Positions 1 through 64,000 of a stretch of DNA of 64,000 nucleotides are shown here, piece by piece. This stretch comes from Minisyncoccota bacterium (GTDB lineage: Bacteria > Patescibacteriota > Minisyncoccia > Phycocordibacterales > XYD1-FULL-46-19), in contig JBAZMZ010000002.1 of the NCBI GenBank assembly GCA_041649495.1, positions 18,793 to 82,792 of the forward strand, in the 5' to 3' direction. How positions within the stretch are numbered: the first letter of the stretch is position 1; every line of letters starts with the position of its first letter. Under the pieces are notes generated by a model that was not told the DNA's origin, ran no database searches, and saw nothing but the letters and a program-made list of their open reading frames with translations. Both the position numbers and the translations under genes were made by a program.

Positions 1-638
1 GCACACTTGAAGACTACTTAAAGGATCTGGAAGAAGTCAAAAAAGAAGACTTCGTCCTTAAAACCGGTAGTACTTCAAAAAGCCGAGGGGTATTTTTGCT
101 TAAGAATCTAAGGGAAAAAATAAAGATTGCCAAAGTCGCCTCAAGAACTTTTTCTCTAAAAAATCTTCAATACTTTATTGAGTGGATTAAGACGTGGAAA
201 AAACCGTTGTTAATATCGAATTATCGCCAAAAATTTATTTTACAACCCTATATCCAAGGGCTAAGTGGAGATTATCGAGTCGTTGTTTATAACAATAAGT
301 ACTATGTACTATACCGAGCTAACCGTTCTAATGATTTTAGAGCTAGCGGTAGTATGAAGTTTAAGAGTGATATTAACCTGCCTCCTGGCCTTTTAGATTA
401 TGCCAAAAGGGTTTTTGATAATTTTGATGCTCCATATATGGCGTTGGACATTGGTGTAAAAGATAACTCTTTCTTCTTGTTCGAATTCCAATTCTTGTCT
501 TTTGGTCAATACACTTTGGAGAAATCAAAATTTTACTACCAATTAAGAAGCGGTAATTGGGATAAAATTAATGAAGTCCCAGATCTTGAGAGAGAAATTG
601 CCGGTTCTGTCGTGGCACACATTAAAAGGCATCAATAA
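1..638 (+). CDS. ATP-grasp domain protein, 5'-truncated at window edge
   Basis: The reading frame is open from base 3 (no stop upstream of the TTG at 96). Translation shows ATP-grasp-like motifs (FVLKTGSTSKSRGVFLL, DYRVVVYNNKYYVLYR..ASGS). Confidence 0.55.
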   Translation, partial: TLEDYLKDLEEVKKEDFVLKTGSTSKSRGVFLLKNLREKIKIAKVASRTFSLKNLQYFIEWIKTWKKPLLISNYRQKFILQPYIQGLSGDYRVVVYNNKYYVLYRANRSNDFRASGSMKFKSDINLPPGLLDYAKRVFDNFDAPYMALDIGVKDNSFFLFEFQFLSFGQYTLEKSKFYYQLRSGNWDKINEVPDLEREIAGSVVAHIKRHQ

Positions 639-646
639 TAAATACT

Positions 647-2365
647 ATGTGTGGCATTGTTGGTTTTGTTGATAAAAAGAATCGATGGAGTAAGAAAGAG
701 AGAGAAGTGATCGCTAAAAAGATGCTCGGCTTGCTCAATCATCGAGGAGGTGAGGCAGAAGGGTTAATTTCCGCCGGAAGTGTTACTATTGGGCACACCC
801 GGTTATCAATAGTTGATACCTCTTCGCGAGCCGACCAACCTTTTACTGATGGCAATTCTATGCTCTCTTTTAACGGTGAAATCTATAACCATAAAGAGCT
901 TAGAAAGACTTACCTTGGTAAAAAGAAAATAAATTCCTCGTCTGATACCGCAACACTTTTTGAATTGCTTAATTTTGCTTCAATCAAAAAGGTCTTAAGG
1001 CTGATTAATGGGATGTATGCTTTTAGCTTTCTTGATATTAAGAAACAGACGCTGATACTGGCTTTAGATAAACTAGCGATAAAACCTCTTTACTATATTG
1101 ATTCGCCAGAATACTTTGCCTGGGCGTCAGAAGCCAAAGCATTTAAGGTATTACCAAATTTTAAATACCAATTTGAAGAAAAACTGCTTAGCGAATATCT
1201 AGCTTTTAGATACATCGTTGGAGAAAAAACTTTATTTAAGAATATCCGCAAAGTACTGCCAGGAGAGTTTATTACTTATTCTCTTAAGAGCCATAGCTTC
1301 AAAAAAGACCAATATTATCAGTTATCTAAAGGTAAGATCGAACTAGGGACACGGCTGGAAAAAACAATTAAAGATAGTGTAATCAGCCATTTAATGGGTG
1401 ACAATCCGATTGGTATTCAGTTAAGTGGGGGTATTGATTCGAGCCTTGTGGCCCTTTTTGCTCAGAGATCTTCTAAACAAAGGCTCCATTCTTTTTCTAT
1501 TGGTTTAAAAGATAAAAATTGGAACGAATTTTGTTATTCAGATTTTGTTGCAAAGACAATTGGATCTGATCATCACAAAATTATTTTCTCAGAAAAAGAT
1601 TTTGTTAAATTATTTCCCAAATTGATTTACCTTCTCGACGAACCAATGGTTCATCCTAATACCGTTCCAATGTTTTTGTTGGCAAAGGAGGCAAGAAAAT
1701 ATACTAAAGTTCTTCTTACCGGTGAAGGAGCCGATGAGTTGTTTTATGGTTACAATAGATATTTTTCAGACAGCATCAAGAGTAATTCTGAGATACTACT
1801 ATCCAACTCTTTTAGCCAGCCAGAAGAAATAACGAGAATAATTAAACGCAGAGACCCCGTTATCTCCATAGAAAGAGAAAACATTTTGAATAAAACAAGG
1901 GGCTTAAATAGAATTGATAAGATTAGTTTTTACGATATTTATACTTATTTACCGCATGTTTTACTTCGGCAAGATAAAGCGGGAATGGCGGCCAATGTTG
2001 AAAATAGAGTCCCGTTTCTTTACGAACCGGTGGTTGAGAAGGCTTTTAATTTAAAAACAAAGTCTGGGCAATTAGGTGGGAAGACCCCATTAAAAGAGAT
2101 TGCCTTGAAATATTTCCCAGCGGATTTGGTTTTAAGAAAGAAGTGTGGATTTGGTTTGCCAATTGCAGAGTGGTTAAAAGATAAACGCGTACTCCTACCT
2201 TTTGTCGACAAACTAAGTATTCACCCTCGAGTAAATAAGTATTTTGTTAAAAAGGAGGTTGTTGCACTTATCAAGGAACATCTGGAGGGGGTAAATGATC
2301 ATTCTGCAATACTATTCAGCATAATAAGCCTTATGGTTTGGTTTGATACTTTTATAGACGAATAA
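647..2365 (+). CDS. asnB: asparagine synthetase B (glutamine-hydrolysing)
   Basis: N-terminal MCGIVG with Cys2 nucleophile (class II amidotransferase), SGGIDSS PP-loop motif, about 570 aa. Confidence 0.9.
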   Translation: MCGIVGFVDKKNRWSKKEREVIAKKMLGLLNHRGGEAEGLISAGSVTIGHTRLSIVDTSSRADQPFTDGNSMLSFNGEIYNHKELRKTYLGKKKINSSSDTATLFELLNFASIKKVLRLINGMYAFSFLDIKKQTLILALDKLAIKPLYYIDSPEYFAWASEAKAFKVLPNFKYQFEEKLLSEYLAFRYIVGEKTLFKNIRKVLPGEFITYSLKSHSFKKDQYYQLSKGKIELGTRLEKTIKDSVISHLMGDNPIGIQLSGGIDSSLVALFAQRSSKQRLHSFSIGLKDKNWNEFCYSDFVAKTIGSDHHKIIFSEKDFVKLFPKLIYLLDEPMVHPNTVPMFLLAKEARKYTKVLLTGEGADELFYGYNRYFSDSIKSNSEILLSNSFSQPEEITRIIKRRDPVISIERENILNKTRGLNRIDKISFYDIYTYLPHVLLRQDKAGMAANVENRVPFLYEPVVEKAFNLKTKSGQLGGKTPLKEIALKYFPADLVLRKKCGFGLPIAEWLKDKRVLLPFVDKLSIHPRVNKYFVKKEVVALIKEHLEGVNDHSAILFSIISLMVWFDTFIDE

Positions 2366-2391
2366 TGATCATGATATGCTAAAATAAAGCT

Positions 2392-3180
2392 ATGACTTTA
2401 GTCAACATCATTTCAAATCTTAAGTTAAAAGACCAAGTATCAGCTCTCCTTTTGACTGGCTCCGGAGCTAGCTCAGACCTAAAAGACTATAGCGACTATG
2501 ATCTCATAGTTATTTTAGCCAATGACGAAACAGGTGTTAAATCGGTCTACACCTTTATTGATGATAAGTTTTCTGATATTTTCTTTTTTACCGAGCAGAC
2601 CATTAAAGAATTGACTGAAAAGACTGAGGTAAATCCAAATTCAATGGACGGAATTTTACTAAATTGGCTCAATAACGCCAAGATCGAGTTCGATAAGACA
2701 GGATCAATCTCAGAGCTTCAAAACAAGATTAAGAATGGCCACTTCAAAACCGTTATTCCCAAGGATGAAGTTACTAGTGTTTTGAATAAGGTTAATTATG
2801 GTTTTATTTGTAATCAGCGTTACTATCAATCTCAAGACGATCTTTATTTAAAGGCCCTAGATATTAAATTACTTTATAGCGTTGTTGAATTAGTTACGGC
2901 CTATTTTACTTTCCGTCAGATGCCCTGGCGAGGTGAAAAGCAGGCCATCAGCTATATTGAAACTAACGATCCTGCTTTTTATCGCCAGTTCCAAAATTTT
3001 CTGGCCTCTAAAGATATTGATGAGCGGATGCGATTTTATGGTAAGTTGTTTAACATCGCCCTCCCAGAATCTCTTAACCGTTGGGATAACAATATTGTTA
3101 TCGGTGAGCCTCACGATGGATCAAGCGAGGGAAGAGAAATGGCCAAAATCTTTTGGCAAGAGTTAATAAGAGCTTCCTAA
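2392..3180 (+). CDS. putative nucleotidyltransferase-fold protein
   Basis: N-terminal LLTGSGASSDLKDYSDYDLIVI resembles a minimal nucleotidyltransferase GS..D.D motif; rest unrecognised. Follows the ATP-grasp and asnB genes. Confidence 0.4.
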   Translation: MTLVNIISNLKLKDQVSALLLTGSGASSDLKDYSDYDLIVILANDETGVKSVYTFIDDKFSDIFFFTEQTIKELTEKTEVNPNSMDGILLNWLNNAKIEFDKTGSISELQNKIKNGHFKTVIPKDEVTSVLNKVNYGFICNQRYYQSQDDLYLKALDIKLLYSVVELVTAYFTFRQMPWRGEKQAISYIETNDPAFYRQFQNFLASKDIDERMRFYGKLFNIALPESLNRWDNNIVIGEPHDGSSEGREMAKIFWQELIRAS

Positions 3181-3305
3181 ATTTTCTATTTCACGTTTCT
3201 CTTGGTTCATTGTCAGATGAGCCATTTTTTGATATTCTAAAAGAACAATTGAATATGGTGGCCTAAACCTACGCTTTTTAACTAAGGCTGGGCATGGCTC
3301 AAAGT

Positions 3306-3450
3306 CCCATCCCTGACACTGAACCCCGCGTTCAGCAACTCAGGGATGGGCCGTGCACCGAAAGGTGTATGGGGTCGTAAGACCTAGCTAGCGCGGGGCT
3401 TAGTGTTTCTCGCAAACCCTAACACTGCCCCAGTCAGTGTTTTTATTTTC
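3306..3450 (+). promoter_or_regulatory. structured 5' leader: pseudoknotted hairpin, GAAA-tetraloop hairpin and intrinsic terminator just before the start codon
   Basis: 11-bp stem cccatccctga (3306-3316) / tcagggatggg (3340-3350) with 23-nt loop. Loop segment ccccgcg (3324-3330) is complementary to cgcgggg (3392-3398). gcacc-GAAA-ggtgt hairpin at 3355-3368. Terminator aacactg-ccccagt-cagtgtt plus T-run at 3421-3450. An alternative pairing agtgtt (3402-3407) / aacact (3421-3426) could act as antiterminator. Confidence 0.45.
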
Positions 3451-3458
3451 TAAAAAAT

Positions 3459-4061
3459 ATGAATGAAATAATTTACATATTAACCAATGAAGCCATGCCA
3501 GGATATATCAAAATCGGTATGACAAATAATTCTCTGGAAGAAAGAATTCGTCAACTAGACCGAACAAATATTCCACTACCTTTTGAGTGCTATTACGCTT
3601 GCGAAGTAGAAAATGCTCACGAGGAAGAGAAGTGGCTTCATTCAGTTTTTTCAGATAGGAGAGTTCGAGATGGTCGCGAGTTTTTTCAGATTGATCCAGA
3701 AAGAGTTGTTACCGCCATTCGAAAAGTTCAGAAGAGGGATATAACACCGAAGAATTTTATTAACACCACCAAAGAAGAAGAAAAAGAACTGGAAGAAGTG
3801 AAAAGCGTTAGAGCTAAATTTGATTTTACTCATTACGGGATACCCATAAATTCCACCCTAACTTTTTCTCGAGATCAGTCGACAAAAGCGGTGGTATTAG
3901 AAAATAACAAGATAGAAGTTGGCGGAAAAGTCACCAGTCTGTCGGCTTCTGCTCAAGAACTTTTAGGCTATAAGAGAGGCGTGGCGGGGACGCTTTATTG
4001 GCTCTATGAAGATGAGACTCTCGATGAGCGCCGGAGAAGGCTTGAAGGCAATGGTCTCTAA
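3459..4061 (+). CDS. GIY-YIG / T5orf172-domain protein
   Basis: N-terminal IYILTNEAMPGYIKIGMT and ..REFF.. pattern typical of the T5orf172 (GIY-YIG-like) domain. Confidence 0.55.
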   Translation: MNEIIYILTNEAMPGYIKIGMTNNSLEERIRQLDRTNIPLPFECYYACEVENAHEEEKWLHSVFSDRRVRDGREFFQIDPERVVTAIRKVQKRDITPKNFINTTKEEEKELEEVKSVRAKFDFTHYGIPINSTLTFSRDQSTKAVVLENNKIEVGGKVTSLSASAQELLGYKRGVAGTLYWLYEDETLDERRRRLEGNGL

Positions 4062-4195
4062 AAAATGATGACTAGACGACGAGAGTGCCAATCTGTCTAT
4101 AGTTGGTAACTAAGCTTCGCAAAGCGCCAGAACTAAGCTAGGGTACAAGCCAAGGTCGAGAAATATTACAAATTATTAATCATAATAAAATAATC

Positions 4196-4861
4196 ATGGA
4201 TAACGAAAATAAGTCTTCTGAGGTTAAGACTAAAAATATAACCTTGGGATTAGTCGCTAGCTGGGTCATTGGTTTCTGTCTCATTGTCTTTGGGGTTACG
4301 AGTTTAGGTTCCTCTCCCGTGGCCAGTCTCCTTTCCATATTAGTAGGTATTTTTATTCTCCCGTCGGCTAGTAACTTTATACAGAAAAAGTTCAAGTTTA
4401 CAATGTCTCGAGGGATAAAGATTTTGGTCGTTTGTATTGTCCTTGTCGTTATTGGATCTGCTGAATCAAATAATCCCAGCAAATTAATTAAGTCGTCAAA
4501 TTCTAAAAAGATAGCATCTTCCGCTAAAGAGGTGGTTAAGCCAGAAGCTATTAAGATAACGGCAACTGCCTTGGCTGAGGCTTATAAATCTAACGAGGTG
4601 GCCGCTGACGCCAAGTACAAAAATAAATTAGTCGAAGTCTCTGGTTTTGTTGATAGTATTGGGAAAGACATTTTAGATTCCCCATACATTACTCTCAGTA
4701 CCGGCCAATATTCAGTAACATTTATTCAGTGTTTCTTCAGCAAAGCTGATGAGCCAGTGCTTGCCAAGTTTTCCAAGGGCCAATCACTTCGTCTTGAGGG
4801 AGAGGTCTCTGGTTTGACCTTGATCAGCGTTGTTCTAAAGGGTTGTCGGGCTGTTGAGTAA
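4196..4861 (+). CDS. membrane protein with C-terminal OB-fold (tRNA_anti-like) domain; paralog of the 13469 gene by N-terminus
   Basis: N-terminus MDNENKSSEVKTK followed by TM helices matches MDNKNESPEVETK of the 13469 gene. The C-terminal part resembles membrane-anchored tRNA_anti-like OB-fold proteins. Confidence 0.55.
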   Translation: MDNENKSSEVKTKNITLGLVASWVIGFCLIVFGVTSLGSSPVASLLSILVGIFILPSASNFIQKKFKFTMSRGIKILVVCIVLVVIGSAESNNPSKLIKSSNSKKIASSAKEVVKPEAIKITATALAEAYKSNEVAADAKYKNKLVEVSGFVDSIGKDILDSPYITLSTGQYSVTFIQCFFSKADEPVLAKFSKGQSLRLEGEVSGLTLISVVLKGCRAVE

Positions 4862-4921
4862 AGGAGTGCTATACCTACAACAAATGACCTTCAAATTCTC
4901 CGCAAACCAGATATTGGTAAC

Positions 4922-6454
4922 TCAGTTTATTACTTCCAACTTTTTAAACTCGTTAGAATACATCTGCACGATATCGGCCGTGTCGGCCTCTTTCTTGAAG
5001 TCAAAAGCGAAACAACTCTCGTCAATGTCGAGGATGTATTGGAAAGACTCTTGAAAATACAGACGCTTAGTTGCTATATCTGCGAGTTTACTTGAGCTAA
5101 TGTTAAGCCAGTCTACTTCTTCCTGATACGAATTGATAAATTTTGCATACTTTTCTGTCATATCAATATTGAAGATAGACGATATTTTTTGGGCTAACTT
5201 TTTAAATTCACGGAGCGTTTTATGGTTCTTCGTCGGTGCGGCATATTTTTCGATAAAAAGAAAAACATTTCCTATCGGCAAAAGGACCTCAATTTGTTTT
5301 TTGTACTCCCTTACAAAATCAACATCCTCGGTACAGGTGTATAAGCTGGTCCCGGTTAATACCTCCATCGTTCTCGGCATTCCCAAGAATTCTTTTTCAA
5401 ACGTCTCCTTTCCTAGCTTCTTAGTGTTAAACAAATCCTGAAAGTACTGCCTAGATTTTTGTAGTTCTGTATACCAGGCCATAAATATCTCCTTGTGGCT
5501 CATCTTTGTGTTGCCATTCCAAGTGTTAGATTGCTCGCTCATAAAAAGTGGCGCGTGTTCATTGACGAATAATCCATCATTGAGCCATTGCGATAACTTT
5601 TCTTTGACAAGCCTTTCAATTCTCGTATTTTTGTTTCTTGCGCATTTTCCAACGAGTGACAGGAGTCCCTCTTCTGTATCAGCATCCGTTTTGTCGGAGG
5701 CAATATGTTCATCGTTAACCAATTTCTGAAATAGTTCTTTGATTTGCAGTTCAGCAAAAAATGGGTGAAGCAGAAAGCCATCTTTTTCCGCGGTGCTATT
5801 TTTAATTTTCTTAACTCCCTCATAATACATGCGAGAGTAGATACTGTTGATAATCAAATCTTTAGCCTGTTTGCTCAAGATGTTGCCACCGCCAAACCCC
5901 TCATAGAGAAAAACCTGATCTTCTAAATACCTTTCGTCACTTGCGATTTCTTCGTCCAGGAGAAGTAGGTCGCTCTGTATTTCTTTGGGAAGGTTATGAA
6001 AAGTAAATATGTGTAGCACCTTCTTATACTGTAAATGGGTATATTGTGTGAGAAATCGCACGCTCTCTTCAACGGGTAAGTCTTTAATAAACGGTTGGTC
6101 TGTCAAGTCATCAATCCTCCTTGCACGAGAGAGAAAGATATCCAACACCCTTTGGTTTCGTAGAATCGATATTTCTGATTGATAGAGGAACATCTGAGCA
6201 TCCATATGCATGGATCTTTCTAGCCGAGCAATATCGATGTATCTATTATATTCGATTACTTCTGGAGCATTTGCCTTCCATCCTTTTGTTAGCGCGTACA
6301 TGTCGGACTCTGACAGCATATCTTTGCCAGTTTTTTCTCTGTGGACATCGTTATGGACGATCGCCATTACACGCTCAAAAGGAGTTACATTTGATCTCCT
6401 TAAAATGTTACTGAGGCTTTTCATATTACTTGTTTCTTCGCAGTGCATTTTCAA
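4922..6454 (-). CDS. hypothetical protein (510 aa), first gene of a minus-strand mobile-element-like block
   Basis: Long ORF with no recognisable motif. Lies in a block of uniformly minus-strand genes that includes MTases. Confidence 0.55.
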   Translation of the reverse strand: MKMHCEETSNMKSLSNILRRSNVTPFERVMAIVHNDVHREKTGKDMLSESDMYALTKGWKANAPEVIEYNRYIDIARLERSMHMDAQMFLYQSEISILRNQRVLDIFLSRARRIDDLTDQPFIKDLPVEESVRFLTQYTHLQYKKVLHIFTFHNLPKEIQSDLLLLDEEIASDERYLEDQVFLYEGFGGGNILSKQAKDLIINSIYSRMYYEGVKKIKNSTAEKDGFLLHPFFAELQIKELFQKLVNDEHIASDKTDADTEEGLLSLVGKCARNKNTRIERLVKEKLSQWLNDGLFVNEHAPLFMSEQSNTWNGNTKMSHKEIFMAWYTELQKSRQYFQDLFNTKKLGKETFEKEFLGMPRTMEVLTGTSLYTCTEDVDFVREYKKQIEVLLPIGNVFLFIEKYAAPTKNHKTLREFKKLAQKISSIFNIDMTEKYAKFINSYQEEVDWLNISSSKLADIATKRLYFQESFQYILDIDESCFAFDFKKEADTADIVQMYSNEFKKLEVIN

Positions 6455-6620
6455 GGAACTCGACTCGTTCCTTCAATTCTGTATTCACGATGTTTTTGGA
6501 AAGAGTAGAAGCGAGCCGTGCAATCATGGACGCCTGCTTGTGCGATATCTCTTTGCTCAACACTTTGCGAAGAGTGTCCGAAAGGATGTTATTTATTTCT
6601 TCTAAATTAATCGGTTCCAT
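6426..6620 (-). CDS. small hypothetical protein (64 aa)
   Basis: Short helical ORF overlapping the start of the 510-aa gene by 29 nt, consistent with operon coupling. Confidence 0.35.
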   Translation of the reverse strand: MEPINLEEINNILSDTLRKVLSKEISHKQASMIARLASTLSKNIVNTELKERVEFLENALRRNK

Positions 6621-6621
6621 A

Positions 6622-6996
6622 TTAGTGGTTTTCTACGATCTCAAACCACGCACGTACCTCATGGGCTCGACCGCTCTTGATGATGTTCTTGTAGAGGGCG
6701 AAGATGACGTTTGGCGTGAGCTTGCGCGCCCATGCGTTCAAGTTCTTACTCAACCCGTCTTTCTCAAGTCGCTTGTTCCAGTCAGTGAGTGTTCCGACAT
6801 CGATCTCGTACTTCTTCGAGAAATCAAGCTGGGTCTTTATCAACAACAAGTCAAACACTGCCTCTTCCTCAATTCCGAACTTTTCAAGCGCTACTCTCGG
6901 TTGTCCCTTGAGGAATGAAGGAAGAGACTTCCAAAGAGCGTAGGTTTCGTAGACCTGCTTTTTATACGGATCCTTGGAAAAATCTTCTTCCTGCAT
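6622..6996 (-). CDS. hypothetical protein (124 aa)
   Basis: ORF between the small ORF and the MTase. No clear motif; I considered and did not support a small-terminase call. Confidence 0.45.
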   Translation of the reverse strand: MQEEDFSKDPYKKQVYETYALWKSLPSFLKGQPRVALEKFGIEEEAVFDLLLIKTQLDFSKKYEIDVGTLTDWNKRLEKDGLSKNLNAWARKLTPNVIFALYKNIIKSGRAHEVRAWFEIVENH

Positions 6997-7000
6997 ACGT

Positions 7001-7822
7001 TCATACCTTCACCGCCTTTGTTCCGGTGAGTTTCTCAAGTCGCCTGAGCGATGCTTCTACGTATGCCTCGTCAAGCTCGATTCCGATGCACTTTCGACCT
7101 AAGTGTTCGCAAGCGACGGCAATTGATCCGCTTCCAAGGAATGGATCATAGACAACATCGCCAACTTTTGTTGAGTTGGGAATAATTTTTCGCAAGAGTC
7201 CTACGGGCTTTTGTGTGGGGTGCAGTCTCGATCGTGCCGGACGAGGATGGTAGATCACATTCTTCGCTTTGGATCGTTCCATTTTGTGCTTATTAAACCA
7301 GCCGTAGGCGATGAGTTCATACATGGACAAGTAGTCCTTTCGGCTCATGACGGGCTGGTTTTTGAGCCAAATAATCATCTGGCTATAGTAGAAGCCTGCC
7401 GATTTCATGCCAGAGCGCAAACTCGGAAACATCAGGTCGGCATTGAAGATGTAGACCGCATTGTATTCCTCAAGGTAGGGTACGATAATCTCAAGATACC
7501 TGTGAGTGAATTCCTCGTATTCCTCGGCACTTTGTAGATGGTCGCCCACGATTACTTTTTCTTCTCTAACGCCAAGCTTCAAGAGTCCCTTCTTGTTCTC
7601 GACATAGGCAACACCGTAGGGCGGATCAGTCACGACCGCCCGTACCTTATGCGCCCCAATGACCTTACCGACAAACGTTCCATCGAGCGAGTCGCCACAG
7701 GCAATTACATGATCACCGATTTTGAATATATCTCCTCTAGTTATCTCCATAGATTTTCTTTGCTTTAAGGTTGGTAAATTTTTCCCATCGGTCGATGACG
7801 ATAGTTGCAAATATAGGATCAT
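7001..7822 (-). CDS. DNA methyltransferase, beta-class (N6-adenine or N4-cytosine)
   Basis: DPPYGVAY (motif IV) precedes C-terminal FLGSGSIAVAC (motif I). Order IV then I indicates a beta-class amino-MTase. Confidence 0.85.
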   Translation of the reverse strand: MILYLQLSSSTDGKNLPTLKQRKSMEITRGDIFKIGDHVIACGDSLDGTFVGKVIGAHKVRAVVTDPPYGVAYVENKKGLLKLGVREEKVIVGDHLQSAEEYEEFTHRYLEIIVPYLEEYNAVYIFNADLMFPSLRSGMKSAGFYYSQMIIWLKNQPVMSRKDYLSMYELIAYGWFNKHKMERSKAKNVIYHPRPARSRLHPTQKPVGLLRKIIPNSTKVGDVVYDPFLGSGSIAVACEHLGRKCIGIELDEAYVEASLRRLEKLTGTKAVKV

Positions 7823-9008
7823 TTTCTACCCCACGCCAGACACGATTCAATTCTTCACACGCAATCAAATCGCTTCCACTACCTGCAAACCCAGAGAAGA
7901 TAATATGTCCGGGTGCAGAACATCTTTTGAATGGTTTTTCATTTAAGGTGACTGGTTTTTGAGTGGGATGTAGATAGTTTTGGGTGTTGTCCCTTTTTAC
8001 TAACCAGAGGTCTATCATGTCTTGTAATTCGTCCAAGACTTGGTTGCCAGTGGTTACTTCTTGATTAAGAATTTCATTAGCATTTCTAAAGTTGGGGTTC
8101 AAATAGGGCTTATTTACTGTGCCGTATGAGCACGACTCGTACAATCTGTTCCAAGCAATTTTAGGTGTGCAATTCTGATTCGACTTAATCCAAAGACAAA
8201 CTCTTCTTTTTTTGATCCCATACTTGTCGTACATAGATTGTATTAATCCAATACTGTTAGGATCAGACCAGTAGAAGAAATGTGAATTCGGCTTTGCGAA
8301 TTTTTTAGATGTTTCTATGCTTTTATCAATAAATTCCTTGTACTCGTCTTCGCTCTTGTTATCTTTGTATTCTCCACCATACTTTCCTCCATATTCCCAG
8401 GAAATATTAAATGGCGGATCACAGAAAACAATGTCCGCTAGGTCATCTTTCATCAGTTCCTTTACCTGATTCTCATCAGTAGAATCTCCAACCAAAAGCC
8501 GATGCTTGCCAAGTTCATAAATTTCGCCAAGCTTTACCCTTGCAACAGGGGTTTCCTTCAGGGCTTTTCCTAAGTCAAAGTCATCCTCGATTGTATCAAC
8601 ATCATCGAACAAATTCTGAAGTTCTTCGTCACCGAAGCCGACATCAAGGAGAACGCTCATTTCGAATTCCTTGAGTAATTCTTCATTCCATGAACCCGTA
8701 TTTTTGTTGAGACGGAGGTTGAGTTCCTTTTCTTCTTCGAGTGTCAGCTCTCGGGAAGGCACCATACACTCAACATCCTCAATACCAAGTTCGGCGTACA
8801 CCTTGACCCGTTGTTCGCCCCCGATGATAGTGTTAGCTCGCGAACCGATGTTGAGGACGATGGGGACGACCGTCCCGAATTCTTTAACAGACTTTTCTAA
8901 GTCTCTTTTTTCGTTCTCGCTTAACTTACGCGGATTGTATCCGTTTTTGATCAGATCATTTAACTTGCGAGTAGAGGATGACCATGTGATCTTTTGTTGT
9001 CTAGACAT
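7737..9008 (-). CDS. ParB-like nuclease domain fused to DNA methyltransferase
   Basis: N-terminal ParB/Srx-like region (NPRKLSENEKRDLEKS..) plus DPPFNISWEY and FAGSGSDLIAC MTase motifs. Homologous to the 20741-22021 gene. Confidence 0.85.
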   Translation of the reverse strand: MSRQQKITWSSSTRKLNDLIKNGYNPRKLSENEKRDLEKSVKEFGTVVPIVLNIGSRANTIIGGEQRVKVYAELGIEDVECMVPSRELTLEEEKELNLRLNKNTGSWNEELLKEFEMSVLLDVGFGDEELQNLFDDVDTIEDDFDLGKALKETPVARVKLGEIYELGKHRLLVGDSTDENQVKELMKDDLADIVFCDPPFNISWEYGGKYGGEYKDNKSEDEYKEFIDKSIETSKKFAKPNSHFFYWSDPNSIGLIQSMYDKYGIKKRRVCLWIKSNQNCTPKIAWNRLYESCSYGTVNKPYLNPNFRNANEILNQEVTTGNQVLDELQDMIDLWLVKRDNTQNYLHPTQKPVTLNEKPFKRCSAPGHIIFSGFAGSGSDLIACEELNRVWRGVENDPIFATIVIDRWEKFTNLKAKKIYGDN

Positions 9009-9130
9009 AATAATTTGAGAAGAGGGTTTTATTAGACTCTTCTACCCTTATTCGTCATTGAATGACAAAATGACAATTTTCTTCTGACTCTCAGAAGCTG
9101 GAATCCAAAATATCCTTAATACAAAAGACC

Positions 9131-9172
9131 TTTCGCTGGAAACAGCGGAAGGTCTTTATTTCGTCATCTCAG
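9131..9172. terminator. bidirectional intrinsic terminator hairpin
   Basis: agacctttcgctg-gaaa-cagcggaaggtct stem-loop flanked by A/T runs, downstream of the minus-strand gene ending at 9182. Confidence 0.5.
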
Positions 9173-9181
9173 TTGAGATGA

Positions 9182-9907
9182 CTATTTGTCTCCTCTGAGC
9201 GTAAATCTCGCTCGATACCCATTCTTCTTGGTGTAGTGAGGGATCGGATTTTCTTTCATGCCAAAGAATTCCTTGAGCCGTTCGTTCAGATCGTACTTAA
9301 CGTTCCTGCTGAATCGCCTGTTCCACTTCTCGTTGGTCAACGCACCGCCGTTATCGGCCATTTCCCTGAGCAACTCCCACTTGCGGTCGGGACGGTTCGT
9401 CTTCGTGTTGATGAAGCCCATGTCTTTGAAGTCGAATTTCTTTGACTTCATTTTTGGGTACGATACTTTGACGAAATGTCCATCGATAAACTGGATGCCG
9501 AGTGATTCCCATGTCGCGTTTTGTGGAAGAAGGTACGAAGCAATTACGTATTCGCTTGTGTGCTTTGCCGAGGCGACGGCAATATCTTCAGGGTTTACAA
9601 TCCGTACCTCCTGAACCGGTCGTGTTAATGTAGGCATGAAATAGCTATCCTCCCCACCAAGAGTTTCAGGATATTTTGGCATTGTTATCTGTGATATTGA
9701 TGGGATAGACATTCTTGCCACAGCTTCCATTTGAGGTCTTACGGATTCAATAACTGAGCTTATGTTCTTGAGGGGTTCCCTCATATGTTCAAAAACTTTT
9801 TGGTACTCCTCCACCGCATTATTCAATGGCGAAATAAGCCCTTCTGCAAAAGTGGGGTTGTATCCGTTTTCTACTGCTTGCTTATATATCGATTCGCCAA
9901 CTGTCAT
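9182..9907 (-). CDS. hypothetical protein (241 aa)
   Basis: ORF with a terminator downstream; no recognisable motif. Confidence 0.5.
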   Translation of the reverse strand: MTVGESIYKQAVENGYNPTFAEGLISPLNNAVEEYQKVFEHMREPLKNISSVIESVRPQMEAVARMSIPSISQITMPKYPETLGGEDSYFMPTLTRPVQEVRIVNPEDIAVASAKHTSEYVIASYLLPQNATWESLGIQFIDGHFVKVSYPKMKSKKFDFKDMGFINTKTNRPDRKWELLREMADNGGALTNEKWNRRFSRNVKYDLNERLKEFFGMKENPIPHYTKKNGYRARFTLRGDK

Positions 9908-10498
9908 GTTTTCATTATATCAGAAATTGGCATTTGTTGGTATTTGAGACCATGACCCGAATGCCTAGTTTTGCCTAGTCAAAACGTGCTAGAATACCCT
10001 TATGTGGTCTAACCTTACTAGCACTTAACCCGAGTGTCCCGCCAATTAGAGCTAGCTCGAGATGCCTAGTTTGGGATAGTTTTTGTAATTGTTATTTTTG
10101 AAATTAGTGATAGTATGAGACCACTAGCTCTTAAGAGGTACCAGGACTTTGTTCCTGAAACGATCTTCTATCTTGCATTGGTCGTTCGATCTAGATGAGT
10201 TAGTCAAATTGTAGCTGGTTAATTGCAAGAGCTGTCCGTTAAGGACGCCCTTACAGTGGCCAAGTCGGTGTTTCGACCATAGGTTGAGCACCACCAAGAA
10301 TAGGAACTGAATCATAATTAATTTCATATTAGTATGGTTGATTGTGATTATCATTATTATTCTACCGACGTTGTTAGTTGACCCTAGCTTAGAAATAAGC
10401 AGGACGGCGAATGCAAGTTAGCTTTATAGTTATAATGACCTCTTCCTAGTATCGAACCATGTCAACGGTTTGCAGGAAGAGGTCTTTGCGTTTTTTGT

Positions 10499-11587
10499 AT
10501 GCTATATCAAGAATGGAAAAATCAAATCGGTCTCGAGAAAAAGGTTAGAAACTATCAACACATTGATGGCCGTCTTGATTTAAATAATGAGTTAAACTTT
10601 CTTAGGGTGGTTGACGTCCTTAAAAATATTAAGGGTCATCAGTTTTTACCTTTTATAAAAAAAGATAAAACGGAGATAAGATTTCGTAGAAGTAAAAACA
10701 ATCCAAAGGGAAGAGCCCAAAGAACCAAGAAAGTAAGGCCGATAATGTATGTCTCGCACATAGATGCCCACATTTACAGTTATTACAACTTTGCTCTCAT
10801 GGATAGATATGAACAATATTTAAACGAGATTGGATTGAGCGAAAATGTTATTGCTTATCGGAAAATAGAGATTGCTGGAACCCAAAAGGGTAAGAGTAAT
10901 ATTAATTTTGCCGGAGAGGTTTTTGATTACATAAAAACAAAAGATGAATGCGTGGTTATTACCCATGACATTGAACATTTCTTTGATGAAATAAATCATA
11001 AATTATTGAAAGATAATATCTGCAAAATACAGGGGATTGAAAAATTAGACGAGTCTTTTTACAAAGTATTTAGGTCCCTAACTGCTTACAAATATATTAC
11101 CCATGAAGATTTTTTGAATAAAAAGATCAAGAGAAAGTTGTCTCATGGTAAATATGCAATTTATCAAACTCTAAAAGGCATTGTAGAGGAAAATAGAACA
11201 AATATGGGAATTCCTCAGGGTAGTCCTATTAGTGGCCTACTTGCCAATATTTATTTAGTCAACTTTGATTCTGACATAAAAAAGCTTTTTCCTGATGTAT
11301 TTTATCGTCGATATAGTGACGATCTTGTTTTTGTCTGCAACAAGCTCCAAAAAGATGACCTACTAAAATTCGTAGATAAAAAAATCAAAGAATCCTTACT
11401 GAAGATTAATTCCAAAAAGTCCTTCGTATCTTATTTAAAGAGGGGCGAAAAAGGTATGGTTTGTGAAAAGGTAACAAATGGTTTAGGAGAAAAGCTTGGC
11501 CGAGATTATGTAGATTATCTAGGCTTTGAATTTAGTGGCAATAATATTTTTCTGAGAAAAAACACGATTCAAAAATTAAAGCATTGA
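10499..11587 (+). CDS. reverse transcriptase, stand-alone and unclassified (not the DGR RT); possibly truncated by an in-frame TGA
   Basis: RT motifs GIPQGSPISGLLANIYL and YRRYSDDLVFVC (YxDD), then ..YLGFEF. The ORF ends about 12 aa after motif 7 with no thumb domain and no maturase or endonuclease domains. Confidence 0.85.
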   Translation: MLYQEWKNQIGLEKKVRNYQHIDGRLDLNNELNFLRVVDVLKNIKGHQFLPFIKKDKTEIRFRRSKNNPKGRAQRTKKVRPIMYVSHIDAHIYSYYNFALMDRYEQYLNEIGLSENVIAYRKIEIAGTQKGKSNINFAGEVFDYIKTKDECVVITHDIEHFFDEINHKLLKDNICKIQGIEKLDESFYKVFRSLTAYKYITHEDFLNKKIKRKLSHGKYAIYQTLKGIVEENRTNMGIPQGSPISGLLANIYLVNFDSDIKKLFPDVFYRRYSDDLVFVCNKLQKDDLLKFVDKKIKESLLKINSKKSFVSYLKRGEKGMVCEKVTNGLGEKLGRDYVDYLGFEFSGNNIFLRKNTIQKLKH

Positions 11588-11590
11588 CAA

Positions 11591-11797
11591 ATGGAAAAGA
11601 CTAAAAAACAGTTGTCTAACACCCAACACCAGAAAAGAAGAAAGCTTAAAAAAATCAGAAGAAGGAATAAGGGTAAAACAAACTATTTTGAGAGAACACT
11701 TAAAATAATAAATAATCTCGGGATAAAGAAACAAATATTAAAAGTTACAAAGAAGAGGAATAGTATTAAAAGAGGGATTTTACCACCTCATCCTTAA
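11591..11797 (+). other. basic 68-aa ORF in the same frame as the RT, one codon past its TGA stop; possible displaced thumb/C-terminal tail
   Basis: Frame identity (10499 and 11591 are congruent mod 3). Very basic sequence (KRRKLKKIRRRNKGK..). The RT lacks a thumb-like segment. Confidence 0.35.
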
Positions 11798-13113
11798 ATG
11801 GCAGTTATAATTTTTTGTTTCAAGATAATTTTACTCTTTAGGCATGTCAGCAATTCTCTCTTTTCAATATTTGTCCCATCTCTCAAAATAAACTTGGCAT
11901 AATTTTTGATATCAATTTCGCCGACTTCAATTTTGTCTTTTAATCCAAGGATGACTCTTTGGAATTTCTTGAAACGCTCAACTTCGGTTTTGATTTTTTC
12001 CTTGATACTGATTTCGTTTAGATCTATTTTGTCGAGGAGCAGTTCGAATTGTTTAATCAAATCTTTTTCTTCAATATATCCGCATTTACAGTGGGCATCT
12101 TTGGCCTTAGTACAGCCATAATATACGTAACGATGAACATTGCCATTTTGCTGTTTCTTGAATTTCTCGTCAGCACAAATACCTGATCCGCATAAACCGC
12201 AAGTCATTAATTTGGTAAAAGCGAATTCCTGATTTTCGACTCTTAAAACATTGCTCTTAAGTTGAGCATGGGTTTGATCGAATAATTCTCGAGTGATAAT
12301 TGGCTCGTGTTTGCCTTGATACCAATTTCCACTATTTTTCGGATATTCAAAGGCCCCGTAATAAAAGGGGTTATAGAGAATACGAAAGATATTGCCTAGA
12401 CTTAAATGCTTTTTGCCTGCCGACGTTCTGAAATTTAATTCAAACCGTAACCACATATAAAGTTTCTTTCCACTCCATTTATCATAAGCCACTTTCTCAA
12501 ACACTTGTTTAATAACTGGTGCCCGTTCTGGATCAATAATTGCTTGGCACTTTCGATCCGATCTTTTTTCATTGAGATAGCCCGTCGGTGGAACTCCCGG
12601 TCTTAAACCCATTTCGCACCTAGTCCTTAGGCCACGTTTTACATTAACGCTCTTGTTGTCATTTTCGAGTTTGGCTTGAGAACATAAGATCATTAACAGG
12701 AATTTTTCATTTGGTGAATTTATAAATGTCTGGCCATAAGTTCTGATTTGCAGAAGCAATTTTTGATCCATTAAATCAACAACTGAACCAAGATCGCCAG
12801 CGTTTCTTGAAAGTCTGTCAGGTGCCCAAGTCAAAATTCCATTGAACCGACCCTGCCTAATATCCTCGAGTAATTCCTTAAAAATTGGCCGTTGTCCCGA
12901 GTCCTTAGCTGAATGAGCCTCACGTCTAATATCGACAATTTCTAAATTATCCCTTTCGGCCAATTGGAGCATCTCTTTGACTTGCGAATCGATCGACAAG
13001 ATTTGGCGCTCTTCTGATTCGGTCGACTTGCGTGCATATAGGACATACTTAATCGGCGTTGGTGGGGCAACGATTGATCTATCCATTATTTGACTATCCA
13101 GCTCTATTTTCAT
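11794..13113 (-). CDS. large serine recombinase
   Basis: N-terminal resolvase catalytic domain (YARKSTESEERQ..SIDSQ), recombinase domain, and Cys-rich zinc-ribbon region (CGLCGS..YYGC..CKC). Confidence 0.9.
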   Translation of the reverse strand: MKIELDSQIMDRSIVAPPTPIKYVLYARKSTESEERQILSIDSQVKEMLQLAERDNLEIVDIRREAHSAKDSGQRPIFKELLEDIRQGRFNGILTWAPDRLSRNAGDLGSVVDLMDQKLLLQIRTYGQTFINSPNEKFLLMILCSQAKLENDNKSVNVKRGLRTRCEMGLRPGVPPTGYLNEKRSDRKCQAIIDPERAPVIKQVFEKVAYDKWSGKKLYMWLRFELNFRTSAGKKHLSLGNIFRILYNPFYYGAFEYPKNSGNWYQGKHEPIITRELFDQTHAQLKSNVLRVENQEFAFTKLMTCGLCGSGICADEKFKKQQNGNVHRYVYYGCTKAKDAHCKCGYIEEKDLIKQFELLLDKIDLNEISIKEKIKTEVERFKKFQRVILGLKDKIEVGEIDIKNYAKFILRDGTNIEKRELLTCLKSKIILKQKIITAI

Positions 13114-13302
13114 CGTCGTCCATTAATGACAGACCAGAAAACCTTGTAAAGTCTATGCAGAATTGCCCGTTTATTACATAATCGTGGGCTAGCTTTACAA
13201 AAAATACTGTCTGCGATAGGGTTGGACGGATACAATTTTTGTTGTATTATTATCTTTGACAATACCTAAACCAAACTTTGCGTTTGGCATGGTAAATATA
13301 GG

Positions 13303-13468
13303 AAATCCCACGCGAGTAGAAACGGCCACATAAGCCGGCACTTACTCGCGTGGGTCCTCACCCGAAAGGGAGAGGGATAGTTCCGAAAGGAGCTATCGTC
13401 GGTCTTGTGTGGCCATTTGTGTCCCACAAAAATTATTAGCAATTATTATTAAATCCCACGCGAGGTAT
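13303..13468 (+). promoter_or_regulatory. structured 5' leader: pseudoknotted hairpin, two GAAA-tetraloop hairpins, and a triplicated segment allowing alternative pairing over the start region
   Basis: 12-bp stem cccacgcgagta (13307-13318) / tactcgcgtggg (13343-13354) with 24-nt loop. Loop segment ggccaca (13324-13330) is complementary to tgtggcc (13408-13414). GAAA hairpins at 13356-13375 and 13375-13396. aaatcccacgcgag occurs at 13303-13316 and again at 13451-13464, 4 nt before the ATG at 13469. Confidence 0.45.
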
Positions 13469-14119
13469 ATGGATAATAAAAACGAGTCTCCCGAGGTTGA
13501 GACTAAAAAGAAAAACCGAGTTCAAATAATTAGTTGGATTATTGGTGTACTAATTGGATTCACTGGAATCGTGCAGATTTTTTCAGAGCCAGCTTTGGGA
13601 ATTTTGTTCATTCTTCTTGCGGTCATCATTATCCCCGTCACTAGAGAAAAAATTACTCAAAAACTAAATAACCGCTTGTCGAAGAATATAATCATCGGCA
13701 TTGCAATTATTACCCTTGTTATCGTTGGGGTTGTCGTGAGTGATGACCTAGAAACAAACAAGCAAGTGGCAAAGATTAATAAGCCAAAACCCGTAGAAAC
13801 TGAAACGGTCCATGATTTTGTCAAAATTGGAGATATTGGATATTTGAGATTGCCAGGAACCAGGGATCCAGAGCAAATGATCTGTTTGGGCCCGACCAAA
13901 GAAGCTTATGATCAAGTAATGAGCTCCATAAGTGCTAAAGATCTTTTGGGCATTGTCGAAGCTGGTGGATTTTGCGTTGGTAATGGTACAAAAGTAAAAG
14001 TCATTGGTGGTAGTTTTTCTCTCAAACAAGTTAGAATTATAGAAGGAGTGAGAGAGATAGATAAAAATGTTGTCTTACGATCTGGCTGGGTGGCAACAGA
14101 ATGGGTGGTTAAAAATTAA
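13469..14119 (+). CDS. membrane protein, N-terminal paralog of the 4196 gene
   Basis: ATG at 13469 gives MDNKNESPEVETKKK plus TM helices, matching the N-terminus of the 4196 gene. The C-terminal domain is different and unrecognised. Confidence 0.6.
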   Translation: MDNKNESPEVETKKKNRVQIISWIIGVLIGFTGIVQIFSEPALGILFILLAVIIIPVTREKITQKLNNRLSKNIIIGIAIITLVIVGVVVSDDLETNKQVAKINKPKPVETETVHDFVKIGDIGYLRLPGTRDPEQMICLGPTKEAYDQVMSSISAKDLLGIVEAGGFCVGNGTKVKVIGGSFSLKQVRIIEGVREIDKNVVLRSGWVATEWVVKN

Positions 14120-15034
14120 TTGTTTATTATGAAAACTTTTCTTTTTAAAAAAATCCTGTTCGGCATAGGTGTGGTTTTTGTCCTCTTAATATTAATCGGT
14201 ATCATTTTCCCGACCTCTGATTCCGAAATAAGCAAAAGGGAAATTAAAAATGTTGAAGTTGACACTCGAGTGGCAATTTCAAATCTAAAAGAGCAAGAAG
14301 CCGTTGTCCCTAAAGTTCAGAACCTAAGTCCTAAAGTAGAGGCCACAAAAGAAACGGTTGCTCAAGTTAAGATTCCTCCGGCTGTCCCTACCTATACTTA
14401 TTACTCCGTAACGAGCGTTGTTGATGGTGATACTTTGAAAGTAAATATCAATGGAAATACCGAGACACTACGTCTAATTGGTATGGACACCCCAGAAACG
14501 GTTGATCCCCGAAAACCTGTTCAATGTTTTGGGAAAGAAGCTTCAAATAAAGCCAAAGAATTATTAACTGGCAAAAAAGTTCGAATTGAAAAAGATCCAA
14601 CTCAAGGCGAACGAGATAAATATAATCGCTTGCTTGCCTATATCTACCGTGAAGATGGATTATTCTATAACAAATATATGATTGAAATTGGTTATGCCCA
14701 TGAGTACACCTATGGCACTCCCTACAAGTATCAAGCAGAATTTAAAGTGGCTCAGAGGTCTGCTCAGGCTTCATTTGCTGGGTTATGGTCTCCGAATACC
14801 TGCAATGGGGATACAACTTCATCCGCGGGCACAACGACTGTCGCTCCCGTCACTCAGACAACGCAAACGGTGGGCAAGTTTTACACTTCTTCTTATTCAA
14901 CTTCAAAATACTATTACCCAGCAGAATGTGACGATTGGAAAAGTTTAAGTGTAACATACCTTAAATCTTTTGATTCACTCGACGCTCTTCTTTTAGCCTA
15001 TCCTTCAAAAGCTAAAAGTCCTCAGTGTGATTAG
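14120..15034 (+). CDS. membrane-anchored thermonuclease (staphylococcal nuclease-like)
   Basis: N-terminal TM helix then SNase-fold motifs VVDGDTLKV...RLIGMDTPE...YNRLLAYIY and a Thr/Ser-rich C-terminus. Confidence 0.85.
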   Translation: MFIMKTFLFKKILFGIGVVFVLLILIGIIFPTSDSEISKREIKNVEVDTRVAISNLKEQEAVVPKVQNLSPKVEATKETVAQVKIPPAVPTYTYYSVTSVVDGDTLKVNINGNTETLRLIGMDTPETVDPRKPVQCFGKEASNKAKELLTGKKVRIEKDPTQGERDKYNRLLAYIYREDGLFYNKYMIEIGYAHEYTYGTPYKYQAEFKVAQRSAQASFAGLWSPNTCNGDTTSSAGTTTVAPVTQTTQTVGKFYTSSYSTSKYYYPAECDDWKSLSVTYLKSFDSLDALLLAYPSKAKSPQCD

Positions 15035-15062
15035 ATTTTCCTAAACAACTTTTATTGGTTCT

Positions 15063-16115
15063 TTATTGTTCACAAAACCAAAATTCATTTCTAATCTTTT
15101 CACTTTGCTTATGAGTATTGGCATGGGATAAAACACCAAGATAAGAGTTAATTGTACCCTTGTAGCAATTGGGAGAGATCAACCCATTTTCATAATTTTT
15201 CTTGGACAGATCTATCTTTCGCCACATTCGCCGCTCGCTTCTTTTTCGCAAACGGCGGTGATAGGGTAAAAGCACGTAGCCAAGGAAATCGGTACCTTGG
15301 AATATTTTACCAATTCCCACCTTTTCCGGATGCAAAGACAGTCCCAGCTCCGTTTTTAAAAATTTAACCATTGGTTTAATTAAGCCGAGCAAATAATCAA
15401 TATTGTCTGATACAACAATAAAATCATCAGTGTATCGAACATAATTTTTAACCCTTAGCTCATGCTTCACGAATTGGTCAAACTCATTCATGTATACGTT
15501 GGCAAAGAGCTGGGAAGTGAGGTTGCCAATCGGGACACCGCGACGATTAAACAAATCTGAATATTCGCTCAAAAAACTTTCAATAATTTCTTCCAAAAGC
15601 CATATGGCGTTTTGGTCCGAGATCCTCCTTTTAATAATCGAAAGAAGAAACGAGTGATTAATGGTATCGAAGAATTTTTTAACGTCGCATTTTAAGGCAA
15701 AGCCGGGACGCGAATAATTATGGCTGACTTGCTGTTGCATTTGCTCCAAAACCGCCACGCCCTTGTGCGTGCCTTTGCCAAAACGGCAAGAAAAAGAACG
15801 CGGAATAAAAGTTGGTCCAAACACCCAATTCAACACTCGAAAAATAGCATGGTGTAAAACGCGATCACGGACCGTCGCCTTATGGATATGTCGCCGTTTG
15901 GGATCGTAAATATAGAAACTGCTATATGGACCATGCTTGTAAGTTCGGCTGGTTAAATCTCGGTGCAATTGAAAGATATTTTGTTCCAGATTCTTTTCGA
16001 AAGCCAATACGTCCGGCTTTTTCTGTTTGCCCCGCTTAAATTCTTCCCACGCCTGAAATAGGTTCTCCAAATTAACAATCTGATCAAATAAATTATTGTA
16101 AACCCTCATAACCAA
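15063..16115 (-). CDS. diversity-generating retroelement reverse transcriptase
   Basis: Close motif-by-motif resemblance to the Bordetella phage bRT: NLFQAWEEFKRGK, HGPYSSF, GKGTHKGV, IGNLTSQLFANVY, RYTDDFIVV, FLGYVL, SHANTH. Confidence 0.9.
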   Translation of the reverse strand: MVMRVYNNLFDQIVNLENLFQAWEEFKRGKQKKPDVLAFEKNLEQNIFQLHRDLTSRTYKHGPYSSFYIYDPKRRHIHKATVRDRVLHHAIFRVLNWVFGPTFIPRSFSCRFGKGTHKGVAVLEQMQQQVSHNYSRPGFALKCDVKKFFDTINHSFLLSIIKRRISDQNAIWLLEEIIESFLSEYSDLFNRRGVPIGNLTSQLFANVYMNEFDQFVKHELRVKNYVRYTDDFIVVSDNIDYLLGLIKPMVKFLKTELGLSLHPEKVGIGKIFQGTDFLGYVLLPYHRRLRKRSERRMWRKIDLSKKNYENGLISPNCYKGTINSYLGVLSHANTHKQSEKIRNEFWFCEQ

Positions 16116-16123
16116 ATAAAAAT

Positions 16124-16477
16124 ATGAATGATAATGATATTCCGATCCTTAAAAAAGCCTACGATCTTTACAAGACCTTTCACGATTATCGCCGAGTGAT
16201 TCCCAAGTGTGACCGCTTCACCATCTTTGAGCGGAGCGAAAATCTGATTTTGCAGATTATCGAACTTTTCCTTGAAGCTGGTTATTCGCAACATGGTAAC
16301 AAAGCGGTGTCGCTGGAAACGGCCAGTACAAAATTAAACCTGCTTCGTTTCCTTATTCGCTTAATGAAAGAAACAAAGAGCTTTGACACCAAGAAATATG
16401 TGGCGGTCCAAGCGATCATCGACGAAATCGGTCGTATGTTAGGTGGCTGGCTCCGTTCGACCAGTCCAACTCGTTAA
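16124..16477 (+). CDS. avd: DGR accessory variability determinant (Avd), on the strand opposite the RT
   Basis: 117-aa helical protein alignable with bAvd (KAYDLYKTFHDYRRVI ~ KCYDQMLIVERYERVI; LLRFLIRLM ~ MLRFWLRFL; IGRMLGGWL ~ VGRILGSWI). Confidence 0.8.
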   Translation: MNDNDIPILKKAYDLYKTFHDYRRVIPKCDRFTIFERSENLILQIIELFLEAGYSQHGNKAVSLETASTKLNLLRFLIRLMKETKSFDTKKYVAVQAIIDEIGRMLGGWLRSTSPTR

Positions 16478-16530
16478 ACTTAAAGAGGTAGCCAAAAAAG
16501 ATTGACTACCTCTTTAATGAGAAGGAGAGA

Positions 16531-16675
16531 CTTCGGGGAAACCATCGGAGGGAACACCGACGCCGAGCCATAGTTGTCGTTGGTATCGTCGACATCGTTC
16601 GTGTCGAACTTGACCTTGTCGCCGTTGAACTTGAAGTAGGGCGCCTTCGAGAAGTCGCCATCGCCATCCGGAGAT
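16531..16675 (-). repeat. DGR template repeat (TR)
   Basis: About 145 bp similar to 17098-17241. Most mismatches fall where this copy has A on the minus strand. The 16480-16773 ORF is its translation artefact. Confidence 0.75.
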
Positions 16676-16980
16676 TTGTTTTTGCCCATCCGTGGCACCA
16701 GAACTCTAAAATGACTCTTGTCGGCAACAAGACACCTTATCGCTCTTGAATTTAATCTGGCAACACCCGCCATATAGGCTTAGTGGTTTACCTTGAACAA
16801 AAACAAGCAGTTTCTCCTCACCACGGCACACTCTTGCAAACAATAGTCGGCAAAACTCTGGCCATTTCTCGTGAGAGAAAGAGTTGGGCGACGGTCATCA
16901 ATAGACGGCCGTACATTAGCTTAGACTCGTTTATAAGTATATCAAATATGTTTTTTATGTAAACGAAAATCAGGGTCACC

Positions 16981-17011
16981 CACACACCTCTGCCCAAGGC
17001 AGACAGGTGTG
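16981..17011 (-). repeat. GC-rich hairpin just downstream of the VR/target gene
   Basis: cacacctctgcc-caa-ggcagacaggtgtg imperfect inverted repeat about 80 bp 3' of the VR (on the minus strand), where DGR homing-enhancing hairpins are described. Confidence 0.5.
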
Positions 17012-17090
17012 GATAACCCTGAAAAAATTGCCGCGAAATCAAAAATCAAGAGAAAGAAATCAAAAGATTCAAGACTTCGAGAGCCGAGGA

Positions 17091-17981
17091 TCACTGTTGC
17101 GGGGAAACCACCGGAGGGAACACCGACGCCGAGCCAGAGTCGTCGCTGGTATCGACGACAACGAGCGTGCCGAACCAGACCTCGTCGTCGTCGAACCCGA
17201 AGCACGGGGACTCCGAGAAGTCGCCACCGCCGCCCGGATTGAATTCGTCGCCCGCGCAGTCGATCCAGAGATCGTCCACGTTTTCGAGGCGTTCCGGATG
17301 GGTCAGGAGCATGATGCCGATTTCGAAAGCTCCCAGACCACACTCACCGCCAAACATGACGACACGTGCCCGACGGACGGACTTGTCACGGTGGCGCAGA
17401 CCGAATTGGGCCGCGATGACGAGCAGGTTGTGTCCGCTTTGCATTTTACTGAGTTCGAGGAAGAATTCCTCCTTCTTGGCGTGCTGGCGCAGGTGTGCTT
17501 CGTCGATCTGGCCGTCGCGGTAGTTGTAAAGCGAACCGCGAACTTCCTTGATCTTGTCGAGCACCACCTGGACCGCTTCGGGGTAGGTCTTGGCGATCAA
17601 CCGCCAGTCCGGAATCAAGAAGCGACCTTCAGCGTTCGGCGGAAGCGCTTCGCCTTCGATCGTGGTGTCGAACGTGGTCTGGGCGAGTTCGGGGAACAGT
17701 TCCTTCAAGCGCGAGGCCTGTTCGGCGAGCGGCTTCGGCTGGCTGTAGCCCGAGAGGTACCCATATTGCGACTCGACTTCTTCGTCGGCGAACTGGTCGG
17801 GGTTCGTGAGCTGTTCGATCAGCACTTTCAAACCCTTCTGGAATTCGCCACCGTTCTCGTTGAGTCTCTGTGCCCGTTCTTCGTCTAAACCCAACTTGTT
17901 GTAGGTTGCACGAAAGAGGTCTACCGCTTGACGTCCCTTGGGATCGTCGGCCGTGATCAATGCTGTCTGTGGCATCGTCAT
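17091..17981 (-). CDS. DGR target (variable) protein; VR at the 3' end (about 17098-17241)
   Basis: The C-terminal roughly 48 codons match the TR with adenine-specific differences. The GC-rich IMH-like end ggctcggcgtcggtgttccctccggtggtttcccc lies at the VR 3' end. Whole-gene GC is well above the genome background. Confidence 0.75.
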   Translation of the reverse strand: MTMPQTALITADDPKGRQAVDLFRATYNKLGLDEERAQRLNENGGEFQKGLKVLIEQLTNPDQFADEEVESQYGYLSGYSQPKPLAEQASRLKELFPELAQTTFDTTIEGEALPPNAEGRFLIPDWRLIAKTYPEAVQVVLDKIKEVRGSLYNYRDGQIDEAHLRQHAKKEEFFLELSKMQSGHNLLVIAAQFGLRHRDKSVRRARVVMFGGECGLGAFEIGIMLLTHPERLENVDDLWIDCAGDEFNPGGGGDFSESPCFGFDDDEVWFGTLVVVDTSDDSGSASVFPPVVSPQQ

Positions 17982-18052
17982 CAGCTCCTTTCCTTGTTGG
18001 TCGTACTACAATTTACCGAAATCCTCGTCGGCGATCAGCTTCTCTCGCATGA

Positions 18053-18103
18053 GATGAGCCATTTATGGCCTAAATTAAGCCCCAAATGGCTCATCTCATT
18101 GCA
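18053..18103. repeat. perfect 16-bp inverted repeat (atgagatgagccattt / aaatggctcatctcat)
   Basis: Seen directly. Lies in the divergent intergenic region between the DGR target gene start and the 18226 gene. Confidence 0.6.
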
Positions 18104-18225
18104 GTGATTCTATTGTCAAAATCTGGGTATATTATATCAGATAGTGTCTGTTTGTCAAGGTCGCGTAATAATCCAATTTGAACAGTTTTTTTATCATAAT
18201 AAAGATCAAACGGTATTCTTAATAA

Positions 18226-18882
18226 ATGAACTTTAGACAGGCGATTAATATTCTAAAAAAGCAATTAAAGGAACAACAACCTCTAACTTTTAGTAGTTCT
18301 TGGATTTACCGTAATACACCAGCGTCTTATCGTTATTTCCGTCTTAATTATCGGACAGAAAATGATCAGATAGATTGGGATAAAGTTACTTATCAGCTAC
18401 CTCGTTCTTTCCAAAAACGCTGGATTCGTTATCGACATAAAACGGCAAAATGTTATGAAAATAAGAAAGAGATTGATTTGGTTCTTAATAAATATCGACG
18501 AAAACTCTATGTCGTAATCACCCCAATAACAGAGGTTGATAAACGACGAAGAGAAAGAATAATTATTGCACTTGTTCGGGTCGCTCAAAAAGGCAACACC
18601 CTAGCGGAGCAAGAACTTTCTCATTGGCTTAGTTACATTATCGACGATTGGGTTGATCGTTATTATGCCCTACGAGTTTGGCGAGGCTATACCGATATAA
18701 TTCAAATGAAAATTGCCGGTTGTATTCGAGGATATCGCTACACTGGCAGTTTTCTTGGTTATCTGTATCGCACGCTTGAGTATGCCGGCCGAGGTCTCTG
18801 CTCACTCCAAAAGTTTTCGTTTGATGATCCGATATTAGATGGGCAAAAAACTCGAATCGATTATTTTATTCATGATCCTTAA
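18226..18882 (+). CDS. hypothetical protein (218 aa), phage-like context
   Basis: ORF adjacent to the terminase genes. No confident motif; weak sigma-factor-like helical segment. Confidence 0.45.
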   Translation: MNFRQAINILKKQLKEQQPLTFSSSWIYRNTPASYRYFRLNYRTENDQIDWDKVTYQLPRSFQKRWIRYRHKTAKCYENKKEIDLVLNKYRRKLYVVITPITEVDKRRRERIIIALVRVAQKGNTLAEQELSHWLSYIIDDWVDRYYALRVWRGYTDIIQMKIAGCIRGYRYTGSFLGYLYRTLEYAGRGLCSLQKFSFDDPILDGQKTRIDYFIHDP

Positions 18883-18884
18883 CC

Positions 18885-20345
18885 TCAAAAGAAAAAAATC
18901 CTTTGGCCACCCGGTCGTTCTTCCATAACACTTAGCACCATGATTGAAAAGGCATCGGCTAGATCGTCGTGCTTTTCCACTCCGAAATTAATAATTTGAT
19001 TAAGGAGTTCTTCACAATTATCCCTTGGAAAGAGGATTTTGCCAGACTTTATCCAGTGAGCTGTCATAACGAGACGACTTCGTTTGTCGCCACAAGGACG
19101 AGATGTCATGATGTTGTAGATGTTTTCGGCTTCAAGTTGTTGTGGCAACGCTCGTTGGTAAGCGACGTCTTCGAAGACAAACTCCGGGATCGTATCATCA
19201 GCGTAATATGACTTGTAAATTGATTTACAAAGTTCGACCGTCTCTGGGAAGGTAATTTTTTTATTAACAATTTTGGGCAAGATATAAATTCGTAGTCCAT
19301 TATCATCTTCGTATGCACAGCCGATCACCATTGCCGTATAATCAGCTGAGTCTTTTTGTGAGATTGCTAAATCCACCCCAATTCGGATACCAAGATAACA
19401 GGAGTATCCGTAGCGTTTTTTCTTCTTTGAGGGTAGTTCGTCGTAATAGTGAATCCAGTCTCGGTGGATGGCCTGCTCTTCAGATGGGACGATGCGAAGC
19501 AGGTATTCTCGTTGCCAGGCATACTCGTTGGCCGATCGCCTTTTCTCTGTCTCAATATCCTCCATTGTCGGATATTTCCCCGGCCAAAGAATTTGGCCGT
19601 TTTGGACTAATGGATATTGTTTAAATACGCCATCTAGTTTTCCGGTCTCAATATTTTCTTTAATCCGCATTAAGAGTGAATCTTCGTGCAGAAGATTACC
19701 AACGATGACAATTCTGGTATCTCGATCACCAGCCGGGACCACCTCAGCTGTTAGCCACTGATATGTTTTATTGCGACTTTCGCGAGTTTTAGTTGAAGAG
19801 AGATCCTCTACGTCGTCACCGATTATTAGATCAGGACGATGTTGGTTGTGTCTTAAACCTCTGATACTTTGCTCGCTTGAGGCAACGGTAATACGAGCAT
19901 TTGAATTGGAGAAAACCAGTGACGAAGTTCCCCATTCATTGGATTCTTCGTTGAATGGTCCGAGGTCGTTTTTCAACACCGTGTTTTCTTCTAACTCTCG
20001 GCGAAGATTCATCATGTGCTGTTTAGCCTGAGCTTGAGTTTGACAGAGAATGAGAACAAATTTTTTCTGTTGTCTACCGAGAATAGCCCAGAGCGGATAG
20101 GAAGTGGTGATAATAGTTGATTTACCACAACCACGAAAAGCAACGACAAAGAAGTTCTTCACCGATTCGTCTTCTGTTAAGCCGATAATTTCTCGCTGGA
20201 AAGTGGCCGTCTGGTATTTAATGTAATGGGCGAAATAAAAATGAAAGAAATACCAGTGACTTTCCTTGGTAATGGAAATTCTAACTTTCTGGTCGCGGAT
20301 CATCGTTTCCGCTAGATCCACTGGGATCACATTTTTCGTTGTCAT
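18885..20345 (-). CDS. phage terminase large subunit
   Basis: Walker A FRGCGKST near the N-terminus, ATPase then RNaseH-like nuclease half with acidic residues (DDLADAF). Size about 486 aa. Confidence 0.85.
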   Translation of the reverse strand: MTTKNVIPVDLAETMIRDQKVRISITKESHWYFFHFYFAHYIKYQTATFQREIIGLTEDESVKNFFVVAFRGCGKSTIITTSYPLWAILGRQQKKFVLILCQTQAQAKQHMMNLRRELEENTVLKNDLGPFNEESNEWGTSSLVFSNSNARITVASSEQSIRGLRHNQHRPDLIIGDDVEDLSSTKTRESRNKTYQWLTAEVVPAGDRDTRIVIVGNLLHEDSLLMRIKENIETGKLDGVFKQYPLVQNGQILWPGKYPTMEDIETEKRRSANEYAWQREYLLRIVPSEEQAIHRDWIHYYDELPSKKKKRYGYSCYLGIRIGVDLAISQKDSADYTAMVIGCAYEDDNGLRIYILPKIVNKKITFPETVELCKSIYKSYYADDTIPEFVFEDVAYQRALPQQLEAENIYNIMTSRPCGDKRSRLVMTAHWIKSGKILFPRDNCEELLNQIINFGVEKHDDLADAFSIMVLSVMEERPGGQRIFFF

Positions 20346-20754
20346 GTTGGTTGTCGTTATCGCTATTAATTTCTGTTGGCTCAGGTATTTGAGCTAGTTT
20401 TAGGGCCTCACGAACAATAGCTTCCTGTTCGGGGGTTAATTCACCGTTGTTTTGGATTTTGGCTGTTACCTCCATCTTATCTTTGAATCTGGTATTACGA
20501 TGTCGTAACCAAAAACTAATTGCGGGGAAATTTCTTTCTTTAATCAGACTCAACAACTGGCTTTCACTCATATCATTAACTAACGCCTCACCCTCGGCTA
20601 AGGCCTCGTTCATTTCTTTCTTAAATTCCTTATCTTTATCGCACCAGCGATACACACTGGTGCGAGAGACATTCATCTTTTCACATGCGACTTGCACAAT
20701 GGGTACTTTTTTCAATTCCTCCAAAAAGGAATTTCTTACTTTAGCTTTTTTCAT
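20281..20754 (-). CDS. HTH protein, probable terminase small subunit
   Basis: N-terminal HTH (VACEKMNVSRTSVYRWC). Overlaps the start of the terminase large subunit gene, an arrangement typical of small/large terminase pairs. Confidence 0.5.
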   Translation of the reverse strand: MKKAKVRNSFLEELKKVPIVQVACEKMNVSRTSVYRWCDKDKEFKKEMNEALAEGEALVNDMSESQLLSLIKERNFPAISFWLRHRNTRFKDKMEVTAKIQNNGELTPEQEAIVREALKLAQIPEPTEINSDNDNQHDNEKCDPSGSSGNDDPRPES

Positions 20755-22021
20755 GGTTAATCTTTGCCTTACGGCCGGTTAATTTCTCATAATGTCGAAT
20801 TGCCAAATCACAAAAAACGGGTTCAAGCTCGACAGCGAAGACTCTTCGCTTGAGTTGCTCGCCTGCAATTAAAGTGCTGGACGACCCGGAGAAGCTATCT
20901 AAAATAATGTCGCCGGGCTTGGTGCAACGGCGAATCGCTTTTTCGTGCAATTTTGGTGGCTTGGAAGTGGCATGTTCATAATCTTTGCCGGATAGTCGTT
21001 TAACCGCCCAGACATCAATATTGTCTAAAGCTTCCTCGACCAGAGCGTTGCCTGTACCGATTTCTTTATTGAGTACCTCATTCAGATTTTTAATCTCCGG
21101 AGCGATATATGGTTTACCCCTAACGCCATAAGTACATGGCTCATAGCATTTATTGAAAGCTACACCCGGAGTCGGGTTCTGACCGTTCTTGAGCCAGAGA
21201 CAAATTCGTTTATTTTCAATTCCTAATTCGCGGTATAAATCTTGAACCAGCCCGACGTATATCTGGTCCGACCAATAGAAAACGTGGGTGTCAGGCTTGG
21301 CAACCATTAGGGCGTTAACCAGACTTTGGCGCAGAAAGTCTCGATATTCGACAAAAGTTCGTTTGTCGTTTACATTACCGCCATAATTTTTCTTGCCACC
21401 GATACCTTGGGAATAATCTAGGTTGATGTTGTAGGGAGGATCTGAGTAGATCATCGAAGCTCTATTGTTGCCAAATAGTCGCCTTAGGATGGCCGGGTCG
21501 CCAGAACTACCACAGATTAAGCGGTGTGGCCCAAGCTCGATTAGGTCGCCTAGCTTTGTCTTAGGTTCTTTAATTTTTTCTAATTCTTTTTCTTCGTCAA
21601 AATCATCATCCTTGGTTTCTAGGTTTTGATCCCAGATTTTGGCTAATTCGTCTTGATTAAATCCGATATCAGTGAGAAGATCTAGGTTAAATGATTTCAA
21701 TTTCTCAAAATCCCAGTCGCCAGTGACGGCATTGGAAGTGATGAGGTATTGATCATATTCCTGTTGTGTTAATTTACGGTTAGGAATTCTGACCTCGATT
21801 AATTCTTCACCTCGACCCAGCACCTGCAGAGCACGAATCCGTTGGTGCCCAGCAACGATTTTGCCATCAATATCCACGGCCGGTAGTTCAACAAGGTTGA
21901 ACTTTCTCAGACTCTTCTTCAAATCGCTCATTTGCTTGTCTGAAATCAAGCGCGGATTTTTAGCATAAGGCAGGAGGTCGTTGACCTTGCGTTTTTGAGT
22001 AGACCAAATTAATTTTTTCAT
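20741..22021 (-). CDS. ParB-like nuclease domain fused to DNA methyltransferase (second copy)
   Basis: Same architecture and motif set as the 7737-9008 gene (ParB-like N-terminus, DPPYNINLDY, FSGSSSTLIAGE). Confidence 0.85.
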   Translation of the reverse strand: MKKLIWSTQKRKVNDLLPYAKNPRLISDKQMSDLKKSLRKFNLVELPAVDIDGKIVAGHQRIRALQVLGRGEELIEVRIPNRKLTQQEYDQYLITSNAVTGDWDFEKLKSFNLDLLTDIGFNQDELAKIWDQNLETKDDDFDEEKELEKIKEPKTKLGDLIELGPHRLICGSSGDPAILRRLFGNNRASMIYSDPPYNINLDYSQGIGGKKNYGGNVNDKRTFVEYRDFLRQSLVNALMVAKPDTHVFYWSDQIYVGLVQDLYRELGIENKRICLWLKNGQNPTPGVAFNKCYEPCTYGVRGKPYIAPEIKNLNEVLNKEIGTGNALVEEALDNIDVWAVKRLSGKDYEHATSKPPKLHEKAIRRCTKPGDIILDSFSGSSSTLIAGEQLKRRVFAVELEPVFCDLAIRHYEKLTGRKAKINHEKS

Positions 22022-22106
22022 GTTTTTTATTTATTAAATTAATAATACTGTAGCATTCTTGAGCTACAGTATTATTGAAACAGGTCGAAAAAATATATCT
22101 GTAATT

Positions 22107-22949
22107 TTACGGGCTACTTTTTTCCAGATTTTTCTTAAATCGTTTTTGTCTTAGTTTTTTAAGCGAGCGTAAAATCTCATCGATTTCTCCTGTCTTAAAT
22201 TTTTTTCCGGTTTCTTCTTGAACAAATTCAATTATCTCTTCTCGACTAATTTTACCTTTGGTGTATTCTACCTCGTCGAAATAATTACGGTTATTATATG
22301 TTTTTTCTAAAACGATTCGTGCATCAATATCTTTAAGAGGATTGATGTTGGGGAGTCGATTCCCTAGGATGTCATTAACGTAATGTTTTATATATCTGAG
22401 GTCTTTCTCTGTAAGTTTTGCATAGATGGACAAAGTTACAGCTCTAGCCTTTAGGTTTTCTGGCGTGCCTGGTCTATTCCCAAATATGGTTACTGGAATC
22501 ATCCAAAAGTCATTTTGGACAATATAGCCCCATATACTGTTCTCACAATTTATTGGCAGATTAAAATCGTTAACAAGTAGTTTTATTTGCCGAGATAGAT
22601 AATTTATAGGTAGAGGGTCGTGGAGTTTATATCTCAAGTCATCATATTCTTTCCGACTGATTTTCTTAGCCTCGTACAAATTATAAAGTCGTCTAAGTTC
22701 TTGATTAAATTCCTTTGAGTTCATCATCTCCTCTGATTTATTACCCATTCCCTTTTCCCATTCTTCAAATTTTTTGCCGAAGTCTGGCGTCTTGGGATCG
22801 AAACCATTTTGGGGTATACCAAGATAGTGACGAATTTCGACGGCACGCCCTATAAAATCTGGGTCCGAGACCGCAAGTTTCAAGTTATCCTTGATTTTCT
22901 GAGAAGAAGGAAGTTGAGAGGGTTTTTGTTTGGGCTTTTCCTTAACCAT
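22107..22949 (-). CDS. hypothetical protein
   Basis: Probable start at MVKEKPKQ (22949); the N-terminal extension back to 23096 is hydrophobic junk. No recognisable motif. Confidence 0.45.
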   Translation of the reverse strand: MVKEKPKQKPSQLPSSQKIKDNLKLAVSDPDFIGRAVEIRHYLGIPQNGFDPKTPDFGKKFEEWEKGMGNKSEEMMNSKEFNQELRRLYNLYEAKKISRKEYDDLRYKLHDPLPINYLSRQIKLLVNDFNLPINCENSIWGYIVQNDFWMIPVTIFGNRPGTPENLKARAVTLSIYAKLTEKDLRYIKHYVNDILGNRLPNINPLKDIDARIVLEKTYNNRNYFDEVEYTKGKISREEIIEFVQEETGKKFKTGEIDEILRSLKKLRQKRFKKNLEKSSP

Positions 22950-23081
22950 GTGAATATTATACTCCCATTTAATTTTTAAAATAAGTCTAAATATGGTATA
23001 ATAAGGGAGATTTTCGCAAAATAAAGCAAAATTTAGCGGAAATATTCCCAAAAAGTTAAAAAATAACGATTTAAAACAAAA

Positions 23082-23327
23082 ATGTCTAATTATCACGTTA
23101 CAAATCCTAAAGGATCGGATATTTGGAAAGTCCTAAAAGAAGGAGCTGGTCGGTCTTCGGCAACAGCTCAAACCCAAAAACAAGCTGAGACTATCGCCAA
23201 ATTATTATCAGCTAATTCGGGTGGTGGCGAAGTCGCTATCCATCGGTCAAACGGTGGACCAATTCGAGACAAAGATACCGTTTGGCCAGGGCACGATCCA
23301 AATCCGCCAAAAGATAATAAACACTAA
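23082..23327 (+). CDS. DUF2188-like small protein; first gene of a tightly packed five-gene operon
   Basis: 81 aa with W..G.RS....TQKQA...AK.L....GGGE..IH..NG.I pattern ending in PPKD. A TATAAT-like box about 80 nt upstream. 2-3 nt gaps to the following genes. Confidence 0.5.
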   Translation: MSNYHVTNPKGSDIWKVLKEGAGRSSATAQTQKQAETIAKLLSANSGGGEVAIHRSNGGPIRDKDTVWPGHDPNPPKDNKH

Positions 23328-23329
23328 AT

Positions 23330-23497
23330 ATGAAATGTGAAAAATGTGATAAAGATATGAGACAGATTGGGCCTTTTGCTCAAACCAAGGCCGAGGGAGA
23401 GCCGGCTGGTAAATGGGATGGGGTTCTGGATTTTCAATGTGTAAATCCTGATTGCGAAAATTACAATAAGATTATAAGAAAAGAGACCCTTGGCTAG
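23330..23497 (+). CDS. zinc-ribbon protein (55 aa), not in the ORF track
   Basis: Direct translation MKCEKCDKDM...FQCVNPDCENYNKII gives two CxxC pairs. Starts 3 nt after the previous stop and ends 2 nt before the next start. Confidence 0.45.
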   Translation: MKCEKCDKDMRQIGPFAQTKAEGEPAGKWDGVLDFQCVNPDCENYNKIIRKETLG

Positions 23498-23499
23498 AT

Positions 23500-23892
23500 A
23501 TGGAGGCAAAATTAAAACATCTAGGATTTATACAGGATACGATTAATCGTATGGCAAAAAATTCCTTCCTGCTAAAGGGCTGGGCGCTGACTGTTATTGG
23601 GGGCTTACTGGCATTGAGCCTGAAAGAAATGATTTGCCAATATCTTTTTATCTCTTTGGCGGCTCTGATTTTCTTTTGGCTGTTGGACAGTTACTATTTG
23701 TGCCAAGAAAAGCTATTTATTAGACTTTATGATAAGACAAGAGACCTACCAGGGGATCAGATAAATTTTTCTATGAATACGGATTCTTTTAAAACGAAAA
23801 CGGGCTGGCTAAAATGTTGTTTTTCAAGAACCATCTCTTTATTTTATGGCGGACTTTTTTTAATGCACTTAATTATAATTTTAATTTCATAA
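23500..23892 (+). CDS. small membrane protein (2-3 TM)
   Basis: Hydrophobic segments. Translationally coupled to its neighbours. Confidence 0.5.
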   Translation: MEAKLKHLGFIQDTINRMAKNSFLLKGWALTVIGGLLALSLKEMICQYLFISLAALIFFWLLDSYYLCQEKLFIRLYDKTRDLPGDQINFSMNTDSFKTKTGWLKCCFSRTISLFYGGLFLMHLIIILIS

Positions 23893-23895
23893 ATT

Positions 23896-24492
23896 ATGGC
23901 AAGAAAAGTATTTTATAGTTTCCATTTTGAGCGAGATTCCCAAAGGGCGGCACAGGTTAGGAATAGCCATTCCCTTGCCGACGAAGACGAATATGGCGTA
24001 GTCGATTCTGTCGAGTGGGAGAAAATTGAACGCCAAGGAAAACAGGCTGTTGAAAATTGGATAAAAGATCAATTGAAATATACCTCGGTTACAGTTGTTC
24101 TTATCGGAGCAGAAACGGCTGACCGAGAGTGGGTTCAGTATGAAATCCGGCAAAGTTGGGATCGTGGTAACGGGTTAGTTGGCGTTAGTATACATAATGT
24201 GAAAAATTTAGATGGAAAGACAGATACCGCCGGTCCAAATCCATTTGAGCGTGTATTGTTAGCGGATGGTTCGCCTGTTTCATCAATTTGTAAAATTTAT
24301 GACTGGGTTACAGAAGACGGTATTGGCAATTTGGGTAAATGGGTTGAAGAGGCCTTCCAGACAAGGGTTAGTTATAAAGGAGAAAAAAATCTTAAGGCTA
24401 ACCATTTGGAAAAAACTAGCACCGATAACTCCTCAAGGTTATCTAGTGGTCCTGTGACTTTGAACAATCCTCCTCAGCCATGGACACCATAG
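23896..24492 (+). CDS. TIR-like domain protein (DUF1863 / ThsB-like)
   Basis: N-terminal RKVFYSFHFERD, later SVTVVLIGAETADREWVQYEI and GLVGVSIHNVKN match the bacterial TIR-like (MTH538/DUF1863) pattern. Confidence 0.5.
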   Translation: MARKVFYSFHFERDSQRAAQVRNSHSLADEDEYGVVDSVEWEKIERQGKQAVENWIKDQLKYTSVTVVLIGAETADREWVQYEIRQSWDRGNGLVGVSIHNVKNLDGKTDTAGPNPFERVLLADGSPVSSICKIYDWVTEDGIGNLGKWVEEAFQTRVSYKGEKNLKANHLEKTSTDNSSRLSSGPVTLNNPPQPWTP

Positions 24493-25211
24493 AAAAATAT
24501 GATTTTTCAGAAGATGAAATATCTGCTGTTAGAAATAGATTTCCAAAATTAACACTAAAAGAGCGCGGGGTTTGGGAAGGAGAAATTGAGATCAATGCTG
24601 TTTATAATGAGTATCTCATTCAGGACAGCTTTGAGATACAAATTATTGCCAATAATTTGTATCCTGATGAGATGCCGGTCTTGATGGAAATTGGTGGTCG
24701 GACAGAGGATATTGCTGACAAGTATCAGCTCAAAGACAAGCGATCCTTGCATTACAATTCAGTAACAAAAGTTGCTTGTCTTTGTGTTAAACCAAGAGAA
24801 AAACAATATTTCCCAACAGGCTCAAATCTCGTGATTTTTATTAATGACCTCGTAACCCCATACTTGTATGGGTTAAGCTATTTCGATAAAAATGGCCGGT
24901 GGCCGTGGGGAGAGTATGGTCATGGAATCATGGGGTTGTTAGAGTGTTATGCTGAGAATTCTATAGTTAAAGACTCAGCTAGTATAGAAAATTTGATAAA
25001 GACAATACGAAGAGAACCAAACTGGAAAGAATATAATATTCAACTGAGAAAGCCTAACAGTAAGAAAAATTGCCTATGTGGTTTAGGGGACAGATCATTT
25101 GAAAAATGCCATAGTCTAGCTTGGGAGGGGCTTAAAAAATTACAGCAAGATGTTCTGTCTTTGGGACTTAATCCGAATAAGCTATTTCAAATCGTCGGGG
25201 GTAAAAAGTGA
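24480..25211 (+). CDS. hypothetical protein with E2/UBC-like HxN...C signature and C-terminal SEC-C-like metal-binding motif
   Basis: HYNSVTKVACLCV resembles the E2 HPN...C catalytic signature. NCLCGLGDRSFEKCHS resembles the SEC-C motif CxCGSG..K.CH. Overlaps the TIR-like gene by 13 nt. Confidence 0.4.
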   Translation: MDTIEKYDFSEDEISAVRNRFPKLTLKERGVWEGEIEINAVYNEYLIQDSFEIQIIANNLYPDEMPVLMEIGGRTEDIADKYQLKDKRSLHYNSVTKVACLCVKPREKQYFPTGSNLVIFINDLVTPYLYGLSYFDKNGRWPWGEYGHGIMGLLECYAENSIVKDSASIENLIKTIRREPNWKEYNIQLRKPNSKKNCLCGLGDRSFEKCHSLAWEGLKKLQQDVLSLGLNPNKLFQIVGGKK

Positions 25212-25413
25212 CAGGCAAATGCAACTTTTACCCCTTACCCGTGTCACTTTTGTCACTTTGTGCTAAAATAGGGGTGCTCGAGATGCGTCGATTTGATATT
25301 ATGAATTTTAACCAAAAAACCTTACAGGGTTTGGCCGTGAAAGGTCCGAACTCGAAGTAGCCCGCCAATTTTCACTTGTTAGAGTTGATTAATTAACTCA
25401 TTATTTATTAATT

Positions 25414-25752
25414 ATGCGGATTTGGGATATCTAACCAAAGAATTTATGTCGAAAACATTTACTGGCCGAGCATCGGGAGCTTCATGGTCTCTGGAATATT
25501 TTGACGAAACATCAGGGTCGAGGTGGGTATTCAAAACATCCCGAAACTTTGCGTTGGGTCGGCAAACAAAAGGCGCTTTATGGTCGGCACGAAGCTTTGG
25601 TGAAAGAATTTTCTCGGCGGGGGTATTCTCATCAGACACCCCTTGATAAAAGATTGGCACTTGGAATTGGTCGGCAGAATTGTTTTATCAATACTGTTGG
25701 AGAGCAACGGATAATTCTTAAACAAAAACCTTGCGATTGTCTCCTGTCTTAA
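25414..25752 (+). pseudogene. pyrimidine dimer DNA glycosylase (T4 endonuclease V / DenV family), interrupted by an in-frame TAA
   Basis: ATG at 25414 gives MRIWDI, then TAA at 25432-25434. The same frame continues PKNLCRKHLLAEHRELHGLWNIL...YSKHPETLRW...RRGYSH, matching the family. ORF-track entries 25422 and 25501 are fragments of this gene. Confidence 0.6.
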
Positions 25753-25854
25753 TTTATCCCCACCCGAATCTAGCTAAGTAAGAATTGGAGGTGGTATAAT
25801 TATACTTAGGTCGAAAACTTCGTTTTGTTAATATTAATAACAAAATAATAATCA

Positions 25855-26046
25855 ATGAAAGTTCTAAATTGGATCGCGGTTATTCTCGCGATTGTCGGAT
25901 CGGTTAACTGGGGCTTGGTTGGCTTGTTCAACCTCGACTTGGTCAATTTGATCTTGGGTGGTATCCCGGTCTTGGCCCAATTAGTCTACATTTTAGTTGG
26001 GTTGTCTGGTCTTTACCTGATCGGTTTGGCCAAGAAATTGGCCTAG
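25855..26046 (+). CDS. DUF378-like small membrane protein
   Basis: 63 aa, two TM helices, WIAVILAIVGSVNWGLVG pattern. Confidence 0.6.
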   Translation: MKVLNWIAVILAIVGSVNWGLVGLFNLDLVNLILGGIPVLAQLVYILVGLSGLYLIGLAKKLA

Positions 26047-26114
26047 TTTTCTGGTTTTGCGAAACAAAGGGTCTTTCGTTTGAAAGGCCTTTTGTTTTTT
26101 GCTATTCTTAAGTC

Positions 26115-26753
26115 ATGATAACTAAGAAAAAAATTGTTAGTGGTTTAATTGTCGTGGCGATTATTTTTGTGGCGGGGGTGTTGATGATGAGACTGATTTT
26201 GCCAGAGGATAATTGGCTTTGTAATAAAATTGGTAATTGTTTAAAACCTAACCAGTCTCAATTGCCCAATCCGGCCTCGGTGCATTGCGAAGAAGTAGGG
26301 GGAACCTTGGAAATTCGGATTGGTGTGGATGGGGGTCAAACTGGCTATTGCACTTTGCCTGACGGCTCGGTTTGCGAAGAATGGGCTCTTTTGCGGAATG
26401 AATGTATTGATAATAGTGGGGATTTTCGCTATTTGAACGTTAAAGAGGGGGAGCAAATTACCAGTCCGTTAAAAATTACTGGTGAGGTTAAGGGCGCTTG
26501 GTTTTTTGAAGGTTCGTTTCCGATTAGTTTGGTTGACTGGGACGGGCGAATTATTGCGACGGGTCTGGCTCAAGCTAGTGGCGAATGGATGACCTCGGAT
26601 TATGTTGCTTTCTCGACAGAAATTAAATTTATCAAACCCTCTAATCCAACCAATCAAGCTTACGCTCAACGAGGCGCGATTATTTTTCAAAAAGATAACC
26701 CCTCGGGCTTATCGGCTAACGACAAAGCTTACGAATTGCCGATTATTTTTTAA
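26115..26753 (+). CDS. secreted/membrane-anchored DUF333 (putative hemolysin-like) plus Gmad2 Ig-like domain protein
   Basis: NPASVHCEEVGG...CTLPDGSVCEEWAL (DUF333). GEVKGAWFFEGSFPISLVD...GEWMT...KDNPSGL (Gmad2-like). Confidence 0.6.
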   Translation: MITKKKIVSGLIVVAIIFVAGVLMMRLILPEDNWLCNKIGNCLKPNQSQLPNPASVHCEEVGGTLEIRIGVDGGQTGYCTLPDGSVCEEWALLRNECIDNSGDFRYLNVKEGEQITSPLKITGEVKGAWFFEGSFPISLVDWDGRIIATGLAQASGEWMTSDYVAFSTEIKFIKPSNPTNQAYAQRGAIIFQKDNPSGLSANDKAYELPIIF

Positions 26754-26800
26754 CTTTTTGGTTACATTGAAAAACTCGCCAAAATTGCTAAAATATAGTT

Positions 26801-27298
26801 ATGGCTAAAATTGATAATAAAAAATATAAAAATGTCATTTTGTATTTTGCCGACCGAATTCAAAATGGGACTCTAGGAAAATTGAAGATGATGAAGTTGC
26901 TTTATTATCTCGACTTTGATTTTTTCGAAAAACATGGCCGTTCGATTACTGGTGATGAGTATCTGCGCTTTGAAAATGGACCGGTTCCGCGAATGGCCGA
27001 GAAATTACTCAAAGAAATGAATGGTCAAGAGATTAAAATTACCGCGAAAAAGGTTGGGGTTGGTCTTAATGACCAGCAACATATTCAAGCCTTGCGAGCT
27101 TACGACCTAAACGTTTTTTCCCGGGAAGAATTGGTGATGTTGGAGGAGGTGGCCGATAAATGGGAAAAGTTTTCTGGTTCGGAGATGAAGAGTGCTACTC
27201 ACGGCGAAGCGCCCTGGATTGCGACCAAACCAAACGAAGTGATTGATTATAATTTGGTCTATTATCGCAACAAATACGGCGAAATGTATGTTAATTGA
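26801..27298 (+). CDS. Panacea-domain (DUF4065) protein, candidate PanA-type antitoxin
   Basis: KLLYYLDFDFF..G..ITGDEY..FENGPVP pattern of DUF4065. Directly upstream of, and overlapping, a RelE/ParE-like toxin gene. Confidence 0.6.
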   Translation: MAKIDNKKYKNVILYFADRIQNGTLGKLKMMKLLYYLDFDFFEKHGRSITGDEYLRFENGPVPRMAEKLLKEMNGQEIKITAKKVGVGLNDQQHIQALRAYDLNVFSREELVMLEEVADKWEKFSGSEMKSATHGEAPWIATKPNEVIDYNLVYYRNKYGEMYVN

Positions 27299-27623
27299 TC
27301 GCCACGAGGATCTCGCTAAAGATTTTAAGAAACTGAAACGGTGGCCGGCGTCCATTGAATCTTTGGAAGCTTGGGAGCGCTATTTTTGTTTTAAAGGGCT
27401 TCTCGAAACGCCCGGGATTGTGTCGTACCCCGGTTTTGGTGATACCAAAATTTACAAAGCCCGAGTTGTTCCCCTTAAAGAAAAATGCGGAAAATCTCGT
27501 GGTTACCGGTTGATTTTCAAACTGGTGGCCAATAACGCGATTTTGTTGCTACTTTTTTCTCGCCATGGCGTGTATAATGACGAAAAAGAGTTGGCGGATA
27601 TTATTAAAAAGAGGATTAAATAA
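27288..27623 (+). CDS. RelE/ParE-family toxin
   Basis: Start at MLIDRHEDL (27288) overlaps the upstream stop by 11 nt. KIYKARV...GKSRGYRLIFKLV...LLLLFSRHG is the RelE/ParE signature. The upstream N-terminal extension in the ORF track is spurious. Confidence 0.6.
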   Translation: MLIDRHEDLAKDFKKLKRWPASIESLEAWERYFCFKGLLETPGIVSYPGFGDTKIYKARVVPLKEKCGKSRGYRLIFKLVANNAILLLLFSRHGVYNDEKELADIIKKRIK

Positions 27624-27627
27624 AGGC

Positions 27628-29283
27628 ATGACCCAGCAAGAAGCTTTGGCGATTTTGAAAATGGGGCACAACGCTTTTTTAACCGGCGCGGCCGGGAGCG
27701 GGAAGACTTTTGTGCTTAATGAATATGTGGATTGGCTGAAAAATCAAGGTGTGGAGGTGGGTGTGACGGCTTCCACCGGCATTGCCGCGACGCATATTGG
27801 GGGGATGACTATCCACGCGTGGTCGGGACTTGGCGTGCGCGACAAACTCTCGGCTTACGATCTCGAAGATTTAGAAAGCAAATCTTATTTGTGGAAACGA
27901 CTTGACCGGGCCAAGGTCTTGGTGATTGATGAGGTTTCGATGCTTCATCATTATCGCTTGGATTTAATCGAACAAGTTTTGCGCTCGTTTAAACGGAACA
28001 ACGAACCGTTCGGTGGCGTTCAGGTGATTTTGTGTGGCGACTTTTTTCAATTGCCACCCGTGGCGCGGATGGGCGAGAGACCCTCGCGTTTTGCTTACGA
28101 AGCGAAGTCTTGGCAAAATCTCGGTTTGAAAATTTGCTATCTCGAAGAACAACATCGGCAAAATGATGATAATTATCTCGCGATTCTCAACGCGATTCGT
28201 GATAACGAGATGAACGTAGATTTGGGCGAAAGTTTGCGGTCTCGTTTGAATCAAAAAACCAATTCGATCGAACCGACTAAATTATATTCGCACAATGTGG
28301 ATGTGGACGAAGAGAACGAACGCGAGCTGGCCAAATTGCCCGGCGAGGCAAGGGAGTATTATATGAACGACAAGGGTCGAGAAAAGGTGGTGACGACTCT
28401 GAAAAAAGGTTGTCTCGCGCCCGAAGTTTTGCGATTAAAAAAAGGGGCAAGGGTGATGTTTGTGAAAAATAATTACGAAGCCGGTTTTGCCAATGGCACC
28501 TTGGGTATTGTTTCGAGTTGTGATGCTTCAGGGATAACGGTGCGGACCGCCAAGGGCAAATTGGTTAATGTGACGTCGGCCAGTTGGCGCATTGAGGAGG
28601 AGGGAAAAATTAAGGCCGAAATTAATCAATATCCTCTGCGTTTAGCTTGGGCGATTACCGTGCACAAGAGTCAGGGCCTGTCGCTCGACGCGGCCGAAGT
28701 GGATTTGTCGCAATCGTTCGAACCGGGGATGGGCTATGTCGCCTTGTCGCGGGTGCGCTCGCTTGATGGCTTGTCGCTTAAGGGTTTGAACGCGCTGGCG
28801 CTCCAAGTGGATCCGGGCGTTTTGCAAAAAGATGGCGAGTGGCGTCGCGAATCGCAAAAACATTCCGCCGAGATGTCGGCGCTGGATAAGGCGGATTACG
28901 AAGCTAAACAAAAAAGATTTTTGAACAAAATTGGCGCGCTCTCGGCGAAAGAAGCCAAACTAAAAAATAAAAAAATTAGCACGATTGAGAAAACGCGGAT
29001 GCTCCTCGACGAAGGCAAAACTCTTCACGAAATGGCCAAGGAACGAAATTTGAAAACGGGCACGATTCTCGATCATTTGGAAAAGATCAAAGAGCAGGAC
29101 TCGACCGTAACCTTGCAATACTTGAGTGAGGGACTGATTGTTTCTCGGTCTAAAAAAATTCGTGAGGCCTTAAAAAAGGGGGGGATGACTGGTGGCCAAT
29201 ATCTGCTCGGTCCGGCCAAAAACCTCCTTGGTCCAAATTTTTCCTACGAAGAAATCCGGTTGGTCAGATTGTTGATGTCCTAA
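27628..29283 (+). CDS. RecD/Pif1-like ATP-dependent DNA helicase with C-terminal HTH
   Basis: Walker A LTGAAGSGKTF, DEVSM Walker B, helicase C-terminal motifs (VHKSQG). ATG at 27628. Confidence 0.85.
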   Translation: MTQQEALAILKMGHNAFLTGAAGSGKTFVLNEYVDWLKNQGVEVGVTASTGIAATHIGGMTIHAWSGLGVRDKLSAYDLEDLESKSYLWKRLDRAKVLVIDEVSMLHHYRLDLIEQVLRSFKRNNEPFGGVQVILCGDFFQLPPVARMGERPSRFAYEAKSWQNLGLKICYLEEQHRQNDDNYLAILNAIRDNEMNVDLGESLRSRLNQKTNSIEPTKLYSHNVDVDEENERELAKLPGEAREYYMNDKGREKVVTTLKKGCLAPEVLRLKKGARVMFVKNNYEAGFANGTLGIVSSCDASGITVRTAKGKLVNVTSASWRIEEEGKIKAEINQYPLRLAWAITVHKSQGLSLDAAEVDLSQSFEPGMGYVALSRVRSLDGLSLKGLNALALQVDPGVLQKDGEWRRESQKHSAEMSALDKADYEAKQKRFLNKIGALSAKEAKLKNKKISTIEKTRMLLDEGKTLHEMAKERNLKTGTILDHLEKIKEQDSTVTLQYLSEGLIVSRSKKIREALKKGGMTGGQYLLGPAKNLLGPNFSYEEIRLVRLLMS

Positions 29284-29326
29284 TGGAGGCGAGACCTCCA
29301 TCCGTCCTTATTTTAAGGGCTATTTT

Positions 29327-30172
29327 TTACCCATGGGCGACTACGAGGCCGTAGAGGTGGCGGGCGCCGAAGTGGTGGGCGAGAAGTTGGCGGATTTCGT
29401 TGATGGTGGCGCCGGTGGTGGAGACGTCGTCGATGATGACGAAAATTTGGTGGGCTAAGTGCGAAGTCGCATTTAGTTGCACAAAAAACGACTTCTCACT
29501 TTCGCATGAGGCAGTAATTTCAAAAGCTCCCTTGAGGTTGGCTAATCGTTGTTCGCGACTTTTGATTGAAACTTGAGTCGGGGTGTTTTTAACTTTTTTA
29601 ACCAGGTCGGCGCGAACAATAAATTGGGTTGGATTAAGGCGAGCGATTTGTTGAGCGAGGACTTTGGCTTGATTGTAACCCCGCGAGCGGAAGCGAGCGG
29701 GGGATAAGGGGGCGGGGATCAAGATTATTTGGGGCGACGGGCTAGAAGTCCAACTTCTGGGGTCCTCGAAGTTGGACTTCAGGCCAGTCGCTCTTGGGCC
29801 AGTCACAATTAATTCATCTTCTAGTTCTTCTAACAACAAATCGTGCATGGGTTTGGCCAAAGTTTCGGCCAACTCTAAACTTCGTTTGTATTTTAAACGC
29901 CAAATGACTTGTTTGACCACCGGCGAGCTATAATCGAAAACCGAGAAAATTTTATCTTCAATCGGAGCGTAACTGCGGGGTAAATAATCAAGACAGTCTG
30001 GGCAAAGCCAGGTTTTTTCGGCCCCACAATCTAAACAATGTCGAGGAAAGAACAAGTCTAAAACGGCACGCCATAACTGAGACGGGTTAGTGTGGATAAC
30101 TGACTGGAAAAAATTAGGGTAGTAATTCTTCACTATGCTATAATAATAGCAAAATAAGTGAAAAACACGCAT
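29327..30172 (-). CDS. comFC: ComF-family protein (phosphoribosyltransferase domain with N-terminal zinc finger)
   Basis: CLDCGAEKTWLCPDCL zinc finger and C-terminal IFVIIDDVSTTGATI PRTase motif. Start chosen at MRVFHLF. Confidence 0.75.
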   Translation of the reverse strand: MRVFHLFCYYYSIVKNYYPNFFQSVIHTNPSQLWRAVLDLFFPRHCLDCGAEKTWLCPDCLDYLPRSYAPIEDKIFSVFDYSSPVVKQVIWRLKYKRSLELAETLAKPMHDLLLEELEDELIVTGPRATGLKSNFEDPRSWTSSPSPQIILIPAPLSPARFRSRGYNQAKVLAQQIARLNPTQFIVRADLVKKVKNTPTQVSIKSREQRLANLKGAFEITASCESEKSFFVQLNATSHLAHQIFVIIDDVSTTGATINEIRQLLAHHFGARHLYGLVVAHG

Positions 30173-31340
30173 GGGATTTTTTGATGAATTAAAAAAAATA
30201 GCGAAAAGTGGTCTTGGTCCCAAACAAAAAAGTGTGGTCGCCATTGACCTAGGTATTTCGTCGGTTAAATTAGTTCAATTACGTAAAGAAAAGGGTCAAG
30301 CGGTACTCGAAACTTATGGCGAGTTGGCTTGCGGTCCATACAATGATTTATCGGTAGGCCAAGCGACCAATCTCCCGATTGAAAAAACGGTGGAGTTACT
30401 CAAAGATTTATTCAAAGAGGCCAATGTGACAACGCCGGTGGCTATTTTTTCGATTCCTCTGCGTGATAGTTTGATTGTCTCCATTGAAGTGCCCGAGCAA
30501 GCACGAAATAATTTGGCTGAAGTGATTCCGATTGAAGCGCGCAAATATGTGCCCGTGCCCATTTCGGAAGTGATGCTGGATTGGTGGGTTATTCCCGGTA
30601 GTTCAGCTGATCAGGCTAATCAAGCCGAGTCTTCAGAGGGTGAAGTTTCTGTCTCAACAACCGAAAATGATGCTTCAGCGAAACCGGCTCACGGACGCAA
30701 GATTGAGGTATTGGTCGCCTCAATTCACAAAGATTCGATTCATCAATATCAAGAAATCGCCAACCAATTAAAGTTGGACATTAATTCTTTTGAAATTGAA
30801 ACTTTCAGTTCAATTCGTTCGGTCATTCCCAACGATTTAGCGGCGACGGCAATTTTGGATTTGGGGGCGGGGAGTTCTAAAATTGCGATTGTTGATTATG
30901 GTATTGTTCGCTTGTCTCACACCATTGATAAAGGTGCGCAAGATATTACGATGGCCATTTCTAAATCATTAACTGTGCCTTTTGCTAAGGCCGAAGAGAT
31001 TAAACGACAGGTAGGTTTGGTTGGCGACATCGATAAGGGTGATTTGGTAGAGATGGTTAGCCCAATTATTGAATATATCTTTGCCGAAGCGAATAAGGTT
31101 ATGCTAAAATATCAGAAGGAACATCAGCGTTCGATTGATAAAATTGTTTTGATTGGCGGCGGCGCTCTACTCAAGGGAATTCTTGAGACCGCGAAAGCTA
31201 TTGTTGGTGTGCCCATTGTCGTTGGTTTACCTTTCGACAAGGTCGAAGCTCCCGCCTTTTTAAATGACATATTAAAAGAAGCTGGTCCCGAGTTCGCCGT
31301 TGCCATCGGTTTGGCCCTGCGCAAACTCGAAGACCTCTAG
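30171..31340 (+). CDS. pilM: type IV pilus assembly protein PilM (actin-like ATPase)
   Basis: VAIDLGISSVKLVQL and the actin-like fold pattern. First gene of a long pil operon, divergent from comF. Confidence 0.85.
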   Translation: MGFFDELKKIAKSGLGPKQKSVVAIDLGISSVKLVQLRKEKGQAVLETYGELACGPYNDLSVGQATNLPIEKTVELLKDLFKEANVTTPVAIFSIPLRDSLIVSIEVPEQARNNLAEVIPIEARKYVPVPISEVMLDWWVIPGSSADQANQAESSEGEVSVSTTENDASAKPAHGRKIEVLVASIHKDSIHQYQEIANQLKLDINSFEIETFSSIRSVIPNDLAATAILDLGAGSSKIAIVDYGIVRLSHTIDKGAQDITMAISKSLTVPFAKAEEIKRQVGLVGDIDKGDLVEMVSPIIEYIFAEANKVMLKYQKEHQRSIDKIVLIGGGALLKGILETAKAIVGVPIVVGLPFDKVEAPAFLNDILKEAGPEFAVAIGLALRKLEDL

Positions 31341-31365
31341 GTCGAAAATCTAATTTAATTATTAT

Positions 31366-31998
31366 ATGGATAGTAAAATCTCAACCTCATTTATTCCTAA
31401 GTCTACGATTACCCCGGGCAATTTGCGATCCCGACGCGAGCCAGTGGGGATCATCGTTCTTATTTCTCTGCTAATTCTCGCGGTTTCGGTGATCTATTTT
31501 GCCGGCATTTATGGTTATCGCTATATTGTCGATAATGAAATCAATTACGTGTGTCCGAGTACTGATACTAGCGGTGGCGATTGCAAACAGGGCCTGCAAA
31601 AGAGCTTTGACCTGGCCATGAATGATTTGCCCACCAACGAGCTCAATGATCTTAAACGACTCGATACCAAACTCAAAAATGGCGGGGCGGTGCTGGCCAG
31701 CCACATTACGCTTGTGCCCCTCTTTAATCTCTTGGGTCAATTAACCGCCCAAAATATTCAGTACACCAAGTTTCAATTTAGTAAAGACAATAGTTTTGAG
31801 CTTAGTGGTATTGCCAAAAGTTATGACGATATCGCTTATCAACAGAAGGTGTTCGCGGGTGATCAAGGTAGTAAATCTATTTCGAGTTTCGCTTTTTCTG
31901 ATTTTGATCTTGACCCTAAAGGTAACGTGATTTTCAAATTGGTTATGACGGTCGACAAGAAATTATTAGCTTATCAAGCCGACGATAATAATCAATAA
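31366..31998 (+). CDS. PilN-like pilus assembly protein
   Basis: Single N-terminal TM plus periplasmic domain, positioned after pilM. Confidence 0.45.
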   Translation: MDSKISTSFIPKSTITPGNLRSRREPVGIIVLISLLILAVSVIYFAGIYGYRYIVDNEINYVCPSTDTSGGDCKQGLQKSFDLAMNDLPTNELNDLKRLDTKLKNGGAVLASHITLVPLFNLLGQLTAQNIQYTKFQFSKDNSFELSGIAKSYDDIAYQQKVFAGDQGSKSISSFAFSDFDLDPKGNVIFKLVMTVDKKLLAYQADDNNQ

Positions 31999-32002
31999 TT
32001 AT

Positions 32003-32587
32003 ATGCCTAAATTAATTTTTGCCATTCTCTGTTTAATTATCTCGGCGATACTAGTTTTCTCAGCGGGGGGAGCTGTTCTCAATGGCGGGTCAAATTCGGT
32101 TTGGGCCTTCTTATTGGGGGACAACACGGTGGGCATCAAAGACCTTCTGGCTCAACGCACCAATCTTAACCAAACACTAGCGGATATTAACGGGATTAAG
32201 GCCAAAATTCTTGAACTTCAACAAATTAAAAATAGTATTAGTAAAACCGATCTCGATAAACTCGATAAATTTATCCCTAATCATGTTGATAATGTTAATT
32301 TGATTATTGATATTAACAATATCGCGGCCAAACAGGGGATGACGCTGAAAAATGTGCGGGTTCAGTCGACAGCTGGCTCGAGTGGTTCGAAGGTTACGAG
32401 CCCGAGCGGTATCCAACCAACCTTTATGTCTTTCTCGGTCACGGGCAATTATCAAACCCTGATGAAATTTCTTGATGGTTTAGCTAATAGTTTACGGGTG
32501 GTGGATCCAGCTTCTCTTTCTTTTGCGGTCGACGAGAAAGGGCTCAATCAATATAATTTCGAAATTAAGACCTATTGGGTTAAATAA
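32003..32587 (+). CDS. PilO-like pilus assembly protein
   Basis: N-terminal TM, coiled-coil segment, positioned after pilN. Confidence 0.45.
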   Translation: MPKLIFAILCLIISAILVFSAGGAVLNGGSNSVWAFLLGDNTVGIKDLLAQRTNLNQTLADINGIKAKILELQQIKNSISKTDLDKLDKFIPNHVDNVNLIIDINNIAAKQGMTLKNVRVQSTAGSSGSKVTSPSGIQPTFMSFSVTGNYQTLMKFLDGLANSLRVVDPASLSFAVDEKGLNQYNFEIKTYWVK

Positions 32588-32608
32588 TTCGATAAACTCA
32601 AAATAATT

Positions 32609-33025
32609 ATGACTAAATCAAAAATCATTACTTACGTGGCGGTCGCCGTTCTCATTTTGGTCGGTCTCTATTGGGCTTATCACCTGATGACGCAAACACC
32701 TGAGCCAGCGATGGGGGGCGTGGTCGCCGTGTCGGGGGCAGGATTAGGTCTTTCTCCTGATAGCCAATCGGCCCAATTGATGAGTCTGCTTAATGATATT
32801 AAGAAAATTGATTTGAAAGATCATCAAATTCTTAACAATAAAATTTTTACGACTCTCCAAGACTTTGGCAAGACGATTGATGATCGAGTAATTGGCCGGT
32901 CCAATCCTTTTGCTTCTTTGACTGAAGGCTCGGGGATTATCCGGAGCGGTAATGGGGGCACCGTCACCAGCTCCACCACTCAAACTACCAGTTCGACTAC
33001 CGACGACGAATTGCTTTTCGAGTAG
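32609..33025 (+). CDS. hypothetical pilus-associated membrane protein (PilP-like position)
   Basis: N-terminal TM and Ser/Thr-rich C-terminus. Position in the operon only. Confidence 0.35.
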   Translation: MTKSKIITYVAVAVLILVGLYWAYHLMTQTPEPAMGGVVAVSGAGLGLSPDSQSAQLMSLLNDIKKIDLKDHQILNNKIFTTLQDFGKTIDDRVIGRSNPFASLTEGSGIIRSGNGGTVTSSTTQTTSSTTDDELLFE

Positions 33026-33039
33026 CCGGGCCCAGTGTT

Positions 33040-34617
33040 ATGGACGATAATACCTACGCTATCCCAACCAAAAAGCTCGGGAATGTTAAAATTCCCTTTG
33101 AGGTTTTGAAATATGTGCCCGCCGAGTCGGCGAACACCTATCAGTTCGTGCCTTTCGCCTTAACCGATGGTGTGCTTGAAGTGGGGATGGTGGATCCTGA
33201 CAATTCCGAGGCACGCGATGCTCTGCAATTTATCACTAGTCGCACGGGGGTGCCTTTCAAAATTTATTTAATTTCCAAAAAAGATTTCGATATCGCCGCC
33301 AAAAGTTACGAAGGTTTCTCGGGTGAGGCCGGAGTAATGATTGGCGATATTCAAAGCGAAATTCGAGCCGCCGAAGAGTCGGTGGCCGAATTTAAGGCGG
33401 GCAATGAAGGTAACCAACCGCCTTCGGCGAATATCGTTGAAGATGCGCCGATTACTAAAATTGTTTCGGTTATTATCCAAAACGCTCTTTCGGGTGGCGC
33501 CTCCGATATTCACATTGAGCCCACGACCCATAATATTAAGGTACGCTTTCGGGTGGACGGGGTGTTGTTTACCAGTTTGACTCCGCCCAGCTCGGTGCAT
33601 GAAGCAATGGTGGCGCGGATCAAAATTTTGTGCAATATGAAATTGGATGAGAAACGCAAACCGCAAGACGGTCGTTTCTCTTATCAATTCGAAGGCCGGA
33701 AGGCTGATTTTCGAGTTTCAACCCTGCCGACTTATTGGGGCGAGAAGATTGTGATGCGGATTCTTGATCCGACCAAGCGTGATGTTAATTTAACAACCGT
33801 GGGCTTGTCGCCTGAACAGCAGGAACAAGTTAAAGAGGCGCTCAATAAACCTTATGGCTTGATTTTACTAACGGGGCCGACTGGTTCGGGTAAAACGACG
33901 ACTTTGTACGCGATGCTCAATTATCTGGATCGGGAAAAATATAATGTGGTCAGTTTGGAAGATCCAATCGAGTATGATATCCCCGGTGTTTCTCAGTCAC
34001 AGGTTAGGCCCGAAATTGATTATACTTTTGCTAATGGTTTACGCAGTATTCTTCGTCAGGACCCCGATATCGTGATGGTTGGCGAAATGCGCGATCGCGA
34101 AACGGCCAAATTGGCGATCCAGGCGGCCTTGACTGGCCACTTAGTGTTATCGACTTTGCATACAAATAATTCGATTGGGGTTATCCCGCGTTTGATTGAT
34201 ATGGGGATTGAGTCTTATCTCATCCCGCCGACCTTGGTTTTGGCGATTGCTCAACGCTTGGTGCCGGTGATGTGCGAGGAATCTAAGCAGGCGATTCCGG
34301 TTGAGGATAGTATTAAATTAATGGTAGAGAAACAATTTGCCGACTTACCTGAAGAATATCGCCATCGCATCCCTGACATCAAAACCCTTTATCGTACCGA
34401 ACGAACGCCGTCTTGCCCCTCGGGGACCAAGGGCCGAACGGCGGTCTTCGAATTTTTGCCGATGGATAAAGAATTGGAGCGCTTAATCTTGAAAAATCCC
34501 GGCGAAAACGAACTTTATAAATATGCTCGCAGTCGCGGTTATATTTCGATGAAGGAGGATGCCATGATAAAATCATTCCAAGGGGTTATTCCCTTTGAAG
34601 AAGTTAACAAATTATAA
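33040..34617 (+). CDS. pilB: type IV pilus assembly ATPase PilB (GspE family)
   Basis: GspE N-terminal domain, Walker A LLTGPTGSGKTTT, Asp/His boxes, Cys-rich C-terminus. Confidence 0.9.
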   Translation: MDDNTYAIPTKKLGNVKIPFEVLKYVPAESANTYQFVPFALTDGVLEVGMVDPDNSEARDALQFITSRTGVPFKIYLISKKDFDIAAKSYEGFSGEAGVMIGDIQSEIRAAEESVAEFKAGNEGNQPPSANIVEDAPITKIVSVIIQNALSGGASDIHIEPTTHNIKVRFRVDGVLFTSLTPPSSVHEAMVARIKILCNMKLDEKRKPQDGRFSYQFEGRKADFRVSTLPTYWGEKIVMRILDPTKRDVNLTTVGLSPEQQEQVKEALNKPYGLILLTGPTGSGKTTTLYAMLNYLDREKYNVVSLEDPIEYDIPGVSQSQVRPEIDYTFANGLRSILRQDPDIVMVGEMRDRETAKLAIQAALTGHLVLSTLHTNNSIGVIPRLIDMGIESYLIPPTLVLAIAQRLVPVMCEESKQAIPVEDSIKLMVEKQFADLPEEYRHRIPDIKTLYRTERTPSCPSGTKGRTAVFEFLPMDKELERLILKNPGENELYKYARSRGYISMKEDAMIKSFQGVIPFEEVNKL

Positions 34618-34639
34618 TATAATTAACTAATACATTATT

Positions 34640-35077
34640 ATGGACAAAAAATACTCAATTCTCATTGTTGACGATGATAAATTTTTGCTTGATATGTATA
34701 CCCTTAAGTTTACCGAGAAGGGTTTTGCTGTCGATCGAGCCATGAATGGTCCCGAAGCCTTACAAAAAGTTGACGGTGGTTTGACGCCCGATATTTTTTT
34801 AGTTGATATCGTGATGCCCGAGATGGATGGCTTCGAGTTAATCCAGCACTTAGTCCAACGCCAAAAGGAGAGGCGAAGCACCATTATCGTGTTGTCCAAT
34901 TTGGGCCAGAAAGAAGATGTCGAGAAAGGTCTGTCTCTTGGGGCCGATGGCTATATTGTTAAAGCCAGCGCCACGCCCAGTGAAGTGGTCGAGAAAGTGG
35001 TTGAAATTGTCTCGCACCGCCCCGCTTCCTCCGGCCAGACCTCAAGTGAGCCCGAGGTGTGGCCGGCAAAAAAATAA
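34640..35077 (+). CDS. response regulator receiver domain protein (CheY-like)
   Basis: ILIVDDD...DIFLVDIVMPEMDGFEL...LSNLGQKED..GADGYIVKA. Confidence 0.8.
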   Translation: MDKKYSILIVDDDKFLLDMYTLKFTEKGFAVDRAMNGPEALQKVDGGLTPDIFLVDIVMPEMDGFELIQHLVQRQKERRSTIIVLSNLGQKEDVEKGLSLGADGYIVKASATPSEVVEKVVEIVSHRPASSGQTSSEPEVWPAKK

Positions 35078-35081
35078 AACC

Positions 35082-36146
35082 ATGAAAGATTTTCGTCAAG
35101 AAATAGAAGAACTCATAATGATCGTCGCCAAAGAGGGCGCGTCGGATTTACACTTAACGGTGGGTCGTCACCCCACGATTCGGGTTTCGGGCGACTTGAT
35201 CCCGATTGTTAAAAAACCGGTTCTCACCCCCGAGGATACTTTGGGTCTAACGATGGAGATTCTGAACGACGAAAACAAAAAGATTTTCTTGGAGCAACGC
35301 GAAGTCGATTTCTCCTATAACCCCACCGCTGATGTTCGTTTTCGTGGTAACGCCTTCTTTCAGCGGGGTTTGGTCGGGGTGGCTCTTCGACTAATCCCAA
35401 TGAAGATTCGCACGCCCAAGGAGCTTAATTTGCCTGATCGCTTAACCGATTTCATCAATAAAAAGCAAGGTTTCTTCTTGGTGGTTGGGCCGGTCGGGGT
35501 GGGTAAGTCTACCACTCTGGCTTCGCTCATTGATCAAATCAATCACCAACGTGCCGAGCATATCATTACCATTGAGGACCCGGTCGAATATCTTTATCAG
35601 AGTGACCGCTCAATTATTGATCAGCGTGAAGTGCGTTTTGATACGCGTAATTTTTATACCGCTCTCCGCTCAATGTTTCGTCAGGATGTGAATGTGGCGA
35701 TGGTGGGCGAAATGCGCAATCCCGAAACGATTAGTATGGCGGTGACGGCCGCTGAAACGGGGCACTTGGTGCTCTCGACTCTCCACACTAATAGCGCGTC
35801 GCAAACGATTGATCGCATTATTGACTCTTTTCCGGGCAATCAACAACATCAAATTCGTATCCAATTGGCGGGTTCGCTCATTGGCATTTTCTCCCAACGC
35901 TTGATTCCGCGTTTGTCGGGCGGGCAAATTCCGGCCTATGAACTTTTGGTTAATAATGACGCGGTTGCCAACCTGATTCGCGAAGGGCGCACGGCCGAAA
36001 TTGATGTCGTGATCGAGACCGGGATGCAAGAAGGGATGGTTGACCTTAATCGTTCGCTCGCTGAGTTGGTGCGTGATGGCGAAATTACCGCCGATAGCGC
36101 CTTTCGCTACTCGCTTAATCCCGATAGTTTAACCAAGTTAATCTAA
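35082..36146 (+). CDS. pilT: twitching motility ATPase PilT
   Basis: ATG at 35082 (MKDFRQEIEEL). Walker A GPVGVGKSTT. PilT family size and motifs. Confidence 0.9.
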   Translation: MKDFRQEIEELIMIVAKEGASDLHLTVGRHPTIRVSGDLIPIVKKPVLTPEDTLGLTMEILNDENKKIFLEQREVDFSYNPTADVRFRGNAFFQRGLVGVALRLIPMKIRTPKELNLPDRLTDFINKKQGFFLVVGPVGVGKSTTLASLIDQINHQRAEHIITIEDPVEYLYQSDRSIIDQREVRFDTRNFYTALRSMFRQDVNVAMVGEMRNPETISMAVTAAETGHLVLSTLHTNSASQTIDRIIDSFPGNQQHQIRIQLAGSLIGIFSQRLIPRLSGGQIPAYELLVNNDAVANLIREGRTAEIDVVIETGMQEGMVDLNRSLAELVRDGEITADSAFRYSLNPDSLTKLI

Positions 36147-36191
36147 CTTTTATCCCTATATACCACATACTAAATACTATATACTAAGTCT

Positions 36192-37400
36192 ATGTTATTC
36201 ATTTATAAAACAGTTGACAAAAATGGTGCCGAACAGGCGGGGAGTATTGAAGCGCCGAGTGTTGATTTAGCTATTAGTGCCCTTCAGCGTCGGGGCCAGA
36301 TTATTGTCTCGATTAAACCAGAAGAAGTGGTCAAAGGTTTTGCCTCTTTCAATTTGCCCTTTTTCCGGCGGGTTAAGACTAAGGAGATTGTGATGTTGTC
36401 GCGCCAGATTGCTACTTTGTTTGAGGCGAAAGTTTCGGTCTTGTCCACTTTTCGGCTTCTCTCGAGTGAAGTTGATAATCCTTTTTTGCGGAGTGCTTTG
36501 GTTGAAGTAACGGATGACATCAAGGGCGGTATCCCCATTTCGGCCGCTATGGCCAAACATCCCAAAGTTTTCTCCAATTTTTATGTCAATATGGTGCGGT
36601 CGGGTGAGGAGTCGGGCAAATTGTCTGAGGCCTTTACCTATTTGGCTGATTATATGGATCGCACTTACGCTCTCACTTCGCGCGCGACCAACGCTTTGAT
36701 TTATCCAGCTTTTGTGGTGATTTCCTTTGTGGTGGTAATGATTTTGATGGTCGTTTTCGTGATTCCGCGTTTGTCCGATATTTTACTCGAAACGGGTCAA
36801 GAATTGCCAATTTATACTAAAATTGTTATCGGTTTCAGCGATTTTGCTACCATGTTCGCAATTCCGATTATTGTCTTGCTCGGTCTCCTTTTTGCCTATC
36901 TCTCTCGTTATGTCAAAACCGCTAAGGGTCAATTGGCTTGGTCGCGCTTCAAAATTTCCATCCCTTATGTGGGCACGCTTTATCGTAAACTTTATTTAGC
37001 GCGGATTGCCGACAATATGAATACCATGCTTTCTTCCGGTATTGCGATGGTGCGGGCGCTGGAGATTACGGGCGAAGTAGTTGGTAACGAAGTTTATCAC
37101 CAAATTTTGGTTGAGGCCGCCGATGCGGTCAAGGCGGGGAGCTCGATTTCGGATATTTTCTCTCGTTACGACGAGGTGCCAGGCGTGATGGTCCAGATGA
37201 TCAAAGTTGGTGAAGAATCGGGTCGGCTTGGTTTCGTGCTTGATAAATTGTCTAAATTCTACGAACGCGAAGTCAATAACGAGGTGGACACTTTGGTTGG
37301 CCTGATCGAACCCGCGATGATTGTGGTGCTGGGTATTGGTGTGGGTGTTCTCCTCACCTCGGTGCTCGTCCCAATCTACAATATGGCGGAAGGTCTTTAG
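36192..37400 (+). CDS. pilC: type IV pilus inner-membrane platform protein PilC (GspF family)
   Basis: Two GspF-type repeats and three TM segments, about 400 aa. Confidence 0.9.
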   Translation: MLFIYKTVDKNGAEQAGSIEAPSVDLAISALQRRGQIIVSIKPEEVVKGFASFNLPFFRRVKTKEIVMLSRQIATLFEAKVSVLSTFRLLSSEVDNPFLRSALVEVTDDIKGGIPISAAMAKHPKVFSNFYVNMVRSGEESGKLSEAFTYLADYMDRTYALTSRATNALIYPAFVVISFVVVMILMVVFVIPRLSDILLETGQELPIYTKIVIGFSDFATMFAIPIIVLLGLLFAYLSRYVKTAKGQLAWSRFKISIPYVGTLYRKLYLARIADNMNTMLSSGIAMVRALEITGEVVGNEVYHQILVEAADAVKAGSSISDIFSRYDEVPGVMVQMIKVGEESGRLGFVLDKLSKFYEREVNNEVDTLVGLIEPAMIVVLGIGVGVLLTSVLVPIYNMAEGL

Positions 37401-37507
37401 TCTCACCTCGCCCAGACCTCTAGGTTCGGCGTTCGAGGTGTGGGCGGTGTCGCTTTTCAACTTTTTAATAGACTTGCCCTTGTTTCCTGCCGGTGTAAAA
37501 TGGGTTT

Positions 37508-37822
37508 ATGAAAAAGGAGACAAAAAAGGTTACTTTAGAAAGTATCGCTAAGACAATTGAAAAATTAGCGTCTAGTACTGCTCGTGGTTTTGAAGATGGC
37601 GAAAAAGAGAGTAAAAAAAGATTTGAGGCTCTCAATAATCGTTTTCAAGAAGTTTTTAGCGAATTGAGTAGTATTCGCGCGGATGTTAGAGATGTCAAAG
37701 GCACGCTCGGGCCGTTAACCAGAGCGGTTTCTATCCAAAACGAAGAAATTATCGACCTACATTTACGGGTTGCTATTATTGAGCGAAAAGTTGGGATCGA
37801 AAGAAAAAAGGTCTCTTTTTAG
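37508..37822 (+). CDS. hypothetical coiled-coil protein
   Basis: ORF only. Confidence 0.4.
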   Translation: MKKETKKVTLESIAKTIEKLASSTARGFEDGEKESKKRFEALNNRFQEVFSELSSIRADVRDVKGTLGPLTRAVSIQNEEIIDLHLRVAIIERKVGIERKKVSF

Positions 37823-37942
37823 CCTTCCCCTTCGATGTCTCCCAGTTTTTCCCTTGCCTTGACCTTAGGCTTTTGTGTATAATATAAGTATAAACAAGTC
37901 GAAAAATTATCAATTTAGTTATTAATAATTAACTTTAATAAA

Positions 37943-38389
37943 ATGAAAAAAAGTTTAAGTAAAAAAGGTCTTGCCCTGAGCTTGTCGAAGGGTTTCACCC
38001 TTATCGAACTCCTAGTCGTCATTGCGATTATCGGTATCTTAGCGGGAATTGTGTTGACATCTCTTGGTTCGGCACGAGTAAAAGCCAAAAATGCTTCAGC
38101 TCAGGCGAGCATGTCAGCCATGAGAGCAGAGGCAGAGATCAATCTGACTTCTGATGGCAATTATCCAAGCGATCTCTGTATCGCTAAGCTGTCAAAACTG
38201 ATTGGTGCCGTGGAAGCCCAAGTTGAAGATACTGTTAGATGTGCTGTCTCTGATACAGCGTGGGGAGCAGAAGTTGAACTTGATGACGATGCGGGATTCT
38301 TTTGCGTTGACAGCTCTGGTTTTAGTGGGGCAATTGATGCGACAAGGATTGTTGGTAGTGGGACGATTTACACTTGTGTTGCTTCGTAA
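37943..38389 (+). CDS. type IV pilin (major pilin candidate)
   Basis: Prepilin leader ending G | FTLIELLVVIAIIGILAG. Followed by a strong terminator. Confidence 0.85.
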   Translation: MKKSLSKKGLALSLSKGFTLIELLVVIAIIGILAGIVLTSLGSARVKAKNASAQASMSAMRAEAEINLTSDGNYPSDLCIAKLSKLIGAVEAQVEDTVRCAVSDTAWGAEVELDDDAGFFCVDSSGFSGAIDATRIVGSGTIYTCVAS

Positions 38390-38431
38390 TAATCTTAAAA
38401 CAATGGTCCCAAGGTGACACCTTGCCACTCA

Positions 38432-38466
38432 AGAAAAACCCTTTCGACAGGGTTTTTCTTTTTGGG
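38432..38466 (+). terminator. intrinsic terminator after the first pilin gene
   Basis: aaaaaccctttcgacagggtttttcttttt: stem, loop and T-run. Confidence 0.6.
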
Positions 38467-38507
38467 GATTGCGGGGGATTGTTTTGGGATTGGCTTGGCG
38501 GTATAAT

Positions 38508-39095
38508 ATGAGCATGAAAGACAATAGAGGTCTTGCCCTAAGCAAGCGAAGCGAGTCGAAGGGTTTTACCCTGATCGAACTCTTAGTCGTGATTGCGATT
38601 ATCGGTATCTTAGCGGGGATTGTGTTGACGAGTTTAGGCGCCGCTAAAATGAAGGCCAAAGATGTGGCCCTAAAAGAGCAAATGTCCGACTTGCGAAACG
38701 CGATTGAGACCTACGCCACAATTAATGGCTCGTATGCGGAAGCTCTTCCTTATTATGGCTTAAACGATAACTATCATCGGTGTAGCAATTATGCCATTGA
38801 GACATATGTTACCGACACAAATATTAAGACTTCTCTCAAAGAGATTTCTAATTTAACGGGCTGTTCTAATTCTGGTACTAACTACAACAATCTTTGTATC
38901 TATTGTAAAAGTGATATCAATAGATATCTTGTCGTAGCAAAACTTCCATCATCTCCTATCCCGTCAGATCCTAATTCTGCGATTGCGGGCTCATGGTGCC
39001 TTGACTCAACTGGTTTTTCAAAAAAGACAGGTTATTTTGCTATTAATAAGAATGATTGTTACTCTTGTGATTACACTGGCCAGGGTTGTCAATAA
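38508..39095 (+). CDS. type IV pilin (second copy)
   Basis: Start MSMKDN. Class III signal KGFTLIELLVVIAIIGILAG nearly identical to the first pilin. Confidence 0.8.
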   Translation: MSMKDNRGLALSKRSESKGFTLIELLVVIAIIGILAGIVLTSLGAAKMKAKDVALKEQMSDLRNAIETYATINGSYAEALPYYGLNDNYHRCSNYAIETYVTDTNIKTSLKEISNLTGCSNSGTNYNNLCIYCKSDINRYLVVAKLPSSPIPSDPNSAIAGSWCLDSTGFSKKTGYFAINKNDCYSCDYTGQGCQ

Positions 39096-39303
39096 AATCC
39101 CGTTATTCTAAAATATTAAAATCCAATAGTGGATAAAACCTTGTCCCAAAGAACCAATTTTGTGGTATGATGAGACAAAAGGGTTGATCTTGTTAGAGGT
39201 CGCGATCGCTAGGAATCTTAAAAAATATTATGAATATCGCATTATTAAGAAAATAAGATGATGGTGGGTGGTGATTTATTAATCGCGATCTACCTCTAAC
39301 GGG

Positions 39304-40632
39304 ATGAATAAAAAGTCCATTATTTTTTCAGTTATTGTCGGCTTAGGGCTGGCCTTGGTTTTATTTGTCTTGCCGGTCCTGCCGGAAAAAGTGGAGGCGC
39401 AGACAGAGGGGATTACCGGCCCAGTCCTTGGTTGGCTATGGAGCGATAATATCGGTTGGATTAAGCTGGGTGATGACAAAGATAACTCTATGGTTGAAAT
39501 TAATAATGATATTTTTTCTGGTTATGCTTGGAGCTCTGGTGTTGGTTGGATTAATTTTAATCCAGAAGAACCTTACCCAACCGATGAAAGAGGAGGGGAA
39601 ACTTCAAATGAATTTGCTCACGGTGTTAAAATTATAGATGAGGAGTTTGTCAGGGGTTGGGCCCGGGCTTGTTCAGTTTTTGAAAATGGTTGCTCTGGCC
39701 CCTTGAAACCTGACACGGCTCGGGGTAGTTGGGACGGCTGGATTAGGATGGTTAGCGTTATCTATCATCCCGATGCTCGAATGTTTTCTGGTTACGCTTG
39801 GGGAGGCCTTAATGTTGGCTGGATTGATTTTCATTATCCAACAGGCGAACCAACTCCTCCTAATCCTCCCGGTCCGCCTTATGTCCCGCCGGATGGTGGT
39901 GGTGTGACGGTGAGTTGTAAAGTTACAGTCGATGGGTCAGAATCTAATTCTTCTGTTAGTGTTGAAGCTGACACTAGTGTCACTTATACCGCTACTGTTA
40001 ATAGTGATGGAGGATCCGCCGATTCTTATGAGTGGAAAGATGATGAAGGCGGTGATGTGTTGCAGAGTGGGACAGAGGCGATTTATACTATTAGTTATTC
40101 TGATGCTGGCACACACACTATTAATGTTCGAGCTTTTAACGGTGTAACCTATCTCGGTTCGGCGGATTGTCCTACTGTGACCGTTACTGGTGATGACGAA
40201 GAAGAGGGGGATATAAAAGATTGCGAGATAGAGTTTTCAAACGACAAGAATAAGATTCGATATACCGAAGGACAACCTCAATTGCCTGGTTATAGCGCTC
40301 TTAATGCAGAATTTACAATTACAAAATGTTCGAATTTAAACGGTATTAAACTTGAGCAAAATGGTTTACCTAGGAGTGGGAAAATCATTCTAGTCTGTAA
40401 ACAGGGGTCAGATTCTTGGAAAGTTTGTTCTGGTAATTCGGCTAATTTCTCTTCTGGTTCTCAAATCTCATTAGGAGTTTATGTTAAATATGGCAATGCT
40501 TCCGAGAGAGAGTACGATATTACTGAAAGCACGCTCTATGACTTGATCTTAACCTTATCTAAAGATAGCAAACGAAATAGTCCCGAGACTTTCTCTGGTC
40601 TCTTCAATTACGTTATCCCATCCGGTAATTAG
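39304..40632 (+). CDS. secreted repeat protein with PKD-like domain, inside the pilus operon
   Basis: Signal peptide. Repeated [SG]YAW..G.GWI.F motifs. PKD-like segment (TVDGSE..VTYTATVNSDGG..Y.W). Pro-rich linker. Confidence 0.55.
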   Translation: MNKKSIIFSVIVGLGLALVLFVLPVLPEKVEAQTEGITGPVLGWLWSDNIGWIKLGDDKDNSMVEINNDIFSGYAWSSGVGWINFNPEEPYPTDERGGETSNEFAHGVKIIDEEFVRGWARACSVFENGCSGPLKPDTARGSWDGWIRMVSVIYHPDARMFSGYAWGGLNVGWIDFHYPTGEPTPPNPPGPPYVPPDGGGVTVSCKVTVDGSESNSSVSVEADTSVTYTATVNSDGGSADSYEWKDDEGGDVLQSGTEAIYTISYSDAGTHTINVRAFNGVTYLGSADCPTVTVTGDDEEEGDIKDCEIEFSNDKNKIRYTEGQPQLPGYSALNAEFTITKCSNLNGIKLEQNGLPRSGKIILVCKQGSDSWKVCSGNSANFSSGSQISLGVYVKYGNASEREYDITESTLYDLILTLSKDSKRNSPETFSGLFNYVIPSGN

Positions 40633-40636
40633 TTTA

Positions 40637-41446
40637 ATGTCAATTTATTACCACCTTTTTTCTCTAGGGCTAGGCCTCATTATTGGTAGTTTTTTGAATG
40701 TCGTGATTTTGCGATATAACACCGGCCGGACTCTGTCCGGCCGGTCTGGTTGTTTTTCTTGCGGGCGAAAATTGAGGTGGTATGAATTAGTGCCCGTTTT
40801 GGGTTTTGTTGGTTTGCGCGGTCGGTGTCGAAATTGTCACAGCCAGATTTCGTGGCAATATCCGTTGGTGGAATTATTAACCGGCTTTTTGTTTGCCCTA
40901 ATTTATTGGCGTTTGGGTGGCGGGTGGCTCGGAGTTATTTTTTATTGGCTCATCGCTTCGCTCCTAATAATTATCACGGTTTATGACTTGAAGCACAAAA
41001 TTATTCCCGATTGTTTTGTTCTGGCCCTTATTTTGCTCGGCTTATTGAAACCTCTTTTCTTTAATCAATTACTTACTTCTGCCGGCTCATTTAATTTTGC
41101 GCTGGTTAAGGCGTTTGGTTGGGGGCTAGTTGGCGGTTTAGCCGTGGCTTTACCGTTGTTTATTTTATGGGTCATTTCCAAAGGGCGCTGGCTGGGTTTT
41201 GGCGATGTTAAATTAGCGCTGGGTCTCGGTTTGCTCTTGGGTTGGCCGGCCGGTTTATCGGCGCTTATCCTCGCTTTCTGGCTTGGGGCGATTATTGGTC
41301 TATTATTGATTGGCTGGGGGAAAACTCAATTGTGGCGAAAAGGAAAAAGTTATACAATGAAGAGTGAGATACCCTTTGCCCCGTTTCTCGTTTTGGGGTT
41401 TTGGCTGGTATTTCTTTTCTCAATCAATGTTCTCATCTTTTTTTAA
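40637..41446 (+). CDS. pilD: prepilin peptidase PilD (A24 family)
   Basis: N-terminal CxxC...CxxC zinc motif and multiple TM helices with the A24 pattern. Confidence 0.85.
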   Translation: MSIYYHLFSLGLGLIIGSFLNVVILRYNTGRTLSGRSGCFSCGRKLRWYELVPVLGFVGLRGRCRNCHSQISWQYPLVELLTGFLFALIYWRLGGGWLGVIFYWLIASLLIIITVYDLKHKIIPDCFVLALILLGLLKPLFFNQLLTSAGSFNFALVKAFGWGLVGGLAVALPLFILWVISKGRWLGFGDVKLALGLGLLLGWPAGLSALILAFWLGAIIGLLLIGWGKTQLWRKGKSYTMKSEIPFAPFLVLGFWLVFLFSINVLIFF

Positions 41447-42041
41447 AAAATTTCTAAAAACTAAAAATCGCAAGCCAAAAGCTAGTGAGGGATTTACCCA
41501 GTGGAATACAGCGAATTATTCCATAGGGTTTACTTTGCTGGAATTAATCGTGGTTATTGCGATTTTCTTGATTATTACGGCAGTAGTGATGACCGATATT
41601 CCCAATTTCCGTGAAAAAAGCTCACTGGATTTAACTGTCAGCGAGGTGGCGACTTATATCCGCGGGGCACAGGTTTATGGGACGGCAAAACTTGTCGGCA
41701 CGGGGGGGGGCTATGGTGTTCGCTTATCAAGCGGTAGCCCCAGTTTTTATTTGTTCCAGGGGTCTAATCCTGATACTTCTTTCGAATCTTACGAATTGAA
41801 AGGTTTTAAAATTGGCCAACTGAATGATGACGATTGTTCTAGTGTCGACATCGTTTACCCTGGTGGGGACTATCGGACTAGTTTTGAGTCCAATTTAATT
41901 CCGCAGTTTAGTGGGGAGGGTACATCTTGTCGCCTTACCGATTTCGTAAAAATTGAAATTGTCTCGCAACGGGGTTCTGGTAGTAGTAAATGTGTTTTTG
42001 TTTACAAAAATGGTCAGATTACGATTGGTGCTTGCGATTAA
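41427..42041 (+). CDS. minor pilin / pseudopilin
   Basis: GFTLLELIVVIAIFLIITAVV prepilin N-terminus. Start inferred at MFSSFFKK. Confidence 0.6.
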   Translation: MFSSFFKKFLKTKNRKPKASEGFTQWNTANYSIGFTLLELIVVIAIFLIITAVVMTDIPNFREKSSLDLTVSEVATYIRGAQVYGTAKLVGTGGGYGVRLSSGSPSFYLFQGSNPDTSFESYELKGFKIGQLNDDDCSSVDIVYPGGDYRTSFESNLIPQFSGEGTSCRLTDFVKIEIVSQRGSGSSKCVFVYKNGQITIGACD

Positions 42042-42053
42042 GGAATTTAAGAA

Positions 42054-42629
42054 ATGTTTTCTTCTACTAATAAAAAAAATAAAAAAGAATCAAAGGGCTT
42101 CACCTTAATTGAGATGATGGTAGCCGTGTCTTTATTTGTGATTGTTGCTTTTATGGTTACGAGTATGATGTTGACGATGTCGGCTGCTTATAAAAAGGCC
42201 CAAAGAATTCGACTTTTGATTGACAATCTCAATTTCTCTGTTCAGAACTTATCGCTTGGTCTTCGAGAAGGGAAGGATTATTCTTGTAGTGGGGAAGCTT
42301 GCTCCTTTAAATCGATGAGTTCTTGGCTGTCAGATAACTCCCTATCAAAACCTTATGTCTGTTATGTTAGATATAGCCGAGACGCTGGGGCTAGTAGTGG
42401 GATAAAAAGATGTGAAGTGGATAATCAGAGTAGCTGTGCTGGTTCTTGTTCGGGTGATGATATCGTTTCTTCTGATATTGATATCACTGACCTAATTTTT
42501 TTATCGACGTCGCCGGTTAGTGGACACAAAAGAATAACATTGTTGATTAAAGGTGTGGCGGGCAAAACAGACAAGGAAAGGACAGAGTTCATTATTCAAA
42601 CCAGTGTTAGCCAAAGAAATGATGATTAA
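42054..42629 (+). CDS. minor pilin
   Basis: KGFTLIEMMVAVSLFVIVAF prepilin N-terminus. Confidence 0.7.
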   Translation: MFSSTNKKNKKESKGFTLIEMMVAVSLFVIVAFMVTSMMLTMSAAYKKAQRIRLLIDNLNFSVQNLSLGLREGKDYSCSGEACSFKSMSSWLSDNSLSKPYVCYVRYSRDAGASSGIKRCEVDNQSSCAGSCSGDDIVSSDIDITDLIFLSTSPVSGHKRITLLIKGVAGKTDKERTEFIIQTSVSQRNDD

Positions 42630-43155
42630 ACCTAAAAAAGAACAAGGCTTTACTCTAATTGAGACTTTTGTGGCGATTACGGTCTTGCTAATTGCTGTTT
42701 TGGGCCCGATGTCCCTACTTTCTAGCGCTTTGCGCGAGGCCAATTATGTCAAAAATGAAGTTTTGGCTAGCCATCTTGCTCAAGAGGGGGCGGAGGTTGT
42801 TTTGTCAATGAATCCCAAAGGCTTTGCTTGTTCTTCGTGGAATGTTAATGTTTCAAAAAACTATAAAATTTCTTACAATAGCGAGGATTTCGGTGAGGGT
42901 TGTCCGGCTGGATGTCCTCTTGTTCTTAATAGTGATGGTTATTATGAATCACAAGACAGCGGTAGTTCAATTTTTACTCGGCAAGTATCGATCAAAAAAG
43001 TGGCAGACATTACTAATGGAGCTATGTATCAGGTTGAATCAATTGTTCGCTGGCAAGATCTATTCGTGGCTCGTCAAAAAAAAATTCCCGTTATTACTAA
43101 TTTGTTTGTTAACAATAATGTTTGCGAGTCGGCCCCTGAGGGTGATGACGAGTAA
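42622..43155 (+). CDS. minor pilin
   Basis: QGFTLIETFVAITVLLIAVLG prepilin N-terminus. Start inferred at MMIKPKK. Confidence 0.65.
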   Translation: MIKPKKEQGFTLIETFVAITVLLIAVLGPMSLLSSALREANYVKNEVLASHLAQEGAEVVLSMNPKGFACSSWNVNVSKNYKISYNSEDFGEGCPAGCPLVLNSDGYYESQDSGSSIFTRQVSIKKVADITNGAMYQVESIVRWQDLFVARQKKIPVITNLFVNNNVCESAPEGDDE

Positions 43156-43164
43156 AAAATATTT

Positions 43165-43653
43165 ATGCTAATTAAAAATTATAAAAACAAAAAGTCTGGT
43201 TTTGCCCTACTCTACGCCCTCTTAATTACTGGCGCCCTTGTCTCGGTTGGGGTAATTTTGATGAACATCATTACGAAGCAACTCGTTTTTTCTTCTGTTG
43301 GCCGCGGATCCGAAACCTCTTATTATTATTTAGCCAGTTCTGGGCGAGAATGTTTGAAGTATTATGACAGTATTGGAGTATTTGATAGCGCGGGGAATAA
43401 GTCTGTCCAATGTTTTGATGACCAAGAGATTTCTCTTACCTCTAGCTCTGGTAGGGATATTACCACTTTTACGACGGAGGGGGATACTGTTGATGACCAA
43501 GGGAGGCCAGTTGTCTTGACTGTCTCTAAAAATTCAAATGCCCCCAATAATGGGACTGATTTAATAGATCGATTTAAGACTGTTATTACTGTTGAGGGTC
43601 TAAGCGGGACTTCGGGACGAATTGTTCGACGCACGGCGGTTACAGTTTACTAG
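43165..43653 (+). CDS. minor pilin-like protein (PilX-like)
   Basis: SGFALLYALLITGALVSVGVIL hydrophobic N-terminus of the pilin type. Confidence 0.55.
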   Translation: MLIKNYKNKKSGFALLYALLITGALVSVGVILMNIITKQLVFSSVGRGSETSYYYLASSGRECLKYYDSIGVFDSAGNKSVQCFDDQEISLTSSSGRDITTFTTEGDTVDDQGRPVVLTVSKNSNAPNNGTDLIDRFKTVITVEGLSGTSGRIVRRTAVTVY

Positions 43654-43704
43654 GGGAGTTTATTTTCGCTATTTCCCCTTTTTTCCCATTTTCTCTATAA
43701 TTAG

Positions 43705-45837
<2,133 letters not shown>

Positions 45838-45892
45838 TTTGTTAACATTCCTAACGGTCGTCAGCGATGTTAACAAATTTTAAATTAAAATT

Positions 45893-46624
45893 ATGTCTGA
45901 AGAAATAAAATTTCCCATTCGTATTAACCGCTATCTTGAGTTACAAGGGGTGGCGACGCGAAAAGGGGCCGATGTGTTAATTGAGCAAGGTTTGGTTTGG
46001 GTTAATGGTCAAAAGGCGGTTTTGGGTTATAAGGTGAGAAAAGGGGACAGGGTCGAAGTTAGCCCCGTCGCCTCCGGCGGCAGGAAAAAATTTGTTTACT
46101 TCGCTTATCATAAGCCGAGAGGTTTGGCGACGGAAGATATAAAAAATAAATTACCCGTTTCGGCTGGCGACGTCTTCCCCCTTGGTCGGCTCGATAAAGA
46201 ATCTGAAGGTTTGATTTTACTGACTAATGATGGTCGCGTGACTGATCGTTTGCTTAATCCCAAATATGCTCATGAGAAAATTTACGAAGTGGAAGTGCGC
46301 GAAAAAGTTTCGCCGATGCATAAAAAAATTCTCGAAGGGGGAGTTACTTACCACGAGGCTAATCCTCATGGTCTTTACCGGCAAACTAAAAGTTTAAAAT
46401 TAAAGGCTAAAGGTGTAGAGATTCTTGACTCTCACCGCCTAGCTATTACTCTCACTGAAGGCAAAAAGCACGAAATCCGTCGAATGTTGGCTGGGGCTCA
46501 TCTGACCGTGGTTAGCCTCAAACGGGTGCAAATTATGAATATCAAATTAGGCTCCCTTGCCTCTAGTAAGACCCGCGAACTCAAAGGTCAAGAATTGAAA
46601 GAATTTTTAGCAATGCTATACTAG
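45893..46624 (+). CDS. pseudouridine synthase, RsuA/RluB family, with S4 domain
   Basis: N-terminal S4-like RINRYL...GVATRK, and catalytic GRLDKESEGLILLTNDG. Confidence 0.8.
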   Translation: MSEEIKFPIRINRYLELQGVATRKGADVLIEQGLVWVNGQKAVLGYKVRKGDRVEVSPVASGGRKKFVYFAYHKPRGLATEDIKNKLPVSAGDVFPLGRLDKESEGLILLTNDGRVTDRLLNPKYAHEKIYEVEVREKVSPMHKKILEGGVTYHEANPHGLYRQTKSLKLKAKGVEILDSHRLAITLTEGKKHEIRRMLAGAHLTVVSLKRVQIMNIKLGSLASSKTRELKGQELKEFLAMLY

Positions 46625-46628
46625 GTCA

Positions 46629-46943
46629 ATGTTAGACCGAAAAGATATTGATAATCTGGCGAATTTGGCCAGGATTGCCTTAAGTGAGGAGGAGAAGACG
46701 AAACTCCAAAAAGATATGGAATCGATTTTGGGTTATGTGTCAGAATTACAGAAAGCCCCTACTCCGACTGATAGTGAGGCTGAGCGACAAAAGCCCGAAG
46801 GGTATTATTTGAAAAATGTGATGCGTGAAGATGGGGATTCGTTTGAACCCGGGCTGAATACCGAGACAATTTTGTCGCAAGCGCCGAAGCGAAAAGATAA
46901 TTTTTTTGTCACCAAGAAGATTTTAGGGGACTCAATATCATAA
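46629..46943 (+). CDS. gatC: aspartyl/glutamyl-tRNA amidotransferase subunit C
   Basis: About 100 aa, LARIALSEEEK...ILGYV pattern. Immediately upstream of gatA. Confidence 0.85.
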   Translation: MLDRKDIDNLANLARIALSEEEKTKLQKDMESILGYVSELQKAPTPTDSEAERQKPEGYYLKNVMREDGDSFEPGLNTETILSQAPKRKDNFFVTKKILGDSIS

Positions 46944-46986
46944 AAAGGAAAGTATTTAGGGATTAGTATGTAGGTAGAAATAAAAA

Positions 46987-48483
46987 ATGAAATTAGATTC
47001 AGAATTTTTAAAAAAATTGTCAATCAAATCGGCTCATGCCGGTTTGGTTAAAGGTGATTTTACCGCGGTTGAATTAGCTGAAGCTTATTTGGTGGAAATC
47101 GAAAAAAAGAATCCGGAGCTAAACGCTTATCTCGAAGTTTTTGCCGATGTTAAAGAACAGGCCGAAGGGGTGGACAAAAAAATTGCTGAAGCCAGAAAGG
47201 CTGGGCAAGAAGGGCTATTAGATATTTTGATCGGCCTCCCGATGGCGATCAAAGATAATATTTTGATCAAGGGCCGTCAATGTTCCTCGGCTTCGAAGAT
47301 GCTTGAGGATTATGTCTCCACTTATGACGCTACGGTTATTGAGAAATTAAAAGAGAGAGGCGTGGTTTTTCTGGGGCGAACTAATATGGACGAATTTGCG
47401 ATGGGCGGTTCGACCGAAAATTCGGCTTTTGGTGTGACGAAAAATCCTCACGATTTGACGCGCGTGTCAGGTGGTTCGTCGGGCGGTTCGGCCTCGGCGG
47501 TAGGCGGTAATTTATGTTTGGTGGCCTTGGGTTCGGACACGGGTGGCTCGATTCGTCAGCCCTCGGCTTTTTGTGGGACGGTTGGCCTCAAGCCAACTTA
47601 TGGCACGGTGAGTCGTTATGGCGTGATGGCGATGGCCTCGTCGCTGGATCAGATTGGTCCGATCGCGAAAACAGTGGAAGACGCAGAGATTATTTATGAC
47701 GCGATTCGCGGTTGGGACAAATACGACGCTACTAGTTATGGCTTGCCCAAAATTTCGAAGACAGAAAATAACCCTTCGACCAGCTCAGGGCAAGAAAAGG
47801 GAATTCGAATTGGTGTGCCAGAATCTTTTTTGAATCAAGGGGGGATTGATGAGGTCGTTCTCAAAAATTTTCGCGAAACTTTGCAAAAATTAGAAAAAGC
47901 TGGCTGTGAGGTCAAGACAATAGAAATGCCCAATCTTCATTATTCTTTGGCCTCTTATTATATTACGGTTTTCTCTGAAGTGTCGGCCAACATGGCGCGC
48001 TTTGACGGGGTGCGTTATGGGGCCTCGGTTGAAGGTCAGAATTTGCTGGCAGATTATATGAAGACGCGGGGCGAGAAATTAGGTCGCGAAGTGCGTCGGC
48101 GAATTATGCTGGGCACTTATGTTTTGTCGGCGGGTTATTACGATGCTTATTACAACAAAGCGGCGCAGGTGCGCGAATTGATTCGGCGCGATTACGCTAA
48201 GGCTTTTGAAAATGTGGACGTCGTGGCGACACCGGTGGCGCCGTCGCCCGCTTTTGAAATTGGTAAAAATACGAGCGATCCGCTTCAAATGTATCTCGAA
48301 GACATTTTTACCGTGCCGATTAATATGGCCGGCGTGCCCGGGATGAGTGTGCCAACCGGTTTCACTTCGCCGTCCGCGACGGCTCCCAATGGCTTACCCT
48401 TGGCTCTCCAGATTGTCGCGCCGTGGCGAAGGGATGACATTTTGTTCGAACTTGGTAAAATAATAGAGTTATGTCAAATGTAG
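46987..48483 (+). CDS. gatA: aspartyl/glutamyl-tRNA amidotransferase subunit A (amidase)
   Basis: Amidase signature GGSSGGSASAV and the Ser-cisSer-Lys family pattern. About 498 aa. Confidence 0.95.
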   Translation: MKLDSEFLKKLSIKSAHAGLVKGDFTAVELAEAYLVEIEKKNPELNAYLEVFADVKEQAEGVDKKIAEARKAGQEGLLDILIGLPMAIKDNILIKGRQCSSASKMLEDYVSTYDATVIEKLKERGVVFLGRTNMDEFAMGGSTENSAFGVTKNPHDLTRVSGGSSGGSASAVGGNLCLVALGSDTGGSIRQPSAFCGTVGLKPTYGTVSRYGVMAMASSLDQIGPIAKTVEDAEIIYDAIRGWDKYDATSYGLPKISKTENNPSTSSGQEKGIRIGVPESFLNQGGIDEVVLKNFRETLQKLEKAGCEVKTIEMPNLHYSLASYYITVFSEVSANMARFDGVRYGASVEGQNLLADYMKTRGEKLGREVRRRIMLGTYVLSAGYYDAYYNKAAQVRELIRRDYAKAFENVDVVATPVAPSPAFEIGKNTSDPLQMYLEDIFTVPINMAGVPGMSVPTGFTSPSATAPNGLPLALQIVAPWRRDDILFELGKIIELCQM

Positions 48484-49064
48484 ACAATTCTCTCTACCCC
48501 TTCTTTAAACAAATTTTGTTGAATACGCTTTCGGCTTGGGGGATTAATTTATCAGCCATCGATGAGCGGTTAACCCACTGGCTGGCGATTTATTGGTATG
48601 TAGCCATTTTCCTGTCAGCCATCTTTTTTGCCGGGATAATTTATTTTATTAATAAGATTATCGAAATTCGTCGTTGGGAAAGTGAGCGAGTTTATGGTCA
48701 GTCCGGCCTGATCACTGAGCTTAAAGAAAATTTGGCGGTTGTCCCGCCAGTGAAGAATCAAGATTGGAAAAAAATTATGAAGTTAATTGGCTCGGATAAT
48801 CCTAACGATTGGCAAAAAGCAATTATTGATGCCGATAAAATGTTAGAAATTGTGGTCGACACTTTTTCCGTCCCCGGTGACAATATTGGCGACAAATTAA
48901 AAAACATTGAACGAAGCGATTTTAACACGTTGGATGAGGCTTGGCAGGCGCATAAAATTCGTAATCGGATTGCGCACGAACATAATTTCCATTTGAGTCA
49001 ACGTGACGCGCGTTTGACCATTGATAATTTCGAAAAAGTCTTTCGCGAATTTGACTTTATTTAA
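48471..49064 (+). CDS. hypothetical membrane protein
   Basis: ORF with an N-terminal TM segment; no motif. Confidence 0.45.
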   Translation: MSNVDNSLYPFFKQILLNTLSAWGINLSAIDERLTHWLAIYWYVAIFLSAIFFAGIIYFINKIIEIRRWESERVYGQSGLITELKENLAVVPPVKNQDWKKIMKLIGSDNPNDWQKAIIDADKMLEIVVDTFSVPGDNIGDKLKNIERSDFNTLDEAWQAHKIRNRIAHEHNFHLSQRDARLTIDNFEKVFREFDFI

Positions 49065-50655
49065 GGTAATAGTATAATAAGAGCGCGGGGTAGAGTAACG
49101 GTAATTCGCAAGGCTCATAACCTTGAGACGCCGGTTCGAATCCGGCCTCCGCAACATGTCCAGACGGCATCGTCTGAAAATCCTCATTTAGCTTGAAGAT
49201 ACAAGACAAAATCGCGGTTCCAAATGTCCCAGTGGTTTTTTGATAGGTGATGCCTTGACTTAGAACCATTTTTTGGAACCTCACCTTTTGCGCGGATTCC
49301 ATTAACCACCACTGATTAGCAGTGTCAGCAATTAGCTGGTTCGTTCCAGTGATGGCCTCCTCGAGATCAAGTTCTTCAATTTCGGCCTCGTTTCTTGAGA
49401 CCCGAAGACTAGCCATTTGATTATCAAGTGAGTCTTTTAACTCTCGATATTCATCTTTGGAGATTTCTTGTTCAACTCTCATCCCCAGTAGCTCCCGCTT
49501 CTTTTTTTCAAGTTTTGAGATCTCCTGTTGATAAAAATCTTTCTCTTGTTGAGCTGTCGAATGTCTTGTTTGATAGACCTCAATAACCGTTTGTTTAAAT
49601 AGGGCCAAGAATTCCTCGGACGGGGTGACTTTTTGGAGAAAATTATAGAATTCACCCTCCAGAACATCTCTAGCGATACCCCGATTACAATGAACGCAGG
49701 CTGGATTGTAGCAATTATAGTAGGCGTATTTTTTACCCCGGCCCGTGTTCCAAGAGCCCGTTAGCCCACGATGGCATTCGCAAGAGACAAAACGTCGGAG
49801 AGGGAAGTCGGGGTTATCAGAGGCTCTTGGCCGGGTGGCCCCACTTGATTTTTGGGTTTTGACCATTTGAATTTTTTGGTATTCATCAATCGTGATCATC
49901 GGTTGGTGTTGCCCTCGGTGTTCTTCTTTTGTCCAAGGATTGACTAAAATTCCGGCGTAGAATTTATTGACCAAAATAATCTCCCAAAGTTGCTTTCGCA
50001 TCAGTTTCCCCGTTCTTGTTCTTAATCCCCAGCTATTACTTTCTTCAGCCAATCGAGTGATTGTGTGGTTTCCCTTGAGATAAAGTCTTAAGCCTTTCTG
50101 GATTAGATAAAAACGCTTGTCGTCGGGAATGTCTGGTAGATTTTTCCGACGATCGGTTCGCAACTTTGAATTTGTGTAGCCAATCGGAGGCGACCAACAC
50201 CAGATACCCTCTCTCAATTTCGCTTTCATTCCGCCGGTGCAACGTTGTTTTCTGACTTCATTCTCGAACTCGGCATAGCCCGCCAAAAAGGTTTCCATTA
50301 ATTTGCCGATATGATCTTGCGTAATTGGCTCAGTTACCGATTGGAGTGTGATGCCGTATTGGGTTAATTTAGCACGCACCGCAAAGTGGTCGGTAGTGTT
50401 GCGGGCGAAGCGGTCAATTTTCCAAACAATAAAATAATCAAGATCTTCTTTGTTTAAGCGGCAGAATTCAAGCGCTTTTAAAAATTCAGTCCGATTGGTG
50501 GCGGTGGCCGACTCTCCTCGTTCTACAAAAACCTTAACCACTTCAATATTATTTTTGGTGGCATAATCAAGACAGGCCCGTTCTTGAGAATCAAGGCTAG
50601 TCCCTTGAACCTGCTCGTTTGATGATACTCGACAATAGATGATTCCTTTTTTCAT
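49057..50655 (-). CDS. large serine recombinase (second copy), tRNA-adjacent
   Basis: N-terminal IYCRVSSNEQ...SLDSQ resolvase domain, recombinase domain, Cys-rich zinc ribbon. The 3' end of the ORF runs antisense across the tRNA-Met gene (tail ..AGFEPAS..). Confidence 0.85.
   Translation of the reverse strand: MKKGIIYCRVSSNEQVQGTSLDSQERACLDYATKNNIEVVKVFVERGESATATNRTEFLKALEFCRLNKEDLDYFIVWKIDRFARNTTDHFAVRAKLTQYGITLQSVTEPITQDHIGKLMETFLAGYAEFENEVRKQRCTGGMKAKLREGIWCWSPPIGYTNSKLRTDRRKNLPDIPDDKRFYLIQKGLRLYLKGNHTITRLAEESNSWGLRTRTGKLMRKQLWEIILVNKFYAGILVNPWTKEEHRGQHQPMITIDEYQKIQMVKTQKSSGATRPRASDNPDFPLRRFVSCECHRGLTGSWNTGRGKKYAYYNCYNPACVHCNRGIARDVLEGEFYNFLQKVTPSEEFLALFKQTVIEVYQTRHSTAQQEKDFYQQEISKLEKKKRELLGMRVEQEISKDEYRELKDSLDNQMASLRVSRNEAEIEELDLEEAITGTNQLIADTANQWWLMESAQKVRFQKMVLSQGITYQKTTGTFGTAILSCIFKLNEDFQTMPSGHVAEAGFEPASQGYEPCELPLLYPALLLYYYLK
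49084..49154 (+). tRNA. tRNA-Met (CAT anticodon), initiator-like
   Basis: Hand-folded cloverleaf: acceptor cgcgggg/ctccgca with C1:A72 mismatch, D-stem gagt/attc with A11:U24, anticodon arm caagg-ctCATaa-ccttg, T-arm gccgg-ttcgaat-ccggc, discriminator A. CCA not encoded. Confidence 0.85.
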
Positions 50656-50665
50656 AATATTTTTT

Positions 50666-50986
50666 TTAGAAACAGAAAAGGGGCAACAGATGGCACTCCA
50701 AGTTACGACACAAGAAGTTCTGTTGCCCCTTTTCTGGGTTCAAAATGAGCGCCGTGTTTAACCTCTTGTGTCGTAACCTAATATTAACATAATTGAAAGG
50801 ATCAATAAAGAAGCAGGAGGCTGATTTGTTTGGGCCCTCGCCATTTTTATGTTTTTGTTCGACGATATCTAACGCCAACTCGGCAAGATCATTAAGGGCA
50901 TCACGGACCTTGAGGATCTCCTCGTCGCTTAATCTTTTAAGGGTCTCGGGGCTTAAATATTTTTTACATTGTTCCAAGCTAAGCAT
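50666..50986 (-). CDS. small hypothetical protein (N-terminal about 55 aa probably real; C-terminal half doubtful)
   Basis: The N-terminal ..DEEILKVRDALNDLAELALDIV.. resembles the neighbouring small acidic ORF. Confidence 0.35.
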   Translation of the reverse strand: MLSLEQCKKYLSPETLKRLSDEEILKVRDALNDLAELALDIVEQKHKNGEGPNKSASCFFIDPFNYVNIRLRHKRLNTALILNPEKGQQNFLCRNLECHLLPLFCF

Positions 50987-51032
50987 TGTAGTTTAATTTT
51001 ATGAAGGTTAAAAGGGGATATCGTCGACAGTG

Positions 51033-51206
51033 ATTTCATTTGAAGGGCGAGGGGATCATTTCCGCTTCAAGTTCCTCTTCCAGTATTTGGTCAATTATCA
51101 AATCAGCCAAAGCCTCCTCAAGTCTCTTGATTTTCACAATCTCCTCGTCGGTGTAATTGTTGGCATCAGTACCTGGCGCTTCTTTAAATTCGGCAAAAGA
51201 AATCAT
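51033..51206 (-). CDS. small acidic protein (57 aa), not in the ORF track
   Basis: Hand translation of the minus strand: MISFAEFKEAPGTDANNYTDEEIVKIKRLEEALADLIIDQILEEELEAEMIPSPFK. Paralogous to the N-terminus of the 50666-50986 ORF. Confidence 0.3.
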
Positions 51207-51492
51207 AGTGGTAGTAGGTTTGCCTTACTTTCTAATTTTGGGAGCCTCCACGCGTAAGTTACCCCCGATTTTATACCCGCCTCAGGCTCTTTATTAATCT
51301 CTTCGAGCCATGCCATTAGCTCTTTTTTATCCTTTCTGGAGTAATCGTCAGGATCAACCAATTTATTGAACCAATAAGCGATAACTTTACTGGCAAAATT
51401 CTGTCCCCGAACCGCTCGGCCAAAATTGATAATGGTGCTATGAAATGGATTCTTCTTTTCCATCCCCTTAAATCGTCGTTCTAAGCTCTTCA
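51203..51492 (-). CDS. putative toxin partner of the RHH antitoxin
   Basis: Probable start MKSLERRFKG at 51492, overlapping the RHH gene end. Toxin family not identified. Confidence 0.4.
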
Positions 51493-51707
51493 TGATTGTT
51501 GATATCGTTAAGTTCGCTGTTCTCAACATCCAACTTGCGCAGAAAGCCAAAATGTTCGATTACCGCTCTAGTTAATAATTTTAGCACCGTAGTTTCCTGC
51601 GATGCGGCTTCAATTTTTAGCAAGCGATGGAGGTCGTCAGGTAAACGGACCGGTTTGGTGATCCGCCGTCCTTTAGCCACCCCTATTTCAAGACTAGTTT
51701 GTGACAT
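51468..51707 (-). CDS. ribbon-helix-helix (CopG/Arc-like) antitoxin
   Basis: RITKPVRLPDDLHRLLKIEAASQETTVLKLLTRAVIEH is a classic RHH N-terminus. Confidence 0.6.
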   Translation of the reverse strand: MSQTSLEIGVAKGRRITKPVRLPDDLHRLLKIEAASQETTVLKLLTRAVIEHFGFLRKLDVENSELNDINNHEELRTTI

Positions 51708-52590
51708 AAGTTACTTTTTTAATTATGTGCCCGACCCTTCCTTTCAATTCCCCCCGTAGCCCTTGAAGCTTTTGTAGCTGTGCCCCTTAGAGCCTAGGGT
51801 GTAAAGGCGCGAAATGACCAAATTGAGGCATTTTGACACCTTTTCAATTGAAAAGACTAATTAATAATCTCTAGTCAGTAGTAGCCACCTAATTGACGAT
51901 CCCTTTGGGTGAAGACCCTCATCGTGGGGAGTCATTCTTCACCGACATAACCTCAACTTATGGCCTGAGAGACTCTGAGCCCGATTGAAAGGCTGGGGGC
52001 TAGTCGTACCGCCTTTTTCCCAGTCCCTTAATATCGACCCCCGAATTCTCTCTTCAGTGTTCAACCTAAACACTGTTTTTTGCCTGCCCCGTGTTCCCGG
52101 CACATAGACAGGTTTTGTTGGAGCCGTTTTACTTGCAGACCCCAAAACCAAGGTTTTACCGACATTGTCAAAAAAACTAACGATTTTGATCGCTAAAATA
52201 GGCTGATTCAGTTAAGACCCAACAAGAAAAAACCAAGAATAGAGTTCTTGTTTCGAGTTTGAGAGTGGTTTAGCTTAGCTGGACCACTTAATTAGCAAAT
52301 CAGAGAACAGTTTCAAATTTTTGCATAAATATATGGGCAATTGTCGATGTCTTTAAGTGGCCGGTGATAAATTTCCAATAATTGGAATCGGTTCTAGTGC
52401 CTTGGTGACAAAAATTAACAATTGCTAAGGTAATAATATCATAAGTCCTAATTATTGGCAAATGGTTGGTGAGGAATAAAAAGCCCTTGGTAGTTAATGT
52501 TGTGGCTTAACATTAATTATACTAAGCGCTTTTTATTAAGGCGGACTATTTACCAAGACTTGGGACATCTGATCATTGGTTAGTTAGGGT

Positions 52591-53058
52591 CTAGCTTGCC
52601 GAGAGGCAGGGGTGTCTAGACGCTTCGTTGTAGATTCTGACGTACTCCATTTTGCCAAGTGGGATATCTTGGAAAGTGGTGAGGTCAAAGGCGGCTAATT
52701 GTTTAGCCACCATGGCTTTTTCGAGGGTGTCGGCTGATTTCTCGCCAACGGTGCTAATATCAAGATAAACTTTTTCACCAGTCGTCCACATCCCAAGGTG
52801 GTTTCTTTCTTGGGCTAATCGATCGTGATGTCTGATCAAATAATCGTTAATAATTTGAGGCGTCAGATTTTCTTTGGGAAGAGTCAGTTCGGCATCTTTG
52901 AAGGGCGAGAAGGCGATGCCGGCTGAAGGTCGATTGCCGTTAAGAGAAATTGTGACGCCACCATTTTCAACTGTCGCTTTGTAGGCTTCAGCCGAAACGC
53001 TAGTAAATTTATCTTCGATCAAGGTGGTCATTGTTGAGGTCTTTATTTTTGTGGTCAT
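52591..53058 (-). CDS. hypothetical protein
   Basis: ORF only. Confidence 0.45.
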   Translation of the reverse strand: MTTKIKTSTMTTLIEDKFTSVSAEAYKATVENGGVTISLNGNRPSAGIAFSPFKDAELTLPKENLTPQIINDYLIRHHDRLAQERNHLGMWTTGEKVYLDISTVGEKSADTLEKAMVAKQLAAFDLTTFQDIPLGKMEYVRIYNEASRHPCLSAS

Positions 53059-53232
53059 ATTTTTTAATTTTTTATTAACTAATTTGTAATTTTGCTTAAT
53101 AATTGTTTCGACCTTTACCCTTAATGGCGAAAAATCATCGTGAAAAAATAAACAAAAGAAAAACCCCTTGATTTAAGGGGGTTTTTCTTTATTTTCCTAT
53201 ATTAAATTTTTGGGTGAATTCACCGGCGGTCT

Positions 53233-55188
53233 TTAGAGATACACCCAATCATCACGAGAGGGATCATCTCCATCATCATTTTCTTCTAGATTATCGCTAG
53301 AAAATTCTCGATGCGACAAGTCGTCATCAGTTCCGTTGTTTTGTTCAGTGGCCTCCGGTTCAAGATTAATCCTTATTTTATAACAGCCCTCTTTCCTATA
53401 TCCTAAGAATGGATCGCCCTCTACCCCATGGAAATAGGCTCTTAGTGTCTCAGATAATAATTGTTTTCGCTTTTTCATGTTGACCTGGTCTTTTCTGGCA
53501 AATTCACTATTATTTTCCCAGTCTAAGAACCCGCCCTTTCTGGCAAAAATTTTTAATAAGGTCCATCGAATATTAGGTCGCTTGGTTTTTTCACTCTGAA
53601 AGCCCATCAATTTGTAATCCGTTTGGTAAATATCTGTTTTGGCCTCGATTCGAACCTCTTCGCCATTTAAAAATTTTATGGTGATATCTTCCCAAGTCAA
53701 ATCTTTTGGGAATTCTCGCAATTCTACCGTCTTTTTATTTGACTTTTGAATGATCGGTTTATTATTAAGCCCAGTATCGCTTTTTACCCCAAGCCGGTCT
53801 TCCATGTATTCTTTTATGAAATCTTCAGAAAAATCATAAAAATAGAAACTGTCATCTCCTATTTTTACTGGCGGTCCGTTAACGAGCTTAAAATGTGGTT
53901 TATAGTCATACATGCCGTGTCTTCTGTAGAAGTCCTTATCTCCCTGGATTATATAAATAAATGGGTAAAGCTCTTCATAAATATCATCAAAAAAATAAGG
54001 CTCAACCATTAAATTTCTTACCCTGATTATCATATCTGAACTATTTTCTATCCCGCGGTACCCTTTTTCCCTTAAGGTTTTTAAAAACCAAATGAATCTC
54101 TCTTTGTCGGATATCTTACTACTTTTTTCTTGAAATTTTGCGTGGTGACTGGGAAAGGAAAATGGGAGTACTTTCAATTTCTCACCTGGATATAGCTCCG
54201 ATGTCTCATGGAGTGGGTCGTCCAGACTTCTGATCCCGTTCTTATTTTTGTTTTTTAAATATTCTGCATCAGCCATATCTCTCAAGGGAAATTCTTTTGG
54301 TTGTTCGTTTTTGATAAATTTTGTATATTTTAATGCAAAATCCTGACCAATGCTAGCTACTCGGCCTGTCCAGTCCATGTATTCATAATTTTCCTCATCA
54401 AGACCCATATCGGGTATGATAAATTTCCGCCAGTCCTTATCGTCTTTATTATATTTAGTTTCTTTTTTAAGAAATTCATAAAAATTTAGGGCCGATTGAT
54501 TGAATTCTTGCCGAAGCTTTTCCCACTTGGGGTCTGAAAGGTAGGAAGAACTCTTGCTACTATGGCGGTTGTACTTTTTTAGGCTAATAAAAAGCTTTTG
54601 GCTATATTTTGGGTAGCCACACCAAAGACGATCAGCTTCCTCTGTCATCGTCCTTGTTATTATCTTTTTTACAGAATCGAGTTTCTCTTGGTCATTTTTT
54701 AAATGTGGGTTATTAACCGTGTCGCCAGTGGAATCTTTAAGAGATGAGTTCCAAACCTTTTCCGCATTATCTTTTAGCCTTTTATATTTGGAATAGAAAT
54801 CGTAAGTTATTTTTTCGATTCTTGTATATTTATCAATATCTGACTCTCCTGGTAAATTCTTTATTTTTTTAAAATCGTCAAAATAATAATCAGAATCAGA
54901 TGCTATTGGTTCGTCCTCTATTATCTCAAAGAGATTTAACGCTGACTTGTTAAATTTCTGCCTAACTTCTTCCAATTTTTTATTAGAAAAACGGGAGGAA
55001 ATTTTACTACAATAATATTTATATTCTCTTAGTCGATGAAAGAAATCTAGGGAGTATGTTGTAATAGCATTGCCATCAACACCTTCGTTTGAAGTACAAC
55101 TATACCACATGTAATCAATAACGGGTTCAAACTTCGCTATAATAAATTCGAGTTTCTCCTCGTCACTTTTTAGAGAGTCATCAGCCAT
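53233..55188 (-). CDS. large hypothetical protein (651 aa) with internal repeats and acidic C-terminal tail
   Basis: Internal duplication (..RFSNKKLEEVRQKFNKSALNLFEII.. versus ..SDPKWEKLRQEFNQSALNFYEFL..). C-terminal DDGDDPSRDD. Confidence 0.55.
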   Translation of the reverse strand: MADDSLKSDEEKLEFIIAKFEPVIDYMWYSCTSNEGVDGNAITTYSLDFFHRLREYKYYCSKISSRFSNKKLEEVRQKFNKSALNLFEIIEDEPIASDSDYYFDDFKKIKNLPGESDIDKYTRIEKITYDFYSKYKRLKDNAEKVWNSSLKDSTGDTVNNPHLKNDQEKLDSVKKIITRTMTEEADRLWCGYPKYSQKLFISLKKYNRHSSKSSSYLSDPKWEKLRQEFNQSALNFYEFLKKETKYNKDDKDWRKFIIPDMGLDEENYEYMDWTGRVASIGQDFALKYTKFIKNEQPKEFPLRDMADAEYLKNKNKNGIRSLDDPLHETSELYPGEKLKVLPFSFPSHHAKFQEKSSKISDKERFIWFLKTLREKGYRGIENSSDMIIRVRNLMVEPYFFDDIYEELYPFIYIIQGDKDFYRRHGMYDYKPHFKLVNGPPVKIGDDSFYFYDFSEDFIKEYMEDRLGVKSDTGLNNKPIIQKSNKKTVELREFPKDLTWEDITIKFLNGEEVRIEAKTDIYQTDYKLMGFQSEKTKRPNIRWTLLKIFARKGGFLDWENNSEFARKDQVNMKKRKQLLSETLRAYFHGVEGDPFLGYRKEGCYKIRINLEPEATEQNNGTDDDLSHREFSSDNLEENDDGDDPSRDDWVYL

Positions 55189-55333
55189 ATTTATAAGATA
55201 ATAATATAACTTTTAGGACCAAGATTAAAGGGTTAGACAGCTTTATTTTTAATTGGTTTGGTGCTACTCTATACTTAACAACTAAATAAGGAGACCTAAC
55301 CCAATAATCTCGATTGTTGGCATGGTCAAAAAG

Positions 55334-55433
55334 CCACTGCTGGCTACTAAACCCGTCGTTTAGGAGCGCCAGCAGTGGTTACCACCCGAAAGGATGGTAG
55401 GTGGCCTCGGCCATCGCCTAGCGACGGGTTTAG
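55334..55433 (+). promoter_or_regulatory. structured 5' leader: pseudoknotted hairpin plus GAAA-tetraloop hairpin (third copy of the architecture)
   Basis: 11-bp stem ccactgctggc (55334-55344) / gccagcagtgg (55368-55378) with 23-nt loop. Loop segment ctaaacccgtcg (55347-55358) is complementary to cgacgggtttag (55422-55433). ttaccaccc-GAAA-ggatggtag hairpin at 55380-55403. Confidence 0.45.
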
Positions 55434-55469
55434 TGGTTGACAAATAAATTATCAATTAAAAATAAAATC

Positions 55470-57251
55470 ATGAAAAAATATCTATTTATCGCTCTGGTTC
55501 TCTCTCTGATCATCTTGCCTAAAATCAGTTCGGCTGATTCTTTGGGCGTTACCAGTATTACGGCGGTTAAAACCTCGGCTCTTGCTAACAATTCTTTTAC
55601 TGATGGTTGGCAATGGCTATTTAATATCACGGTGCCCTCTGGTGAAGATAATCTGCAAATGAAATTCCTTGATTGGACTAATGGCGCCTTAACGATTCCC
55701 ACTGGTGGCAATATGCGTTTCTACTCGGCTCAATCATTAAACGCGACTGATGCTAATAGCGCCATTGCCGTTAACTCGGCCAATACTTATGGCGATAATT
55801 TAATTCTTGATCCAACAAAGGGCCAGCAAGTTCAAGTGATGGTAGAGGTTAAAATTCCTACGGGAACCACTGGTGGATCATATTCAACGAGTTATGGGAT
55901 TCAGACGACTGGGACTACTACACCCAGTGCTCCGATTCTTAGCCTCAAATTAAGTGATGATTCTCCGGCAACTGGGACTTCCTCTGCGGTAAGCAATCTC
56001 GGTGTCTTTGGAATCAAAACTAAAGATAATACTGTTAGTTGGATTACCGATTTGAGTTTCAATCTCAATATTAAGGAGGGTTATAGTCCCGAATCCCTCT
56101 TATCCCAAAATGGTGGCGAGTGGACGAGCAATGACACTCTAACCTTTCACAATCTCAATACTCGATTAAGCCAGGATTGGCATTATTTTACTTTGAATAA
56201 CCTCAGCGTCCTCCACCCCAAAACAGCCCCCACCTTTACAATTTCGGCAACTTTAGATGCCAGCGAAATCAAGGCCGAGGATAATTCTGGCAATAGTCTT
56301 GATGTTTCTAGTCTGGATGATATTACGAGTAATGAGATGACTTTTATTCCACCTCCACCAGAAGAAATAGGAACTCTTAGGGTCTCACTAAATTCTAGTA
56401 ACCCGATGGCTTCAACGGTTTTTGCTTCTAATAATGGTAAAGTGGAGAATGTTTCGTTGCTTGCCTTCGATGTTAAGGCTGAGAATTTGGACATTTCTGT
56501 CACTGATCTAGATGTTTTGATTCAAAAGACGGACGAAGGTACGGCGATAGCGACAACCGCGTTTTTGTGTGAAGGCCAAACGGTCTTGGGTTCGGCTACT
56601 GTCAATCCCACTAATGGCACTGCGACTTTTTCAAATCTAAATTTTTCTATTCCTCAAGACACAACCAAAACCTTAACTTTGTTGGTTGATATTACAAGTG
56701 CTAATAGCGCCCCCTCTGTTTTTACAGCCTCCCTTGATGGCGCCGAGATGACGGCGATAGATTCAAATTATAATACTGTTGTGCCAACTGGTTCTGCGAC
56801 GGGGAACGATATAGCTATCCAAAGTGCTGGGGCCGTGATCAATTTAGTTAGTTCGAGTATTGGTATCCCCGTGGTTAATCCTGGAACTGGTTCGACAACG
56901 GCCTTGTCAGGGACATTTAATTTAAATTTTACGGCTGTCGGCGGTGACTTGGAAGAACCCGTCGCTAGCGACTTCGTTGTTAAAGCGACAAATAATCCCG
57001 CTCACACTGAGGCAATCACAATAACTAACCTTGGCATTAGTGTATCTTCACCAACTCCTTCGTTAATTGCCGATGGCTCTTCTGCCTCAATCACTTTGAC
57101 TCCAATATTAGAAAATTCTCAAGTTACTGAAAGTGGCGACTATTTCTTTTATGTCGAATCAATAAAATCTACCATTTCTGGTCAGTCTTCAATTACTAAG
57201 ACGACAGGTTTAGAAAGTTATATAACGGCTCCTGCCCCTTTTACCAAATAA
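55470..57251 (+). CDS. large secreted Ser/Thr-rich surface protein
   Basis: Start MKKYLFIALVLSLIILPKISSA (signal peptide). Long low-complexity T/S/N-rich body. Confidence 0.6.
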   Translation: MKKYLFIALVLSLIILPKISSADSLGVTSITAVKTSALANNSFTDGWQWLFNITVPSGEDNLQMKFLDWTNGALTIPTGGNMRFYSAQSLNATDANSAIAVNSANTYGDNLILDPTKGQQVQVMVEVKIPTGTTGGSYSTSYGIQTTGTTTPSAPILSLKLSDDSPATGTSSAVSNLGVFGIKTKDNTVSWITDLSFNLNIKEGYSPESLLSQNGGEWTSNDTLTFHNLNTRLSQDWHYFTLNNLSVLHPKTAPTFTISATLDASEIKAEDNSGNSLDVSSLDDITSNEMTFIPPPPEEIGTLRVSLNSSNPMASTVFASNNGKVENVSLLAFDVKAENLDISVTDLDVLIQKTDEGTAIATTAFLCEGQTVLGSATVNPTNGTATFSNLNFSIPQDTTKTLTLLVDITSANSAPSVFTASLDGAEMTAIDSNYNTVVPTGSATGNDIAIQSAGAVINLVSSSIGIPVVNPGTGSTTALSGTFNLNFTAVGGDLEEPVASDFVVKATNNPAHTEAITITNLGISVSSPTPSLIADGSSASITLTPILENSQVTESGDYFFYVESIKSTISGQSSITKTTGLESYITAPAPFTK

Positions 57252-57255
57252 TAAT

Positions 57256-57834
57256 ATGAAAACAAAACTAATAATTATCAGCTTAACTTTAATCTTGGCC
57301 GGACACGCTAATTCTGTCTTGGCTTCAGAAATCACCGGCGTTCTCTCAACCGGCTTAACTGGTACAGTTAACGAAACGCTCACTGGGATCGTCGTTACTC
57401 CTCCTGCTCCTGTGGTTGTTCCTCCAGTTAGTTCTGGTGGCGGAGGTGGTGGCTATTATAGCCCTATTCTGGCTTCTGCCGTTCCCCCTACTGCGACCTC
57501 AACTCTTTTGGCCATCCCTCAAGTTCTCGGGGCCTCCACCTATCGCTTTACCAAGACGCTAAGATTGGGCTCAAGCGGTAATGATGTTAAAGAACTTCAA
57601 GAGAAACTTCGAACTGAAGGATTCTTTACTCATCCTGTTTCAACTGGTTACTTTGGGACGATCACTGAGAAAGCCGTTAAAGATTTTCAGAAAGCTCGAT
57701 TCTTGAAAGTTTCTGGTCTTGTTAATGCTTCTACTCGTAAGATTCTTAATTTCTCAACGGCTGATTATGAAACCTATAGGGGTTTAATTCTCAAGTTGCT
57801 TGAATTACAGTTAGAGATTGCCAAATTAGCTTAA
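57256..57834 (+). CDS. secreted protein with peptidoglycan-binding domain
   Basis: Signal peptide, Pro/Gly linker, then PG_binding_1-like LRLGSSGNDVKELQEKL...GYFGTITEKAVKDFQ. Confidence 0.7.
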   Translation: MKTKLIIISLTLILAGHANSVLASEITGVLSTGLTGTVNETLTGIVVTPPAPVVVPPVSSGGGGGGYYSPILASAVPPTATSTLLAIPQVLGASTYRFTKTLRLGSSGNDVKELQEKLRTEGFFTHPVSTGYFGTITEKAVKDFQKARFLKVSGLVNASTRKILNFSTADYETYRGLILKLLELQLEIAKLA

Positions 57835-57852
57835 TTTCAAATAGGACACAAA

Positions 57853-57890
57853 AAATAGCACCGCTCAGTTAAGAACGGTGCTATTTTCGT
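57853..57890. terminator. intrinsic terminator hairpin
   Basis: atagcaccg-ctcagttaagaa-cggtgctat followed by a T-run. Confidence 0.5.
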
Positions 57891-58050
57891 CTTCGTCGCT
57901 ATTAAGCACGTTGAAGTAGGGCCAAAGATTTGGCAGTGGCTATTCTCGCATATTCTTAGGCTAACCAGCCGTGATATCTTAGAATATGCCCCAGCTATAT
58001 ATTAGCATCTCTACACCAACGCACTCGATAGCGACGAAAAAGTGGTTCTT

Positions 58051-58746
58051 CTATCTCACCCCCACCAGCCCAGCAATCATTTGACTCGCATCATAACGAG
58101 TAGCCGTCTGAAGCGAGTTTAAGGCCTCTTCTCGGGCGTTTTCATCAGTGATCTGATCATAGATTAACGACTCAAGATAGCTTTTTTGTCTCTCGGTGGC
58201 CATTAGTGGCTCGTCTAGGGGCTTCACCGACTCGACTGCCTCTGTTTGGACCACTTGATTGCGAAACTCGGGCTTTTCGTCTAGATCCATGGTGAAGTAA
58301 GCGGAGATATTAGCCGAGCGGATGATGGCTGATAAAAAAGCCGATTTCTCAGCCAGCTTAATCGTTTTGTTCTCATCATTGCCGTTTTTAGCCAACGAAG
58401 CACAACCTCGACCTTCACCGGCCACACTCCCATCAGGCCGATACAAGACGCATTTTAGAGCCACTAGATTCTTGGCGTCACTAAATGAGGATAAGGTCTC
58501 TCGATCTAACTCAAAACGACTAGTGAAGCCATAGATTTGAGCAATGCGTTCGCCTCCACCCTTGCTTAGAACTTTCTTGCCCATAATTACATAATAATCA
58601 TGACCTTCTTGGAGAATGGGTAAGACTTTGTCGATGAAGTAACGACGTTTGAGCAACATTAGGTTAACCCCCTGTTTGAAGTAATCGAGAGTGTTTAAGA
58701 CCTCACTGATCTTAATTGGGCCAGTGGCCAGCGTATTAGTTTCCAT
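58051..58746 (-). CDS. hypothetical protein
   Basis: Probable start METNTL. No motif. Confidence 0.5.
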   Translation of the reverse strand: METNTLATGPIKISEVLNTLDYFKQGVNLMLLKRRYFIDKVLPILQEGHDYYVIMGKKVLSKGGGERIAQIYGFTSRFELDRETLSSFSDAKNLVALKCVLYRPDGSVAGEGRGCASLAKNGNDENKTIKLAEKSAFLSAIIRSANISAYFTMDLDEKPEFRNQVVQTEAVESVKPLDEPLMATERQKSYLESLIYDQITDENAREEALNSLQTATRYDASQMIAGLVGVR

Positions 58747-59044
58747 AATTCGGTAGCTTCTTAACTTGGGGATAATAGAAAAGGTGGATGGTCTTAGGGT
58801 AAGAACTAACGACTTCGCCATGCTCGTCTTTCTTCTCGATCATTACGATGGAACGCAATGATTTCTGACCGGGCTTGACACGATAACCTCGTGAGGCCCA
58901 TTGCGGTAAGGTCATCGTGTTTAAATAGGGGTCATAGTCTTTGGCTAACTCGGGACCAAAGCGCTCAAGGATCTGACGATGGACATCATCTCTGGTATGT
59001 TCAGAACCAGAATAATTTGTCTTGATGGTTAGAGTATCACTCAT
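58736..59044 (-). CDS. hypothetical protein (102 aa)
   Basis: ORF only; overlaps the next gene's start. Confidence 0.4.
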   Translation of the reverse strand: MSDTLTIKTNYSGSEHTRDDVHRQILERFGPELAKDYDPYLNTMTLPQWASRGYRVKPGQKSLRSIVMIEKKDEHGEVVSSYPKTIHLFYYPQVKKLPNYGN

Positions 59045-59384
59045 GTTTTTTATTTAACGATTAATGATTAAAGACCTCGCTGGACTAGAGCGAGGCAAAG
59101 AGTGAAGCAATTATCGACCAATAAAATTAATTATTAATTACTTCAAAAATTTAGTAATGGGGTTTATTGCTTAAGGGGGTAGGGGGGAGTGGTTTGGTTT
59201 AACATCCACTATTCTAGCTGGTACCATAGAGTAACCTAATCGTTCGCTCTCGTGGCCACTATTGAAATTCCCGGAAAAATGGCCGAAATTAACCACCCCT
59301 AGGCTGGAGAAAAATTTTTGTAAAAAATTGCTAAAAGTGCTAAACTCTTGTCAAGTGTGAAGTAATAGCAAACTAATTTTTATT

Positions 59385-60557
59385 ATGAAATCTTTTAGTT
59401 TTCCCCAAAATCCTATTTATATACCAAAGGTTCAAGATAGTAGCATTAGTAAGTGGAAGTTAAACTTACCAGTTGTCTGTGTTAATGCTTTTACTTTGGC
59501 GCGGTGGCCAACTGTTAATTCAATAAGGGACCACGCGGATATTCTTATCGTTGATCCGGTGACCGACAGAATTCTTTATGGTGTATCACAAAAAAAGAAA
59601 AATTTTAAGAAATTAAATTACCCTGACGCCGAACCTGAAGATATTTATAGCAACAAGGATATTCGGCAAGTCTTAATTGAACAATCAATAAAAAACCAAC
59701 TACAGGCTAGGGCCGACATCTTGATTGCTCCTTACCTTTTTGCCGAGGATACGGATGATACAAAATTTACAATAAATCTTACACTCCTTTCGGAAACAGT
59801 TAGATATTTAGAAAAGATAAAGGAGAAAAAATCCTTATTTGCAATGATTTGTATCGGTAACACTGTATTCAATCGGCCTATTATTTTAAATCACATTATT
59901 GATCGATACAATGACGACTTTGCTGATCATCTTAGCGGATTCTTTTTGTCCATTAATGATCTCAATGGCCGGAGCACGACCGACGAAACAAAACTTCTGA
60001 ATCTTGCATATTTTGTTTTTCGACTTTCTGAATATAAACCAGTGATTATAAAAAGGCTTGATGCCTTTGGAGAAATTCTCTCGGCAATCGGGGCTTCTGG
60101 CTACAGTAGTGGGTTGGCAATGAGTGAAACATTTTTGGCAAACCAAAAAGATGACACCCCCCGCAAACCCCTTAAGAGAATTTATGCTCCTGAAATTTTT
60201 GATTATCTCAACGATGAAGAGGCGAAAGAGATAAAATATGAATGCCATCCAGCATCTAATTCTTCGGGTTCTCATCCAGAAGGTCGCCATATAAAAGCCC
60301 AACACTATTTACACCACCACCTTGATCGGATGGGGAAAATGCAATCATTAAGTCGAGAGCAGAAAATTAGTTATATGTTAAAAGAGATAGGCAAAGCAAA
60401 AAAGAAGGCGGTAGAGTGGAGTGACCAGTTTGGTATCCTACCTAAATTTTTACATGCCTCTCGTTGGACCTCGGTTCTTGAAAAAGCGAAGGACTGGAAG
60501 CCGAGTAAACAAAATGATGAAGAATTATCAATGTTATTAGCAGAGTTAGAAAAATGA
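59385..60557 (+). CDS. hypothetical protein (390 aa)
   Basis: ORF with a His-rich segment (HYLHHHLD). Overlaps the downstream PIN gene start by 4 nt. Confidence 0.5.
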   Translation: MKSFSFPQNPIYIPKVQDSSISKWKLNLPVVCVNAFTLARWPTVNSIRDHADILIVDPVTDRILYGVSQKKKNFKKLNYPDAEPEDIYSNKDIRQVLIEQSIKNQLQARADILIAPYLFAEDTDDTKFTINLTLLSETVRYLEKIKEKKSLFAMICIGNTVFNRPIILNHIIDRYNDDFADHLSGFFLSINDLNGRSTTDETKLLNLAYFVFRLSEYKPVIIKRLDAFGEILSAIGASGYSSGLAMSETFLANQKDDTPRKPLKRIYAPEIFDYLNDEEAKEIKYECHPASNSSGSHPEGRHIKAQHYLHHHLDRMGKMQSLSREQKISYMLKEIGKAKKKAVEWSDQFGILPKFLHASRWTSVLEKAKDWKPSKQNDEELSMLLAELEK

Positions 60558-60997
60558 TTAAGGTTGTCCCCGATGCCAATATAATCCTGTCGAGCATCTT
60601 GAGTTCTAGTGGAGCTCCTCGAAAATTGATCAATCTTGCTCTTGCTAAAAAAATCGTTATGTTTGGGAGTGCTGAGACTTACGCGGAATTTAAAAGGAAG
60701 ATAGAAATGCCTAAATTTAAAAAATATTTAGAGAAGCAGATATTTACCCCTGAGAAATTAGAGTTTGACTATCGTTCTTTTATAAGTGCTGTTGAGCCCT
60801 TCGATATTTTGAAGGACGAGAAAATTGTTAAAGAAGACCCTGACGATGATATGTATTTTCGAGTCGCCAAGGCGGCTGGTTCAAAAATTATAATTACCGG
60901 CGATAAAGCCGTTCTTGGCGTTAAAAAGTATGATGAGATAATAGTTGTCGGACCAAGTAAGTTTGTTGAGAAGTTTTCACTTCTAAACACAAGTTAA
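60554..60997 (+). CDS. PIN-domain protein
   Basis: VVPDANIIL N-terminus with the conserved acidic positions; ..IIITGDK.. near the C-terminus. Confidence 0.7.
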   Translation: MIKVVPDANIILSSILSSSGAPRKLINLALAKKIVMFGSAETYAEFKRKIEMPKFKKYLEKQIFTPEKLEFDYRSFISAVEPFDILKDEKIVKEDPDDDMYFRVAKAAGSKIIITGDKAVLGVKKYDEIIVVGPSKFVEKFSLLNTS

Positions 60998-61663
60998 ACT
61001 CTTTATTAACGATCTATTCCAGAAGAACTCGGTGGCAAAATTCCTTTTAGATTCGCTGAGAGCTTTTTTAACCTCTGCTTTTACTAATATTTTTTTCTTG
61101 CCCGTCTCGGCGTCAAAGGAAATCAAGCCAACCCCCTGTTTTATTAAAAGGGAATGGTCCACAAGCTTCGCGGTGTTTGGAGGAACAGCTAGATAGGTCT
61201 GATCGGCAAAAGTTTTATACCTGTTAGCCTGGTAAAATCCTCTTTTCCAATCCTTAAGCTTGGCCTCAATAGCGATGAGTTCCTTTCCTACCGGTAACCA
61301 GCCATTAACTTTAAAATAATAACCATCACTCGTTTCTTTTACGTATCTTGCCTTTTTAAGGTTTTTAATTAGCTGATATTTTAGAAACGAAGAAGAATAA
61401 TCGGTCTGTTCTTTTAATTCTTTAAAACTCATGGGCATTTTATATTTATCGGCATCTGGCAATAAATTAAAAACACAAAAATAAGCTTCATTAAGAAGAG
61501 GTTTAAACTGTTTATGGGCTAGTCTCTTTAGACAATTACCAAAATCAGGACGAAACAAAACCAGATCAGCCACGCCGTAACCAACCCCTAATTCTTTTTT
61601 GGTAAAAAACCCTTCAGAGATGTAAGATTCTTCCAACTTTTTTACGAAAGATTTTTCTGTCAT
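60983..61663 (-). CDS. hypothetical protein, possible PD-(D/E)xK nuclease fold
   Basis: GVADLVLF and IAIEAKLKDWK are compatible with D..(D/E)xK. Weak. Confidence 0.4.
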   Translation of the reverse strand: MTEKSFVKKLEESYISEGFFTKKELGVGYGVADLVLFRPDFGNCLKRLAHKQFKPLLNEAYFCVFNLLPDADKYKMPMSFKELKEQTDYSSSFLKYQLIKNLKKARYVKETSDGYYFKVNGWLPVGKELIAIEAKLKDWKRGFYQANRYKTFADQTYLAVPPNTAKLVDHSLLIKQGVGLISFDAETGKKKILVKAEVKKALSESKRNFATEFFWNRSLIKSLTCV

Positions 61664-61807
61664 GGGGAGCTTAATAAGTACTATATTAATTATAGATCAA
61701 ATAACTTTTAAAAAGAAATTAAAGGTGGGGAAAAGTAAAAATCAAACGCTTTTGCCTTAGGACTCATGCTAAGATTTAAAGATGACCAGGCCATCTTTAA
61801 TTGAGGA

Positions 61808-62272
61808 GTGCTACCAACTATCAACCCCAGCTTAAAACGCTCAATAGCACGCTGTACAGGGGCAAATCGCGATGCTAGTAGTGATCGTCTAACCCTTTTA
61901 AGTGGCAAAAAGGCCCTTTATCTGGATTATTGGCTTGAGCGATTCGACGATGAAATATCCTTAACGCTTAATTGGGCTAATGGTGAAACCCAAACGATGA
62001 GAGTGACCACCGCTTACCCTTTGGTGGTGAACGATTCTATTTTGACTGTCCTGATTGTGGCCGTCGTTGTGAGAAGCTCTACTTAGCCCCTGATGGCCAA
62101 ACTTTTAAATGCCACAAGCATTTTATTTATGAAGCCACCACCATTAACCGCCAAGCGATCAATGGTCAATTCTTCTACCAGCAAAATCGTTTAATCAAAT
62201 TAGCTAATCAAAGAACTGATATTAATCGCATCTGGTATAACGGCACCTATACTAAACGTTTCTGTCGCTGAC
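61808..62272 (+). pseudogene. possible frameshifted gene for a zinc-ribbon protein
   Basis: ORF 61808-62086 ends, but the +1 frame continues without any start codon as ..FYFDCPDCGRRCEKLYLAPDGQTFKCHKHF...FCR. Confidence 0.3.
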
Positions 62273-62598
62273 TTAAGATGTGTGCCAGAGCCGACCTGCC
62301 CAATGAAGCCGAAAGTGCTTTGAAACTTTGGGAAGAGATTCAGGCACTTAAAGTTTCTTAATTACTTAGTTCTTCGACGAAGTTAAAATATTTTGTGGTT
62401 AAACGGGGTGGTGGTTGCGGATGGATCCGTTACTGGTTTAGAAGGTGTCGTAAAGGCATTAAAACATTACGAAGGTTGGACACCCCTCTATTTTTGTGCT
62501 AATACTAGCATGGAATTAAACAGTTGTTTGTCATGGAAAGTAGGAAAAAGTGGCTCAAACTAAGACCCCAACGGGGCAAAGAGAAGGAGGTATACAAG

Positions 62599-63878
62599 CC
62601 ATGATGCCACAAGCGTTTCAGGATCGGCTCTTTCCCTATCTGACGGAGATAGGGGAACACTACAAAACGCCTTTCCACCTCTACGATGAGGCGGGAATCA
62701 GGCAAACCTGCCGAGAGATGAAAGAAAGGCTCGGCCAAGTCTCGGAGTATCGCAATTTCTTTGCGGTCAAAGCCTTGCCCAATCCATCAATCATGAAGAT
62801 CATGCTTGATGAGGGTTTTGGCTTCGACTGCTCGAGCATGCCCGAACTGGACTTGTCGCGACTCGTCGAGGCCAAACCGCAAGACATTATGTTCACATCG
62901 AACAACACTTCGTCCATGGAGTATTACTGGGCCTCAATGCAGGGCGGTTGTATTTTGAACTTGGACGACGTTTCGTTTGTTGCCAAGGTTTCGAGAATGC
63001 CCGAACGCATTTGCTTCCGGTACAATCCCGGACCCTTGCGCGACGGTAACGAAATTCTCGGCAATCCGACGGAAGCCAAGTACGGCGTACGAGATGATCA
63101 AATCGTTGAAGCCTACCGATTGGCCCGCGAACGTGGCGCCAAGACATTCGGTCTGCACACGATGATCTGCTCCAACCAGCGCGACTATCGCTATATGGTG
63201 GAGACGGTCAAGATGATCCTCAAGGTCGCCGAACGGCTCAAGGAAGAGCTGAACATCGAAGTCGAGTTCGTAAACATTGGCGGGGGCTTCGGCATCCCGT
63301 ACAAACCGACGGATGAGACTTTCAATCTGGCCGCCTTCGCCTTGGAAGCGAAGAAGTTGTTCGATGAGTTCGAACAGTATCAGGGCTGGCGTCCGAAACT
63401 CTACACGGAGTGTGGGCGTTATGTCACGGGACCGCACGGCGTCCTCGTCACCTCGGTAATCAATGAGATGGAGAAGTATCGGCATTATGTGGGCGTGGAT
63501 GCCTGCATGTCGGCGCTTATGCGTCCGGCAATGTACGACGCTTACCATCAAATCTATGTGCCAGGGGCTGAAGATCGTCCTCAAGAAACGGTGGATGTTG
63601 TCGGCTCGCTCTGCGAGAACTGCGACAAATTCGCCAAAGAACGGAAGTTGCCGGAAACACACGAGGGCGACTTGCTCGTCATTGCCAACACCGGTGCACA
63701 CGGCATTGCCATGGGCTTCAACTACAACGGACGTCTGCGTCCGAAAGAGTTGTTGCTTCGGAGTGACGGTTCGGTCGTACTGATCCGTCGTGAAGAAACG
63801 ACGGAGGATCACTTCCAGACCTTGAGTTTTGGGACCAACGTATTCAGACCGGCGCTTGTCGAGAACTCGCGCCAGTAG
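62599..63878 (+). CDS. lysA: PLP-dependent decarboxylase, diaminopimelate decarboxylase-like
   Basis: FAVKALPNP (PLP lysine), GGGFGIPY, ECGRYV, CENCD motifs. Strong AAGGAGG box 8 nt before ATG 62599. GC clearly above background. Confidence 0.75.
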
Positions 63879-63894
63879 GGAGGAGTAACGTTAG

Positions 63895-64000
63895 ATGATT
63901 ACACCACACCGAGATAGATCGTGGTTACCGCCTGGAGGAGTAAACGTCTTCCAGCAAGTGAAGGAAATGTGTCGAATTGCTGAAGCGGGGGGCAAGATGC
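63895..64000 (+). CDS. partial CDS running off the window end
   Basis: GGAGGAG box then ATG at 63895, open to the end (MITPHRDRSWLPPGGVNVFQ..). Confidence 0.3.
   Translation, partial: MITPHRDRSWLPPGGVNVFQQVKEMCRIAEAGGKM

Follow-up and report, generated by a model that had tools for sequence, protein, structure and literature searches.

Judged from its sequence, the feature at 3306-3450 corresponds to the middle and 3' portions of a LOOT RNA. LOOT (Rfam RF03000) is an orphan motif already known, and three copies of it lie in the window, i.e., the complete stretch of 64,000 nucleotides analyzed. The copies are new members of a known family, and their expression platform lies beyond the reach of the Rfam model: according to folding and duplex predictions, a strand immediately 3' of the model is paired with the entire P2 hairpin interior over 17-18 bp, at about -30 kcal/mol. 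Considering covariation, predicted folds and gene position, we regard it as rather likely that LOOT is a bistable 5' leader which either terminates transcription conditionally or occludes the start site.

The window was searched with the RF03000 covariance model (gathering cut-off 46.4 bits). Three matches with 68.7 to 85.5 bits and E-values from 2.5e-11 to 9.9e-15 were obtained (Table 1), each of which comprises model positions 1-121 of 121. No further or degenerate copy was detected in the window, neither at E ≤ 0.1 with the Rfam model nor with the extended model R1, which reaches past the LOOT core into the 3' switch strand. R1 scored 95.1 bits for copy 1 (3260-3418), 91.9 bits for copy 2 (13263-13432) and 94.2 bits for copy 3. 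An earlier note on this DNA had described a recurrent structured RNA architecture at three sites, which these matches confirm, without recognizing the element as LOOT. It had also let the feature begin at 3306; the true start is 3260, and the conserved 5' hairpin P1 had been left out.

In the Rfam alignments, six nested helices (P1 outer and inner, P2, P2a, P3 and P4) are present in all three copies and GNRA-type loops are found on P3 and P4. The core starts with P1, followed by P2, which encloses the inner hairpin P2a, and by P3 and P4. The blocks CCUAAaCC and GGCAUGG, the A-rich J1/2 linker and CCGAAAGG are conserved and were found in each window copy; conserved unpaired nucleotides of the ligand-pocket type are few in the core. 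The P1 outer helix of copy 1 is formed by GGCC (3260-3263) and GGCU (3296-3299), and its conserved internal loop by CCUAAAC (3262-3268) and GCAUGG (3292-3297). This loop (CCUAAA...CAUGG in the Rfam alignment, together with a GAAA loop on P3) presumably resembles the 11-nt GAAA-tetraloop receptor (CCUAAG...UAUGG). The 11-bp hairpin with its 23-nt interior, the GAAA-tetraloop hairpin between the paired strands and the 278-nt leader without an ORF (gap 3181-3458) had been seen correctly in the earlier note. The 23 nt described there as a loop contain a 6-bp hairpin of their own, namely P2a, and P4 was absent from that description.

LOOT was first published by Weinberg et al. (2017, NAR 45:10811; PMC5737381), in whose main text it is not discussed; the authors' supplementary description may cover some of the features reported here. 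The Rfam 14 paper shows it as a 'metagenomic-based RNA' (PMC7779021) and the CaCoFold paper counts six LOOT helices (PMC7657543). A literature search found no paper on LOOT function. The cores in the window do not differ from the published family. New are the covarying 3' switch strand, the U/G tract and the downstream alternative pairings, all of which lie past the last model position (P4). The consistent 5'-leader position is added as well, and so is the host range: according to the record titles, the 109 LOOTs stem mostly from genomes labelled CPR/Patescibacteria.

Homologues were collected using an exact-match pattern for three conserved blocks, hence, divergent LOOTs were not sampled. The same pattern retrieved 112 model-confirmed LOOTs from genome contigs. 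One locus, L119, carries two pattern copies. By eye, 11 of 119 genome pattern matches were set aside (L021, L024, L045, L056, L062, L064, L067, L084, L109, L113 and L115), and R1 gave no match in any of these 11 loci. A viral collection yielded three pattern matches, with L121 as the sole true LOOT. Tight arrays of LOOT cassettes were rejected, as, among 122 loci, R1 gave just one additional copy (L069). An Rfam-like model with P2 derived from MAFFT alignments was dropped, since P2 was out of register in these sequence-only alignments. For this reason, P2 and P2a were judged sequence by sequence in 98 homologues. A P2 of at least 9 bp was present in 93% of the loci compared to 2% in the cross-locus control, and P2a was more stable than its own shuffles in 99%.

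Table 1. Coordinates of the three LOOT copies, their helices and the neighboring features in the window.
Feature	Position	Strand	Remarks
Promoter-like site, copy 1	3210-3238	+	TTGTCA, 17 nt, TATTCT, TG before the second hexamer; consensus match only
ACAAT, copy 1	3245-3249	+	agrees with ACAAY, a -10-like motif close upstream of many LOOTs
LOOT core, copy 1	3260-3385	+	Rfam 70.9 bits
P1 hairpin, copy 1	3260-3299	+	Rfam alignment, model positions 1-43; MFE fold
P2, copy 1	3306-3316 / 3340-3350	+	11 bp, CCCATCCCTGA / TCAGGGATGGG, 23-nt interior
P2a, copy 1	3319-3324 / 3330-3335	+	folds alone at -6.2 kcal/mol
P3, copy 1	3351-3372	+	GAAA loop 3360-3363
P4, copy 1	3373-3384	+	GUAA loop; Rfam model ends at 3385
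Switch strand, copy 1	3387-3409	+	outside the Rfam model; followed by U/G-rich tract UUAGUGUUUC
P5, putative antiterminator hairpin, copy 1	3395-3431	+	in unconstrained MFE and centroid structure
Terminator-like hairpin, copy 1	3421-3449	+	AACACTG/CAGTGTT 3421-3441, then U tract TTTATTTT; terminator scan
Gene after copy 1	3459-4061	+	200-aa T5orf172/MUG113 (GIY-YIG-like) protein, Pfam 8.5e-19
LOOT copy 2 with tail	13263-13422	+	core 13263-13397; Rfam 68.7 bits
P2, copy 2	13307-13318 / 13343-13354	+	
P2a, copy 2	13323-13326 / 13334-13337	+	
P3, copy 2	13356-13375	+	
P4, copy 2	13376-13397	+	
Switch strand, copy 2	13398-13418	+	pairs with P2 interior, -30.2 kcal/mol (duplex); U/G tract up to 13422
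14-nt exact duplicate AAATCCCACGCGAG, copy 2	13451-13464 (element 13451-13471)	+	copy of J1/2 linker and P2 5' arm (13303-13316)
Gene after copy 2	13469-14119	+	216-aa predicted membrane protein
Second gene after copy 2	14120-15034		staphylococcal-nuclease-domain gene
LOOT copy 3 with tail	55293-55439	+	core 55293-55415; Rfam 85.5 bits
P2, copy 3	55333-55344 / 55368-55379	+	
P2a, copy 3	55347-55352 / 55358-55363	+	
P3, copy 3	55380-55399	+	
P4, copy 3	55400-55415	+	
Switch strand, copy 3	55417-55434	+	pairs with 55346-55364, -29.0 kcal/mol (duplex); then U/G tract UUUAGUGGUUG
Gene after copy 3	55470-57251	+	593-aa protein, N-terminal signal-peptide-like segment, no Pfam match
Second gene after copy 3	57256-57834		peptidoglycan-binding-domain gene

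The switch strand starts about 2-6 nt after the core, is complementary to the entire P2 interior and has a U/G-rich tract behind it. When 109 LOOTs were aligned with MAFFT, blind to structure, 88.2% of the cells of this helix (termed H) were paired, whereas column shuffles gave 69.6% (0 of 500 reached the observed value) and slid registers 45-54%. In the same LOOTs, 327 double-change cells were counted (100 in shuffles) and compensatory changes were seen in 16 of the 17 pairs. Complementarity of at least 9 bp within the own locus was found in 92%, across loci in 28% and after shuffling in 17%. The duplex with the own tail had a mean energy of -25.7 kcal/mol, compared to -15.5 kcal/mol with the tail of another locus. 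The Rfam E-values, the covariation of H, and the cross-locus and shuffle controls rule out a chance origin. Many of the pairs in H are U-G or G-U, which makes the helix strand-specific and, thus, points to RNA. The H-type pseudoknot proposed earlier for copy 1 was based on 7 nt, ccccgcg (3324-3330) and cgcgggg (3392-3398). This loop-to-downstream complementarity exists and is selected, but its extent had been understated: 3387-3405 pairs with 3317-3336 over 18 bp, interrupted by a single mismatch and a single bulge (-29.7 kcal/mol, RNAduplex), and the full helix takes the whole P2 interior.

H covers 76% of the P2 interior and leaves linkers of 0 to 1.5 nt (about 0-2 nt). Therefore, it should replace P2a, and probably P2, rather than coexist with them. 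In the modelled structures H excludes P2a, whereas the exclusion of P2 is probable on steric grounds; judged by the short linkers of the full-length helix, at most a partial H would coexist with P2. RNAalifold, applied to the homologue alignment, picks H in place of P2. Since the switch strand is complementary to the P2 interior, the leader can adopt two mutually exclusive and equally stable folds. Their mean predicted energies were -62.8 kcal/mol (Fold A) and -62.4 kcal/mol (Fold B), with a ddG of 0.4 ± 4.3 (n = 91); for the window copies, ddG values of -0.2, -0.2 and -4.0 kcal/mol were calculated. Fold A would correspond to the LOOT structure of Rfam; its switch strand would be either unpaired or part of the downstream hairpin P5. 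In Fold B, the 17-18-bp helix H would displace P2a and, sterically, P2. The G/C-rich strand and the U tract would then be in a terminator-like configuration and the P2 3' arm would be released. The unconstrained MFE fold of copy 1 reproduces the LOOT helices and contains P5 in addition (z = -4.66); that of copy 3 prefers H over P2.

Downstream of the core, alternative pairings were found which differ between the copies. In P5 of copy 1, GGGGC..AGUGUU (3395-3407) pairs with AACACU-GCCCC (3421-3431). The antiterminator claimed in the earlier note, in which AGTGTT (3402-3407) is complementary to AACACT (3421-3426), is part of this hairpin, whose full length is 11 bp. The terminator-like element ends 9 nt before the ATG at 3459, and in folding calculations its hairpin forms when H is forced or the switch strand is sequestered. 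H and the antiterminator share a strand (3' strand of the former, 5' arm of the latter), which makes the three structures mutually exclusive in the manner of a riboswitch expression platform. The terminator/antiterminator pair noted earlier holds in silico for copy 1, to which the compact terminator is specific: a G/C-rich stem with short loop and U tract, which defines an intrinsic terminator, is formed only by the hairpin 3421-3441 with TTTATTTT. The scanner found no compact terminator in copies 2 and 3. In copy 2, the duplicate AAATCCCACGCGAG ends 4 nt before the ATG at 13469 and can pair with the P2 3' arm (13345-13354, 10 bp). For copy 3, no expression platform beyond H was recognizable. 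Among the homologues, 23% of LOOTs carry a duplicated P2 5' arm at the ATG (cross-locus control, 2%), and the P2 3' arm and the start region are complementary over at least 9 bp in 27% (control 5%). Complementarity of at least 7 bp between the tail and the downstream sequence, as in P5, is modestly enriched (63% versus 38% across loci).

At least six T within the 9 nt after H are found in 80% of the loci compared to 4.6% in the background; the U tracts of the window copies, with 5-6 T in 9, are weaker than the family consensus. The A-rich 5' flank pairs with the U tract in the 109-LOOT alignment. The idea that the ACAAY region and the U tract form a closing helix was rejected, because the complementarity equals the cross-locus control (5.84 versus 5.80 bp). 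Canonical intrinsic terminators have loops of 3-8 nt. If H served as the stem of a terminator, about 65-70 nt (P2 3' arm, P3 and P4) would lie in its loop, and H with the U/G tract was not called by the terminator scanner in copies 2 and 3.

A co-oriented ORF of at least 60 aa begins 0-100 nt after the tail in 91% of the loci, while the opposite-orientation control gave 16%. The median distance from tail to ATG is 36 nt (IQR 25-51); copies 2 and 3 are located between divergent genes, and their tails lie only about 25-45 nt from the ATG. Of 110 LOOTs, 55% have ACAAY within -22 to -4 of CCTAA compared to 5% in a control window, and this motif appears to be better read as a -10-like promoter element. 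SD-like motifs precede 19% of the LOOT-downstream genes and 16% of the other long ORFs in the same DNA; since they are equally rare elsewhere, an IRES-like role cannot be deduced from a missing Shine-Dalgarno sequence. Among 105 downstream proteins, no common theme was found, as no Pfam family occurred in more than 7. The proteins include zinc-ribbon/TM proteins, bPH, DUF4352, RM methylases, PDC-S11/S18 and PDC-S57. The product of the gene after copy 1 matches the phage-defence candidate PDC-S57 over its full length (3.8e-67, PADLOC). As these genes are functionally heterogeneous, no ligand suggests itself.

In the proposed switch, a promoter close upstream of each of the three LOOTs would drive its transcription on the + strand, and the RNA would constitute the 5' leader of the following gene. 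In Fold A of copy 1, the switch strand would pair with the 5' arm of the terminator, which would result in antitermination (gene on). In Fold B this arm would be freed and the terminator would form 9 nt before the ATG (gene off). For copy 2, the released P2 3' arm would pair with the start-codon duplicate of the P2 5' arm, so that initiation would be occluded. The scheme presumes that H with the U tract terminates transcription, which of the two folds is the ON state, and that a cellular signal, i.e., a ligand, a protein or kinetics, biases the choice of fold.

Next in credibility, although unlikely, is that LOOT represents a free-standing sRNA of ~150 nt with H and the U tract as its Rho-independent terminator or 3' clamp. 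The neighboring gene would then be separate or expressed by leaky read-through, and regulation would occur by base pairing of the sRNA, for instance through its P2 3' arm, with the start regions of adjacent or other mRNAs. Rfam types RF03000 as 'Gene; sRNA' (function unknown), the G/C-rich strand and the U/G tract are strongly conserved, and the heterogeneity of the downstream genes would fit. In roughly one locus in four, the P2 3' arm is complementary to the start region of the gene that follows, a pairing that could operate both in cis and in trans. Furthermore, LOOT looks like a separate transcript in one subgroup of the Woesebacteria/Microgenomates type (L026, L029, L033, L094, L101 and L111), because its tails and genes are separated by a σ70-like promoter (10 of 12 matches); an internal promoter was seen there only. 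In most loci, however, the ~36 nt from tail to ATG are too short for a promoter plus 5' UTR, and some ATGs directly follow the U tract (L001, L060, L070 and L015). A constitutive terminator would leave the covariation of P2/P2a and the balanced fold energies unexplained, as well as the second, canonical terminator of copy 1, whose 5' arm pairs with the tail.

It is improbable that LOOT is a non-switching structural 5' leader, i.e., a stabilizing cap, an insulator or a landing pad for proteins or ribosomes in front of acquired cargo, with H being part of one static pseudoknotted fold. The compact architecture with its GNRA loops and the P1 internal loop, which we take to be receptor-like, the missing functional theme downstream and the association with mobile-element contexts would all suit such a scaffold; the absence of Shine-Dalgarno sequences is uninformative here, since SD-like motifs are rare genome-wide. 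A full H, though, is incompatible with P2a and, considering the coverage of the interior and the linker lengths given above, hardly compatible with an intact 11-bp P2. The near-zero ddG, P5, the duplicate at the ATG and the terminator of copy 1 are switch-like rather than scaffold-like features.

Of the 109 LOOT loci outside the window, 41 encode a large serine recombinase homologue within the at most 8 kb of sequence covered per locus; in 36 of these 41 it is located upstream and divergent. Between the window and locus L075, the recombinase gene and the intergenic sequence are similar at the nucleotide level up to precisely the LOOT 5' end, past which LOOT class and cargo gene differ. Both observations would suit a structure acting as DNA, as a folded single-stranded recombination site or att-site neighborhood for the recombinase, but this is most improbable: GNRA tetraloops and one-strand G-U pairs are RNA signatures, the LOOT strand is always that of the downstream gene, most LOOTs (copies 1 and 3 included) have no directly adjacent recombinase, and multi-helix folds of 150 nt are unlike the known att sites of large serine recombinases, which are short duplex sites of about 40-50 bp.

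The bistable leader preferred here shares several properties with known systems. In the transcriptional ZTP/pfl and preQ1 riboswitches, a strand of the aptamer pseudoknot is shared with the expression platform. Similarly, the 3' strand of LOOT has two alternative partners, a terminator or start-occluding helix competes with the core fold, the position is in the 5' UTR, and copy 1 shows a three-way arrangement of aptamer, antiterminator and terminator. In contrast to these riboswitches, H consumes a whole hairpin interior and probably unzips P2, so that global folds would compete instead of a local strand swap, and neither a ligand nor a common downstream pathway is suggested. Of the properties expected from a riboswitch, the same-strand 5' position and mutually exclusive structures overlapping the aptamer were found in silico; a pathway shared by the 105 downstream proteins was not. 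The HMP-PP (thiS) riboswitch has been described as a 'terminator-embedded aptamer' (PMC6478431). In LOOT, core elements and the putative terminator stem are likewise interleaved and not arranged side by side. However, the thiS aptamer is located inside a compact terminator hairpin, whereas the putative stem H spans ~65-70 nt with two hairpins. The c-di-GMP-I riboswitch (GEMM) is present in multiple copies per genome upstream of heterogeneous, often surface-related genes and has a GNRA tetraloop-receptor contact. It provides a precedent for an RNA sensing a global signal rather than a pathway metabolite, but it has no sequence or structural homology to LOOT, and no Rfam match to GEMM was found in the window.

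A more far-reaching version, which we consider doubtful, is that LOOT represents the sensor part of a novel RNA switch class, largely restricted to CPR/Patescibacteria and their mobile elements. H with the U tract, P5 and the start-codon duplicate would serve as its built-in platform, and it would gate horizontally acquired cargo in response to a global cue; LOOT and its gene would also form exchangeable cassettes beside a conserved large serine recombinase. The cargo would be candidate anti-phage genes, nucleases and surface proteins; candidate cues are a second messenger, a signal of host contact or of phage infection, or an RNA-binding protein dedicated to LOOT.

LOOT has been an orphan structured RNA known only from metagenomes, to which neither host biology nor a function was attached. 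Here, it appears in multiple copies as a leader 5' of accessory genes; most of the genomes carry a CPR/Patescibacteria label, and the contexts are linked to mobile elements and defence. The public model stops short of the strongly covarying strand which, as predicted, makes the RNA bistable. An 'unknown sRNA' thereby becomes a concrete and testable regulatory hypothesis. In a review on Patescibacteria (PMC11665869), riboswitches are mentioned only as a possible genetic tool and no native regulatory RNA is named. A widespread RNA switch, if true, would therefore be a biological lead and, possibly, a handle for genetic tools in Patescibacteria.

The whole window was scanned against Rfam at curated thresholds (gathering score of RF03000, 46.4 bits), which gave three matches to a single family, LOOT RNA (RF03000), at exactly the three sites where an earlier note had described a recurrent architecture. 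No fourth copy was found in the window at E ≤ 0.1. The three occurrences (copies 1, 2 and 3) are additional members of a known family. LOOT originates from the survey of 224 candidate structured RNAs by Weinberg et al. 2017 (PMC5737381); the main text of that paper does not discuss it. It is displayed as a 'metagenomic-based RNA' in the Rfam 14 paper (PMC7779021), is given ~43 bp, six helices and many 'cross-covariations' in the CaCoFold paper (PMC7657543), and received two further covarying pairs in Rfam 15. A literature search for a function of LOOT found no paper, and no native regulatory RNA is named in a Patescibacteria review that was searched (PMC11665869). The core consists of helices P1, P2 (with P2a in its interior), P3 and P4. 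The stem with its interior and the GAAA hairpin of the earlier note are present as P2 and P3, and the P2/P2a/P3 region belongs to LOOT as seen there, but P1 and P4 had been missed. The RF03000 model stops at P4, and the downstream partner strand of the note lies 7-13 nt further 3'. The window holds a single tRNA gene, tRNA-Met (CAT), at 49084-49155.

Features of the LOOT copies and of neighbouring genes, in window coordinates
Feature	Position	Strand	Details
LOOT copy 1 core	3260-3385	+	Rfam 70.9 bits, full length
LOOT copy 2 core	13263-13397	+	Rfam 68.7 bits, full length
LOOT copy 3 core	55293-55415	+	Rfam 85.5 bits, full length
Copy 1 P1 hairpin	3260-3299	+	5' part of LOOT
Copy 1 P2	3306-3316 / 3340-3350	+	11 bp, 23-nt interior containing P2a
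Copy 1 P3	loop 3360-3363	+	GAAA-loop hairpin
Copy 1 P4	3373-3384	+
Copy 1 P5	tail 3395-3407 with 3421-3431	+	unconstrained MFE
Copy 1 terminator-like hairpin	3421-3441, then TTTATTTT	+	scan
Gene before copy 1	2392-3180		weak Polbeta/NTP_transf_2 nucleotidyltransferase match, below Pfam curated cut-offs
Copy 1 downstream gene	3459-4061		T5orf172/MUG113, GIY-YIG-like; full-length PADLOC PDC-S57 match, E 3.8e-67
Gene following copy 1 gene	4196-4861		tRNA_anti-like OB domain
Large serine recombinase	11797-13113	-	Resolvase + Recombinase + Zn_ribbon_recom; 152 nt upstream of copy 2, divergent
Staphylococcal-nuclease-domain protein	14120-15034		directly 3' of copy 2-led membrane protein gene

Homologues were collected by exact match to three conserved blocks (CCTAANCC...GGCATGG...CCGAAAGG), a pattern independent of the partner strand. 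A scan of one genome per species gave at least 119 pattern loci. Eleven loci were excluded by eye as chance matches, leaving 112 instances, 109 of them with enough flank. R1, a covariance model extended to 155 positions, recovers 112/112 instances and 0/11 excluded loci; with it, copies 1, 2 and 3 of the window reach 95.1, 91.9 and 94.2 bits. Among the matches listed, record titles are mostly CPR/Patescibacteria MAGs, including Saccharibacteria, Paceibacterota/Parcubacteria, Microgenomates, Doudna-, Falkow-, Uhr- and Woesebacteria; a minority of genuine LOOTs carry other titles as recorded, e.g. 'uncultured Gammaproteobacteria' or archaeal names.

The strand 3' of P4 (tail, or switch strand) pairs with the P2 interior in a long-range helix, H. 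When the P2 interior is compared with the first 60 nt 3' of P3, the longest complementary stretch has a mean length of 11.25 bp (n = 109, matches listed). It is at least 9 bp long in 92% of loci with their own tail; matching each interior to another locus's tail gives 28%, and shuffled sequences give 17%. The pairing sequences are wholly unlike across subclasses (CCCCGCGUU/AGCGCGGGG, AAGCUCGUCGUCAG/CUGGCGGCGAGCUU, GGUCUUCUGA/UCGGGAGACC, GGCCACAUAAG/CUUGUGUGGCC). In a structure-blind MAFFT alignment (A3) of these 109 sequences, H comprises 17 bp (columns 88-104 with 202-218) with 88.2% of cells paired, compared with 69.6% in column shuffles (0/500 reach the observed value) and 45-54% when the partner is slid by 1-3 columns. 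Double-change cells number 327 versus 100 in shuffles, and 16 of the 17 pairs have compensatory changes. Because U-G and G-U pairs are frequent, H is tied to the + strand, and this indicates RNA. Copies and covariation elsewhere, on which the earlier note had staked its reading, are found, and chance complementarity is excluded by the covariation and by the cross-locus and shuffled controls. A 5'-3' closing helix was also tested and dropped.

The duplex of the whole P2 interior with the tail has predicted energies of -29.7, -30.2 and -29.0 kcal/mol in copies 1, 2 and 3 (18-21 bp), the local P2a hairpin only -6.2, -5.7 and -4.4 kcal/mol. Over 98 homologues the mean energy of the own-tail duplex is -25.7 kcal/mol, and that of a duplex with a foreign tail -15.5. 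The own-tail duplex takes up 76% of the P2 interior, with unpaired ends of 0 and 1.5 nt, and H and P2a are therefore mutually exclusive. We infer that P2, if all its 11 bp stay intact, likewise leaves no room for full-length H: the loop strand would need to span an 18-bp helix without linker. The pseudoknot of the earlier note, between ccccgcg (3324-3330) and cgcgggg (3392-3398), is a real and covarying pairing, but one that is larger than described and excludes P2a; overall, the note's observation stands and its interpretation was partly right. P2 is itself conserved, with at least 9 bp in 93% of loci versus 2% in a cross-locus control on the same data set, and in 99% of loci shuffled versions of P2a are less stable than P2a itself; RNAalifold on such alignments selects H over P2. 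Each leader was folded twice, with P2 enforced (Fold A, the Rfam fold) and with H enforced (Fold B). Mean energies were -62.8 and -62.4 kcal/mol, the difference being 0.4 ± 4.3 kcal/mol and within ±5 in 75% of 91 leaders; for copies 1, 2 and 3 it was -0.2, -0.2 and -4.0 kcal/mol. Two covarying, mutually exclusive folds of equal predicted energy are what characterises a bistable RNA.

The internal loop of P1 (3262-3268 / 3292-3297 and its equivalents in other LOOTs) reads CCUAAA...CAUGG. The classical 11-nt GAAA-tetraloop receptor is CCUAAG...UAUGG, from which the LOOT loop differs solely in an A-C at the G-U position. This suggests a tertiary contact between P1 and the P3 loop, which would stabilise Fold A.

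The G/C-rich 3' strand of H is followed by a U/G-rich tract (consensus UUU(U/G)UGU(U/G)UU), with at least 6 T in the 9 nt after H in 80% of loci versus 4.6% background; the tract pairs partly with the A-rich 5' flank of H. H and this tract look like an intrinsic terminator and may act as one, except that the 'loop' is ~65-70 nt long, with P3 and P4 inside. Folded without constraint, the copy 1 leader has an MFE structure (-80.6 kcal/mol, z = -4.66) made up of the LOOT fold and P5, a pairing of the tail with a downstream segment, of which 3421-3427 doubles as 5' arm of the terminator-like hairpin. This hairpin, which with its T tract ends 9 nt before the ATG (3459) as the note had stated, forms in constrained folding when H is enforced or the tail is kept from pairing; therefore, the proposed antiterminator holds in silico, coupled to H. 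P5 of at least 7 bp is found in 63% of loci versus 38% in the cross-locus control. The terminator scan gave no compact terminator in copy 2. There, a 14-nt exact duplicate of the P1-P2 linker (J1/2) and P2 5' arm (13303-13316 = 13451-13464) ends 4 nt upstream of the ATG and could pair with the P2 3' arm. Such a duplicate of at least 9 nt is present in 23% of loci (cross-locus 2%), always 0-8 nt before an ATG, and the P2 3' arm can pair with the start region over at least 9 bp in 27% versus 5%. For copy 3 the terminator scan gave no platform besides H, which its MFE favours. The gap before the copy 1 gene (3181-3458) is free of ORFs, as noted earlier. A terminator-like hairpin (TGGTTCATTGTCAGATGAGCCA, then TTTTTTGATA) lies at 3203-3232, 23 nt past the stop of the upstream gene, and the real leader is therefore shorter than this 278-nt gap. 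The TTTTTTGATA tail is similar to U tracts after H in other genomes.

A co-oriented ORF of at least 60 aa begins 0-100 nt past the tail in 91% of 104 loci (matches listed; median distance 36 nt, IQR 25-51), versus 16% in an otherwise identical search in opposite orientation; in a few loci the ATG directly follows the U tract. The intergenic regions that hold copies 2 and 3 are divergent, and therefore LOOT must carry the promoter of the downstream gene, or that promoter must lie within ~25-45 nt. In 55% of loci, versus 5% in a control window, a -10-like ACAAY/TACAAT motif is present in the 22 nt preceding P1, and the nearest upstream gene is divergent in 57/95. Thus, judged from gene arrangement and motifs, LOOT would usually open a transcription unit as 5' leader of the following gene. 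Shine-Dalgarno-like motifs at -17 to -5 precede 16% of 513 long ORFs overall and 14% in the window (crude first-ATG measure); an inference from missing motifs was dropped, as they are rare genome-wide here. A free-standing sRNA with H as terminator would agree with the Rfam type ('Gene; sRNA') and with a Woesebacteria/Microgenomates-type subgroup (L026, L029, L033, L094, L101, L111), in which a conserved σ70-like TTGACA-18-TAATAT site (10 of 12 matches to the promoter consensus) directly follows the tail (e.g. L029 5396-5425, L094 1759-1788) and a strong Shine-Dalgarno motif, GGAGG, precedes the downstream gene. In this subgroup LOOT may be a separate short transcript. For the family, the sRNA reading leaves unexplained the very short spacing between tail and ATG, the conserved competing fold and the second terminator of copy 1.

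In the most likely mechanism, that of a switching leader, Fold A would form first, during transcription; if it persisted, the tail would stay free or in P5 and the gene would be expressed. If the tail invaded P2a and P2, Fold B would result, with three possible outcomes: a terminator-like H with U tract, a freed terminator arm (copy 1), or occlusion of the start region by the freed P2 3' arm (copy 2). Fold A is presumably the ON state, and a biasing signal presumably exists. A static structural leader conflicts with mutual exclusivity and balanced energies.

Among 105 downstream proteins, the commonest Pfam matches are zinc ribbons (7), DUF4352, bPH and DUF5655 (3 each) and DNA methylases; nothing in this set hints at a ligand. 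Matches to known or candidate anti-phage proteins (PDC-S11/S18, RM methylases) make up about 15%, the copy 1 gene with its PDC-S57 match among them. The nuclease-domain gene at 14120-15034 is probably in one operon with the copy 2-led gene. Over 3.9 kb the window shares 96.6% identity with L090 (JBAYKU010000012.1), a Candidatus Paceibacterota MAG. Homologues of the window's recombinase (25-74% identity) are found within 8 kb in 41/109 other LOOT loci (matches listed; L009, L016, L030, L046, L049, L059, L072, L075, L076, L081, L089, L090 and others), upstream and divergent in 36/41, with a gap of only 134-273 nt in about a dozen. Large serine recombinases would be expected only a few times per genome, and the association would lie far above this expectation. 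Window 12062-13263 and L075 4138-5337, from a MAG labelled Saccharibacteria, share 74% nucleotide similarity across recombinase gene and intergenic region; the similarity ends exactly at the LOOT 5' end, past which LOOT subclass and downstream gene differ. LOOT and its gene may thus be an exchangeable module beside a conserved recombinase. In L072, L081, L046, L059, L016, L009, L076 and L030 the intergenic region contains a conserved block of tandem direct repeats of ~9-11 nt (e.g. GTAGGTAAC...GTAGGTAAC, GTTGGCAAC...GTTGGCAAC), in L072 additionally an 8-bp palindrome (CCCTCTAG..CTAGAGGG). This block may represent an operator, promoter region or att site. That LOOT itself acts as a DNA-level recombination site is suggested by the recombinase association, and one-strand G-U pairs and GNRA loops speak against it.

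Upstream of LOOT there are also ParB-methylases, OLD/AAA_15, AbiEii and phage-type genes. On a predicted viral contig (L121, IMG/VR UViG_3300025323_000435), LOOT (2388-2538, minus strand; Rfam 75 bits, R1 102 bits) precedes a NucS-like/PDC-S11 gene, convergent with the adjacent terminase large-subunit gene and of a family common to the genes after LOOT in L028, L042, L044, L057 and L085. Given the recombinases, phage-type neighbours and viral contig, LOOT-led genes look like cargo of CPR mobile elements. The covarying switch strand, the balance of two folds, the leader position and the mobile context are absent from the public model and were not found in the literature searched; they bring the function of this orphan RNA within reach of experiment.

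Follow-up and report, generated by a model that had tools for sequence, protein, structure and literature searches.

Organization of the locus

The window analyzed here is a 64,000-nt stretch of a Minisyncoccota bacterium contig, in which a gap (9908-10498) separates a 241-aa ORF on the minus strand (9182-9907) from the ATG of a reverse transcriptase (RT) gene at 10499. An earlier note on this DNA had recognized the gap and described it as ORF-free; the gap is real, and the label is wrong because the minus strand holds an open frame that probably is the payload of the system, an ATG-initiated ORF of 76 codons at 10124-10354 (97 codons from stop to stop, 10124-10417). Judged by comparison with related loci, the gap is made up of two parts, a locus-specific left part (9908-10088) and a conserved right part (about 10089-10493). 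The features of the left part are as follows:

9908-10088, no strand assigned: locus-specific spacer, outside the conserved element
9912-9920, reverse complement (TGATATAAT): probable extended -10 of the divergent gene 9182-9907 (minus strand), read from the sequence
9961-9979 and 10062-10080: 19-nt direct repeat containing ATGCCTAGTTT
9986-9992 and 10018-10024: 7-bp inverted repeat in the left spacer

No homolog of 9908-10088 was found in the 169 DRT2 loci of the comparison set, and its fold gave z-scores of -2.6 on the plus strand and -1.6 on the minus strand. The direct repeats of ATGCCTAGTTT reported earlier are present at 9961 and 10062 and can be extended to 19 nt at 84% identity. The GTGCTAG/CTAGCAC hairpin is likewise present, with 25 nt rather than 27 nt between its arms; a stretch of 641 nt holds 22 inverted pairs of 7 nt or longer, as many as chance would give, and the hairpin is one of them. 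The RNA element suggested in the earlier note can be confined to about 10089-10493, with both the 9986-10024 hairpin and the ATGCCTAGTTT repeats falling outside it. The left part was also considered as a partial duplicate of the 5' end of the RNA on the basis of 8-12-nt repeats (D2, D5 and D6), a reading that was rejected because the offsets were inconsistent and the counts near chance.

The RT and the loci compared

The gene downstream of the gap is as follows:

10499-11797, plus strand: DRT2 RT gene of about 432 codons, of which codon 363 (11585-11587) is an in-frame TGA; the frame stays open beyond it up to TAA at 11795-11797

On the basis of its sequence, the RT is a member of DRT2/UG2. 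In PADLOC, it matched Drt2 with E values of 1.5e-100 and 1.3e-74, the next-best other RT type giving 5e-25 and retron models about 1e-13. The protein aligned end to end with the K. pneumoniae DRT2 structure 9c0i in the PDB (residues 16-418, E = 1e-42), its best NCBIfam match was Drt2 with a score of 311 bits that lies below the curated cut-off of 390, and a Pfam search returned RVT_1 alone, with no extra domains.

The comparison set comprised 169 DRT2 loci; the non-coding RNA (ncRNA) was aligned over 13 loci, and L171 and L172 were added later, giving 15. Conservation of the ncRNA region extends to 14 other loci, mostly from Patescibacteria, where it precedes RT homologs of 47-69% identity; 12 of these loci were recognized by alignment and two more by the RNA model R1. 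In these 12 loci, with RTs 52-69% identical, conservation runs from the extended -10 to the RT ATG. The out-of-sample loci L171 and L172 (RTs 54% and 47% identical) matched R1 at E = 3e-19 and 2e-21, respectively, directly upstream of the RT, and each has a unit length L of 138 with an open frame and a TTG at 17 nt across the junction. The earlier note had proposed to look for a conserved upstream non-coding segment in homologous RT loci, and such a segment, both conserved and covarying, was found at the same position.

Beyond this clade, a covariance model of the 3' scaffold of the Patescibacteria-associated loci gave no clear match in the distant DRT2 loci L005-L160 with default filters, and, with filters off, a weak one immediately before the RT gene of L004 (RT 40% identical; 22.3 bits, E = 0.0012). 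In Rfam, only chance-level matches (E > 5) were obtained for 9000-12500 at permissive thresholds, and none in the gap region when the whole window was searched at gathering thresholds. A blastn search of phage GenBank sequences with 9700-11800 gave no match. IMG/VR was scanned with the RT protein and with the conserved ncRNA pattern; both scans were empty, so that there is no evidence of a phage-borne element. A metagenome-contig scan with the RT alignment returned relatives of at most 36% identity among the matches listed, the close loci having come from a separate contig search. A literature search on LOOT RNA yielded nothing useful.

A conserved, pseudoknotted RNA upstream of the RT

The conserved right part contains a promoter and a structured RNA, all on the plus strand:

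10089-10116: ncRNA promoter, with a -35-like TTGTTA (10089-10094), a 16-nt spacer and an extended -10 TGaTAGTAT (10108-10116)
10123-10493: DRT2-associated ncRNA of about 370 nt, its ends inferred and uncertain by a few nt
10123-10204: 5' domain, closed by P1 and holding hairpins Ha and Hb
10123-10129 (ACUAGCU) with 10198-10204 (AGUUAGU): helix P1
10142-10146/10153-10157: variable hairpin Ha
10160-10165/10180-10185: hairpin Hb
10172-10179 (CUUGCAUU, Hb loop) with 10410-10417 (AAUGCAAG): pseudoknot, found as inverted repeat I1
10383-10432: 3' scaffold, made up of H4, the pseudoknot 3' strand (10410-10417) and H5
10383-10391/10396-10403: hairpin H4
10419-10422/10429-10432: hairpin H5
10437-10484: long, tower-like terminal hairpin, with arms 10437-10447/10474-10484 and 10454-10458/10467-10471 and loop AUGUCAAC
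10485-10493: 3' tail UUUGCGU(UU), proposed RNA 3' end and primer

The promoter scores below the threshold of a generic promoter scan; its TGnTAnnAT block is present in all 13 aligned loci (columns 100-109 of alignment A3), and conservation starts exactly there. The RNA is predicted to start near 10123. The folding energy of the RNA 10121-10495 is -121.4 kcal/mol, compared with -90.2 +/- 5.5 for shuffled sequences (z = -5.7), and the 57 pairs of the ncRNA are 94.2% paired across the alignment of 13 loci. The fold and covariation analysis suggested in the earlier note revealed compensatory changes in 29 of the 57 pairs, against 7-10 in slid controls, and none of 500 shuffles reached the observed value.

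Compensatory changes occur in five of the seven pairs of P1, in which 98.9% of cells are paired, and in five of the eight pairs of H4 (GCUU/AAGC, GCCU/AGGC and GCCC/GGGC); Hb covaries in five of its six pairs and H5 is 96% paired. The CAGGA/TCCTG hairpin of the earlier note corresponds to Ha and so lies within the conserved RNA, where comparison supports it; it is missing in L168 and L169 and has another sequence elsewhere. The pseudoknot comprises eight pairs, 94% paired, with three compensatory variants, namely CUUGCAUU/AAUGCAAG in the window, CUUGUAUU/AAUACAAG in most loci and CUUAUAUU/AAUAUAAG in L003, and comparison among loci thus supports a pseudoknotted RNA. A further pairing, of a 5' AAGAGGU with the 5' arm of the tower (I20, D9), was dismissed, no supporting covariation being apparent by eye.

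The 11-bp perfect inverted repeat GACCTCTTCCT/AGGAAGAGGTC noticed earlier forms the base of the terminal hairpin and is part of the conserved RNA, its coordinates being shifted by one base and its end lying 14 nt, not 13 nt, before the ATG. This hairpin is 99-100% paired; compensatory changes are seen in five of its pairs, and its loop is almost without variation. The TCTTTGCG tail that follows is invariant in 12 of the 13 loci; its pairing with ACGU at 10368-10371 was suggested by RNAalifold, with a single compensatory change (L170).

An RT with a structured RNA upstream may call to mind a retron-like msr/msd arrangement. We regard this as vanishingly unlikely, retron RT models reaching about 1e-13 against 1e-100 for Drt2 and P1 closing the 5' domain only, with no long inverted repeats around the whole RNA; the earlier view that the geometry is not retron-like was right on this point. 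It is also highly improbable that the region is solely a structured 5' leader or attenuator of the RT mRNA, in which the terminal hairpin and U-run would act as a leaky terminator and no templating would take place. The hairpin is indeed followed by UUUGCGUUUUUU, 14 nt before the ATG, and the 3' arm of its stem contains the purine-rich GGAAGAGG, possibly the ribosome-binding site of the RT. Against this, the invariant tail sequence is more than a simple U-run, the terminator scan made no call, and a leader has no need of the mod-3 unit, antisense open frame, split promoter and flanking repeats described below; a leader role would moreover be compatible with templating rather than exclusive of it.

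The putative template unit, split promoter and Neo frame

Between the 5' domain and the 3' scaffold lies the putative template, whose features are as follows:

10211-10369, plus strand: template unit of 159 nt (53 codons), with the neo frame on the minus strand; edges from flanking-repeat homology, +/- a few nt
10124-10354, minus strand: the 76-codon antisense ORF, its frame shared with the neo unit, without a linear promoter
10223-10228, minus strand: split-promoter -35, TTGCAA, ending 12 nt before the neo-sense 3' end of the unit
10359-10364, minus strand: split-promoter -10, TAGAAT, 5 nt after the neo-sense 5' end of the unit; TATAAT in most homologs
10313-10315, minus strand: in-frame start codon ATG, unit codon 19, within an invariant GAAUCAU motif
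10368-10381, plus strand: template 3' edge and flanking repeat copy 2 (GUUGUUAGUUGA), its ACGU (10368-10371) able to pair with the 3' tail

The length of the unit is divisible by 3 in 15/15 loci, with seven different lengths (138, 141, 144, 147, 150, 159 and 162 nt; 141-162 nt in the first 13 loci), and no such pattern was found in the flanking 5' and 3' RNA domains. One frame of the reverse-complement concatemer is free of stops in all 15 loci, and in the first 13 none of the sense frames is open; only 5-30% of shuffled units have an open frame. The promoter halves are out of order in the linear genome, where the best -35 upstream of the -10 matches at most 2/6 positions, and come together when units are joined end to end; the junction spacing from -35 to -10 is 17 nt in 13/13 loci, with 8-11 of 12 promoter matches. 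The -35 position reads TTGCAx or TTGACx in all 13 loci, with CAAG invariant, and the start codon is ATG in 12 of the 13 and GTG in L163. The conserved ATG lacks an evident Shine-Dalgarno sequence. The same procedure applied to the gammaproteobacterial loci L044 and L062 as a positive control gave ACA/ACA, a 120-nt unit and TTGACA/TATAAT, as published.

The flanking repeat occurs at homologous positions in all loci. In the window, GUUGUUAGUUGA and copy 1, GUAGCUGGUUAA (10211-10222), are identical at 8/12 positions, with GU at the homologous position. The copies are identical over 9/9 nt in L001 (GTTATAAGC) and L162 (GTAATGAGC) and over 7/7 nt in L003, and the repeat is shorter in L002 and L166 (5-6 nt) and shortest in the remaining loci (1-3 nt). 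The two copies co-vary between loci, L001 and L162 having identical copies of different sequence. The exact junction in the window is not fixed, because its repeat is weak and alternative repeats exist, with TTGT giving 162 nt and GTTAGT 174 nt.

The coding signature of the frame is weak (codon-position entropy of 0.98/0.86/1.06), and 30% of single-nucleotide differences are synonymous, against 23-27% in other frames. The Neo unit is 51% hydrophobic and was modeled by AlphaFold as helical repeats of low confidence (pLDDT 53), too low for a fold search; a Pfam scan of the Neo product found no significant family.

Could the minus-strand ORF at 10124-10354 simply encode a small protein, with the conservation of the plus strand as a by-product? 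The antisense frame is open in all loci, indels are multiples of 3 and variability is slightly highest at the third codon position, as such a gene would predict. We nevertheless consider this extremely unlikely: the linear genome offers no -35 upstream of the -10, the ends of the ORF vary (stops in A3 columns 119-211, upstream limits in 406-542), the -35 motif is invariant at the nucleotide level, and there is no Pfam match. Nor would a conventional gene account for 29 covarying plus-strand pairs, some of them far outside the ORF, or for direct repeats that co-vary between loci. That the templated repeat DNA acts untranslated, as a decoy, sponge or scaffold, is very unlikely as well. Other DRTs make functional non-coding DNA (tandem repeats are reported for DRT10 and homopolymers for DRT9), and the weak coding signature and the lack of an evident Shine-Dalgarno sequence would fit such a product; a mod-3 length kept in 15/15 loci through seven lengths, a stop-free frame, a start codon and a junction promoter would all be unnecessary for it.

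A premature stop codon in the RT

The working state of this copy is uncertain because of the in-frame TGA in the RT, which may render it inactive. The same TGA is found in L161, so that the truncation is present in two assemblies. The tail after the TGA aligns with the C-termini of homologs; its 69 codons stay open and invariant residues such as Y396 and Q412 are kept. Recoding of the TGA as a sense codon was rejected as unlikely, since TGA normally terminates 10 other long ORFs in the window and homologs carry K at this position (rarely S, A or G), rather than W or, one case excepted, G.

It is thus possible, although we think it less probable than not, that the locus is a recent relic of the same DRT2 architecture, in which the TGA truncates the RT and the RNA is made or encoded with no concatemeric cDNA or Neo. 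The presence of the TGA in both the window and L161 and the improbability of recoding favor such a relic. Further truncated RT homologs exist, for example P0093, and would also be in keeping with it. On the other side, the open codons and invariant residues are retained beyond the stop, and the helices, open frame, mod-3 length and split promoter are all intact. UGA followed by C is the leakiest stop context in E. coli termination, and because the stop of the RT has this leaky context, some full-length protein may still be made.

Proposed mechanism and significance

Taken together, the sequence comparisons make it very probable that a DRT2 (UG2) defence system, one in which RNA is copied into neo repeats, has its promoter and ncRNA at 10089-10493. 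The earlier suggestion of a template or guide ncRNA of DRT type for the stand-alone RT is supported by the DRT2 RT, the conserved covarying RNA and the hallmarks of a neo template. The RT family, the conservation and fold of the RNA, the mod-3 length, the open frame, the split promoter, the start codon and, with a length that varies among loci, the flanking repeat were each demonstrated at the sequence level; priming, template jumping, the phage trigger and Neo toxicity are carried over by analogy from the K. pneumoniae system and would operate here in the same manner.

In the proposed mechanism, the RNA would be transcribed from the extended -10 promoter and fold into a 5' domain (P1, Ha and Hb), a template of 159 nt with a loose structure and a 3' scaffold consisting of two hairpins and the long terminal hairpin, with the pseudoknot linking the Hb loop to the 3' scaffold. 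The RT would bind this RNA, and the tail UUUGCGU would pair with ACGU at the template 3' edge and prime cDNA synthesis. On reaching the template 5' edge, the nascent cDNA would re-anneal to the repeat of that edge sequence located immediately 3' of the template, which would lead to repeated copying by rolling-circle reverse transcription. After second-strand synthesis, each junction would unite the -35 TTGCAA and the -10 TAGAAT at 17 bp, and the repeat DNA would be transcribed antisense to the ncRNA. Translation from the conserved ATG would then yield Neo, a stop-less hydrophobic protein of 53-residue repeats that may arrest the infected cell. A more speculative and rather unlikely extension is that the Patescibacteria-associated DRT2 systems form a mechanistically distinct sub-type, self-primed by the invariant 3' tail through its pairing with the template edge, with up to 9-12 nt of jump homology instead of ACA and a different RNA fold; in the present copy, the UGA-C would then serve as a leaky stop keeping full-length RT and the synthesis of the toxic gene very low.

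On this interpretation, the DRT2 logic of a "gene written by reverse transcription" would reach beyond the enterobacterial clade of its discovery, into a lineage carried mostly by ultra-small Patescibacteria, and the same logic, namely rolling-circle RNA copying with a promoter and endless ORF only in the repeat DNA, would hold with another RNA family and junction geometry. One non-KpnDRT2-like clade now has testable coordinates for its template, its junction, both halves of its promoter and its start codon. The combination of a mod-3 unit, an open frame and a split promoter provides a simple sequence test to annotate such loci, and also a warning for annotation, as a non-coding gap may conceal an opposite-strand protein payload that any ORF caller would misread.

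Comparison with known systems

The locus resembles retron msr/msd in that an RT adjoins a structured template RNA and differs from it in the RT clade, in the lack of bracketing a1/a2 repeats and in a predicted concatemeric gene rather than a single msDNA. In PMC12632851, DRT10 is described as protein-primed and as working with a SLATT effector protein; its telomerase-like synthesis shares with the present system an RT and an ncRNA with an internal template that is copied repeatedly, whereas the RT here is DRT2, and a promoter and an open frame are present in the unit.

The closest parallel is the RT-ncRNA neo system of KpnDRT2 (Tang et al. 2024, bioRxiv 10.1101/2024.05.08.593200; Wilkinson et al. 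2024, PMC12039810), a mechanism known since 2024 and probably met here as a variant in a divergent lineage. Both systems have a single-domain RT of about 430 aa, aligning end to end (E = 1e-42), and, immediately 5' of its gene on the same strand, an ncRNA with a pseudoknot and a promoter of its own. They further share a central template of mod-3 length with a stop-free frame in the reverse-complement concatemer, and a -35 and a -10 whose genomic order is wrong and which the junction brings together at 17 bp. In both, the -10 is followed by an in-frame start codon, the repeat protein is hydrophobic with helices predicted at low confidence, and a long terminal hairpin is combined with a conserved 3' tail adjoining the template 3' edge, the priming role proposed for this tail in the window being taken from K. 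pneumoniae DRT2 (PMC12039810). In contrast, the ncRNA is about 370 nt here and 280-281 nt in KpnDRT2, and the unit, at 138-162 nt (159 in the window), is longer than the 111-129 nt of the close K. pneumoniae homologs. ACA-1/ACA-2 are lacking at the unit edges, where their place is taken by a degenerate repeat of 9-12 nt that begins with GU. The -35 lies 12 nt ahead of the junction and the -10 lies 5 nt beyond it, the corresponding distances in KpnDRT2 being about 6 and 11 nt, and the start codon follows the -10 by about 43 nt with no clear ribosome-binding site (13 nt in KpnDRT2). The pseudoknot here joins the 5' hairpin loop to the 3' scaffold, and the RNA belongs to a separate sequence family with Patescibacteria hosts. 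The geometry of the KpnDRT2-like subclade (ACA-1/ACA-2, a template of about 111-129 nt and a -10 about 11-12 nt from the junction) is accordingly not found in the window.

Divergent DRT2 clades outside the KpnDRT2-like clade have been described, with ncRNAs obtained by iterated covariance models (Tang et al. 2024, fig. S6). Neo annotation was reported there to be more challenging, and alternative mechanisms were raised as a possibility; terms for Patescibacteria are absent from the available portion of the supplement. The present clade resembles these divergent clades in combining a non-KpnDRT2-like RT with an upstream ncRNA and differs from them in that, where Neo annotation was harder there, the neo rules hold here in 15/15 loci.

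Divergent DRT2 reverse transcriptase with an in-frame TGA

The reverse transcriptase (RT) ORF at 10499-11587 was assigned to the DRT2/UG2 type, with PADLOC Drt2 giving E = 1.5e-100 as compared with 5e-25 for the next RT type and about 1e-13 for retron models, and it aligned end to end with the solved Klebsiella pneumoniae DRT2 structure 9c0i (E = 1e-42). Drt2 was the best NCBIfam model yet scored 311 bits against a curated cut-off of 390, so that the RT is classed, on its sequence, as a divergent DRT2. The ORF encodes 362 aa, compared with 425–450 aa in homologs, and ends at an in-frame TGA (11585-11587, codon 363), past which the frame remains open for 69 more codons to a TAA at 11795-11797, giving about 432 aa without the stop. 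The tail after the TGA is conserved and aligns with homolog C-termini, the residue at the TGA position being K or, rarely, S, A or G, and the same TGA recurs in L161, which represents this element in a second assembly (99.65% identical). Recoding of the TGA as a sense codon is unlikely because 10 further long ORFs of the window end normally at TGA; the codon reflects a nonsense mutation of recent origin or else acts as a leaky UGA-C stop. As the main caveat, this DRT2 copy, with its RT cut short by the premature TGA, may be a recent relic.

A predicted conserved RNA upstream of the RT

The long gap described in the earlier note (9908-10498) is real and is bounded on the left by a 241-aa ORF (9182-9907, minus strand) and on the right by the RT ORF. 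The repeats reported within it were all recovered at slightly shifted coordinates, namely the GTGCTAG/CTAGCAC inverted repeat (9986-9992/10018-10024), the perfect 11-bp inverted repeat (10437-10447/10474-10484), CAGGA/TCCTG (10142-10146/10153-10157) and the ATGCCTAGTTT direct repeats (9961 and 10062). The gap had also been called ORF-free, which did not hold, a minus-strand ORF of 76 codons (97 codons stop to stop) being located at 10124-10354.

The conserved upstream non-coding segment that the earlier note's reading requires at homologous RT loci was found in 12 fetched loci (RTs 52–69% identical) from Patescibacteria genome bins and metagenome contigs, whose upstream sequence can be aligned to the window between an extended -10 box (10108-10116) and the RT ATG. 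The left part (9908-10115) had no match among 169 DRT2 loci. The gap is thus read as a locus-specific spacer of about 180 nt followed by a promoter and a predicted conserved RNA of about 370 nt (approximately 10123-10493). Its structure, obtained with RNAalifold and two helices added from inverted repeats, comprises 57 pairs in 9 helices with 94.2% of cells paired. The proposed comparison of fold and covariation across homologous loci gave compensatory changes in 29 of the 57 pairs, as compared with 7–10 in slid controls, and the observed values were reached by 0/500 shuffles. The z-score for folding of the window RNA was -5.7, and no Rfam family matched the region.

Predicted helices of the conserved RNA
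10123-10129 with 10198-10204: helix P1
10142-10146 with 10153-10157: Ha, a variable hairpin (cagga/tcctg), missing from L168 and L169
10160-10165 with 10180-10185: hairpin Hb
10172-10179 with 10410-10417: pseudoknot of the Hb loop with the 3' scaffold (three compensatory variants)
10383-10391 with 10396-10403: hairpin H4
10419-10422 with 10429-10432: hairpin H5
10437-10447 with 10474-10484: terminal hairpin, lower stem
10454-10458 with 10467-10471: terminal hairpin, upper stem

In addition, the invariant tail UUUGCGU (10485-10491) is able to pair with ACGU at 10368-10371, with one compensatory change (L170).

The promoter of the divergent 241-aa gene probably lies within the segment 9908-10088. 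By sequence reading, the reverse complement of 9912-9920, TGATATAAT, forms a box 6 nt before the ATG, and the mRNA may therefore be leaderless. The same segment contains a 19-nt direct repeat, mildly unlikely by chance, and a 7-bp hairpin, which is not unlikely, 641 nt having yielded 22 inverted pairs of 7 nt or more. Searches of Pfam, PHROGs, NCBIfam and PADLOC gave no match for the 241-aa protein. Between this gene and the neighboring methylase gene, 9063-9163 (plus strand) gave a weak match (27.7 bits) to R1, a covariance model of the 3' scaffold; it consists of a GACCTTTCGCTG-GAAA-CAGCGGAAGGTC hairpin, has T-runs on each strand and could be either a bidirectional terminator similar to the terminal hairpin of the ncRNA or what is left of a decayed scaffold.

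Putative template unit, split promoter and Neo frame

Five rules have been published for DRT2: the reverse-complement concatemer of the template is stop-free, the template length is divisible by 3, the -35 and -10 halves come together across the junction at 17 bp, both template edges carry a short repeat, and a start codon lies in frame (bioRxiv 10.1101/2024.05.08.593200; PMC12039810). In the alignment of the window with the 12 loci, an antisense open frame spans columns 211-406 in 13/13 loci. Direct repeats flank the unit (GTTATAAGC twice in L001, GTAATGAGC twice in L162, GTTATCA twice in L003; weaker elsewhere), and the unit was defined as the stretch between homologous repeat positions, which is 159 nt (10211-10369) in the window. 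All 13 loci have unit lengths divisible by 3 (141, 144, 147, 150, 159 or 162 nt), and no such pattern was seen in either of the two controls, the 5' domain and the 3' scaffold. In the concatemer, frame 0 lacks stops in 13/13 loci (frame 2 is also open in L162), shuffled units having an open frame in 5–30% of trials, and none of the 13 concatemers has an open sense frame. Across the junction the sequence is TTGCAx or TTGACx, 17 nt, TATAAT in 13/13 loci, the window having TTGCAA, then TTAACCAGCTAC-GTCGG with the junction between the two, then TAGAAT; in the linear genome, no candidate -35 ahead of the same -10 has more than 2 of 6 positions matching. A conserved GAAUCAU motif corresponds, in reverse complement, to the in-frame start, ATG in 12 of 13 loci and GTG in L163.

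The coding signature of the unit is weak, with codon-position entropies of 0.98/0.86/1.06 and 30% synonymous differences in the frame of Neo, the putative repeat protein, versus 23–27% in other frames. The Neo unit has 53 residues (51% hydrophobic) and no Pfam match, and each repeat is modeled as a pair of helices, at low confidence (pLDDT 53).

Additional loci and wider scan

Among the 169 DRT2 loci, R1 matched the training loci only. It also matched two loci fetched later, L171 and L172 (RTs 54% and 47% identical), with E = 3e-19 and 2e-21, in both cases directly upstream of the RT. With the unit end set by R1, L = 138 was in each the sole solution combining a GU-starting flanking repeat, TTG at 17 nt, mod-3 length and open frame; in L172, an L = 93 candidate passed the last three tests and lacked the flanking repeat.

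A generic scan (split TTGnnn/TAnnnT at 17 nt across the junction, mod-3 unit, open reverse-complement frame, flanking repeat of 3 nt or longer) gave solutions upstream of the RT in 66 of 159 DRT2 loci (L001-L160), with unit lengths of about 96 to 201 nt; the opposite strand gave 16 and shuffled sequence 13. This suggests that the neo logic is widespread beyond the K. pneumoniae clade. In the positive controls L044 and L062, the scan returned exactly the published geometry (ACA...aca, 120 nt, TTGACA, TATAAT).

Genomic context and mobile elements

The window derives from a cellular genome, as it encodes asparagine synthase, NAD-dependent DNA ligase, an amidase-family protein, a PilB-type ATPase and a Pif1 helicase, and the closest RT relatives are from Nomurabacteria and Paceibacteria bins. 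A large serine recombinase (11794-13113, minus strand) overlaps the RT tail by 4 nt and is 57–65% identical to recombinases adjoining the ncRNA in L164, L165, L167 and L170, a divergence similar to that between the RTs, so that the three components (RT, ncRNA and recombinase) appear to move as a group. The recombinase is divergent and upstream in those four loci and convergent in the window. ParB-methylase genes also recur near these DRT2 loci.

Other elements were noted in the window. A second RT (15063-16115, minus strand; phrog_1423, E = 7e-116) adjoins a 139-nt repeat pair with 24 mismatches, 19 of which are T in copy 1 on the plus strand, i.e. A-specific on the RT's strand, a signature of a putative diversity-generating retroelement. 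Downstream lie a terminase-like ORF (Terminase_6C, E = 3.5e-05, above the gathering score) and a further methylase, and the two point to remnants of a prophage or mobile element. A second serine recombinase gene (49057-50739, minus strand) overlaps at its 3' end a tRNA-Met gene (49084-49155, plus strand), as is typical where an element has integrated at a tRNA site. Three LOOT RNA (RF03000) matches exceeded the gathering threshold (3260-3385, 13263-13397 and 55293-55415, plus strand).

Features of the second RT region
16534-16672: template repeat of the putative diversity-generating retroelement
17100-17238: variable repeat of the same element
18885-20393 (minus strand): terminase-like ORF
20741-22030 (minus strand): N6/N4 DNA methylase

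Proposed mechanism and relation to known DRT2 systems

The ncRNA would be expressed from a promoter of its own, with the RT translated from read-through transcripts. By analogy with the K. pneumoniae work, self-priming and template jumping would yield tandem repeats that rebuild a promoter, and translation starting at the conserved ATG would produce the repeat protein Neo. The system belongs to the DRT2 family and is predicted to work like K. pneumoniae DRT2 (KpnDRT2). It falls outside the KpnDRT2-like subclade because it lacks the ACA motifs of that subclade, its junction is shifted 6 nt relative to the promoter halves, its unit and RNA are both longer and its ncRNA forms a separate sequence family. 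Neo annotation was reported to be harder in divergent DRT2 clades (Tang et al., bioRxiv 10.1101/2024.05.08.593200), whereas the neo rules hold here.

What the first reader, a model, noticed from the sequence alone, without database searches (positions are those of the whole stretch)
10499..11797. Stand-alone RT with an in-frame TGA followed, in the same frame, by a basic thumb-like tail
The 362-aa RT has motifs 1-7 but stops 12 aa after ..YLGFEF, so it has no thumb. One codon after the TGA, in the same frame, an ATG opens a 68-aa extremely basic ORF (KRRKLKKIRRRNKGK..) of the kind that forms RT thumb or RNA-binding tails. This could be a recent nonsense mutation, programmed readthrough, or a deliberately split RT.

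There are no intron RNA domains and no maturase or endonuclease domain, and it is not DGR-type. The gene converges on a large serine recombinase and is preceded by a 590-nt ORF-free structured region. That context resembles defence-associated or Abi-type RT modules rather than a group II intron.
Basis: partly seen in the sequence, partly recalled or inferred. Interest (0 to 1): 0.7.

Follow-up and report, generated by a model that had tools for sequence, protein, structure and literature searches.

The report
DRT2 defence RT with premature stop
This is a known type of anti-phage system (DRT2: a reverse transcriptase plus a non-coding RNA that templates a hidden toxic 'neo' gene) in a Paceibacterota genome; its RNA part is intact, but a strain-specific stop codon cuts the enzyme's RNA-binding thumb off into a separate small reading frame.

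Summary
A 362-aa RT ORF (10499-11587) ends in TGA. One codon later, in the same frame, a 68-aa basic ORF (11591-11797) starts.

The RT is a DRT2 (UG2) defence reverse transcriptase: PADLOC Drt2 E=1.5e-100, solved KpnDRT2 structure E=6e-43. The 68-aa ORF is the rest of its thumb. Nearly all of the 120 listed homologues are continuous proteins of about 420-450 aa. All 11 relatives whose DNA was read have Lys (AAA/AAG) at the TGA position. The stop lies inside the first thumb helix. It appears in seven contigs from six samples, but these all belong to one near-clonal population. It is therefore a real, lineage-specific nonsense mutation and not a conserved split or recoding signal.

The "ORF-free structured region" upstream is the DRT2 ncRNA (about 10122-10498). 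It has covarying helices and two pseudoknot-type helices. A 159-nt template lies between short direct repeats. The antisense frame stays stop-free when the template is circularised. A TTGCAA-N17-TAGAAT promoter forms only across the repeat junction. Twelve related loci share all of this, with units of 138-162 nt, all multiples of 3.

Best reading: an otherwise intact DRT2/neo system with a recently inactivated or strongly attenuated RT. Leaky UGA-C readthrough, or reinitiation at the AUG 3 nt downstream, is not excluded.

The parts
10107..10117 (+). Promoter of the ncRNA/RT transcript: extended -10-like element GTGATAGTATG (consensus TGnTATAAT in relatives)
   Evidence: Conserved at A3 columns 73-83 in 12 loci; coordinates. 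The transcription start is inferred, not shown.
10122..10498 (+). DRT2 non-coding RNA (about 375 nt): 5' domain, template, pseudoknotted 3' scaffold and U-rich 3' tail that ends at the RT start codon
   Evidence: Conserved in 12 loci. RNAalifold gives 59 pairs, 26 with compensatory changes. MFE z-score -5.83. No Rfam family matches.
10123..10204 (+). 5' domain closed by helix P1 (ACTAGCTC 10123-10130 pairs with GAGTTAGT 10197-10204); the counterpart of the KpnDRT2 '5' handle'
   Evidence: P1 is 95.8% paired, and 4 of 8 pairs have compensatory changes.
10172..10179 (+). 5' strand (CTTGCATT) of a long-range helix with AATGCAAG at 10410-10417; it closes the template into a loop
   Evidence: Found as inverted repeat I1. 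It is 93.8% paired in 12 loci, and 3 pairs have compensatory changes. The window's own T>C / A>G pair is one of them.
10209..10212 (+). 5' copy of the template-flanking direct repeat (TTGT; GT anchor at 10211-10212), the analogue of ACA-1
   Evidence: Relatives have longer copies: GTTATAAGC twice in L007, GTAATGAGC twice in L167.
10211..10369 (+). Template region, 159 nt (53 codons); its reverse complement is one neo repeat unit
   Evidence: The anchor-to-anchor distance is a multiple of 3 in 12 of 12 loci (141-162 nt) plus L010 (138 nt). The circularised antisense frame 0 has no stops in all 12, while other frames have 6-24 stops per 3 units, with one exception (antisense frame 2 of L167).
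10124..10354 (-). Linear antisense ORF (76 aa) that contains the neo proto-gene. Neo unit: VGRIIMIITINHTNMKLIMIQFLFLVVLNLWSKHRLGHCKGVLNGQLLQLTSY. The conserved in-frame ATG is at 10315-10313.
10223..10228 (-). [quoted passage not shown]
   Evidence: All 13 loci have TTGCAn or TTGACn at this position.
10359..10364 (-). [quoted passage not shown] It lies 17 nt from the -35 only after head-to-tail joining of units.
   Evidence: In linear DNA the two hexamers are in the wrong order and about 130 nt apart.
10370..10374 (+). 3' copy of the flanking direct repeat (GTTGT), the analogue of ACA-2
10377..10466 (+). Pseudoknot: GTTGAC (10377-10382) pairs with GTCAAC (10461-10466) in the loop of the terminal hairpin. 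Hairpins at 10383-10403 and 10419-10432 lie between the two strands.
   Evidence: The pseudoknot helix is 100% paired in 12 loci, with compensatory changes at 2 pairs in 4 sequences. The whole 3' scaffold is 98% paired with 12 covarying pairs, reached by 0 of 500 shuffles.
10437..10498 (+). Terminal 10-bp hairpin (GACCTCTTCC...GGAAGAGGTC) with an inner 5-bp stem, then the conserved TTTGCGTTTTTTGT tail
   Evidence: Its role as the ncRNA 3' end and primer is inferred by analogy with KpnDRT2 (PMC12039810).
10499..11587 (+). DRT2 reverse transcriptase, N-terminal 362 aa (fingers, palm with YSDD at 11312-11323, first 9 residues of the thumb), ending in TGA
   Evidence: PADLOC Drt2 E=1.5e-100. NCBIfam Drt2 E=6.7e-92. 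PDB 9c0i KpnDRT2 E=5.9e-43. 1784 homologues.
11585..11587 (+). Premature TGA, followed by C (UGA-C). It replaces a Lys codon (AAA/AAG) of all 11 relatives read.
11591..11797 (+). Remainder of the DRT2 thumb (68 aa) as a separate in-frame ORF. The ATG lies 3 nt after the stop.
   Evidence: (the repaired protein aligns to Drt2 profile positions 4-405 of 416).
11794..13113 (-). Large serine recombinase, convergent, overlapping the tail ORF by 4 nt. This is mobile-island context and not part of DRT2.
   Evidence: The same kind of recombinase sits next to DRT2 in L169, L171, L172 and L174.

Best explanation
The locus is a DRT2 (UG2) anti-phage system in a mobile, prophage-like island of a Paceibacterota (CPR) chromosome.

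How DRT2 works (inferred from KpnDRT2): the RT binds the ncRNA encoded just upstream. It copies a template loop over and over, jumping between short flanking repeats. This makes concatemeric cDNA. Once double-stranded, the cDNA carries a promoter across each repeat junction and a stop-less 'neo' ORF. The Neo product arrests the infected cell.

In this window every RNA-side element of that mechanism is present and intact. The template is 159 nt, giving a 53-codon unit. The junction promoter is TTGCAA-N17-TAGAAT. Two pseudoknot-type helices are present.

The RT gene, however, carries a lineage-specific nonsense mutation (Lys codon to TGA) nine residues into the first thumb helix. The last 68 residues are therefore left in a separate in-frame ORF. 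These residues belong to the elongated thumb that grips the ncRNA 3' scaffold in KpnDRT2.

The most likely reading is a recent loss-of-function, or at best a strongly attenuated allele, that has not yet decayed further. It is not a programmed readthrough signal or a designed two-piece enzyme.

Shown here: family identity, the position and reality of the stop, continuity in relatives, and the RNA architecture. Inferred: cDNA synthesis, Neo toxicity, and the loss of activity.
For: Family:
- Drt2 is by far the best profile: PADLOC 335.6 bits against 86 for the next family. It is also the NCBIfam best hit.
- KpnDRT2 structures match at E about 1e-43.

Stop codon:
- The TGA is in frame and aligns to K in 25 of the 27 aligned homologues (R in P0036, S in P0048). 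It aligns to AAA/AAG in 11 of 11 DNA loci.
- Most of the 120 listed homologues are continuous proteins of 420-450 aa.
- The tail keeps the invariant thumb residues.
- In the AF2 model of the closest intact relative (pLDDT 90.7), the equivalent residue K360 sits inside helix 351-374.
- In KpnDRT2 the thumb holds the ncRNA tower, buttress and pseudoknot, and disrupting those RNA elements abolishes ccDNA and defence (PMC12039810).

Standard genetic code:
- Long ORFs have no internal TGA, and TGA ends 4 of 38 reliable genes.
- The only tRNA in the window is tRNA-Met.
- There is no RNA structure at the stop (z=+0.57).

Recent origin:
- Neither the RT nor the ncRNA is an outlier at conserved columns.
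- All seven contigs are at least 99.65% identical.

Decay is seen elsewhere in the clade: truncated P0092 and P0093, and a thumb relic behind an unrelated gene (L175).

ncRNA and neo.
Against: - Nothing else in the system has decayed. The 68-codon Lys-rich tail has no further stop or frameshift. The neo frame, promoter halves, jump repeats and all helices are intact. This fits continued selection as well as very recent origin, and the population is too clonal to tell the two apart.
- UGA followed by C is, from my own knowledge of E. coli (Poole, Brown & Tate 1995), the weakest termination context.
- The AUG 3 nt after the stop lies within the distance range where termination-reinitiation works in E. 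coli (PMC10666635).
- The genome initiates mostly without Shine-Dalgarno sequences, on A/T-rich leaders like the one before this AUG. Both a trace of full-length RT and a separate thumb peptide are therefore plausible.
- The allele persisted in six samples, and the TGA is shared by two alleles that differ by F313L.
- The change from AAA/AAG to TGA needs two substitutions. A TAA-to-TGA step towards a leakier stop cannot be excluded.
Confidence: 0.62

Rival explanations
1. Leaky stop: the UGA-C is read through at a low rate, most likely by near-cognate tRNA-Trp. The cell makes mostly truncated protein plus a little full-length RT. This is a naturally throttled but working DRT2, and possibly one selected to limit the cost of a system that builds a toxic gene.
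For: - The downstream frame is fully intact and conserved.
- There is no decay in the RT or the ncRNA.
- The stop is TGA followed by C.
- TGA is the rarest stop in this genome, ending 4 of 38 genes.
- The allele is stable across six samples.
Against: - The stop is not conserved in any relative.
- No stimulatory structure follows it.
- No suppressor tRNA was found.
- The intactness carries no statistical weight, because the population is near-clonal.
- Programmed readthrough is rare in bacteria (own knowledge).
Confidence: 0.15
2. Two-piece RT: ribosomes that terminate at TGA reinitiate at the AUG 3 nt downstream, or initiate there independently. The 362-aa core and the 68-aa thumb are made as separate chains and assemble on the ncRNA.
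For: - The stop-to-start distance of +3 nt is within the range where termination-reinitiation remains efficient (PMC10666635).
- The genome is Shine-Dalgarno-poor, and the AUG has an A/T-rich leader like genuine starts.
- The thumb fragment keeps all conserved residues.
Against: - The break is inside the first thumb helix and not at a domain boundary.
- The Met codon is ancestral in some relatives (L009, L169), so it is not a new adaptation.
- No other lineage has a split. The only other free-standing tail is a deletion relic.
- No split RT of this kind is known (own knowledge).
Confidence: 0.12
3. TGA is a sense codon here, through genetic code 4 or 25, selenocysteine, or a phage- or host-encoded suppressor. 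The gene would then be a normal continuous DRT2.
For: - Some Patescibacteria (Gracilibacteria, Absconditabacteria) read UGA as Gly (own knowledge).
- The frame continues perfectly after the TGA.
Against: - Reliable genes in the 64-kb window have no internal TGA, and four of them end in TGA.
- The aligned residue is Lys/Arg, not Gly, Trp or Cys.
- There is no tRNA with a UCA anticodon in the window.
- No SECIS-like structure is present.
- The MAGs are assigned to Paceibacterota, which use code 11 (own knowledge).
Confidence: 0.02
4. The RT belongs to another retroelement (group II intron, retron, Abi or DGR), and the upstream antisense ORF is an ordinary small gene and not neo.
For: - Weak secondary hits to group II RT/maturase (85.8 bits), Drt3a and retron RTs.
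- In-frame indels alone would also be expected for an ordinary gene.
- There is no third-position excess of substitutions in the neo frame (0.42/0.39/0.43).
Against: - The Drt2 score is 4 times that of any other family.
- No intron or retron RNA was found.
- The DGR RT is a different gene at 15063-16115.
- The antisense frame has no conserved stop position.
- Its -10 and -35 elements reach a 17-nt spacing only across the repeat junction, in 13 of 13 loci.
- The template is flanked by direct repeats that co-vary between loci.
Confidence: 0.03

Closest known systems
Klebsiella pneumoniae DRT2 (KpnDRT2): RT plus ncRNA that makes concatemeric cDNA encoding Neo (Tang et al. 2024, bioRxiv 10.1101/2024.05.08.593200; Wilkinson et al. 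2024, PMC12039810; PDB 9c0i and related entries)
   Same: - The RT is homologous over residues 16-358 (E=5.9e-43).
- The ncRNA lies immediately upstream on the same strand.
- The order is a 5' hairpin domain, then a template loop, then a pseudoknotted 3' scaffold.
- The template is flanked by short direct repeats.
- The unit length is a multiple of 3.
- The stop-free ORF is on the antisense strand.
- The -35 and -10 elements sit at opposite ends of the unit and join across the junction.
   Different: - RT identity is only about 30-35%, and the whole clade scores below the NCBIfam Drt2 equivalog cut-off (312-316 against 390 bits).
- The ncRNA is about 375 nt, against 280 nt in Kpn.
- The unit is 138-162 nt, against 120 nt.
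- The flanking repeats are GT-anchored and up to 9 nt long, instead of ACA.
- No extra junction base is needed to keep the frame and the 17-nt spacer.
- An additional long-range helix ties the 5' domain to the scaffold.
- A covariance model of this scaffold finds no match in 76 other DRT2 loci.
- In this strain the thumb is cut off by a TGA.
Intact DRT2 homologues of Patescibacteria/CPR MAGs (for example P0002, P0012, P0018; Nomurabacteria L007; Paceibacteria L009)
   Same: 57-69% identical RT among the 16 closest aligned relatives, the same ncRNA architecture and neo design, and frequent adjacency to a large serine recombinase.
   Different: They encode one continuous protein of 422-446 aa with Lys where the window has TGA.
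Group II intron RT/maturase
   Same: Shared RT fingers and palm, including an RT0-like insertion; weak profile match (85.8-92 bits).
   Different: The score is far below the 300-bit cut-off. No intron RNA domains were found. There is no maturase X or endonuclease domain.
Telomerase and DRT10-type repeat-adding RTs (PMC12632851)
   Same: The concept is shared: an RT bound to an RNA with a template lying between a stem and a pseudoknot, adding tandem repeats.
   Different: The template here is about 150 nt and codes for a protein. No protein priming or SLATT effector was seen. The relation is by analogy only.

Membership tests
DRT2 (UG2) defence system | The RT sequence belongs to the Drt2 family | tested here: met
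   PADLOC Drt2 PDLC03757 E=1.5e-100, with the next family (RT_UG17) at 5e-25. PDB KpnDRT2 E=5.9e-43.
DRT2 (UG2) defence system | Score above the NCBIfam NF041746 Drt2 equivalog cut-off (390 bits) | tested here: not met
   308.8 bits as found, 312.3 bits with the stop repaired, and 316.4 bits for the intact relative P0002. The whole CPR clade is a divergent DRT2 branch, so the shortfall is not caused by the stop.
DRT2 (UG2) defence system | Catalytic YxDD and RT motifs intact | tested here: met
   YSDD at residues 272-275. The invariant columns of 28 homologues are kept.
DRT2 (UG2) defence system | A single polypeptide carrying the elongated ncRNA-binding thumb | tested here: not met
   The TGA at 11585-11587 splits off the last 68 residues. 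The break is inside the first thumb helix.
DRT2 (UG2) defence system | A structured ncRNA directly upstream of the RT on the same strand | tested here: met
   Conserved in 12 loci, with 26 compensatory pairs. MFE z-score -5.83.
DRT2 (UG2) defence system | A pseudoknotted scaffold 3' of the template | tested here: met
   GTTGAC/GTCAAC pseudoknot is 100% paired with covariation. The scaffold is 98% paired, reached by 0 of 500 shuffles.
DRT2 (UG2) defence system | A template bracketed by matching short motifs for template jumping (ACA-1/ACA-2 in Kpn) | tested here: inconclusive
   Direct repeats are present at both template ends in all loci. They are GT-anchored, 2-9 nt long, and co-vary in L007 and L167. 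They are not ACA, and the actual jump point was not observed.
DRT2 (UG2) defence system | A repeat unit that is a multiple of 3, with a stop-free antisense frame across the junction (neo) | tested here: met
   All 13 loci have units of 138-162 nt, all multiples of 3. Frame 0 is stop-free in the 12 aligned loci and in L010. The per-locus chance of that frame being stop-free is 0.014-0.11.
DRT2 (UG2) defence system | A sigma-70-type promoter reconstituted only across the repeat junction | tested here: met
   TTGCAA, 12 nt, junction, 5 nt, TAGAAT, giving a 17-nt spacer. The same geometry holds in 13 of 13 loci.
DRT2 (UG2) defence system | Concatemeric cDNA synthesis, Neo toxicity and phage defence | not testable with these tools
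   These need experiments or raw-read searches for the junction sequence.
Group II intron RT | RT/maturase profile above cut-off, plus intron RNA domains V/VI flanking the ORF | tested here: not met
   TIGR04416 scores 85.8-92 bits against a cut-off of 300. Rfam finds nothing in 9900-11900, even at E<=1.
Retron | Retron RT profile plus msr/msd RNA | tested here: not met
   Best retron profiles score 45-53 bits against a cut-off of 235. There is no retron RNA family hit.
Recoded UGA (code 4 or 25, or selenocysteine) | In-frame TGAs in many genes, or a SECIS element, or a UCA-anticodon tRNA | tested here: not met

The most novel reading that the evidence does not exclude
The UGA may act as a gate and not be a dead end. 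In that reading the RT is made either at trace level by UGA-C readthrough, or as a core plus a separately translated thumb through reinitiation 3 nt downstream. Either route would give a naturally throttled DRT2.

A more extreme version: full-length RT would appear only when an invader supplies UGA-suppressing activity, such as a phage that recodes TGA. The premature stop would then work as an infection sensor.

None of this is supported positively. It is only not excluded, because the downstream thumb ORF, the ncRNA and neo are all intact.
Probability: 0.2. Interest if true: 0.65.

Novelty: new member of a known kind. Interest (0 to 1): 0.36.

Why it matters
Three points give the locus modest value.

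- It shows that the DRT2/neo mechanism can be read directly from sequence in a divergent clade of ultra-small CPR bacteria. Tang et al. reported that Neo annotation was difficult in divergent clades. Here the geometry is explicit: 138-162-nt units, GT-anchored jump repeats, and a junction promoter with an exact 17-nt spacer.
- It gives a precise, testable prediction: a 159-bp ladder and one specific junction sequence.
- It provides a natural thumb-truncation allele of a system that builds a toxic gene. This could show how such systems are switched off or attenuated in the wild.

It does not reveal a new kind of element. The 'split RT' that made the finding attractive is most probably an ordinary nonsense mutation.

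Tried and rejected
- **Word-indexed search with the 68-aa tail.** It returned only the tail itself. Sensitivity was too low for this low-complexity query, so the result is uninformative.
- **Full HMMER scan of 1.84 billion representatives with the tail.** One other short protein turned up (P0123, 74 aa). Its 592-nt contig shows a thumb relic directly behind a DUF7020 gene. That is a deletion remnant and not a split RT.
- **Covariance model of the 3' scaffold (R1).** It matched only the window and L010 among 78 sources. Sequence-level homology of the ncRNA to non-CPR DRT2 ncRNAs could therefore not be shown.
- **Codon-position test on neo.** There is no third-position excess (0.42/0.39/0.43). 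The test is inconclusive, presumably because the same bases also serve RNA structure and the promoter.
- **Metagenome scan for relatives.** It returned only distant DRT2s of 35% identity or less. Close relatives had to be fetched one by one.
- **Viral contigs.** No close relative and no junction sequence were found.
- **Population genetics of the tail.** This was not possible. All seven contigs are at least 99.65% identical, and the only variable sites in the DRT2 locus are F313L and an assembly gap.
- **Promoter/terminator scan.** It flags neither the ncRNA promoter nor the terminal hairpin.
- **Readings rejected.** Alternative genetic code, selenocysteine, sequencing error, group II intron, retron and DGR RT. 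The reasons are given under the rival explanations and the membership tests.
Full report
**1. The observation**

The sequence is as described. An ATG at 10499 opens a 362-codon ORF ending ...YLGFEFSGNNIFLRKNTIQKLKH-TGA, with the TGA at 11585-11587. CAA follows, and an ATG at 11591 opens a 68-codon ORF in the same frame, ending at 11797. The tail is 35% Lys+Arg.

Two details need correcting. The stop is 17 residues after YLGFEF, not 12. The 591-nt gap upstream also contains a 76-aa antisense ORF (10124..10354).

The convergent gene is a large serine recombinase.

The TGA is not an assembly artefact. The identical arrangement occurs on seven contigs from six independent samples. These include the NCBI MAG proteins MFA5000759.1 and MFA5000760.1, from 'Candidatus Paceibacterota bacterium'. 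All of these contigs are at least 99.65% identical to the window over several kb. They are therefore one near-clonal population and not independent evolutionary replicates.

**2. What the protein is**

The RT is a DRT2 (UG2) defence reverse transcriptase.
- PADLOC Drt2 scores E=1.5e-100 (335.6 bits), and the next family scores 86 bits.
- NCBIfam Drt2 is the best hit at E=6.7e-92, against profile positions 4-335 of 416.
- The solved K. pneumoniae DRT2 structures (9c0i and others) match at E=5.9e-43 over residues 16-358.

Group II intron, retron and Drt3 profiles score far below their cut-offs. Rfam finds no intron or retron RNA.

Of 1784 homologues, most of the 120 best listed are single proteins of 420-450 aa. 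The closest are 57-69% identical and come from Patescibacteria/CPR MAGs.

**3. What the tail is**

Joined across the stop, the window protein aligns end to end with these homologues. The tail covers their C-terminus, including the invariant Y396 and Q412. With the stop repaired, the match to the Drt2 profile extends to position 405 of 416.

The window reads KLKH*QMEK where relatives read KLK[HYR]KQ. The aligned residue is Lys in 25 of the 27 aligned homologues (Arg once, Ser once). The codon is AAA or AAG in all 11 loci whose DNA I read. TGA therefore needs two substitutions, through either AGA or TAA. The Met after the stop is ancestral in some relatives (L009, L169) and so is not a new start codon.

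An AlphaFold model of the closest intact relative (P0002, pLDDT 90.7) gives this thumb layout:
- helix 351-374;
- a disordered basic linker;
- helices 394-401 and 405-425.

The stop corresponds to K360, which lies inside the first helix.

In KpnDRT2 the elongated thumb holds the ncRNA's tower, buttress and pseudoknot. Disrupting those contacts abolishes cDNA synthesis and defence (PMC12039810).

**4. Is TGA a stop here?**

Yes.
- Long ORFs across the 64-kb window have no internal TGA.
- Of 38 reliable genes, 22 end in TAA, 12 in TAG and 4 in TGA.
- The only tRNA in the window is tRNA-Met.
- The 120 nt around the stop are unstructured (z=+0.57).
- The replaced residue is Lys, not Gly, Trp or Cys.

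**5. The upstream region is the DRT2 ncRNA, and it is intact**

Twelve loci (the window plus L007-L009, L167-L174) share a conserved region of about 375 nt. It runs from an extended -10-like element to the RT start codon. RNAalifold predicts 59 pairs, 26 of them with compensatory changes. The window RNA folds with z=-5.83.

I identified these elements:
- A 5' domain closed by helix P1 (10123-10130 with 10197-10204).
- A long-range helix, CTTGCATT (10172-10179) with AATGCAAG (10410-10417). It ties the 5' domain to the 3' scaffold and covaries, including in the window itself.
- A 3' scaffold of hairpins with a pseudoknot, GTTGAC (10377-10382) with GTCAAC (10461-10466). The pseudoknot is 100% paired with covariation. 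The scaffold as a whole is 98% paired with 12 covarying pairs, a value reached by 0 of 500 shuffles.

Between the 5' domain and the scaffold lies the least conserved stretch. It is flanked by a direct repeat:
- GTTATAAGC twice in L007;
- GTAATGAGC twice in L167;
- TTGT twice in the window.

The distances between the two copies are 159, 147, 150, 147, 147, 141, 141, 147, 147, 150, 147 and 162 nt, and 138 nt in L010. All are multiples of three.

When the unit is circularised, the antisense frame 0 has no stop in all 12 loci. The other frames carry 6-24 stops per three units, apart from antisense frame 2 of L167, which is also stop-free. Shuffles give that frame a chance of 0.014-0.11 per locus of being stop-free.

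Each unit ends with TTGCAn or TTGACn plus 12 nt, and starts with 5 nt plus TAtAAT. A -35/-10 pair with a 17-nt spacer therefore exists only across a head-to-tail junction. This holds in 13 of 13 loci. In the window the pair is TTGCAA-N17-TAGAAT. A conserved in-frame ATG follows.

This is the design shown experimentally for KpnDRT2: template jumping between flanking motifs, units that are multiples of 3, a junction promoter, and a stop-less neo ORF on the antisense strand. One caveat applies. In-frame indels alone would also fit an ordinary antisense gene, and there is no third-codon-position signal. The junction promoter, the flanking repeats and the lack of a conserved stop are what argue for neo.

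**6. Differences from the characterised system**

- The clade scores below NCBIfam's Drt2 equivalog cut-off even when intact (312-316 against 390 bits).
- The ncRNA is longer, about 375 nt against 280 nt.
- The unit is 138-162 nt, against 120 nt.
- The jump motifs are GT-anchored repeats of up to 9 nt, not ACA.
- No extra junction base is needed.
- A covariance model of the scaffold recognises only CPR-clade loci, and Rfam has no matching family.

Tang et al. noted that Neo annotation was hard in divergent DRT2 clades. In this clade it is clean.

**7. What the stop means**

Against a designed split or programmed recoding:
- It is unique to this strain.
- It interrupts a helix.
- There is no recoding signal.
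- The only other free-standing tail (P0123) is a deletion relic behind a DUF7020 gene.
- Other truncated alleles (P0092, P0093) break at different places.

Against long-standing pseudogenisation:
- The RT deviates from conserved columns no more than intact relatives do. It has 1 deviation at columns at least 90% conserved among all 28 sequences and 5 within the closest 17, against 0-22 for the others.
- The same holds for the ncRNA: 12 deviations against 4-39.
- The Lys-rich tail has gained no second stop.

Because the population is clonal, this intactness has no statistical weight either way.

Residual expression is plausible:
- UGA followed by C is the weakest bacterial termination context (own knowledge, Poole et al. 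1995).
- The AUG is 3 nt from the stop, a distance at which termination-reinitiation still works in E. coli (PMC10666635).
- The genome uses almost no Shine-Dalgarno sequences (5 of 40 genes), and the AUG has the A/T-rich leader typical of its real starts.

I therefore rate the readings as follows:
- about 0.62: a recent nonsense mutation giving a null or strongly attenuated RT;
- about 0.15: functional leaky readthrough;
- about 0.12: a working two-piece enzyme.

**8. Context**

The locus sits in a mobile, prophage-like island of roughly 3.3-25 kb. The island holds:
- a T5orf172 gene, three DNA methylases and a ParB-methylase;
- the serine recombinase and an SNase;
- a complete DGR;
- a terminase-like gene and a ThsB-TIR protein.

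The island lies next to housekeeping genes: a type IV pilus cluster, LigA and GatA. Serine recombinases flank DRT2 in four related loci. No close relative was found on IMG/VR viral contigs.

**9. Verdict**

The finding is real and now explained. It is a DRT2/neo defence system of a divergent CPR clade whose RT carries a strain-specific premature stop in the thumb. It is a new member of a known kind and of moderate interest. Its main value lies in the cleanly readable neo design and in the natural thumb-truncation allele, both of which can be tested directly.

Noticed in passing
window 15063-17981: A complete diversity-generating retroelement lies 3.3 kb from DRT2. It has an RT (15063-16115, minus strand), a bAvd (16124-16477, plus strand), and a 139-nt TR/VR-like direct repeat at 16534-16672 and 17100-17238 (83% identity). 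The second copy sits at the 3' end of ORF 17091-17981 (minus strand). In the allele on contig L004, all 27 SNPs cluster inside the DGR RT gene (15596-15804).
   Followed up: partly
window 3260-3385, 13263-13397, 55293-55415 (all + strand): Three copies of the LOOT RNA motif (RF03000, 69-86 bits). One lies just beyond the start of the serine recombinase, and the other two lie just upstream of downstream + strand ORFs. A link to mobile-element borders or to 5' UTRs is possible.
   Followed up: no
window 49057-50655 and 49084-49155: A second serine recombinase (Resolvase domain, 532 aa, minus strand). Its 3' end overlaps a tRNA-Met gene on the other strand. This suggests a second integrated element at a tRNA.
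   Followed up: no
window 9961-10080: Upstream of the ncRNA promoter there is a repeated motif, ATGCCTAGTTT (9961-9979 and 10062-10080). An extended -10-like TGCTAGAAT lies at 9988-9996. This could be a second promoter or an operator. It is not conserved in the related loci aligned.
   Followed up: no
window 18885-20345, 23896-24492: A terminase-like gene (Terminase_6C) and a ThsB-like TIR protein lie in the same island. The DRT2 therefore sits in a prophage-like defence island.
   Followed up: partly
L175 1-592: In a related lineage, only the last ~65 codons of a Drt2 thumb survive. They are fused directly behind a DUF7020 gene. This is a relic of a deleted DRT2.
   Followed up: yes
whole window: The genome is almost free of Shine-Dalgarno motifs (5 of 40 gene starts). 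Start codons are preceded by A/T-rich leaders. TGA is the rarest stop, ending 4 of 38 genes.
   Followed up: yes
L169, L171, L172, L174: In four related CPR loci a large serine recombinase lies directly upstream of the ncRNA-RT unit and is divergent from it. This DRT2 clade appears to travel with serine-recombinase elements.
   Followed up: partly
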